Source: Prorocentrum cordatum (lineage: Eukaryota). From it: 55,653 nucleotides of DNA. Made by a program: the position numbers and the translations under genes. Shown here piece by piece: positions 1 through 55,653 of the stretch (position 1 is the first letter of the stretch; each line of letters opens with the position of its first letter). The DNA is taken from positions 62,001 through 117,653 of the forward strand of contig CAUYUJ010000144.1 in the NCBI GenBank assembly GCA_963575745.1. The letters are read 5' to 3'. The notes beneath the pieces are model-generated. The model saw only the letters and a program-made list of their open reading frames with translations, was not told the DNA's origin and searched no databases.

Positions 1-20700: not shown

Positions 20701-23282
20701 AGCCCTGGCCGAGGACGCGCTCGATGTCCACGGGCGCCAGGCGGTCCGCGCCCATGCCCGTCTTCGCCTTCATGCGGCGCGCTGCAGCGCGCACGTCGGC
20801 TCCCGCGATAGGAGAGCGCGGCGCATCTCGCGCAGCCTCGGACGCCATCGCAGCCGCTTCCTGCAGCCGGCTGGTAACCTTAGGTTGGCGCATCCAGATC
20901 GCCTGCCAATGGGCTCCCTTGGCGCCCACGATGCCCCGAGGATTCGACAGCGCGCTGAGCGCCGTGGTAACCTCCTGCTTGGGCAAGGGCCCCTCCTCCA
21001 AGGGGCGGTAGACTGCGCCCCTGGAGGCCTGATCCGTGAGCCAGCCCTTGAACTCCTGCAAGGACTCACTCACCGCGCGACGATGCGCCCGCCGTTCAAC
21101 CCGCTCGCTGTGCTGGAAGATGCCCTCCAGGACACGGGACGTGCACCCCTCGACGTTGAGCAGAAGGCTCACCCACTCGTCTAACGTGGGCTCCACACCA
21201 AGGCGAAGGACGCGCCCCGCGTGGTCAGGTCGGTCCTCTGCCAGACGCCTGCAAGCACCGTGCAGCCGAACCAACTGCCGCTGGCCGTTGCCCCGACCCA
21301 AGTGACGAACGATCTGCTGGAGAACAGACGAAACTCTCTGCAACCACGAAGTGATGCGATCACGAAGAGGGGTTTCACGATATCGCCCTGAATGCTTGAC
21401 TGTCTCGATTGCGAAACGGCGCCCTTCAGCTCGGCTGGGACCTCCAGGCTGCGAAGACTGGTGGTGCTCGTGAACGGCCTGCTCTAAGGTGCGAATCCAC
21501 TGGCCGCGCGAAGAACTTGCGGAGCCCGCGCGCCGCAGGTTGAGCCGACCAGCTACTGACGAGGCAAGGCACACAGGCGAGGGCCCCACAACCATGCCTT
21601 GAGCTTGTACACGGCGCTGCTCCCACATATCACTGGGGACGCACAGCGAAGGTTCAACCTCGTCAGACGGGACTTCCGAACTTAAAAGGGGGGCTTCGTG
21701 CGAGGTGCATCCTTTGGCTGGGTAGGGGTTCTGCACGCTGGCACTATTAGGAGACTCGAAACTGACTGTATCGACTGAATCAGACTCGACTGAAGCAGAG
21801 ATAGGCTGATCAGAGAGAGGCTGGCAAGCAACATGGCAACCATGCGATGGGCCAACGCGGACGATCGATGGCGCATCACTGTGACAGGCACCCCCTTCAC
21901 AAGTGAAGCTGGCCTCGCCGTCGTTCTGCCCGCGAACTGATGTCCAACCTCGGCCGCCAGGGCGAAACTTGCCAGACATGCAAGCGAAATTCACGCCCTC
22001 ACCGCCGTTTTGCCCGCGAGCGGAGGGTGAGCCTCGTCCGCTGGTGGGAGACAGGCTGGCAGTATTGCAATCACGAGGCGCGGCGACGCGGATGACCGAT
22101 GACGCTTCACTTTTGCTGGCGCTCTCTGCGCTCGCGAAGTTCGCTGGATCAGCCTGCGGATCCCCCTCCTCATCGGGCCCGGCTTCAGCCTCGAGATCCA
22201 CAAACTGAGCAGACTGCAACTCATGTGACGCCTGATCTGTACTGCGAGGCTCGGCCTGTTGACTAGCTGAAGGAACCCCTGCGTGATCTCCAAACAATTG
22301 CACAATTTTCTCATTGCGGGCTACTCGTGAAACCTCCTGCTGCAGACGGCGGCTGTGCTTGGCAACAGAAGACTTAGAGCCTGCAGCGGGCAGTGTGCGC
22401 GGGCGAGCAACCTGCGGCGAGCGACTAGCGTGGACGAGTCGCCTGGTCTGGAGCTGCTGCCCACTGCGGCGTAGATTGAGTGATGGACCGATGCGCGGCC
22501 TCCAAGGAACGTCCAACTGCGGCTGGAGCGAGAGAATGTACGGCAAGGCGGCCTCGCTGACGATGGCGTAGTCCATCATGCTCCCCAGCTTACTGGCATC
22601 GCACGTGTACGAGACCCCCATCAGGGGTGATGATGCGGCCGGCGACCTGGTCCAGGAAGCCCGACCGCTGGATGACGTGAGGTTCCACGTTCCAGTCGCC
22701 CAAGCAAATCCACAGTAGACGAAGCCCACGTAGAAACCCTCCGAGACGATGGAACCTGGCTAGGTTGCGGCCCGAGAGGCCGACGGATGTGAACCCGTAG
22801 CGCACGCAGAGGACCACAGAGTAGCCGTGGAAGTGGAGGATCGAAGCGATGAAACCATCCAGCGCCTGAGAGCCTAGCGCCTTCAAGGCCGAAGACGACG
22901 CGGCCTCACGCAAGGATGCTGCCTGCAAATGGCCACGCGCGAGCACCCACTCGCCCCCCTCGTTGGCCTTGTCGTCAGTAGCACAAGATTGATGTCGACC
23001 GCTGGGTCGAGCTCCATTCGGTATGAGCTTAAGCCCTGCAGCACGAGCACGAGCATCCCACTTACGAAGCTGTGACTCAGGAGCGTGAGTCTCAACGATG
23101 CCCATGTACTCATGCGTCTTGCTGACGAGCTCAAGGTGGCCCCAGGCACGATCGCCCAGGGCCGTAACGTTGCTGAAAAAGACGCGGCTGATCCCCTGCG
23201 CGTCCTCGGACTCGGGCAGAACTGGCGCCTGGCAGCACGGCGCCTCCGCCCCAGCGGGGCGCTCGGCCCCAGGCGCTGGCCG
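17723..23282 (-). pseudogene. LINE-A ORF2: APE endonuclease, reverse transcriptase, RNase H and C-terminal Cys/His domain; multiple frameshifts
   Basis: APE: FFSNVT, GIVETH, LGDWNVEP, MDYAIVS. RT: GMGAD, LPKKADGDRVIGL, LDTEGFYD, SIIQG, IWVDD (WVDD at 20110-20121), FLGID. RNase H: FFGDASG (Asp 18860-18862), LPGHQQSVPRGEL, HSHQ...GNQAADVLA. C-terminus: PSHTM...WFCACCG...LGLGKGC. Confidence 0.9.
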
Positions 23283-23788
23283 TCAGGCCTGCACCTTGGC
23301 ACACTTGGCTGCGCCCTTGCCCGCAGCCTTCTTCTGGTTGTCGGCCTTCGCCGCCGCCTCGAACTTGGACGCCGACAGGCGGGCTGCCTCCTCAGCGATA
23401 GCCTGCTCCTGCTCAGGGCTGCTGGCCTGCTGCTCCTCCTTGACCTCCACGCCGCTGCTGGTGCCGCTGGAACCGTCGCCGCCTCCACTGGCAGCCGGCT
23501 CCTCGGGGCCCCCCGCCGCGTCCTCGGGCGCTGGAGTCGCAGGCGTGCCGTCCGCACCCCTGCGCTTCTTGGCCAAGCGCGTGGTGATGTCGCGCTTGAC
23601 CTGCGCGGCCTTGTCCAGCCACGACTTCACCTCCACGTTCTTGGCCACGAACATAGCCTGCATCTTCTCGAGTTCGTCCTTGATCGCCTACAGCTGCTCC
23701 TTCTCCGATGCCTCGACCTCGATCGTGTCGAGGTCGGAGAACAAACCAGTGTCCCACGACACCTCGAACAGCGGCTTGGTCTCGGGCT
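23283..23788 (-). pseudogene. LINE-A ORF1 C-terminal remnant (charged, helical)
   Basis: QPETKPLFEVSWDTGLFSDLDTIEVEASEKEQL*AIKDELEKMQAMF...KCAKVQA*. It lies directly upstream of the APE domain, has one internal TAG and is cut off by the microsatellite. The ORF1 call is positional. Confidence 0.65.
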
Positions 23789-23790
23789 GA

Positions 23791-24301
23791 AGAGGAGGCG
23801 GAGGAGGAGGAGGAGGAGGAGGAGGAGGAGGAGGAGGAGAGGAGGAGGCGGGGGAGGAGGAGGAGGAGGAGGAGGAGGGAGGAGAGGGAGGAGGAGGAGT
23901 AGGAGGAGGAGAATAATAGGAGGGAGGAGGAGGAAGGAGAAGGAGGAGGAGGAGGAGGAGGGGAGGGGGAGGGAGGAGCGAGGAGGAGGAGGAGGATGAG
24001 GTGGAGGAGGAGGAGGAGGCGGAGTAGGAGCGGGAGGAGGATGAGAAGAGGAGGATGGAGGAGGAGGAGGAGGAGGAGGGGCGGGGGGGAGGATGGAGGA
24101 AAGAGAAGGATGTGGAGGAGGAGGAGGAGGAGGAGGAGGAGGCAGGAGGAGGAGAAGGAGGGAGGCGGAGGCGGGGGAGGAGGAGGAGGAGGAGGCCGAG
24201 GAGGAGGAGGAGGAAGAGAAGGAGGGAGGAGGAGGAGGAGGAGGAGGAGGAGGGAGGAGGAGGAGGAGGAGGAGGGAGGAGGAGGGAGGAGGAGGAGGAG
24301 G
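23791..24301 (+). repeat. (GGA)n microsatellite at the 5' end of LINE-A
   Basis: Direct reading. Confidence 0.95.
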
Positions 24302-24759
24302 ACCCCCCGCCGCTCCCTTAGGCTTTGCGCTTTTGCGCCCGCCACGCTCCCGCCCTGCTGCTGCCCCTTTGGCGGCCGCCCTGCAGGCTGCCTGGCTCCG
24401 CCGCGCGCTCCGCCTTTGACCCCTGCTTAGCCGCCGCCCTCTTGGGCCCCCCCCCCCCCCCCCCCCCGGCGACCCCACCCCCTCGCGCCGTCCTCCGTGC
24501 CACGCCGGCACGGCCCCCGTGGCCTGCCGCTGCTGCCCCCCGCGCCGCCGCTGCACCCCCCCCCCCCGCCCCACCCCCGCCAGCGGCCGCTGCCCGTCTT
24601 GCCACGCACTGCACCCTGTGAGGCCTGGCGCCTGGGGACTTCCTTTTTATTGATCAGCGCGCGCGTCGGTCGGCGGGCATGGACATCATCCGTCTTGGAG
24701 CGGGCTCCAGCCCGCAAACGATCAAACGTGTGTCAGTATGTGTTGTTTTAGTGGTTGTG

Positions 24760-25130
<371 letters not shown>

Positions 25131-25689
25131 GCAACGGTGTTGCATTGCTGATCATTGCGTATGATACGGCTGCCAGCCGTATGATATATCCTGCGCCTGC
25201 TGTCCCTGGCGGCCAAGAGAGTTGCCATCAAGCCATACCTCTCGAGAGTATGCAGCTCAACACACGGGTAAGGGAACATCCTACAACAACGTGCCATCAG
25301 CGATGCAAGGTCGTAGCGATGGTCGGTAGCTCCCTCAACCTGTTCAGGGTCTCAATGCGCTGGGGCTACACAGGAAATCAAAGCTTTCATCAAAGTCAGC
25401 ATGTGTCATAGCAGGGCCACGCCATACCTCCACGCTCCTATCACTCATCCTCCTGATCCTAGCCGTACGCCTCCAACAAATGATCTGCACCCCCCCTCGC
25501 TCAGCGACCGTATTGTCGGCAGTCCGTGAACGGGGCCCAGAGTATTTCGAGCTGCGAAAGGACAGACGCCGAGAAGACGAAGAAGAAGAAGAAGAAGAAG
25601 GGAGGAGGAACCGCCGTGGCGGAGGGGAGGAGGATGGGGGTCAAGAGCTGCGGGGATACGCTGCCATGTTCAACGGAAAAATTCATATC

Positions 25690-25855
25690 GAAAATAATCC
25701 CTGGACCCCCTGGACAACCCGGACAACCATGCTGGTTTAGGACGACAAGACGACCCACCAGGGACAACCCCTTGGACAACCTAGCGGGGATCCGGGCAAC
25801 CCCTCTGGACAATCCCCCTTGGACAAGCCTCCCCGAGATTCTTTTTTTCCAGAAG
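25690..25855. repeat. Cluster of GGACAACC-type motifs (possible MITE remnant)
   Basis: About 7 variants of ggacaacc in ~130 bp, bracketed by aaaataatccctgg and cccgagattctttt. Confidence 0.5.
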
Positions 25856-26991
25856 ATATAATACCAACGCTCGTGCCTGCCACGCAGCTTCCCGGACGGA
25901 CGCGGGCGCGCCCGCGAGCGGGCAGGGCCTTCAGGTTGGTCGACAGCGGCCCCGAGCGCCCGAGAGCTCTCCTGGGCGCCTGGACGCGCCAGCGCGCGCG
26001 CGCGGCCAAGGAAGTGCCCGAGGGGGTCCGTTGTGACCTGACCCCCGCCCAGCCCTCCCTTCCTGCCGCCCTTCCTCCCTCCTAGTAGACACCCTCATGA
26101 TCTCATCTCGCCTCACCCACCCTCGAAGAAGATGATGAGACGAGGATGTGGAAGATAACTGGGAACAAGACAAGGAGAAAGAGAAGGAAGAGGTGTAGGA
26201 GGAGGAGGAGGAGGAGGAGGAGGAGGAGGAGGAGGAGGAGGAGGAGGAGAGGCAGCGGAGGAAACAGGGGATGAGGAAGAAGAGAAAGAGGAGGAGGAAG
26301 CGAAAGAGGAGGAGGAGGAGGAAGAGGTGGAGGAGGAGGACGAGGATGAGGAGGAACAGGAGAGGAGGGGGAGGGGAAGAAGGAGAAATACGAGGAGAAG
26401 AAGGAGAGGGATCTCTCCGCTGGCCAGCACCCAGACACCTTTTCCGCGCCATCCGCCGACGATCGTCCTGGCCAGTGCTTCGAGCCGGGTCCGGTCAAGA
26501 CGTCGAGGACGGACCCTCTCAGCGGCAACGAAAGCAAACACAGAGACACACCTCACTGCTCCCCACCTCCCCTTCCTCCTCCTCCACCTCCTCCTCCTCG
26601 TCCTCCTCCTCCTTCTCGTCCTGTTTCTGATGCTCCTGCTACTGGTTCTTCTGCTGCTGCTCCTTCCTTCCGACAGCAGGGATCAGAAGCGCAGAGACAT
26701 GCAGACGCCAGATGGACTTGTTTGAGGCCTGGCCCGTGGGATGGCATGGATGTGCGAGGGCGCAGGGGCTGGCTCACGGTAAGAATGCTAGTGGCCATGC
26801 AACTCCTGAGCCCATCGCCATCTCTCTCTCTCTGCCCCCTTTTGTTCCCCCTCCCTCCTTCTTCGCCGATGTGTGCTTATCTTTACGCGTTTCGTCCTGC
26901 TACTTGACGGGCTGGTTCGCCTTGACCGCCTCGAAGTTGACCTATTCGACTGAGCCATCTCGAGAAGGATTTTGTCATCCTCGACTTACCC

Positions 26992-27160
26992 CCCCGTGCA
27001 AAAAGCAACTGATGTTTTTCTACACACCTCCCTCCCCCACCCCCGCAATTTCAATGTTCAGTGCGGTGCCGATTTTTTTTCGAACTTAGCTGGTCGCGCG
27101 ATCAACATTGAAATGGCGGGCCGGGGGGCTCACCCTACACCAGTTGCCTTTCGCACGGGG
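26992..27160. mobile_element. Palindromic MITE-like element with nested inverted repeats
   Basis: Outer arms 26992-27011 and 27141-27160 are 18/20 complementary. Inner arms 27042-27058 and 27104-27120 are 16/17 complementary. Confidence 0.7.
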
Positions 27161-27529
27161 TTGTAGTGTGCAAATTCTGGATTGAAAGAGTTTCGCTGAG
27201 GGTGCGTTGCCTACCGGCGGTCGATACCATCTGACAAACAAGCGGATCTACTGCCCATCTTTCTCTTGGCTCTTGGCTCCCTCCTCCTCCCTCTCCCCCT
27301 ACTGTTCCTCCTCACTCTCCTTCCTTACTCCTTCCTCACCCTCCTTCGTCACCCTCTTCCTCCTCCTGCTCACCCGATGTCAGCTAATAAACAAACGAAT
27401 GCACTGCCGATCTATATGTTGATATTCTCCCCCTCCCCCTCCCCCTCCTCCCGCTACCCCGGCTCCCCCCCTGGCCCCCCTCCCCTCCTGCCCCTCCCTT
27501 CCATCCCCTTCCCCCCTCCCCCTCAACCT

Positions 27530-27573
27530 TCTTCTCCTCCTCCTCCTCCTCCTCCTCCTCCTCCTCCTCCACG

Positions 27574-27656
<83 letters not shown>
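27530..27656 (+). repeat. Compound (CCT)n-(CAT)n microsatellite
   Basis: Direct reading. Confidence 0.95.
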
Positions 27657-27657
<1 letters not shown>

Positions 27658-27779
27658 CTCTTGTACCTCTCTTCCATCCTTTTTTCTTACGAGCAACCCC
27701 CTTGTTGCACCACAGGCCTGCCTGCAGGCCAGACCAAGCGTTTCGCTTGAGACTTCCTTTAGATTGCAGAAGCTAATCA

Positions 27780-28270
27780 ACTTTAACATTTACAAGGATG
27801 GAGGGCCGGTTGTTTTTCAAAAATCAGTTTTTCTTTCGAAATGCGACACTCGCCCTAGCGCCTCGCACATTTGTTCGAAAACTTCCGTCAGCTACGGGGA
27901 TGGATTGGGTGATTTCAACATGCGGCTCTCGCCTCAGTGCCGAGCGCATTCAGTTTCAAAGTTTCCAAAAGTTACAAGAATGAAGGCCAGTTCGTTTGCA
28001 ACATGCGGCTCTCGCTTGGCAGTTCCTCAAATGTTACGACCCGAAGCTTCACATTGCCCAACACTTGCGCAGATGAAGGGCGGCTCCTTTTCAAAATGGG
28101 GATCCCGCTGTGCGCTCGTTATTCAAGGGAGGCACTTCCCGAAGTGAAGCAGAAGACTTGTAGGGACTTTTGAGGGGAGGACTTTAGATGGGAGTGTATT
28201 TTTCACAGCATCGTGGACGCATCCTGGGTTTACTCTGGTCCTGCTCCTCCTCCTCCTCCTCCTCCTCCTC
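27780..28270 (+). repeat. Dispersed repeat with internal ~80-bp units, ending in (CCT)n (related to 40940-41910)
   Basis: Units carry atgcggctctcgc. The terminal block gcatcctgggtttactctggtcc-(CCT)n is shared with 41850-41910. Confidence 0.75.
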
Positions 28271-30804
28271 AGATCCCCCTCGCTACGGTGACGCTGGGAT
28301 GAAAGCAACGCCCTATCTGACACCAACTGGCTTGTCGCTTGCTCTCGGTTCTGGTCGCGCCTAATCTCATTTCCCCGCCTGCGCGCGGACGGCCTCTCCG
28401 AACTCCTCCTCGTCCACCTCCTCGTCCTCCTCCTCCTCCTTCCTCACCTCCTCCTCCTCCTCTCCTCCTCCTCCTCCTCCTCCTCCTCCTCCTCCTTTTC
28501 CTCCTCATCCACCTCCTCCCCCGTATCCTTCATTTCCTGCTCCTCATTCTCCTCCCCCTTCTCCTCTACCTCCTACTTCTCGCAGCCGTCGTCCTCCTGG
28601 TCGTCCTCTTCATCCTCCCTGACTCCCTCCCTCCCCCTCGGAGGTTCAAAAATGGGGTCCTCGGGGGTGGGGTCCTAAGGACGAGGTACCTCAAGCAATG
28701 TCCATCCAACAATGGACCCCCTCCTGTCCTCATGATCCCATCCCTCAGGACCCCATCTTTGACACACCCGCCCTCCCTCCCTCCCTCTCCTCACCTCTGC
28801 CTGCCGCCCTCGGCACCGGCGGCAGGGCCGCCCTGAGCGTGGCCGTCAAGCTCCGCCTCTCCGCGGGGGCAGGGGGCACGGGGGAGACGGTGAGACAGCG
28901 AAGGGCAGGGGGGGCGGGGGGGAGCGGCCAGGTATCGGAGGAGAGGGGCGGGGAGAGGCCCCTCCTCCTCCTCCTCCTTCTCCTCCTCCTTCTCGTCCTC
29001 CTGCTCCTCCTCCTCCTCCTCCTCCTCCTCCTGCTTCTCCTCCCCCTCCTCCTCCTCCTCCTCCTCCTCCTCCTCCTCCTCCTCCTCCTGCTAGTCCTCC
29101 TCCTCCTCCTCCTCCTCCTCCTCCTCCTCCTCCTGCTCGTCCTCTTCCTCCTCCTCCTCGGAGGAGGAGGAGGACGACGACGAGGGGAGGGCGCACCACT
29201 TCGGCCCGAGCCGCACGTGCTCAAGGCGGACCCGCCTCACGAAGCGGGAAGCGCCGCATGCTAAACAGGGGTGGTGGGAGGACCTCCTCCCTGGGAGGAT
29301 TAGGGGAGGGGAGGGAAGGGAGGGAGGGGAGGAACTGACCGAGAGGGGCAGAAGGAAAAGGGGGAGGATGAGGGGAGGGGAGGGATGATGCGAGAAAGAT
29401 TCGGAGGAACATGTGGTGGAAAGAAGGAAAGGCGAGAGGACCGGAGGAGAGGGAGGGACAGAGGGACAGGTGATGGGAAGGGAGGGAGAGGATAAGACAA
29501 GAAGGGGCGAGAAGGATTGCTTTCCATTATTTCGTCCCCTGGGGCACCACTCAGATTGCGTGATGGCAGCTGGAGGTAAGACTTCAATATATCCTTGGAG
29601 CCTGACGCAAACTTTGGGCGAACATCACTGCAACCACCGACTCCCAAGTCGACTGGTCACTTCAATGCGAACCCCACGATTTGTTCTTTAGACATGGCGC
29701 GACGCAACATTCTGGGCATGAAATATTGAAGCTGTGTTCACAGCGGCTCAAGGGCGAAAGGGATGGAGAAGAAAGATGAGTATGAGGAGGGCGAGGGGTA
29801 GATCAACCAATGCGTAACGCAGCAAGTGCACGAACACGATTGGTTATCTGTTCCACCATCAACACACACACATATCAACCGAAAGCCTCGCCATACGAAA
29901 GCAAAAGACAACTACGACATTCAGCGGGAAATTATATAATGAATAAAGCAGCAGCGCTGACACGGAGCCAGAGGGAGCGCATGAACAACAACGGAAACAA
30001 CAATACACCCAGGTAGTGGTTGCCGAAGGCGCGATGAAGGAAACCCAACTCGCCTGAACAAACGCTCGCGCGGTAACTTGCTGTCCACGCTAGCTGCACG
30101 TCGATCTTGGGTCCATCCGCACGCAGTCAGGCCTGCAACTGGATCAGCAGCTGAGCACGAGCGATCCGCCTAACCAATGGCACTGCCGCCTGCGCCTCAG
30201 CAGGTGCTGGCACCTTTGCTGGTTGCCCTGCCTCTGCTGCTAGAACGACCTATGTTGCTATGACGCCTGCCTCTCATGACAGCCCCTGGGGTCGTGGCAC
30301 ACATCTTACGCTGATAGCCACCGGTCGCAGAAGACACAATACCCGTGTGAGTCCACTTTTCTTCGAGACCCAACTTGCTAGAAACTGCACCTAATTAGGT
30401 CCAAGAGCGTTGACCCCTCTTGGCTTCGAAAAAACTGCCGATCTTCGTCCGAAGGGAGCACATCACAGCTGTCAAGGTGATGCCGATACTCAAGAAACTT
30501 GCAAAGGTGATTGGCCATAGCGCGTCCAGACAAGGCAACGCCCTGGATTCCAGGATGGACGCAGAAATCTCCATACCATCCAAGACCAAGCGCCACATGG
30601 AAAAGACATCCTCGCGAGTTCAGTGGAGTGCTTGTCCCGAGGCCATCCTTCCAATGGTTGATGCCATTGATCATGGGCCTGTACTCTGCCAAATCCGACC
30701 TTCAAAACAATCGCGACAGAACGCCGAACAACTCGTCCTGTGCAAAACGCCCGTACCCCTTCGGGTTTGTTTGGAATTCGCGCTCGGCAAAAGACGCGGT
30801 ACTA

Positions 30805-30981
30805 CAGCAGTGGCCGTACCACAAGAAACCTTCCACAAGAAACCCAACCCCGAGACCCCAGGACGTCCATAGGTTTTTGGTGTGGGAGCGTCGCGCTTTC
30901 CACAGCAAAACCATCGAAACCCAAGAAACCCTGGGCACCCTGGAGGCAAGCAAGGGTGTTTCTTGGCATAGGTCTCCACTG
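30805..30981. mobile_element. 177-bp Tc1/mariner-type MITE with TA duplication inside the oxidoreductase
   Basis: TA(30803-04)-CAGCAGTGGCCGTACCACAAGAAAC...GTTTCTTGGCATAGGTCTCCACTG-TA(30982-83). Removing the element plus one TA gives minus-strand act ttg ctt agt acc gcg (TLLSTA). Confidence 0.7.
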
Positions 30982-31093
30982 TAAGCAAAGTCCGAATTTT
31001 CTGGGCCTGCAGCCCCCATCTTCCCGCATTGGTGGGGCTTCCGCGCACTGTTGGCGGCAAAGCTCAAGCAATCATCGCCATACACATGTGTAG

Positions 31094-31258
31094 CTTACTG
31101 TTGCTCCAATCGTACTTAAGGACCACATCCCAGAACAAATTTCGAGCACCCAGAAAAAAACGAAACTGTGTCGAACGAGTCTCGCCTCCCAGGACCCGAC
31201 ACGTGAACCCCCTCCAGTTTTGGCTAGGTGATCAAGGAAGTAGGTTGGAAGATCATAC
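31094..31258 (-). other. Candidate 165-bp GT-AG intron (or insertion) in the oxidoreductase
   Basis: Minus strand GTATGA...CAGTAAG, with in-frame stops. Removal joins DFTVA-P-THVYGDDCLSFAAN in frame. Confidence 0.5.
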
Positions 31259-34200
31259 GTGCAACTGTGAAATCGGCTGGGAGAGGGCCATCGAAAGACA
31301 CCTGAATCGGAACCAGCTGATTCGACTCAAGGCGCCTGAGACGCCGCATCATTTTCTGGCACGCCTGACCGCCACTCAGAAGGAATGGATCCGTGAGGAG
31401 ATGCTGGGCAAAACCCCCAACAACGAAATCGTATGGCCCGAACTTCTTTCTGGCACGGGTGCGTAACTCCCATCCGTTTGCTGCTTTGGCCAAGTTCTTC
31501 ACAATCATATCGGCATCGGGGAACCCAGAAACATGCTGAACAATTCCTGCAAACTCCGCTGTGGCGTCGTCGATTATATTCGCCAGCGCCGGGCCCATGC
31601 CATCATTACCTGCCCTACACTTCGCACCGAAGACGGGCTCGAACCCGCTGGCCTCAGAGAGCGTACCCATCTGACCATCAGCAAGAGCTGATACGTATCC
31701 TGCGTTCTCCCAGCGCCTGGCTTGCTCCTGAAACCACTTGTCAGTTGCCGTGAAGTACTGGCACCCGTATGTAGTCGAAGAAGGGTTCGCCAGCCTTTGG
31801 GGCAGCTGTGCTATTAGGGCCCATCTGTGCTGCAAGCTTACCTCTACTGGTGAACAATATGATGCGCGCGTTGCGGAGGCCATTTGCCCTGCCGCGCGCA
31901 AGTTGCGCTAGGGTCCTACTGCACATCATGGCGGCCATGCCTGTCCCCACCGCCGCGATACGGGGACCAGCGCCCACTTCCATCTTGAAGGTGGTGTTGC
32001 AGCTGCCTTTGGCCGAATGCCTCTGCGCACGTGCGTGCGCAGTCCGCAGCACGCCGCCGGCCGTCTTGCCAGCGACCAACCAGCAACTCCATGTTCCCTG
32101 CCCTTCTGCTGGCCCGAGTGTGGGCCTCATCCACCCAGGTCTGACTTCTGATCGCCTTCTGCTCAGCATGGCAAGCGAAAAGCAGGTCCGCTGTGCCACG
32201 AAGTCCGCTCCACCTTGCGGCGCGACTCCCCAGCATCCGGCCCACATAATTTTCGCTAGCGGCGAGGCGGCGAACTCCGCTCCAGCGAGAAGCTAGAAAG
32301 AGGCACAAACTAGCGAATTGGCCGGCGGGCAAAGAGGAGGGGGGGGGGGGACGGCCGAGAGGAACAAAGGACGCTCAGACGTCGAAGAGTTCGACGATGA
32401 GCAGCCGGGGGGGGGCGGCAGCAGCCAGCGGCCCACATAAACACGGAGCTGCCGATGCCACGGCAGGCCACCGTGAAGCCTGGCCCCGCCTGCGCGGCTT
32501 GCTGGGTGGGCGCAGGTAGAGAGTGCTCGGGTGAGTCGTAGTCTTTCGGCTCCGGCTTCAGCCCGCGCTGCTTGACCTGAAGCTGCCACGGGCGTGCCAT
32601 GCCCCTCTGGACCCTGAGCTCGCTGCGGTACTGCGGGCCAGAGGACGATCTTTCCTCTCGAAGGAAGACAGAGGGGAAGACAATGCAATTGCGAAAAAGC
32701 TGCTCGAATATCCAACGGCAGCCTCTTGACGTCCCAATGAACAGATACCAGCTGTTCTCCTTGGAGAGTAAGCCGCACACGCACTGTACGTGAAACCGGT
32801 GTATAATATGGAAGCAGATCCTCAGTCTTCTTCACATGATCCGATGATGAAGTCGGCCGCGCACGCGTGTCCATGATGATATGTCGACAACTGCTCCAGC
32901 AAGACAAATTTCAGCGACCTCCTGTAGATGCCACCTGGACTCCTCTGGGCCCAAGGAGAGAGAAAGAGAGAGAGAGATATTGAACTGGCCTGCGGCGGTG
33001 CTCCCCCCCAAGACAGCCCCACGAGGCCCCCAGAGGACGAAAAGATACCCCCAAGAGGCTCAAGGACCCCAAGAGGCCTCCAAGAGACCTCCAAGAGACC
33101 CCCCAAGAGGGGCCCCCAAAGGCCCCCAGAGGTGCCCAAACGCCCCCAATATGTATGCTTCCAAGACAGCACAACGGCATGGTAGACCAGCACGGCAGAC
33201 GAGCAGGGCAGACCGGCCAACGCCCCGATCCTTTTACGCGTTCCGGACGTGCACCCCGCGAAGCGAGAGGAATCGTGGAACATGACACTGGTACGGAGGC
33301 GCACGTGCTCATCCCGCAACAAAGCGCGCACCATGATGCTAGCAGCCTTGACGGGGGGCACGGGGCTGCCCCCCGTTCGACGTGAGAAAACGAGACCCGG
33401 CGACGAATCTCCATACTATTACGGGCTCATGCCGTGCCCCTGCAACCACGCGGCCGCACACGTGCCCTTCCAACCACCAACCTTCCAACCCTCAGGACCT
33501 GTACTCCCAACTTCAAGTTGGCCCAGTACGGCTCATCGTTATCCGCCCTCCGCGTTATGGTTAACCCATTTCGATCGTTGTAAGATCGTTGTTATCGTCG
33601 TCGGCGTCGCCCATCCCCTCCCCCTCCTCATCCTCTCATATCCCTCCTCGTCCTCCTCGCTTCTCTATCTCCTCATCCTTCCACCGCGGGATCAGCAATT
33701 CCACTCTTGGGTATGTTCAGGCTAGTTCCGAGCTTCGGCTTGACGGTTGCCGCACCTCGTCGTTTCTCGGCGTGCTCCTACACTTTCATGATCAGGGCAA
33801 CAGCAACTTACCTGGAGATCGTTCCTGGGTGGACTTCTGGGGAGGCGCCAAGCGTCAGAGCGTCCCGTCGCCAGACACCCGTGCCCCACCTGTAACCCCC
33901 GTCCAGACTGAATTGAAGAAGTGGCCCGCAAAAGCCCCGTTGCCCCGCGCCCACACTGACTCTGAATCCTCCCCAAATGCTGAACGCCGCTCTAAACTCC
34001 CGCGAGGAGGGCCACCAAGGAGCCTCTTTCTCCTCTTCATTCTCCGCCTCCTCCTCCTTTTCTTCACTAACCTTCATATATATATATATATATATCCCTG
34101 TCTTCGGTCTTACACGTGCGACTGTCGCAGAACGTATATCACATCATCTCTCCTCCGTCCTTCCCCTCCCTCGCCCTTCCTCCTCCTTCCTCCTCGTCCC

Positions 34201-34509
34201 GTCCTCCTCCGCTGCCTCATTCTCCTCCTGCTCCGCTGCAGAGGTGGCGAAGAGGGCCGCTCGGGTATAGGCCGCGAGCGCTCTTTTCCTTTGGCGTCGG
34301 CGAGTGTTTCTCAAGCATGAGCTGCGAGGCATCCCAGACCTGGAAAGCCTTCCCAAACAAGGAGGACGAAGCCAAAGGGGGCGGGGACTTGGAGTCACAA
34401 CGCGGGAAGGGACTCGGTCATACTCGAGGCGGACGCTCGCAGAGATCGGCACGAGCGGCAAAAAGTCCGCTGGAACACCCGCCTCTAGGATTTCGTCGCC
34501 CTGCGTCTC

Positions 34510-34650
34510 CTCCTCTTCCTCCTCCTCCTCCTCCTCCTCCTCCTCCTCCTCTACCACCTCCTCCACCACCTCCTCCTCCTCCTCCTTCTCCCCCTCCTCC
34601 TCCTTCTTATCCTCCTCTTCTTCCTCATCATCATCATCATCAGCATCATG

Positions 34651-34705
<55 letters not shown>

Positions 34706-34706
34706 G

Positions 34707-34802
<96 letters not shown>

Positions 34803-34953
34803 TATATTCTTCATCATCATCGTAATCATCAGCAGCATCACCATCATCGTCATCACCAGCATCAGCAACTCATCACATCATAATCAGCATCGTCACCATC
34901 ACCACCATCATCATAACCATAATCGTTACCACCATTATCATCATTCTCATCAC

Positions 34954-35022
<69 letters not shown>

Positions 35023-35210
35023 TGTCATCAACATCATCATCATCAGCATCATCATCAACATCACCATCAGCATCACCATCCCATATCATCACCATCATCA
35101 TAATCATCAACATGATCATCGTAGTAATCAGTATCATCAGTATCATCATCAGAATCGTCACCAGCATTATCATCATGACCACCACCATCACCATCACCAT
35201 CATCACCATC

Positions 35211-35241
<31 letters not shown>

Positions 35242-35533
35242 GCAGCATCATCATCATCGTCGTCATCGTCATCATCATCGTCATCGTCATCATCACCATG
35301 ATCACCACCACCACCAGCATCATCATCAGCAGCATCAGCATCATCACGATCACCACCACCACCACAACCACCCTCCTCCTCCTCCTCCTCCTCCTCCTCC
35401 TCCTCCTCCTCCTCCTCCTCCTCCTCCTCCTCCTCCTCCTCCTCCTCCTCCTCCTCCTCCTCCTCCTCCTCCTCCTCCTCCTCCTCCTCCTCCTCCTCCT
35501 CCTCCTCCTCCTCCTCCTCCTCCTCCTCCTCCT
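34510..35533 (+). repeat. Compound (CCT)n-(CAT)n-(CAC)n-(CCT)n microsatellite
   Basis: Direct reading. Confidence 0.95.
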
Positions 35534-35844
35534 CTTTTGTTCCCCAGAGGAAAGGCCCCGCGTCTGGGATGCTCTGGCAAATCTGCCCCTGAGTCTTTGC
35601 AGCGCCGCGCGCGCTCTACACGGAAAATGGTCAGGACGGGAGGGCGGGCCAGACAGCGGGCTGGACAGCGGGGGGGGGGCCAAAGCGAACCCTCGCGCGT
35701 CCTGATACTTCCCCCCGCCCTGCCCCTCTCACACCTCCACTCCCGCTTCCTACCCTCCCCTCCTGCGCCCTCCCCCTCTTTCTGCCTCCTTCCCGCCTCG
35801 TCATCCTTCCTCGGTCCGTGTTCCCTTTCTTGAGCACAGCTTAG

Positions 35845-36265
35845 AACATCAGCGGCAGCATGAGGGTCGAGACGGAGTGAGGGAGGAGGGAGCACGGGAG
35901 GAATGTGCAGGGATGGTGCGGGAGGAGAGAGGCATAGGACCTCTGTTGTAAGACGAAGCCAAGACGAGGGTTCAATCGGGTGAAGATAATCGAGAATCTC
36001 TGAGATCCGGCGGCTCTGGAGGATGTCTCGGGCGCCGCGGCCCTCGGAGAGCGTTCCAGAACGCTCCGAGAGCGTTCTGGAACGTTCTGGACGGGATTTA
36101 TCATCGTCCTAGCCCTGTCCGATCTGTGTCCTCGTCTACGTCTTTGGCTACCCCTTTTTAGGGTCAGCGGCACCGGCCGTAAGGTCTTCACAACATCAGC
36201 GGCAGTATGAGGGAGGAGACGGAGCGAGGGAGGAGGAGGCACGGGAGGAATGTGCAAGGATGCTG
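35845..36265 (+). repeat. ~70-bp direct repeat pair around a hairpin-containing spacer
   Basis: aacatcagcggcag(c/t)atgaggg..gagacggag(t/c)gagggaggagg..gcacgggaggaatgtgca at ~35845 and ~36192. Confidence 0.8.
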
Positions 36266-36744
36266 GAGAAGAGAGGGATACTACCTCTGTGCTTAGCCGC
36301 CCCGATACGCAATGCGCAACCCGTAGCGTTGACACGGAGCTCAACACGCAAATTGAACACGTACGCCTGGCGCAGGACGTTCGCCAAAACAGGGGCCAAC
36401 ACGTGGAAACAACACGCAACGTGTTAACATGGGCGTCTTGAACAATGTACGTGTTGCGTTTCAAAACTGGCGTATCGGGGCAGCTAGGTACCTCTGTGTC
36501 CTTGTCCCACACGGCGCCGTCGGTCGGAGTGAGCGGGCGGCCTGTCTGAATAGGTTGGAGCCGAGTCCTTTGGGTTCTGTCCTCTCGTCATCCCTTCTTT
36601 ATCTGGAGGCTCAGCGCAAGCATGCGGCAAAACCCTCTGCGTATGACTCCCTCCTCCTCCCTTGTCTCATCCCTCGTGTTCCTCCTCCCTCGTTTTCCTC
36701 TTCTTCCTCCTCCGCGACCTATGCGATGCGGACTGTCTTGGTGC

Positions 36745-36935
36745 AGCGTGAGGCTGGGGCCAGGGCTGCAGTGCTGAGGCCAAGGCTGAGGTAAGGGCTA
36801 GGGCCAGGGCTGATGGGGAGGCTGGCGCTACGGCTGAGGGCGAGGGCTGAAGCTGGGACACAGTTCCTTAGGCGGAGGCTCGGGCTGACACCAGCGCTGA
36901 GGCCAGGGCGAGGGCTGAGGGCTCGGGCTGAGGTA
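36745..36935 (+). repeat. Degenerate 6-bp satellite (GGCTGA/GGCCAG)
   Basis: Period-6 units: gaggct, agggct, agggcc. Confidence 0.75.
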
Positions 36936-39900
36936 TGGGCTGCTGCTATGGCCTGTGATGTCGGGCAAGCTCAGCCCTCGCCCTCAGCCGTAGGCCTTTG
37001 TCTCTCACGCCAAGAGCAACACCCACACAACGAAGTGACAAACAAAATGAACGCAACACTAACATTGAAACACCTTGCACTACGGTATCAACTTCGTTGG
37101 CGGCATTCGACTCGGAAAGTCGAACGGCATTCGCACTGCATTACGAACAGCCTACATTACGAACTACAACAATCAACATGCTGGGGTTCGGCACACATCT
37201 AACGACTGCGCAAACCAACCCGCAAAACGAAACGGAACATGGGGCGAACGGGGCAAACAAACCGACAAACGAAGTGCAACCTTGGAAACGCAGCCAATCA
37301 AGCCGAAACAACTAAACGCACGCCGACCACACGCAATTATGCATCAAGCGCGTTTAAACCAAACGTTAAGAACAACCAAGCAACCAACGAGTCGTTTGCC
37401 AGAACAATGCAAACCAATTTTGGGGGTGGTCCCTGGAGGAGTGACCCGGGAGGACGAGGCAGGTCAGAGGAAAGAGTGAGGGAGATAGGGGGGGTGAGGC
37501 AGGATGGCCTGAGCGAGTGACTGAGTGAATGAGGAGGTGAACACAAATGACCAAAATACGTATGAGAAGCGAGGAGTGGTGAGGAGGATGAGAAGACGGA
37601 AGACTAGGACAACGAATCGGGAAAGGAAGAGGAGGAGAAGGACGTGTAAAGCGGAGAAGTGAGGTGCACTGATGAAGTGTGAATGATTTCGGAGGTGGAG
37701 GAACTTGAGGACCAGAGGCAGGATTAACCAGGATAAGTCAGCGGTCGAGGGCGACGGGAAATTGAGGATTCCAGAAAGCTGGGAGGCGGAGCAAGGAAGC
37801 AAGAGTGAGCAATGAGGACAAGAGGAATGAGGGGAGGATTCCAGAAGGCTGGGAGACGGAGCGAGTCGAAGAGAAGTTGGAGGAGAAGCGAGTAGAGCAA
37901 AGCGAGGCGGAAGGAGGGGGAATGGTGCGTTTTTCACTGTGTGCACCATCAAGCCAAACTCTGACAGCAGGTTTGAAACTTGACGGTGAGGGGGAATGGT
38001 GCGGACAAGGAAGAGTGAGCTGGAGGGGACGGGGCCTAGTCTCTTTCATTTTCCTTAGGAGAGAAGAAAAGGGAGGACCAAGCGGGAAAGAGGAATGAGT
38101 GAACGAGAGGAGAGGGAGGGACGCAGGATGGCCAGAGCGAGTTGCTGAGTGAATGAGGCGATGAAGTACGAGATGGAGGGTGAGGAGGAAGATAATGACG
38201 ATGATAACAACGAGGACGAGCGAAGAAAAGAAATGAGTCGTGTGGACGAGGAATGAATGAGTCCAGAGCGGGATAAAGCTGAGGAGCAAAAACGTCGAGG
38301 GGACAGGGGGGATGTCATGTGTACACCTCACTGATATCATCCTACCGTTTCCCTGTACTCGCGCCTCTGGTTCTTCGCCCCCCTCGAGCGAGCGACCCAA
38401 CGAACGCCAACACGTGGGGAGCTCCGATCGCATTTGTCGTTGGAGGTGGGCGGGCAAACTTGCCTTTGAGGCGAAAACTCATTGAACGCAGGCGTAAGAA
38501 CGCACACACAAGTGAATGTCATCCTCCTTTTCCCCTCCTCATCCTCATATTGTTTATCATGGGTGGCCCGCGGGTTATCAACACTCTAAACACTTTGAAC
38601 CTGATCTGGGCCCTCGGACGGCATCCTCCCTTGCCGAGGCAGACTCTATTTTACAGACTTGGGCTCGGCTCTGGTTTCTCCTGCGATGGCAGGACCTGCA
38701 CAGGACAATACACTGCGTTTACCCGGTGGCTCCTCTAGAAGGCCCTCACTACGATCACCAATCCATCCTCCCGTCCTCCACCTCGCCCTCCTAAACGGCG
38801 GGGGGGGGGGACGGACGAGGTGGATAAGGAAACGGTGGGGGCGATCGGCTCCGTGGATGTACACAACATCGCGGAGAACTCATGGGTGTAATCAGCGATG
38901 ATCTCGTGCCGCCGACGCATACCCCGAATAATCGCCCCAGGCTCCTTCAAAGAGTGGTCTAGCCCAAACGCTACCCCAGAGAAAGCCTCTCGTTGGGCCA
39001 CGGGCCCGAGCCAGAGGAAGCCGAAGGGGGAAGGCTCGGCGCGGGAGCGGGCGCGAGCGCGCGGCCGACCAGGGCTTTGTAAAAACTAGCCAGCATCAGT
39101 CGGCGGTCGCCCAAGGAGCCCTCCTCGAAGGTTTTACCTGCACGCGCAGGCAGCCCCCAGCGAAAGCCGAGGGAGGCCGAGTGCAAGGCAAGAGCGAGGC
39201 TGGCTTCAACTGGGCTCCTGCTGAGGCGCCACTGGCGGCCAACTTCTCGCACTGCGCTCGTGTGTGCGACCGCATGCCACACACGCGCTCAGACACACAC
39301 ACACACAGACACAGACACAGACACAGACACAGACACAGGCACAGGCACAGGCACAGACACAGACAAAGACACTTTCACATATTCACACATCCACACATTC
39401 ACACATTCACACGTTCACACATTCACGCATTCACACATTCACACACGCGCACACACACGCGCACACACACGCACACACAATCACCGAGGTGAGTCTATCT
39501 TCCATGGTGGAGCTCAAAGGGCGAAGCGCAGAGAACAACTGCCAATCAAATGACACGCGTGTCAAGCAACACGCTTGTACAGTCTGTGCCCGAAGTCACG
39601 CGTCCCTACGCCAATGGAACTCCCCACGCCAAAGGAGGGCCGCACTCCAAATACAGCGAGCAGCAAAAGACCATAGAAAGCGGGGCAGATGCGACAGGGG
39701 CAGAACAAAATAAGGGCACGTTACGAGGGTCCAAGAGGGAGGTCTGCAGGGCACGCCACAAGAAGACTGGGCTCTGAGCGACATCCCAGGACGGGCAGCC
39801 ATGCCTGGCAGCTTCTCCGCACGTGCTCCCCCTTCGAGGCCACTGGCGCGGCCCAAGCGCGATTCCCAGCCAGCGTGTGCCAACAACCACCCGCTCGGTA

Positions 39901-40939
39901 CTGAAAACCTCCAGGGCGCTCCCTGGACTCGGCAGACCTTCTCGCAGACGAGCGGCTCGGACCATCTCCAGACCCCTGGCATCGATCCCCTACCACGGAA
40001 GTCCTGCCCCCTTCTTCCCCTCTTTGCCAAGACAAAGACTTGCTCTGCGAGGCCAAGGCCGAGGGACCCTTTCGGCTGCCCGGAACTGGTCCCAAGAGAA
40101 AAGAAGCTTCCGGCCCGTCGGACAGCCCCACCGGATGGCCCCTGCACGACAGGACTTAAGGGATCCGGCCAGGGGCAGAAGTCACGACATCCTGGGGCCG
40201 CCAATCTCATCATCCAAGCTGCCCAAGAGTGCATTTCAGCCGCTTCCCCCCCTGCCGTAGAACATCGCTGTGCACCCTGTCTCCTGCGTTCGGTGTCAGG
40301 GACTGGTTCTCTGCGCAATTGGCCAAGAGTCGTGAAGCGCTGGGAAAATCACGGCCATCCATGTCTAGACTTTTAGATATACTCCGAGTTTGTATAGAGC
40401 GCTCGGCGTACGGATGCTGATGTCGCAGAACAAACAGCGCTCGCACTTGCGCTTCATCCTACAATCATGGCCGAGAGCCACATTCCGCATGCTCTTCACG
40501 TGAATGGACTATCCTAGCGTGACAATAAATACACACTAAGGCGTGCCATTTGCGCTCGCTTGAATAAAAAGAGCAAGCAAACACAGATATCATCGCATGT
40601 GTGGCGACATGTGGGCTTTCCATAGAAGAAACATCGCCAGGATGATGACAACGCCACCCAAGCCACCTGGCGAATCCGTCAGACAGAGGAAGAATTCATA
40701 CGACAATGCGCTTGCAAGTGTGCCGACGGACCAACCTTGTCTATCGGAAGGGTCAGGGGGAAGAAGCCCCCTTGGCCTCCAAGGGTCGTATTCAATCACG
40801 TGCCTGGCTTATTGGCGACCCTGGCCCTCCGGCCTCCTCCATCCTTCCCTTAAAGCAGCCCCCGCCTGTCCCACCACTAGACGTGTCCGTAGGCTGGCGT
40901 GCCTGAGATCTCCGTGCAACTTACAATCCTGAAACTCAA

Positions 40940-41910
40940 ATTTCCAAACATTGAAATGGTGAAGGACTGGTCGCGCACATGTGTTGCAAACGTTTCCAGC
41001 AGTTCCAGAAATGGAGGCTGGCACGTCTCCAAAATACGGCTCCCCTGAAACACGTCCAGCAGAGGCAAGGATGGAAGCCTGTTGTTTTCAAAATGCGGCT
41101 CTCGCCTTCGCGCCGCGCAAAGTCGTTTGAAAGTTGCCAACAGCTAGAAATAAGGGATGAGGCCAGCATTTCTTCAAAACGCGGCTCTCGCCTTAGCGCC
41201 GCGCGCACTCGTCTGAAACACTTCCAACAGTCACAAAGATGGAAAGCCAGTTGCTGTTGTTGTTGTTGCTGCCAAAATGCTGCTTTCGCCTTAACGCCGC
41301 GCACATTCGCTGGAAAGTTCCCAGCCGATAAAATGACGGAGGCTGGTCCATTTTCAGACTGCGACTCTCGCTTAAGATTTCTTCGAACTCCTACGACCCG
41401 ACGCTCCACACTGTGCAACGGTTGCACGTATGGAGGGCAGACCCCTGTCAAGACAGCACAATCGCTGGACGCTGTCTTGAACTCCATCAGCCTACCTGCA
41501 GTCGGACCTAGGACATAATAACATCCTCCAAGAACATGAGACCCTCCGCAGGCCAAAACACACAGAACATCCAAGGGTACCCTCCCCAGGATGCACAAGA
41601 ACATCCAACTAACACGATCAACAACATTAGGGTACCCTCAACGAAACGACCTCTTTACCCTGCTGCGCTTGTCTGCTGGAAGAACGGACGGTGGATCCTC
41701 TCCAAAACGGGGCTCCCTTGAATGAGTGGCGGGCCCACTGGGCGCTCGTCACTCAAGGGGGCGGCTTCCCACGGTGGACAGGAATACTCGTAGGCCCTTA
41801 TTGAGGAGGCGAGTTGGAACGGGACGGCGTGTTGCAGCATCGTTGTTGCATCCTGGATTCACTCTGGTCCTCCTCCTCCTCCTCCTCCGCCTCCTCCCCC
41901 TCCTCCTCCT
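40940..41910 (+). repeat. Dispersed repeat with ~80-90-bp internal units, ending in (CCT)n (related to 27780-28270)
   Basis: Units like caaaatgcggctctcgcctt.gcgccgcgc at ~41090, ~41175, ~41273 and ~41355. Shares tacgacccga and the terminal gcatcctggattcactctggtcc-(CCT)n. Confidence 0.75.
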
Positions 41911-41956
41911 ACAGGGGGCGTGATACAACATCAACAAGAGGTGGTTCCCTACAGTC

Positions 41957-42010
41957 AGTGTGTGTGTGTCTGTGTGTGTGTGTGTGTGTCCGTGTGCGTC
42001 CGTGTGTGTG

Positions 42011-42045
<35 letters not shown>

Positions 42046-42081
42046 GTGTCAGTGTGTGTATGTGCGTGCGTGCGTGCGTGC

Positions 42082-42150
<69 letters not shown>

Positions 42151-42230
42151 AGTGTGTCAGTGTGTCAGTGTGTCAGCGTGTCAGTGTGTCAGTGTGTCAG
42201 TGTGTGTGTGTATGTCTGTGGTGTGGTGTG
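41957..42230 (+). repeat. (GT)n microsatellite with (GTGTCA)-type variants
   Basis: Direct reading. Confidence 0.95.
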
Positions 42231-42769
42231 GTGGGAGGGGGGGAGGGGGGGGGTCACATTTGTGCAGGTTTTGTGCTGCTCACACGGCGCTGGCCTCAGG
42301 CCCCCGAGGGCACGACCCCCACTTCCCGCCAGCGCTGCTGAGCTCGCCCCACGCAGCATCCTCATGTGTTGGTCGTGCGACGTCAAAATCAACCTGGCTC
42401 CAGACAAGACAAATGCAGAAACCATGCTCCAAGAGATGCCCTGCGCCAGGGGACGCGATGCAACAACAGCGCATGGCCGAGGGCAAACATCCACAACGTG
42501 CAGCTGATCCTCTCATCATTCTCCGAGCGCCCATCTCGCCGGCCCAACGTCACATGACGGTGTGGCGCACTCATTCGGCCTCGACGGACACTCAGTCGTT
42601 CCGAGCGCTGGTCTTTCTCCTCCTCCTCCTCCTCCTCCTCTTCCTCCTCTGGCTACTCCTCCCTCCTCTTCATTCTCTCCTCATCCTCCTTCCCCCTCCT
42701 ATCCTTATTCCCTAAAAGTATATACACCTACTATGCCACCTAGCCTGACGATAGCAAACCCAATCTGGG

Positions 42770-43128
42770 CACTCCGAGCGGCGACATGCGGTTTTCGCCT
42801 GAGTTCCGCGCAGTTTTTTGCATTAACGTGGCAGAACTATTTCGGCGCGGCGCATGCTTCGTCTTCGCTGAGCTCGTCGAAAACTGTCCGACAAAAGCTA
42901 GATCGAAGGATTTCCTGAATTCCACTCCCGCATCTGTGAATGGCTGTCCTTTAATGTCCTTTCGCGAAGTCGTCGGAGGCGGGACCGCGCGCGAGTGTCT
43001 TGCGACCGCCAGGTGGAAGCGCGTTCCACCCCCAAGATCAAGTTATGCCACAACTGATTATTATGTTATGGGAGGGAGGGTGGGAATTAGCGGGGCCCTC
43101 TGACTCGTTCGACCTGGCCAACTTGACT
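42770..43128 (+). repeat. Dispersed repeat, copy 2 (related to 1-290), followed by (CCT)n
   Basis: Colinear matches listed for 1-290. Confidence 0.75.
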
Positions 43129-43452
43129 CCTACCTCCTCCTCCTCCTCCTCCTCCTCCCTTCCTCCTCCTCCTCATCATGCTCTGCATCCTCCCGCCCTC
43201 CCTCCCGCCATCCCTTCCTTCCCTCTTCATCTTCTTCTCTCTCCTCCTCCTCCTCCTCCTCCTCCTCCTCCTCCTCCTCCGCTTCCTCCCTCCTCTTCGT
43301 CCTCCCCTCCCCTCTCCCTCCCCCCTTCCTCCCTCCCTCCTCCCTCGCTCCCTCTCCTGCCTGCCTCAGCCGCCCTGCGCCCTCCTGAAACCCCTCCGCC
43401 AAGCCTGTCTTCGGACTTCCAGGAGACCTACGGCCGGGGGCCACCGCGGGCA

Positions 43453-44390
<938 letters not shown>

Positions 44391-46490
44391 GCATACAGCC
44401 AAGCCCCACCCCCGCACTGCTGGCCGTCACCTGTTCTTGGCTGAGGGCGAGAGAAAAGGGGGGATATGTAGCAGAATGAGCAATGGAATCGGGAGGGGGG
44501 AGGAAAGGGGGCTATGAGGAGAAGTGGGGAGGAGAAGGAGGAGCAGGAGGAAGAAGAGGCCGGTGATACTGAGGAAGGGTAATGGAGAGGAGGAGGAGGA
44601 GGAGGAGGCAGATGAGGAAGCGGAGGAGGAGGAAGAGGAGGAGGAGGAGGAGGATGCGCAGCTGGCCCCGTGAGTGGGCCACAGCGCTCGAGAAGCGTGC
44701 CCTGCTTCTTGGCGAGTCGAACAGGCAACTATCGAATGAAGGCCATCACGTGGCGGGAACTGCATTTGGTGTGACACCCGCATGCACGCCGGCACCAGCA
44801 ACAGTTGGATGTTGCCCAAGATGGAGGCACGCGACCATTGCTCTGAGCACCCGAGGGGGGGACATCTGTAGCACTTTAGCAAGCCCTGGCCGCATCGAGG
44901 GGCATACGAACTGAGGCTACAAGCCACATAGGCCATTGCATGAGGAACGACGGTGTGATTGAACGAATGAGGTGAGCACTGCAACTCACACCACAGCTTC
45001 GCTATACGACGAAGATCCGACTGGACACACTCGATTCCATTACCCTTGCCGCGCGGGAAAACTTGATACATCATTCGCTCAGCAAGAGGCCACCTAGCAC
45101 GTACTGGACGTACTGCTGAGCCTGACGTTGGCCAACAGTGACGACAGCAATGTCACTAGCTCAAGAACTCCTCCTGTTGTTGTTTAGCATGCCTTCGCGT
45201 ATACTGTCGGCACAGGGACGCACTATCGTAATATGCTCCTTATGGGCAATCCTCATCCTCCTCCAGCCTCCCCGCACAGAACGAGTGATACAACCATGCG
45301 GCCAGATCTCCGATGAGAAGACCAGGATAAGAGCAACATGCGCCCACACATCCTAAGCAATGCCACTCTGGCGCAAACCTGCACACCGCCATTGAAAGAT
45401 AGCCGCGACAAGCGGGGCCAATCCGTCACGACCCCCCTGACAACCTTGGAGCCGGCAGAATATTATGACAAGTGGAGCTACTCCGCCAGAGCCCCCTCCC
45501 CCTTTAGCTAGGCACATTCAGGTAAACAAGTGTATACACAAGACTGCATTAGAGCTTCGCGCCATGCACCTTGGTCCTTGAAGTTTGTCGTACAGGCAGA
45601 AGAGCAGGACGGTAAAACATAAAACTGAGCGATAATTGCTTGTTGCCTTTTTTGACATCGTCGTGATAACAATATGATTCATCATAATTCCCTAGTGCTT
45701 TCTTTTCCTCTTCCCCATTCTCGCCTTACCCTGCGATTTCTTCCCCATCGTTCTTGTCGCGGAAACTCCTCCCTGGAGAACCGCTTGGGGGCCTCACGGA
45801 AACACAAATGCTTCTTGGGGCCTTCTGGACGCCTCATGGGTTCCTTCTGGGGGCTTCCTCGGGTCACCCTGTGTCCGACCGCGGCTTCCATGAGCGACCG
45901 AACCAATATTTGGAATGCTTCGGGGGCGTTCTGGGCCATCTTGGGCCGTCATGGGGCTTTCTGCCGGCCAGCTTGAGGCCATGTTGGGCCGTCTTGGGCC
46001 TCTCTTGGGCTGCCTGGAAGCCCGTTTGGATCGTTTGGGGGTGAGATTTGGGCCTCCTGGGCGGTCTCGGACGCCTGGAAGACCGAAAAACAAAACATAC
46101 CCCAAACCATACGAACAAAAACAAACGGAATCACAAGACAGTTCGCTGCTTGGGCCCCACCGCCAGCCCAAACGGCGAGCATAAATCGGGCGCAGCCCCG
46201 CACGCATCCGAATGCCCACACTTCGTCCTCGTACTACTCGTATTCCTCAACGTCCTCCTCCCCGTCCTGATCGTCGTCGTCGTCCTCCTCCTCCTCCTCC
46301 TCGTCAATGTTTTTCTGCGTTTCGAAAGCCTCTTGGGGGTCTTCTGTGGGTCGTGTTCGGGCGTCTGGTGGGCGACTGGGGCCTCTTGGGGCGGGCTCTC
46401 GTGGGGCCGTTCGGCCGCCCTCCTGACCTATGTGGGCCTGTTGCCAAGGCCCAGCAGGGGCTTCCAGGAGACCCCGAAAGCTCGGGGGCA

Positions 46491-46680
46491 CTGCAGGGGA
46501 GTCCAGGGGCCCCTGGGGCCACAGATCGGGGGGGTGTCCGTTTTGGGCGGAGGGTGCGTCCCACCCCCAAATATCGCAAGAAGAATATGTTTCGTTCCTG
46601 GGACCCTGCAGGAAACGTGCCCCACCCGCCAAAACGGGAGGGGATCCCTGGTTCCCAGGGACCCCTGGCCGCCCCTGCAG
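46491..46680. mobile_element. 190-bp palindromic MITE-like element
   Basis: Left arm ctgcaggggagtccaggggcccctggg vs reverse complement of right arm ctgcaggggcggccaggggtccctggg (24/27). Inner inverted pair ccgttttgg / ccaaaacgg. Confidence 0.7.
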
Positions 46681-46685
46681 ATTTA

Positions 46686-46879
46686 GGGGAACAAAAATGA
46701 TATAAACATAAAAACTCTGAGGTCCGCGCGGATTTCTTGGATCGGCGCTGGACCCCCCTCCCTGGCGCGCGGAGCGCACCAGGGGCGGCGCCGGAGGCGC
46801 CGCCAGGGGGTCCCAGCGCCGATCCGAGGAATCCGCGCGGACCTCGGAGTTTTTACGTTTATGTCAGTGTCTGTTCCCC
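46686..46879. mobile_element. 194-bp MITE with ~70-bp terminal inverted repeats, TA-flanked
   Basis: TA-GGGGAACA...aaacataaaaactctgaggtccgcgcggatttcttggatcggcgctgg pairs with ccagcgccgatccgaggaatccgcgcggacctcggagtttttacgttt...TGTTCCCC-TA. Confidence 0.85.
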
Positions 46880-47169
46880 TAGGATTGCCCCCCAGGACTG
46901 ATTCTAAACCTCCTGGATGTCCCTGCTGGGCCCACCTGGCGGGCCCAAGCGGTAAGGAGGGTGGCCAAATGGCCCCGCGAGAGCCGCAGACGCCCACCAG
47001 ACGCCCGAAGACGGCCCAAAGATCCCCCCCTGGATGCCCTTCAAACGTAAAAACATTGATTTCCAAATGGTGGTTGTATGATTCATGGTTGCTCGGTTCT
47101 TCGGGTATCGGAGCGTCCGAGAAGGCCCAAGAGGCCCCGAAAATCGCCCCCAAACTACCCAAAAGCGTT

Positions 47170-47412
47170 TCCAGGGTGGATCTCCCGATGGGGCCACGAA
47201 ACGCGTGAGGGGTGTGCCGAAATGAGCGTGGCGGCAACATGTGAACATGGCCTCTAGAGCCTTAGGATTCCTTAGGTGGAGCTGCCTGTGGCCATGAAGC
47301 GTATGAGGGGTGTGCTGAAATTGGTAGGGCGGTCACATGCGAACATTGTCACTGGGGCCTTAGGTGAAGCTACCGATGGGGCCACGAAACGCGTGAGGGG
47401 TGTGCCAAAATT
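47170..47412 (-). repeat. ~90-bp satellite units, inverted relative to 7520-7880
   Basis: gatggggccacgaaacgcgtgaggggtgtgcc occurs twice, plus one diverged copy between them. Confidence 0.85.
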
Positions 47413-48346
47413 AACAAGGCGGCGTGTGTCGAATTGCCTGACTGATGCGGAGGGCAAATGTAACGAGGGGAAGGAGGAGGAGAGGAGAAGAGAGGAGACG
47501 TGGGGCGCTGTCTCTTCAAGACGCGGACCCAACACCACAGGATGCTTCGGAAAACCACTGATATCGCAACATGGCTTTTCAAAAAAATCTGCGCTCTTGC
47601 GAATCTTCATGGAAACCATCGGTTTGTCTCGGCAGTTGTGACACATGAAACCACGCGGGCGTCGCGCGCATGTCGAACCCATTCGAACGCCACTGCGCAC
47701 TTGCTAGGGGGGGCACCATCCCTGTCAAATACTAACATGCGGGCCACCCGAGCGCGTCGGCATCCATCCACGACCTTCATCGCCGACGCGTGGACACCAT
47801 CATCGTCATCGGCGTGGCCAACATCGGCGCTGTCATTGGCCTTGCCGTTCTCATCGTTATCATCGTCACCATCATCGTTGCGATTATCATCGTGTCCGCC
47901 GTTGTCGACGTCACAAGCATACCGAGCCCGCCCGAGTCACCGATTCGCACTGAAACGCCCGCGCGTCAGAACGGTCTGCGAGACGCGCTGGGCAATCCCC
48001 AGCGGTCAGCGCCACCGGGGCCGCGTCGGCCGCGCCAACCTAGCAGACCGCTCTGCGCGCGAGCTTGCGCGCGCCAGCGCGGCCGCAGCGATGCGCAAGT
48101 CGCCCAAAGAGGATCTCACGAAGCTCTCAATAGACATCCGCAGAGACCCCGAGAGGCATCCAAGAGACCTCTGGTCTTTCTGCTCGTCCTCGTCCTCGTC
48201 CTCGTTCTAGTCCTCGTCCAATACTACTTTCTTCTCTCCCCTGATGACGTCCGGAAGATATTCGCCACCCCCCCTCCGCGTACTTTTTGTTTACACACAA
48301 GATTCCCGAGAGTTGTATTTTCGCTGATTTGTTTCAAATTGTTGCT

Positions 48347-48535
48347 ACCGCTGAAGCGCTGGCCTCATTTTCGGGTTTCCGCTCGTGCCGAATCGTGGTC
48401 CCGCTGCAGCACTGGCTTCATTTCCGCGCTTCCGCTTGTTCCGAATCGTGCTCCCCCTGCAGCGCTGGCATCATTTCCGCGTTTCCGCTCGTTCCGAATC
48501 GGGCTCCCGCTGCAGCGCTGGCGTCATTATTTCCA
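48347..48535 (+). repeat. ~52-bp tandem repeat, about 3.5 copies
   Basis: Unit approximately ttccgcgtttccgctcgttccgaatcgtgctcccgctgcagcgctggcatcat, head-to-tail with no spacers. A degenerate pentamer (ATGCT/ATGCC) array follows to ~48830. Confidence 0.85.
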
Positions 48536-49639
48536 ATGCCTTGCCACGGCATGCAATGCAATGCTATGTGGTGCTCCGCTGTGCGATGCCATGCCTCCAG
48601 CTGCCATGCTAGGATATTACGCAGTGCGACGCCATGCTATGCCATGCTACGCTTTGATCTTCAACGCCATGCTATAACATGTTCTGTTCACTACCGCTGT
48701 GCGATGCCATTATTTGCGCTGCATCGTTTTGTGCTGCAATTCTTCACTACGCAACGCCACGCCATGGTATGACATACTACGCTCTGCTGTGCTCTTGTAC
48801 GCCCTGCTACGTTGTGCTCTACAATGTATCGCGCACCCTCTCGCGATCATTGCCCTGCTCGAGATCCGACTGTGCGAAGAGTAGAGAGGAGATCTACGCC
48901 ATGGTAAGGGATGAGAGAAGGGGTAGGACGTCAGATGTGACGCGAGCGCACCTGGCTTGCCCCCTCCCCCTCCTCATCCGATTCCTCCTCCATTCTCCCT
49001 CTCTTTGGGTATGACTGCTTCCGCCACCCCTAATTCCACTGCGTGCTCCCCCAAATCCCCTGATCTGGGAAACTCGTCTGAGCATCGTTTCTGGGTGGGC
49101 TGGTGGGATCTCGCGAAGCGTCTAAAATACACACCCTACATACACCACCATGCAGTGGACGTCCCCTGGGAGGCGCGTGGCAAAGACTCCCGTTCTGATG
49201 GTTCATATTAATACACACTGTCAATCTGCTCTTCCACGCAATGGACGTCCCCCAGCGGAGCGTGGCAAAGACTCCCTCCAAAAACTCTCCTTTGGGGGCC
49301 TTAGAACGCTATGAAATAAACTTGAAGAGCCCCACCGCAAGACACCAATCGAGGCACTGCGAGAATCGCGACAGGCCCCGCCTGCAAGGAGTAGGAGAGG
49401 GGAGAGGGAGAAGCAAGAGGAAGGGGGAGGAGGGAGAAGGGAGAGGAAGGTGGATGAGGAGGAGGAGAAGGGGGAGGAGGGGGAGGGGGAGGAGGAGGAG
49501 GAGGAGGAGGAGGAGGAGGAGGAGGAGGAGGAGGAGGAGGAGGAGGAGGGAGTAAGAGGAGGAGGAGCAGGAGGAGGAGGAGGAGTGCACAGCCCCAGGG
49601 GACGACCGACGACGGCGGGACGACGGCTCCCTCCAAGGC

Positions 49640-52600
49640 TCAGCCTGCATCAGCAAGGGCAGCAGAGAAAAGAGGCGGGGCCCGCCTGCGCAGCTGGCGG
49701 ATGCGAGCCACGCCGAAGTTGAGAAGCCGAGCCCGCTCGGCGAGCGGGCTCGTCCGAGGCCAGTGTCTTAATTCATGGTATGCTGTGCAACAGATGTCAT
49801 GATACAAGGCGACAGAGAGGAGCTGCACATCACTGAGAGGTAAAAGACTGAAGACCGACGCACGCGCACCCGCTGTGTGAGTACGGAAGTCGGGGGAATA
49901 TTAGGAAGCATTGACAGAATATGGGCCGTGCACGCACAAACTAGAGTGTGGAGCATACTATCTGCACTGGCTTGGTGGCAGAATCGACACGGTTCGGTGG
50001 CACCTCGAAATCGGCGGGCGGTGCACAGGCACTACATAAAGTGCGAACGACACTGCTGGACACACAAGTGGGAGCAATACGAGAGACACGCTTGAGAGCG
50101 ACAAACAAGAGGTCAATCTGGTCGGGAGTGGGAACCACGCCGAATTTGCACAGACGATCACGAAGGACAGAGCGGAGGGGGGGAGAAGAAAGGGCTCTCA
50201 GGGCGGACTCAGATCGACTCTGGAATCTGGAAGCTCCGAAGACAGGCATGGTCGGGATCTGGGACAGAGTGTTGAAGTTGGAGATGAGATGGAAGATGGA
50301 GGACTCCTGATGCACAGTATTTCGCTGCCAACACAAAATAGAGTCATCATCGTCGTTCTCGATGACTGATTTGGCGTGGTAGAACGCCGCGGACATGACT
50401 GCAGTGCGATACATGGCTGCTCGGGCAGCTGGCGCGAGAGCGCGGGCCTGCATCGGGAAGCCCCACTCCTTGAGATTCTGGAGGATCCCCTGGGACAGGC
50501 TATTGTTCGGGGCGTTCGTCAGACTCTGCTGGGCTTTTCTGACGGCCGAGAACGCGGCTTTCGGGGGCGGGTAAAACTGCACCACATGGGAGGGGACCGA
50601 GAAGGCGGGAAGGTTGAAGCACACGATGGACTTGCAAAGGCCGAGGCCGAGACTTTTGACATCCTGCGCCCTCGAAATGCACTTGCTGGGTGGGGCGAGC
50701 CATGAGAGATTCCACCCATCGTTCCCAAGGAATATCCCTAAGTACTTCCCAAGATGCTCGAAATTGAGGTTGTCTGGGCGAACTCCTATCTGGCGCATGA
50801 GCTGCTGGCATTCGGCGACGCTGAGGCTGGCGAGGGTCACGAGAATCGTCTTGGGCAGATGAATATGCAGACCAGCAGCAGCGCCAGCGAGATGCCAGCA
50901 CGGAACCAGAGCTTTAAAGGTACTGAAGATGTCAGCGGCAGCGACGCCGACGTCGTCTGCAAATGCAGTCAACCAAGACACGCCACTAGGGATCCTCGTA
51001 AGCATGTGGCGTAAAATCGGATCGAAGGCGATGCAAAAGATAGTCCCTGACAGGGGGGGCCTTGTTTGATCCCACGAGAAGCCAGGAAGGAGTGCCCATG
51101 GAGCCCGCAGAAATTGATTTCGACGGTGACGTCCGTGTACAGGGCCTGAATACACCTCAGGATGTTTGACGGGAGCCCCATGCAGGTTAGGGCCCAGAAG
51201 ATCATATCGTGCAAGAGGCTGGGGAAAGCGGACCGCACGTCATAGTATAGCACACCAGCATGCGCGTGCCCAGACTTAGCATGCCACATAACTGCCCGAC
51301 TCTCGAGGTCGATGATGTTTTCGTTCATGTATCTCCCAGGAATAAACCCACGCTGGTTGACAAGAACAGTTTGGGAGGCAATCTGGGAAAGAGGTCTGTT
51401 GATGGCAAGGGAGATGAGCTTGTTGTCAGAGTTGGAGAGGGTAATAGGTCTAGTTGTTTCAGGCTTACGTATGATCTGGGAGGAGGTGTCGTCTGGGTCG
51501 CTGCCCTTGGCAAGGAAAACGGCCATTGCCCGATTAAACTTCGGCGGAAGGTAGCCCTGCTCGAGCAGGACGGAGTAGGGAGCGCACAAGGAGTCGGCAA
51601 CGGCTGCACCCCCTTTGCACAGCAGGCATAGGGTATGCCGTCGGGCCCAGGGCGCGAATCCCCGGTACGGGAAATCAACTCCCCAAATTCCAGACGCTCA
51701 AGCTTCCAGAAGATGTTGGGGGGGGGCAGGTCTGGACAAACTCACGCAGCTGTTGTCGGTCCTCGACAGATCCAGGAATACCTTGATGAACCTTGCCCCA
51801 GTGGTCGGCAAGATGCATCGCTACCTGCTCAGGCTCGGTAATGGCCTTGCCAGTCGGGTCGGACACGCCAGTAAGAGAAATCCTGCGGTGCTTCCGCCCC
51901 CATGCTGACTGATATCTGTAGAGTTTTATCTTCGCTTCTTGCTTGCGCTGGTCGGATATGGGCTGCTGCTCAATATCAATCATCTGCTTCTGGATGTGCT
52001 CATTCTTGAGATCAGTCAGGTGAGAGTGAAACGCGCGCATATCAATCAAAAGGCCAGACAGCGGGCAGAGAAACTTGGCGAGCAGCGGGTGCGCGCGCAG
52101 GGCCTTGCGAACAAGCCACAGAAGACCTCTCAGAGTGCCACGCAGGGCTGCGAGAGTCCAGGCAATCTTTTCCTCGACGGATTTGTTGGCCTGCTCGATG
52201 CTATGCTGGAGGGCGTTCTTACTCGCCTGAACAAGGATATCCTTCATCTGAGCGTGGTGCATGGCGGGGTCAATGTCGAGCGGGCCAACAGCGTCGAGCA
52301 GTTCCTGGACACAGATCGGGAAGTGCGAGTGCTTGGGGACCCATGCAGGAACTCTGAAGCCCATCTTGCCACCAGGGGATAATGCGAGGCACGCCGGAGC
52401 GTGATCCGAGAGCTGTCCTGCTTTCGAGATCGGAACGAGGGTGAGAGACTTGGGGTGGAGCTCGAGGAGGATAGCGCTGAATATGTTTGAGTATATTCTG
52501 TCGATGCGGCTCATGCTCACTTTACACAAGTCCCCGAAGTGCAGGGAGAAGAAAGCAGCAGCATCATTGCTGGAATAATTGGCGACACCACTGACGTGAA

Positions 52601-53347
52601 ACGACCCTTCGCCTTGACTGGGGAAATGGAAGTCCCCAAGCACGAAACTTGCAACAGCTTGGGCGGGTAGGAGAGTACGACGGAGAATCATGAGCTGACG
52701 CTTCTGTTCACTGAGAGGGAGAGCAGGATCGAGATGAATGTTAGAGGTCTGAAGAGTGCCTCTGGGACCAGCGAGAGTGAGAGAATGGATGCGACCCTGG
52801 ACTAATTCGGCGTATCGGCAGTACTTGAAATCGTCGCGGAGCGACGGATGGAACAAAAAAAAAAAAGTACGCATCCAGCAGCCCTGACTTCGAAGAAAGA
52901 CCCAATACCCCATGAGTCGTACACTTCGGAGCAGACTCTCTGTAGGTCGAGAAAAGAGCCCCTGGCCTCCTGGATGCGCACGACATGGTATTTCTGGATA
53001 TATGTTACTAAGCGTGACATTTTTCTTCTGACGGTATCCAGACGTGTGGTGAGCCCCCCGAAGAGCGACCGAGCGCTCCAGGAAACAAAACTGATATGTG
53101 CCTTGACTACGTATGGTGAGTGTGTCCAGAATCTAGGGATAGGGCGGAAAGACTCGGGCGCAGCCGAAGACGGGAACCTCATGGGCCCAGACGGCGCGGA
53201 AGACCAGGACGAGGTGGAGGAAGAGCCCGCAGACGCGGAAGAGGAAGAGCTCGACACGGAGGTGGAAATGCATGGCTGGTATGGAACCCTCATACCAGGC
53301 GCCCCTGACGAAAATGTAGAACCTGATCGGAACGGCGTGGGAGACCC
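49640..53347 (-). pseudogene. LINE-B ORF2: APE endonuclease, reverse transcriptase and Cys/His knuckle; frameshifted
   Basis: APE: VSWSARSL, IQEARG, VLGDFHF, SRIDRIY, LSDHAP. RT: PGPDGIPY, RPITLSNSDNKL, QRGFIPGR, YDVRSAFPSL, GIKQG/PLSG, AFADD (FADD at 50952-50963), KYLGIFLG. C-terminus: CTARRF...CRFCHQASADSMLHTLVC. Confidence 0.92.
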
Positions 53348-54271
53348 CTAGCTGGGACGGGCTGTCGCTATGATGGAGCCCGCCTGCTCAGGCGAGATGT
53401 CGAACTTGGCGGTGCCGTCGGGGGAGTGAACGATCTCGTACTGGCCGTAGTCCCCATCCTTGACTGTGAACAACTCATGATCAACCTCGCTGACGGCGAT
53501 GAAGAGGATACCCCTGAAGCCGTTGACACCGAGTTCGAAGCGCTGCTCATTCCATGTGCCTGCTTGTCGCAGATGGGTATTGACTGCCTGCCAGATTTTG
53601 CCCAGGACCTGGTTCTTCTGCCTGACCGTGCTGGGAGCATCCTTCCTGCAGCGGAGGGGGATGCGGGAGCCAGACACGCTGTCTTGCCACAGGATGCCGT
53701 GGGCCCTGCCGTGGTCAACGAACGAGGAGGCATCGAGCGAGCTGCTGAACGTGATAGAGTAGCTCTTGGCGAGGTTGTGGGCTTTGATGCTCACACCAGC
53801 CTGGCGGAGGTGAGAAGGGAGAAGACCGAATAGAGTGCGACCATGCGCCTCCATGATGGTCGCTAGCATGGGTCTCGTGAAGCCGCCAGTCCATACCTTG
53901 CAGGGACCATGCTCATCTCCAATACGCGAATTAACCTGACTCGGTGGTGCCGACAACCTTCGACGCGAAGCAGGCGGACCTGACGAGGAATCCCCAGCTG
54001 AGCTCTGAGTCGATGATGTCTCAATAGCAGCAATGCGGCTCTCGAGATCGGTGCGAAGGGCAGCGAAAGCACCAGCTTCGGACGAAGCACGAATGTTCGC
54101 CTCAAGCACGCCGGTGCGCTTGTTGATGCCTTCCATGGCGGTCTCCTGGGCAGTGAGCGAGACGCGAAGCTCGTGAATGCCAGGGAGCGCTGATTCGATG
54201 CTGGTCGAACGCCCTGTGATCCCCCCGAGCTGCTCGAGGATCTGCGCGATACCCTCTCCAACTTCAGGCAT
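53348..54271 (-). CDS. LINE-B ORF1 (307 aa; predicted coiled coil plus RRM-like/CTD-like region)
   Basis: Open 924-nt frame from the first ATG after the SL (MPEVGEG...ARPS*). Heptad-like N-terminus (LRTDLESRIAAIE), then KVWTGGF and LRCRKDAPSTVRQKNQVL, reminiscent of the L1 ORF1p layout. Confidence 0.75.
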   Translation of the reverse strand: MPEVGEGIAQILEQLGGITGRSTSIESALPGIHELRVSLTAQETAMEGINKRTGVLEANIRASSEAGAFAALRTDLESRIAAIETSSTQSSAGDSSSGPPASRRRLSAPPSQVNSRIGDEHGPCKVWTGGFTRPMLATIMEAHGRTLFGLLPSHLRQAGVSIKAHNLAKSYSITFSSSLDASSFVDHGRAHGILWQDSVSGSRIPLRCRKDAPSTVRQKNQVLGKIWQAVNTHLRQAGTWNEQRFELGVNGFRGILFIAVSEVDHELFTVKDGDYGQYEIVHSPDGTAKFDISPEQAGSIIATARPS

Positions 54272-54400
54272 TGCGGCAAGCTGCGAGGGAGGCCGACGGC
54301 TCGGGCACGAGCGCGCCAGCGGGGAAAGTGTCCGCCTGGATTTGACTCCAGGAAAGCCTCGGAAGAGAGGCAGCCTCACTCGAATGGGGCCTGTCCCCAC

Positions 54401-54422
54401 CTTGAGCCAAAATGGCAACGGA
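54401..54422 (-). other. Dinoflagellate spliced leader (dinoSL) copy at the 5' end of LINE-B
   Basis: Minus strand TCCGTTGCCATTTTGGCTCAAG vs dinoSL DCCGTAGCCATTTTGGCTCAAG, 21/22 identical. Confidence 0.92.
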
Positions 54423-55653
54423 GGAGCAGGAGGAGGAGGAGGAGGAGGAGGAGGAGGAGGAGGAGGAGGAGGAGGAGGAGGAGGAGGGGGAGAGCCAGCA
54501 AGCGAAGAGCAAGTGGAGGCGAGAGGCCCTGCCCATGGGAGGACCTCCGCGTTGCTCTGCTTGCGGGCCCTCTTCTGGGCGGGCGTCTCCTTCTTCTCCT
54601 TGCCTGCCAGCTGCCGCGCCATCCTCGAAAGCAACCGGCTCGAAGCTGCAGCGGTGGGAGGGCTCTCGGGCCAAAATCTCGCCCGCGCCTCTCCACGCGG
54701 GAGGCTGGCGAGCGCGACGCTGGCTGGAAGATGCGGGGGGCGAGGGAGACGGGTCGAAATACCACCTCCATTCTTCCACGCCGTCCTGCGTCCATTCCTC
54801 CACTTCACCTCCTGCGCCTCTTTCCCCCTCACTGCCAAACGCGCGGCCCAGAGAGCGACCTCCAGTTTTAAGAGCGCGAATGCCTGTTTCCAATCCTCTT
54901 GCCAAGACGGCGAGGCAGCGGACAGCGGATCCTGTCCACCAACCACGCCTTCTCCACCTCCTCCTCCTCCTCCTCCTCCTCCTCATCCTCATCCTCCTGC
55001 TTCACCCTTGCAGTGCCCATGTAACCTCCTCGTGGAGAGAGGTTGAAGTATAAAATTGAAAGATTCACTGAGTGTTGAACTAATGGGATAAAAGGGTGGA
55101 GGACATATGGTGTGCCTCCCTTGGTGGGGGTAGGCTTATGGTGCCCACCGTCAGTTGTGGAGGAGCCTATGGTGCCCCTCCGAGCCCACCCCGTCCCATC
55201 CACAGGGACTTCGCACCTCCCCCCAAGGTCCCCCACCATGCCCCTGTGGCACGAAGTGGAGTGTCCCCAGGTCCATTGCTCAACCCCTGAGCTTCAGCCC
55301 TCAACTCTGAGAATTCTGTAAAAAAATCTGGACCCCTAATTCCAAGACGGCCCAAGGGGCCCCCAAGACCGCCCCCAAGAGGCCCCAGGGAGACGCAAAG
55401 GAGGCCCCAAGAGGCCCCCACGACGCCCCGATACTACCCAAACTGGCCCCCAAGAGGCTTCACAACGGCGCCCAAGAGACCCCCGAAAGGCCTCCAACGA
55501 CATCCCTACGAACAACTTGGAGGCTTGTGACCTTACAACACAGGCGCAGTGGCGGGATGGGACGAAGGCTATTGGATAATTGGAAAGCGACCTGATGAGG
55601 TGGCTGGACCACTCGTCTGTGCTAATCCTTATCCTCCTCCTCCTCCTCCTCCT

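What the first reader, a model, noticed from the sequence alone, without database searches (positions are those of the whole stretch)
23225..23288. LINE-A ORF1 and ORF2 are in frame across one UGA-CGG stop followed by a stem-loop: candidate programmed readthrough
Seen: ORF1 ends GCC TGA CGG CCA (TGA at 23285-23283). The same frame stays open into the APE domain (…ISRVFFSNVT…) with no ATG until 23105, after the first APE motif. Six nt after the stop an 8-bp perfect stem begins (GCGCCTGG/CCAGGCGC; 23276-23269 with 23232-23225), enclosing a 6-bp hairpin (CGCCCC-GCT-GGGGCG). Known: UGA-CGG/CUA plus a 3' stem-loop is the readthrough signal type of alphaviruses and several plant viruses. Inference: ORF2 is made as an ORF1-ORF2 fusion by readthrough, which is unusual for LINEs.
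Basis: partly seen in the sequence, partly recalled or inferred. Interest (0 to 1): 0.8.

Follow-up and report, generated by a model that had tools for sequence, protein, structure and literature searches.

The report
In-frame UGA plus hairpin in LINE

Summary
On the minus strand, TGA (23285-23283) separates an ORF1-like tail from an AP-endonuclease (APE) domain in the same frame. There is no in-frame ATG before 23105. A 22-bp hairpin (23276-23225) starts 6 nt after the stop.

The element is a real, 5'-truncated and decayed APE-RT-RNaseH LINE. Its nearest named relatives are Prorocentrum cordatum gene models.

For readthrough:
- The hairpin is the most stable 52-nt window of the whole element.
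- It is far more stable than synonymous recodings of the same peptide (1 of 3000 as stable).
- No other in-frame stop of the copy has such a structure.
- Two related contigs from public runs show no change at the TGA.

Against readthrough:
- The copy carries three other in-frame stops and several frameshifts.
- One of those plain lesions is also TGA-CGG, so the codon context is not evidence.
- A P. cordatum paralogue encodes Trp at the position.
- There is no covariation, no RNA data and no genome to build a family consensus.

My odds: programmed readthrough 0.4; decay of a fused single ORF 0.3; termination-reinitiation 0.2. The case is worth a family-wide alignment and a reporter assay.

The parts
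17525..17681 (-). (TCC)n microsatellite tail at the 3' end of the element. It reads (GGA)n on the plus strand.
   Evidence: Tandem Repeats Finder, period 3, 51 copies. The sequence was read directly.
17682..17722 (-). Short 3' UTR between the ORF2 stop (TGA 17725-17723) and the repeat tail.
   Evidence: Sequence read.
17726..18142 (-). C-terminal Cys-containing region of ORF2.
   Evidence: tblastn with residues 1605-1760 of P0075, E 2e-8.
18331..18889 (-). RNase H-like region, split over two frames.
   Evidence: The RNase H part of P0125 aligns to 18871-18707, E 1.8e-4. P0075 and P0125 carry Pfam RNase_H. Pfam finds nothing in the window's own pieces.
18889..21247 (-). Reverse-transcriptase region. 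It is broken by a frameshift near 20117-20295 and by in-frame TGAs at 19470-19468 and 19056-19054.
   Evidence: tblastn: P0075 residues 611-1341, E 6e-39 and 9e-25; P0094 residues 450-1234. P0075 has RVT_1 at E 2.6e-4, below Pfam's cut-off. Relatives have sense residues at both stops.
21248..22399 (-). Long linker between APE and RT, inside the 881-codon open frame 22759-20117.
22400..23192 (-). AP-endonuclease domain. It starts at ISRVFFSNVT and has a one-base frameshift in a G run near 22620.
   Evidence: P0004 is 65% identical over 181 aa. HMMER gives 306 hits, nearly all of the 150 listed to this part. The model of relative P0006 matches L1-EN and TRAS1-EN. One X1 contig lacks one base at 22620.
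23193..23282 (-). 30-codon Pro/Ala/Gly-rich leader between the stop and the APE domain. It is open in frame and has no ATG.
   Evidence: The P. cordatum model P0130 has RPAPG...QAPVL here.
23225..23276 (-). 52-nt, 87% G+C hairpin of 22 bp at -41.1 kcal/mol, starting 6 nt after the stop.
23277..23282 (-). Six-base spacer CGGCCA. Its first codon, CGG, gives the UGA-CGG context.
23283..23285 (-). The in-frame TGA between the ORF1-like tail and the APE frame.
   Evidence: No difference is listed here in the two contigs that span it. The paralogue P0130 has Trp.
23286..23791 (-). 5'-truncated ORF1-like module: the F.V.WD..LF.DLD motif, a coiled-coil-like stretch, AKKRR and a low-complexity tail. 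It is interrupted by TAG at 23690-23688.
   Evidence: An HMM of the pre-APE parts of 8 P. cordatum models hits it at E 4.6e-15, matching model positions 196-337 of 343. BLASTP to P0095 gives E 2e-21. P0073 is 59% identical.
23792..24302 (-). (CTC)n array abutting the truncated 5' end. It is the same repeat class as the 3' tail.
   Evidence: Tandem Repeats Finder, period 3, 168 copies. Sequence read.

Best explanation
The TGA is the authentic end of the ORF1-like module in this LINE family. ORF2 (APE-RT-RNaseH) has no AUG of its own upstream of its first catalytic motif. It would be made from the same RNA when a fraction of ribosomes decode the UGA instead of terminating. The 22-bp G+C-rich hairpin 6 nt downstream would sit at the ribosome's mRNA entrance and slow termination. 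The product would be an ORF1-ORF2 fusion made in small amounts beside abundant ORF1 protein, as with Gag-Pol of gammaretroviruses.

Shown here: the anatomy, the lack of an ATG, the exceptional stability of the hairpin, and that no change is listed at the TGA in the two other contigs that span it.

Inferred: that the stop was present in an active master element, that the RNA folds this way, and that any readthrough occurs. This particular copy is 5'-truncated and dead whichever reading is right. I put a genuine stop with a downstream translation signal of either kind (readthrough or coupling) at about 0.6.
For: 1. The frame is open on both sides of a single stop, with no in-frame ATG before 23105, which lies past the conserved F-F-S-N-V-T motif. 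The paralogue P0130 also has no Met in this leader.
2. The hairpin is the best of 2002 windows of 52 nt across the element; the next independent one is -30.9 kcal/mol. As stable or more: 10 of 2000 dinucleotide shuffles, 1 of 3000 synonymous recodings, 3 of 1500 GC-matched recodings and 8 of 3000 codon-order shuffles.
3. Downstream of the copy's four other stops examined (three in-frame lesions and the ORF2 terminator), the best 52-nt fold is only -5.8 to -16.3 kcal/mol.
4. Contigs X1 record 6 (23160-23378, 5 differences) and X2 record 11 (23058-23399, 16 differences plus 6 inserted bases) span the stop. No difference is listed at 23283-23285. At 23159, 23203 and 23303 contigs from both runs (X1 records 5 or 6, X2 record 11) agree against the window.
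5. An open-frame boundary just upstream of the APE is normal in the clade. Of 101 relatives whose match reaches the APE N-terminus, 39 start 0-31 aa before it. These include long, apparently intact ORF2s (P0075, P0074, P0040, P0046). P0094 was not among the 101 but starts with Met 43 aa before the motif. The window's TGA lies 31 codons before it.
6. All 11 relatives with an ORF1-like module fused to the APE are eukaryotic gene models of P. cordatum, where introns could bridge a stop. P0095 skips about 42 aa exactly around the stop, the leader and the first APE motif.
7. The signal type is known. VEEV and Colorado tick fever virus use UGA-CGG with a 3' stem-loop (Table 1 passages of PMC13517186).
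Against: 1. The copy is decayed. It has TAG at 23690-23688 in a conserved ORF1 motif, TGA at 19470-19468 and 19056-19054 where relatives have sense residues, and at least five frame changes.
2. One of those plain lesions is also TGA-CGG, so the codon context carries no weight.
3. The P. cordatum gene model P0130 reads A-W-RPAPG where the window reads A-stop-RPAPG. A Trp or Arg codon could therefore be ancestral.
4. There is no covariation. In X2 one change falls on an unpaired base and one breaks a G-U pair.
5. The X2 contigs list no difference at the TAG or at the extra G near 22620. If they share these lesions, the copies descend from one dead copy and the shared TGA says nothing about a master element. 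The difference lists are incomplete: 2 of 5 and 13 of 16 differences are listed for the two junction contigs.
6. Pro/Ala/Gly codons are mutually complementary, so such linkers fold easily. The 76-nt and 201-nt folds are only z -2.2 and -1.1. Three other loci in the window fold about as well.
7. The spacer is 6 nt. The review says spacers of eight or more are typical and that removing one codon hurt MoMLV readthrough.
8. My four searches for this found no LINE reported to use readthrough.
Confidence: 0.4

Rival explanations
1. Decay of a single fused ORF. In this family the ORF1-like module and APE-RT-RNaseH are one continuous reading frame, as the P. cordatum gene models show. The TGA would be a nonsense mutation in the low-complexity linker of a dead copy or of its dead ancestor, for example CGA or TGG to TGA. 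The hairpin would be a by-product of G+C-rich Pro/Ala/Gly codons.
For: - Eleven gene models in nine 90% clusters join an ORF1-like module to the APE without a stop.
- The window's ORF1 tail is homologous to their pre-APE part (E 4.6e-15).
- This architecture directly explains the shared frame and the missing ATG.
- P0130 has Trp at the site.
- The copy has three other in-frame stops, one with the same TGA-CGG context.
- Differences between copies show no third-position excess: 11, 7 and 7 at codon positions 1, 2 and 3, my count.
- The X2 contigs may share the TAG and the extra G.
Against: - The fused form is seen only in eukaryotic gene models. None of the other 90 relatives that reach the APE N-terminus has more than 99 aa upstream. 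About 25 of these had their source looked up, and all came from ENA, Logan, JGI or EukProt.
- Junction-spanning proteins can only be predicted from copies without the stop, so P0130 is a biased witness.
- A random stop would have to land 6 nt upstream of the strongest hairpin of a 6-kb element.
- No change is listed at the TGA in either of the two other contigs that span it.
Confidence: 0.3
2. Genuine ORF1 stop, with ORF2 made by termination-reinitiation or another AUG-independent start rather than by decoding the stop. The hairpin would pause the terminating ribosome, as the downstream structure does in SART1. The shared frame would be a coincidence.
For: - Two LINE precedents appear in the review passages: SART1 couples ORF1 and ORF2 at UAAUG and needs a downstream structure, and mammalian L1 uses an unconventional termination-reinitiation.
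- That L1 ORF2 does not need its AUG is my recollection of Alisch et al. 2006, not seen here.
- Intact relatives have separate, AUG-started ORF2s.
- The distant relative L001 has ORF1 and ORF2 in different frames overlapping by 56 nt.
Against: Three features are unexplained coincidences under this model: the shared frame, the absence of any further stop in the 30-codon leader, and the absence of an ATG. SART1 coupling uses an overlapping AUG, and none is present here.
Confidence: 0.2
3. The stop or its surroundings are an assembly or sequencing artefact, or the organism reads UGA as a sense codon.
For: The frameshift near 22620 is one extra G in a G run that one X1 contig lacks. Some lesions could therefore be errors.
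Against: - No difference is listed at the TGA in contigs from two other runs.
- The 881-codon frame has no TGA at all and encodes Trp as TGG.
- ORF2 itself ends at a TGA.
- TGA replaces a conserved Cys and other sense residues elsewhere in the copy.
Confidence: 0.03

Closest known systems
Type II stop-codon readthrough signals of alphaviruses and coltiviruses (VEEV and Colorado tick fever virus: UGA-CGG plus an extended 3' stem-loop)
   Same: UGA followed by CGG, and a stable stem-loop a short spacer downstream. The product would be an N-terminal protein and a rarer fusion carrying the polymerase (Table 1 passages of PMC13517186).
   Different: The structure starts at +10 (6-nt spacer), against +12 in both viruses. 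It is 52 nt, against 78-126 nt. The carrier is a cellular LINE, not an RNA virus. There is no functional or covariation evidence, and the CGG context also occurs at a plain lesion in the same copy.
Gammaretroviral Gag-Pol readthrough (MoMLV: UAG plus an 8-nt spacer and a pseudoknot)
   Same: The logic is the same: a reverse-transcribing element sets the ratio of structural protein to polymerase by leaky termination, with a structured RNA just 3' of the stop.
   Different: The stop here is UGA, not UAG. The structure is a simple hairpin, not an H-type pseudoknot. The spacer is shorter. A LINE has no LTRs and no protease.
ORF1-to-ORF2 translational coupling in LINEs (SART1 UAAUG with a downstream structure; mammalian L1 termination-reinitiation)
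   Same: A bicistronic LINE RNA in which the ORF1 stop and a nearby structure control ORF2 synthesis (passages of PMC5972666).
   Different: SART1 restarts at an AUG that overlaps the stop. L1 has a 63-nt spacer. Here there is no AUG and the two frames are the same.
APE-RT-RNaseH LINEs represented by unnamed Prorocentrum cordatum gene models (such as CAK0859906.1 and CAK0873948.1) and by marine ENA/Logan contigs (P0075, P0094)
   Same: Colinear over the ORF1 tail, APE, linker, RT, RNase H and C-terminal Cys region. The APE fold resembles L1-EN and TRAS1-EN.
   Different: Intact relatives either start ORF2 at an AUG 6-43 aa before the APE or are modelled as one fused ORF. Only this family shows a single in-frame UGA with no AUG. 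The clade is too far from the Pfam models for the window's own pieces to score. I did not place it in a named LINE clade.

Membership tests
APE-type non-LTR retrotransposon (LINE) | N-terminal AP-endonuclease (EEP fold) domain in ORF2 | tested here: met
   The window's region 23192-22400 is 65% identical to P0004 and 38-41% identical to P0005-P0008. The AlphaFold model of relative P0006 (pLDDT 82.9) matches L1-EN (1vyb, 8sp7) and TRAS1-EN (1wdu) at TM 0.74-0.75, E about 1e-10. P0125 has Pfam Exo_endo_phos at E 5e-4, below the cut-off. The window's own piece scores nothing in Pfam.
APE-type non-LTR retrotransposon (LINE) | Reverse-transcriptase domain downstream of the APE | tested here: met
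   tblastn aligns 21109-18889 to P0075 residues 611-1341 (E 6e-39 and 9e-25). P0075 residues 778-952 hit RVT_1 at E 2.6e-4, 21.2 bits against a cut-off of 29.6. A V-W-V-D-D-A stretch is present; reading it as RT motif C is from memory.
APE-type non-LTR retrotransposon (LINE) | 3' repeat or poly(A) tail, frequent 5' truncation, target-site duplication | tested here: inconclusive
   A (TCC)n tail begins 41 nt after the ORF2 stop. The ORF1 homology begins at profile position 196 of 343, so the copy is 5'-truncated. Target-site duplications were not looked for, because both ends abut the same microsatellite.
Programmed stop-codon readthrough signal, type II | UGA followed by CGG or CUA | tested here: met
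   TGA CGG at 23285-23280. The same hexamer occurs at a decay lesion, 19470-19465, so the feature does not discriminate here.
Programmed stop-codon readthrough signal, type II | Stable RNA structure starting about 8 or more nt after the stop | tested here: inconclusive
   A 22-bp hairpin at -41.1 kcal/mol is exceptional for the element. Its spacer is 6 nt (start at +10), against +12 for VEEV, CTFV and MoMLV. CHIKV at +9 and PSIV at +2 are also listed.
Programmed stop-codon readthrough signal, type II | Stop and structure conserved across independent copies and relatives, with compensatory changes | tested here: inconclusive
   No change is listed at the TGA in 2 of 2 other contigs that span it. 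One paralogue has Trp. Two substitutions fall in the stem region, and neither is compensatory. No genome is held, so no family alignment could be made.
Programmed stop-codon readthrough signal, type II | Measured readthrough or a detected fusion product | not testable with these tools
   No RNA run holds the stretch. No proteomic or ribosome-profiling data are available here.
Single-ORF LINE with a nonsense lesion | Family consensus and intact copies carry a sense codon at the site | tested here: inconclusive
   Fused forms are seen only as P. cordatum gene models (11 of 11 with 173 aa or more upstream). P0130 has Trp. P0095 skips the region. The close copies show no listed change from TGA.

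The most novel reading that the evidence does not exclude
A lineage of dinoflagellate LINEs makes its endonuclease/reverse transcriptase as a Gag-Pol-like ORF1-ORF2 fusion by programmed readthrough of a UGA, stimulated by a hairpin 6 nt downstream. Related families would sit at the two ends of the same scale: fully fused ORFs, or separate AUG-started ORF2s. My four searches for this found no report of stop-codon readthrough as a LINE expression strategy, so this may be the first such case.
Probability: 0.38. Interest if true: 0.75.

Novelty: new variant of a known kind. Interest (0 to 1): 0.5.

Why it matters
How LINEs translate ORF2 from a bicistronic RNA is only partly understood. The mechanisms described in the passages I read are stop-start coupling (SART1) and unconventional reinitiation (L1). 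My four full-text searches found no LINE reported to use readthrough. A readthrough LINE would show that non-LTR elements converged on the retroviral Gag-Pol solution. It would give a natural eukaryotic, non-viral example of a UGA-plus-hairpin recoding signal. It would also offer a handle on translation control in dinoflagellates. If the stop is only decay, the finding is an ordinary dead LINE copy. What remains of use is then a description of a very divergent APE-RT-RNaseH LINE clade that Pfam barely recognises.

Tried and rejected
**Searches for more copies that gave nothing**
- No whole genome is held, so no family consensus could be built.
- No RNA holder is listed for the stretch; only four DNA runs with small shares were found.
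- The window holds no second copy of the element.
- A metagenome scan for the family found nothing. An earlier alignment was too diverse to scan with.
- The viral contig scan found nothing.
- The genome-contig scan gave one locus, L002. It is a spurious 21-50 aa match, not a relative.
- Protein word-searches gave only P0004 for the readthrough product and nothing for the 100-aa junction, at near or longer lengths.

**Family and structure searches that gave nothing**
- Pfam finds no domain in any piece of the window's element.
- A profile search of PDB sequences gave nothing significant.
- The ESM Atlas gave no usable hit for the ORF1 tail.
- The scan's earlier findings hold nothing on this genome, this sequence or LINE readthrough.

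**Ideas considered and dropped**
- L001, the only relative with DNA, is too distant. Its ORF1 is not detectably homologous to the window's (E 0.26), and its two ORFs are in different frames. It does not inform the in-frame question.
- UGA read as Trp in this organism: the 881-codon frame has no TGA and uses TGG for Trp, and ORF2 ends at TGA.
- Selenocysteine was not examined.
- I recalled that Zorro3 of Candida has a single in-frame stop. That is wrong; the review says multiple stop codons.
- Hebe of Adineta has in-frame stops only as lesions in decayed copies.
- UGA-CGG as evidence for recoding: the same hexamer marks a plain lesion at 19470.
Full report
**What is there.** On the minus strand the window reads ...AAG GTG CAG GCC TGA CGG CCA GCG CCT GGG..., with TGA at 23285-23283. 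The same frame is open for 134 codons before the stop (23687-23286). It stays open for 230 codons after it (23282-22593) and runs into ISRVFFSNVTALGDRAW...GIVETH. The first in-frame ATG after the stop is at 23105-23103, past the F-F-S-N-V-T motif. GCGCCTGG (23276-23269) pairs with CCAGGCGC (23232-23225), six bases after the stop. ViennaRNA folds the 52 nt into one 22-bp helix at -41.1 kcal/mol.

**The element.**
- Pfam recognises none of its pieces.
- HMMER against 1.84 billion representatives finds 306 relatives, nearly all of the 150 listed through the APE part.
- tblastn shows the window is colinear with long relatives from APE to C-terminus: P0075 (1889 aa) and P0094 (1729 aa).
- P0075 carries Pfam RNase_H above the cut-off and RVT_1 at E 2.6e-4. 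P0125 carries Exo_endo_phos at E 5e-4.
- An AlphaFold model of relative P0006 (pLDDT 82.9) matches L1 and TRAS1 endonucleases at TM 0.74-0.75.

So this is a real, very divergent APE-RT-RNaseH LINE. It ends in a (TCC)n tail (17681-17525).

Its 5' end is truncated. An HMM built from the pre-APE parts of eight Prorocentrum cordatum gene models hits the window's ORF1 tail at E 4.6e-15, but only from profile position 196 of 343. Upstream of that lies a (CTC)n array. The named relatives are P. cordatum gene models, so the window is probably dinoflagellate. That is an inference.

**The copy is dead.**
- TAG at 23690-23688 interrupts a conserved ORF1 motif where relatives have R, K, Q, M or A.
- TGA at 19470-19468 and 19056-19054 replace sense residues, the second a conserved Cys.
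- The frame changes at least five times.
- The shift near 22620 is one extra G in a G run, judged against P0004. One X1 contig lacks that base.

**Is the TGA private to this copy?** No genome is held, so I laid the contigs of four public runs on 22590-23700 at 80% likeness.
- Two contigs span the stop: X1 record 6 (23160-23378, 5 differences) and X2 record 11 (23058-23399, 16 differences and 6 inserted bases).
- No difference is listed at 23283-23285 in either. At 23159, 23203 and 23303 contigs from both runs (X1 records 5 or 6, X2 record 11) agree against the window.
- The lists are incomplete (2 of 5 and 13 of 16 differences shown), so retention is likely but not proven.
- The insertions in X2 add up to six bases, which keeps the frame between the stop and the APE. 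That happens by chance one time in three.
- The listed differences show no third-position excess (11, 7 and 7 at codon positions 1, 2 and 3, my count). The copies therefore diverge neutrally.
- The X2 contigs also list no change at the TAG or at the extra G. If they share those lesions, the copies descend from one dead copy, and the shared TGA says nothing about an active master element.

**What relatives show.**
- The P. cordatum model P0130 aligns A-W-RPAPG...QAPVL to the window's A-stop-RPAPG...QAPVL. One diverged paralogue therefore has Trp at the site. This witness is biased, because a predicted protein can span the junction only if the stop is gone.
- P0095 is colinear with the ORF1 tail and the APE, but skips about 42 aa around the stop, the leader and the first APE motif. 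That is what an intron laid over a stop would look like. I could not see its DNA.
- Of 101 relatives whose match reaches the APE N-terminus, 42 start inside the domain, 39 start 0-31 aa before it, 9 start 45-99 aa before it, and 11 have 173 aa or more upstream.
- All 11 long-extension relatives are P. cordatum gene models.
- About 25 of the other 90 had their source looked up. All of those came from ENA, Logan, JGI or EukProt.
- The apparently intact P0094 (five contigs of 6.4-6.5 kb carry it at full length, 1729 aa) begins with Met 43 aa before the motif.

An open-frame boundary just upstream of the APE is thus normal in the clade, and the window's TGA sits 31 codons upstream. The fused form rests on gene models alone. 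The one relative with DNA, L001, is distant and has two ORFs in different frames overlapping by 56 nt.

**The hairpin.**
- It is the most stable of 2002 windows of 52 nt along the element. The next independent one is -30.9 kcal/mol.
- As stable or more: 10 of 2000 dinucleotide shuffles, 1 of 3000 synonymous recodings of the same peptide, 3 of 1500 GC-matched recodings and 8 of 3000 codon-order shuffles.
- Downstream of the copy's four other stops examined, the best 52-nt fold is -5.8 to -16.3 kcal/mol.
- Against this: the boundaries were chosen after the fact. The 76-nt and 201-nt folds give only z -2.2 and -1.1. Three other loci in the 55-kb window fold about as well.
- The X2 changes leave the hairpin at -40.2 kcal/mol without any compensatory pair.

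**The context.** UGA-CGG with a 3' stem-loop is the signal of VEEV and Colorado tick fever virus. In both, the structure starts at +12; here it starts at +10 (Table 1 and text passages of PMC13517186). However, the lesion at 19470-19465 is also TGA CGG. The hexamer therefore arises by plain decay in this G+C- and Arg-rich sequence, and I give it no weight.

**Weighing.** Two features point to translation continuing from ORF1 into ORF2: the shared frame, and the lack of any ATG before a conserved catalytic motif. That continuation would be either constitutive (a single ORF, now broken) or by readthrough. The choice between these turns on whether the stop was present in active elements.

For a genuine stop:
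- its position at the usual ORF2 boundary;
- no change listed at it in the other contigs;
- the strongest hairpin of the element lying six bases downstream.

For decay:
- the state of the copy;
- Trp in P0130;
- the fused gene models;
- possibly shared lesions.

My odds are readthrough 0.4, decay of a fused ORF 0.3, termination-reinitiation 0.2, artefact or other the rest. The reinitiation estimate rests on the LINE precedents SART1 and L1 in the passages of PMC5972666.

**Literature.** Of five full-text searches, the four aimed at the question found no LINE reported to use readthrough; the fifth looked for dinoflagellate LINE papers, none of which I opened. The passages I read describe coupling and reinitiation, frameshifting in HeT-A, lesion stops in Hebe and multiple stops in Zorro3. 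If the readthrough reading is right, this is a new variant of a known recoding mechanism in a new class of element.

Noticed in passing
window 17525-17681 and 23792-24302: The element is bracketed by arrays of the same trinucleotide repeat: its (TCC)n 3' tail and a 511-bp (CTC)n array at the truncated 5' end. Similar arrays recur across the window (26173-26385, 28403-28574, 28961-29159 and matches near 35372-35534). This may reflect a microsatellite-tailed LINE that inserts into its own tail repeat.
   Followed up: partly
window 19465-19470 and 19054-19056: A second TGA CGG lies inside ORF2 where relatives have His, Leu or Ala. Another TGA replaces a conserved Cys of a C-x2-C motif. Both are plain decay lesions.
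   Followed up: yes
window about 22620: The APE frameshift is one extra G in a run of G. One contig of run X1 lacks that base, so it is private to this copy or an assembly error.
   Followed up: partly
window 49941-54982, minus strand: A second, unrelated retroelement. The frame 50969-51697 hits Pfam RVT_1 at E 5.6e-9, above the cut-off. Relatives of the first LINE do not match it.
   Followed up: no
L001 1-1464: In this distant relative the +1 frame, which is the ORF2 frame, has no stop across all 487 ORF1 codons. Codon shuffles expect 11.6 stops and synonymous permutations 8.6. None of 2000 of either kind has zero stops. Something keeps the second frame open over the whole of ORF1.
   Followed up: partly
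window 12198-12249, 46754-46809, 29134-29185, minus strand: Three other 52-nt stretches fold as stably (-40 to -43 kcal/mol) as the junction hairpin. One lies in a (CCT)n array. The other two were not examined.
   Followed up: no
relatives P0067, P0068, P0057, P0096, P0078: Several relatives have a hydrophobic, signal-peptide-like stretch just upstream of the first APE motif. It is internal in the fused gene models and N-terminal in ENA frames.
   Followed up: no
proteins P0012 and P0073: Transcript-derived proteins filed under a prasinophyte (Pyramimonas sp. CCMP1952, EukProt) are 82% identical to the window's APE (P0012) and 59% identical to its ORF1 tail (P0073). So either relatives of this family are transcribed somewhere, or the label reflects contamination.
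   Followed up: no
window 23220-23278, run X2 records 12 and 13: Two further contigs match the window only over the hairpin region, ending at 23278 and 23276, a few bases short of the stop. One also skips 23094-23219. These are rearranged copies whose upstream sequence differs from the window's ORF1 tail.
   Followed up: no

What the first reader, a model, noticed from the sequence alone, without database searches (positions are those of the whole stretch)
49564..54444. Full-length LINE that starts with a spliced leader and is enclosed by a target-site duplication
Seen: the first 22 nt of the element are dinoSL (21/22), directly next to a 22-bp direct repeat that also flanks the 3' end and carries a diagnostic GCA interruption of the GGA array. 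Known: dinoSL is trans-spliced onto nuclear mRNAs, relict SLs mark retrocopies, and SLACS/CRE/NeSL elements insert into SL RNA genes. Inference: the SL lies inside the TSD in a microsatellite context, so it was on the RNA template. The LINE would then be trans-spliced and reverse transcribed through to the cap. The terminal AG of the integrated SL could serve as the next trans-splice acceptor, restoring the 5' end each cycle without an internal promoter. Caveat: the SL is followed by GT, as in an SL RNA gene, but what follows is the ORF1 5'UTR.
Basis: partly seen in the sequence, partly recalled or inferred. Interest (0 to 1): 0.9.

Follow-up and report, generated by a model that had tools for sequence, protein, structure and literature searches.

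The report
LINE copy starting with spliced leader
A young jumping gene of the LINE type in a dinoflagellate-type genome begins with the 22-base leader that these algae splice onto their messenger RNAs, so it was most likely copied from a fully processed messenger RNA of the element itself.

Summary
On the minus strand, a 4,837-bp non-LTR retrotransposon (54422 to 49586) starts with TCCGTTGCCATTTTGGCTCAAG. This matches dinoSL at 21 of 22 positions and is unique in the window. It lies inside an exact 22-25 bp target-site duplication within a (GGA)n array. The element has a 129-nt 5'UTR and an intact ORF1 whose predicted fold best matches human LINE-1 ORF1p. ORF2 carries a reverse transcriptase and is broken by five frameshifts. 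At four of these sites, other copies carry a frame-restoring indel. One public run holds 225 related contigs, 35 of them at least 99% alike, with lower depth over ORF1. So the family is multicopy, partly young and mostly 5'-truncated.

The best reading is that a trans-spliced LINE mRNA was reverse transcribed to its 5' end. Independent support is thin: one distant ORF1 relative from another source begins with about four tandem 15-nt relict leaders.

No other 5' junction, RNA run or whole genome could be reached. I found no paper describing a LINE with a dinoSL 5' end. Interest is moderate.

The parts
49561..49585 (.). Target-site duplication, copy at the element's 3' end (GGAGGAGCAGGAGGAGGAGGAGGAG on the + strand)
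   Evidence: Identical 25 of 25 to 54420-54444, with no extension on either side.
49586..49767 (-). 3'UTR, ending ...GGGGCTGTGCA with no poly(A) tail. It contains an 11-bp perfect hairpin at 49752-49728.
   Evidence: Sequence. Inverted self-match. Fold; the whole-UTR z-score of -1.37 is not significant.
49768..53293 (-). ORF2, about 1,170 codons in six frame segments. The five frameshifts lie at T12 52866-52855, C9 51726-51718, G5 near 51613, C7 51059-53 and near 50025.
   Evidence: Three-frame translation and homopolymer list. Other copies carry +1-equivalent indels at 51717/51719, 51614, 51057/51058 and 50025 (table 4).
52395..53095 (-). Putative apurinic-type endonuclease region (motifs ISFVSWSARSL, IQEARGS, GDFHF, SRIDRIY, SDHAP)
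   Evidence: Motif coordinates. That these are APE motifs is my recollection only. There was no Pfam hit and no PDB hit.
50772..51472 (-). Reverse transcriptase core (motifs QRGFIPGR, LYYDVRSAF, GIKQG, AFADDV)
   Evidence: Pfam RVT_1 3.6e-09 and 0.0092 on the two pieces. PDB hits to R2 and L1 ORF2p.
49930..49989 (-). C-terminal Cys/His motif (CRFCHQ...HTLVCAC), readable only after the frameshift near 50025
   Evidence: No Pfam hit.
53348..54271 (-). ORF1, 307 aa, intact: long helix, disordered linker, RRM-like domain and C-terminal domain
   Evidence: AlphaFold2 with 70 sequences gave pLDDT 87.8. The Foldseek top 10 are all human LINE-1 ORF1p chains, E 1.3e-04 to 2e-03. There are 147 relatives at E<=1e-3.
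54272..54400 (-). 5'UTR, 129 nt, beginning GTGGGGACAGGCCCC
   Evidence: No Rfam match.
54401..54422 (-). dinoSL copy TCCGTTGCCATTTTGGCTCAAG (21 of 22; A6->T removes the internal AG)
54420..54444 (.). Target-site duplication, copy at the element's 5' end. Its first 3 nt overlap the leader.
54423..54492 (-). (CCT)n tract directly upstream of the leader on the sense strand. The 72 nt before the leader are 99% pyrimidine.

Best explanation
This is a recently inserted, architecturally complete copy of an L1-like non-LTR retrotransposon (ORF1p of the LINE-1 type, ORF2 with reverse transcriptase) in a dinoflagellate-type genome. Its RNA template carried the 22-nt dinoflagellate spliced leader at the 5' end, because the element's own mRNA had been trans-spliced like other nuclear mRNAs. 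Target-primed reverse transcription began at a nick in the purine strand of a (GGA)n array and ran to the very 5' end of the RNA. The cDNA end was joined with 3 nt of microhomology (TCC), leaving a 22-25 bp target-site duplication. Shown: the leader, its position inside the duplication, the LINE proteins, and the multicopy and 5'-truncated character of the family. Inferred: that the leader came from trans-splicing of a LINE transcript, where the acceptor lay in the source copy, and the order of the integration steps.
For: The leader is 21 of 22 and unique, with 0 of 100 shuffles matching. An exact 25-nt direct repeat encloses leader plus element, with a single GCA interruption in each copy. 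Both flanks are microsatellite, not SL-gene sequence. RT is supported, and the L1-type ORF1p fold. ORF1 is intact, and there are no stops within any of the six frame segments read as ORF2. Family evidence: run X1 has 225 contigs at least 85% alike (35 at 99+%, 61 at 95-99%, 85 at 90-95%, 44 below 90%). Depth is 10-54 over ORF2, 1-8.5 over ORF1 and 4.1 in the last bin, which holds the 5'UTR. Independent case: P0038, a 449-aa ORF1 relative from a JGI contig of 5,198 nt, starts LAQAILAQAILAQAILAQ. That is the 15-nt relict CCATTTTGGCTCAAG read in frame about 3.6 times, upstream of its ORF1. Song et al. 2017 (PMC5585692, passages) report 'RNA-dependent DNA replication' genes enriched among DinoSL-tagged retrogenes.
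Against: Only one copy could be examined, and no other 5' junction of the family was seen (skipped 54414-54452). No RNA evidence exists (one search listed no RNA holder). The leader differs from the canonical sequence at position 6, which a freshly added leader should not; this needs a later mutation, an RT error or a variant SL gene. The leader is followed by GT, as in an SL RNA gene. P0038 is only 28% identical, I could not see its DNA, and it may be a stand-alone gene. None of the 147 relatives aligns to the translated 5'UTR or leader, query residues 1-50.
Confidence: 0.7

Rival explanations
1. Inherited fossil leader. An ancestor captured the leader once and it is now simply the first 22 nt of the family's 5'UTR. 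It is transcribed from a start site at or near it, perhaps using the TTTT motif of the leader as a TATA-like element, without fresh trans-splicing in each cycle.
For: The A6->T mismatch fits a copied, mutated relict better than a freshly added leader. Song 2017 (figure legend) and Irwin 2022 (PMC9651163, passages) discuss the leader's TTTT as promoter-like.
Against: It needs transcription to begin exactly at the first base of the relict, and no promoter was identified. One mismatch in 22 nt in a copy with other private changes is also compatible with mutation after insertion.
Confidence: 0.12
2. SL-gene read-through. The source copy sits in or just behind an SL RNA gene and was transcribed from the SL gene promoter, as SLACS/CZAR are. 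The leader plus the start of the '5'UTR' (GT...) would then be SL exon plus intron carried along as a 5' transduction.
For: GT follows the leader, and the next bases can form a small GGGG/CCCC hairpin.
Against: This insertion is not in an SL gene. After the Cys/His motif only about 47 residues remain, which is too short for a restriction-like endonuclease. In the F. kawagutii SL gene table, 'GGCTCAAGGTGG' occurs 0 times; the downstream sequences shown begin GCTGGAAACC or GTTCAGGCTGG, though that is another species. No Rfam hit.
Confidence: 0.08
3. Template-switch chimera. At the end of the LINE RNA, the reverse transcriptase jumped onto an SL RNA or another leader-bearing RNA, as in U6-L1 chimeras (recalled).
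For: Non-LTR reverse transcriptases do switch templates (abstracts listed).
Against: A jump onto an SL RNA or an mRNA would copy that RNA from its 3' end. Intron or mRNA body sequence should then lie between the leader and the LINE. Here the leader ends exactly at its splice point.
Confidence: 0.05
4. Artefact. A misassembly in a long-read assembly placed a leader-bearing sequence next to the microsatellite, and the repeat match is a by-product of the array.
For: ORF2 has five frameshifts, four of them in homopolymer runs, which suggests consensus errors in the assembly.
Against: The 25-nt match includes the only GCA interruption of the right array, at the fitting distance. The leader match is far beyond chance.
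Confidence: 0.03

Closest known systems
[quoted passage not shown]
   Same: A DNA-encoded dinoSL marks the 5' end of a sequence copied from a trans-spliced mRNA.
   Different: Here the copied mRNA is that of the autonomous retrotransposon itself. The leader is complete (22 nt) rather than the usual 15-17 nt relict. It sits inside a clear target-site duplication, and there is no poly(A) remnant.
SLACS, CZAR, CRE1/2 (trypanosomatids) and NeSL-1 (nematodes): LINEs specific for spliced-leader genes (PMC4640811, passages)
   Same: A LINE is physically joined to spliced-leader sequence.
   Different: Those elements insert into the SL exon of SL RNA genes and carry a restriction-like endonuclease. 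This copy is in a (GGA)n array, has leader sequence only at its 5' end inside the duplication, and has no room for such a domain after the RT.
Mammalian LINE-1
   Same: Shared features are an ORF1p with coiled coil, RRM and C-terminal domain, an RT similar to ORF2p, target-site duplication, frequent 5' truncation, and full-length copies that reach the RNA 5' end.
   Different: There is no poly(A) tail, and the endonuclease was not confirmed by any library. L1 makes its 5' end with an internal promoter (recalled), whereas here the 5' end is a spliced leader.
L1Tc/ingi with the Pr77 internal promoter (PMC1874656 and PMC8190864, abstracts in the listing)
   Same: A LINE in an organism whose mRNAs are all trans-spliced.
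   Different: Pr77 gives unspliced transcripts. The element here carries the leader.
Dinoflagellate +ssRNA virus transcripts with a 5' dinoSL (Levin 2017, as cited in PMC10235124 and PMC9651163, passages)
   Same: A genetic parasite whose RNA bears the host's leader.
   Different: That is an RNA virus or endogenous viral element, not a retrotransposon with its own RT.

Membership tests
Non-LTR retrotransposon (LINE), L1-like | Reverse transcriptase of the non-LTR type | tested here: met
   Pfam RVT_1 3.6e-09. PDB best hits are R2 proteins at 4e-10 and human L1 ORF2p at 6e-08.
Non-LTR retrotransposon (LINE), L1-like | ORF1p with coiled coil, RRM and C-terminal domain | tested here: met
   Model pLDDT 87.8 with helix 5-87 and two alpha/beta domains. 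Foldseek ranks 1-10 are human LINE-1 ORF1p. No Pfam hit by sequence.
Non-LTR retrotransposon (LINE), L1-like | Apurinic-type endonuclease N-terminal to the RT | tested here: inconclusive
   Motifs read by eye. No Pfam hit and no PDB hit. A single-sequence fold of the C-terminal half was unusable, pLDDT 38.
Non-LTR retrotransposon (LINE), L1-like | Target-site duplication | tested here: met
   25 of 25 identical.
Non-LTR retrotransposon (LINE), L1-like | 3' poly(A) tail | tested here: not met
   The element ends ...GCTGTGCA directly before the duplication.
Non-LTR retrotransposon (LINE), L1-like | Multicopy family with 5'-truncated members | tested here: met
   225 contigs in X1. Depth is 10-54 over ORF2 against 1-8.5 over ORF1.
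dinoSL-tagged retrocopy | DNA-encoded dinoSL at the 5' end of the copied unit | tested here: met
   21 of 22, directly next to the duplication.
dinoSL-tagged retrocopy | Transcripts carry a new leader in front of the relict | not testable with these tools
   No RNA run was listed.
SL-gene-specific LINEs (CRE clade, NeSL) | Insertion within an SL RNA gene, with SL-gene sequence on both sides | tested here: not met
   Both flanks are (GGA)n. Leader sequence is found only at the 5' end.
SL-gene-specific LINEs (CRE clade, NeSL) | Restriction-like endonuclease C-terminal to the RT | tested here: not met
   About 47 residues remain after the Cys/His motif. This is by reading only, with no profile test.
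Microsatellite-targeting LINEs | All or most copies lie in the same repeat type and orientation | not testable with these tools
   Only one junction pair was seen. The window has 34 GGA or TCC arrays of 6 or more units, so one hit is weak evidence.

The most novel reading that the evidence does not exclude
The family has no promoter of its own. It lands in (GGA)n arrays, so that a long pyrimidine tract lies just upstream on its sense strand. It is transcribed by read-through. It gets a capped, exact 5' end by SL trans-splicing at the terminal AG of its own DNA-encoded leader, and so rebuilds the same 5' end in every cycle. Such a currently active, leader-bearing LINE could also be the long-sought reverse transcriptase source for the mass of dinoflagellate retrogenes.
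Probability: 0.15. Interest if true: 0.85.

Novelty: new variant of a known kind. Interest (0 to 1): 0.55.

Why it matters
Dinoflagellate genomes are full of retrocopied genes tagged by relict leaders, yet the papers I read say the machinery is unknown. [quoted passage not shown] Other papers call Symbiodiniaceae LINEs ancient, inactive remnants (PMC8045281; PMC10235124).

A LINE copy with an intact ORF1, a perfect duplication, near-identical relatives and a complete leader at its 5' end would show three things. The LINE's own mRNA is trans-spliced. Its enzyme can copy a leader-bearing RNA to the end. And the family was active recently. That makes the question of who makes the retrogenes directly testable.

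If the leader is present on all full-length copies, it would also be a way for a LINE to define its 5' end without an internal promoter.

Tried and rejected
**Genome and runs**
- No whole genome is held.
- The look-up of sequencing runs listed 4 DNA runs and no RNA holder.
- Read laying on 49556-54452 skipped 49556-49590 and 54414-54452 as repeats. It therefore gave no 5' or 3' junctions of other copies and no empty site.

**DNA relatives: none found**
- ORF1 against metagenome, genome and viral contigs.
- P0038 against metagenome and viral contigs.
- The RT piece against viral and genome contigs.

**Protein searches**
- ORF1 at near lengths gave 0 hits.
- The RT piece at longer lengths gave 0 hits.

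**Earlier findings of this scan**
- Nothing relevant came up.

**Element features**
- Rfam gave no match in 49400-54600.
- The 5'UTR fold z-score is -1.99 and the 3'UTR fold z-score is -1.37; neither is used as evidence.
- The endonuclease had no Pfam or PDB hit. A single-sequence fold gave pLDDT 38 and was discarded.
- No second copy or other LINE remnant is present in the window.

**Neighbourhood**
- I gave 130 of the 194 ORFs of 130 aa or more to Pfam.
- None reached a curated cut-off, so the orientation of host genes is unknown.

**Weak lead**
- P0096 has RSLFGSS near its N-terminus, one mismatch from the leader in frame 2. About 0.05-0.2 such hits are expected by chance on my own rough estimate, so I do not count it.

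**Literature**
- Six searches were answered, and passages of ten papers were read.
- None describes a LINE that starts with dinoSL.
- Two SL RNA papers were not held.
- bioRxiv supplements and most journal supplements were not seen.
Full report
**What is there**

The feature lies on the minus strand. Read 5' to 3' on that strand it has these parts:
- About 70 nt of (CCT)n.
- The 22 nt TCCGTTGCCATTTTGGCTCAAG (54422..54401), followed by GT.
- A 129-nt 5'UTR.
- ORF1 (ATG 54271, stop 53350-53348, 307 aa).
- A 54-nt spacer.
- ORF2 (from 53293 to about 49768).
- A 182-nt 3'UTR ending ...GGGGCTGTGCA at 49586, with no poly(A).
- (CTC)n-type repeat again.

The 22-mer matches the dinoflagellate spliced leader DCCGTAGCCATTTTGGCTCAAG at 21 of 22 positions; the consensus is as printed in PMC7245778. 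It is the only match with up to 3 mismatches in the window, and none arose in 100 shuffles.

**Target-site duplication**

49561-49585 and 54420-54444 are identical over 25 nt and differ immediately outside. The right copy's first three bases are also the leader's first three (TCC on the sense strand). The duplication is therefore 22-25 bp, with up to 3 nt of microhomology at the 5' joint.

Each flanking array contains GGAGCAGG exactly once, at the position expected for a duplication. Removing the element and one repeat copy restores an in-phase (GGA)n array, by direct reading.

**What kind of element it is**

- *Reverse transcriptase.* The RT is of the non-LTR type. Pfam RVT_1 scores 3.6e-09, and the nearest solved structures are R2 proteins and human LINE-1 ORF2p.
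- *ORF1.* It has no Pfam hit. It does have 147 relatives at E<=1e-3 among 1.84 billion representative proteins, the best at 41% identity. With 70 of these sequences as alignment, AlphaFold2 gives a confident model (pLDDT 87.8). The model has an 80-residue helix, a disordered linker and two alpha/beta domains. Foldseek ranks human LINE-1 ORF1p chains 1-10, followed by RRM domains.
- *Endonuclease.* Upstream of the RT I read motifs that I recall as typical of apurinic-type LINE endonucleases: IQEA, GDFHF, SRIDRIY and SDHAP. No library confirmed this, and a single-sequence fold failed. I mark that domain as unconfirmed.
- *C-terminus.* After a C-terminal Cys/His motif, only about 47 residues remain. 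A restriction-like endonuclease of the SLACS/NeSL type does not fit there.

**State of this copy and of the family**

ORF1 is intact. ORF2 is split over six frame segments by five frameshifts, four of them in homopolymer runs (T12, C9, G5, C7).

Contigs of a public run (X1) show a multicopy family, with 225 contigs at least 85% alike:
- 35 at 99% or more
- 61 at 95-99%
- 85 at 90-95%
- 44 below 90%

Run X2, a metagenome, has 14 such contigs, including a 235-nt ORF1 piece with 2 differences.

At four of the five frameshift sites, some contigs carry an indel that amounts to +1:
- 51717 (+4) and 51719 (-2)
- 51614 (+1)
- 51057 and 51058 (+1)
- 50025 (+1)

So the family has an open ORF2, and this copy's breaks are private or are assembly errors. 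The summed depth is 10-54 over ORF2, 1-8.5 over ORF1 and 4.1 in the last bin with the 5'UTR. This is the pattern of a 5'-truncating LINE family. No second copy or other LINE remnant lies in the window.

**How the leader got there**

The leader lies inside the duplication, and the flanks are microsatellite on both sides. It was therefore part of the inserted cDNA.

The simplest source is the element's own mRNA, trans-spliced like other dinoflagellate nuclear mRNAs and reverse transcribed to its 5' end. I give this 0.7.

An independent, though distant, case supports that such messages exist. Among the 147 ORF1 relatives, 13 do not begin with M. One of them, P0038 (449 aa, a JGI record on a contig of 5,198 nt), begins LAQAILAQAILAQAILAQ. 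This is what the 15-nt relict CCATTTTGGCTCAAG gives when read in frame, about 3.6 times over. It is followed by about 140 residues and then the ORF1-like part. I could not obtain its DNA. Whether an ORF2 follows is therefore only suggested by the contig length.

Song et al. 2017 found 'RNA-dependent DNA replication' enriched among DinoSL-tagged genes (passages). This points the same way but was not interpreted at the level of LINE 5' ends.

**Rivals**

1. *A fossil leader inherited as DNA and transcribed from a start at its first base (0.12).* This fits the A6->T mismatch, but it needs an unexplained exact start site.
2. *Read-through from an SL RNA gene, with the GT and the following bases being SL intron (0.08).* The insertion is not in an SL gene. 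The published F. kawagutii SL gene sequences continue differently after the exon: 'GGCTCAAGGTGG' occurs 0 times in that table. That is another species, so the argument is weak.
3. *Template switching (0.05).* This should leave extra sequence between the leader and the element.
4. *Assembly artefact (0.03).*

Nothing I could run tests it.

Two observations bear on it. P0038 shows arrays of 15-nt relicts, the known outcome of splicing at the leader's internal AG, so in that family the 5' end is not restored exactly. In the present copy, however, the single mismatch turns that internal AG into TG. The sense strand upstream is 72 nt of 99% pyrimidine. The first AG after that tract is the leader's terminal AG at 54402-54401.

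A trans-splice there would recreate leader plus GTGGGG exactly. This is suggestive anatomy from one copy, not evidence of use. The window holds 34 GGA or TCC arrays of six or more units, so landing in one is not by itself proof of target choice.

**Comparison with the literature**

Six answered searches and passages from ten papers turned up no description of a LINE whose 5' end is a dinoSL. Symbiodiniaceae LINEs are described as old, diverged remnants (PMC8045281; PMC10235124). Supplements of preprints and most journals were not seen.

The finding is best filed as a new variant of a known kind: a relict-leader retrocopy in which the copied message is that of the autonomous LINE itself. It is not a member of the SL-gene-specific CRE/NeSL elements.

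**Verdict**

Interest is 0.55. The bold reading, a promoterless and self-renewing leader-dependent LINE, has a probability of about 0.15.

Noticed in passing
window 20117-22759 (-): An 881-aa open frame, the longest in the window outside the element, has no Pfam hit.
   Followed up: partly
whole window: There are 34 perfect GGA or TCC arrays of six or more units in 55.6 kb. None of the 130 ORFs that I scanned, out of 194 of at least 130 aa, reached a Pfam cut-off. The neighbourhood looks gene-poor and microsatellite-rich.
   Followed up: partly
window 49728-49752: An 11-bp perfect GC-rich hairpin sits in the element's 3'UTR, about 150 nt from the 3' end. It might be a recognition stem for the RT of a tail-less LINE. 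The whole-UTR fold is not significant.
   Followed up: partly
window 54401-54422 and upstream to 54982 (-): In ORF1's reading frame the canonical leader would give a TAG stop (CCG TAG). The A6->T change removes it, so the frame stays open from the microsatellite through the leader and 5'UTR into ORF1 (open frame 53351-54982).
   Followed up: no
protein P0038 (JGI record, contig 5,198 nt): This ORF1-family protein has a predicted N-terminus that is a translated array of about 3.6 relict spliced leaders. Its relatives P0043 and P0148 lie on contigs of 5,737 and 5,141 nt, and P0042 on one of 2,167 nt. The first three lengths are close to that of a full LINE message.
   Followed up: partly
window 52855-52912: Other copies in X1 and X2 diverge from this copy locally around the T12 run, with loose ends at 52874 and 52912 in both runs. 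The T12 run itself appears to be private to this copy.
   Followed up: no
proteins P0071, P0069: The ORF1-like domain is fused in long gene models to PPR repeats or a GTPase domain. These are probably chimeric gene predictions in the source genomes.
   Followed up: no
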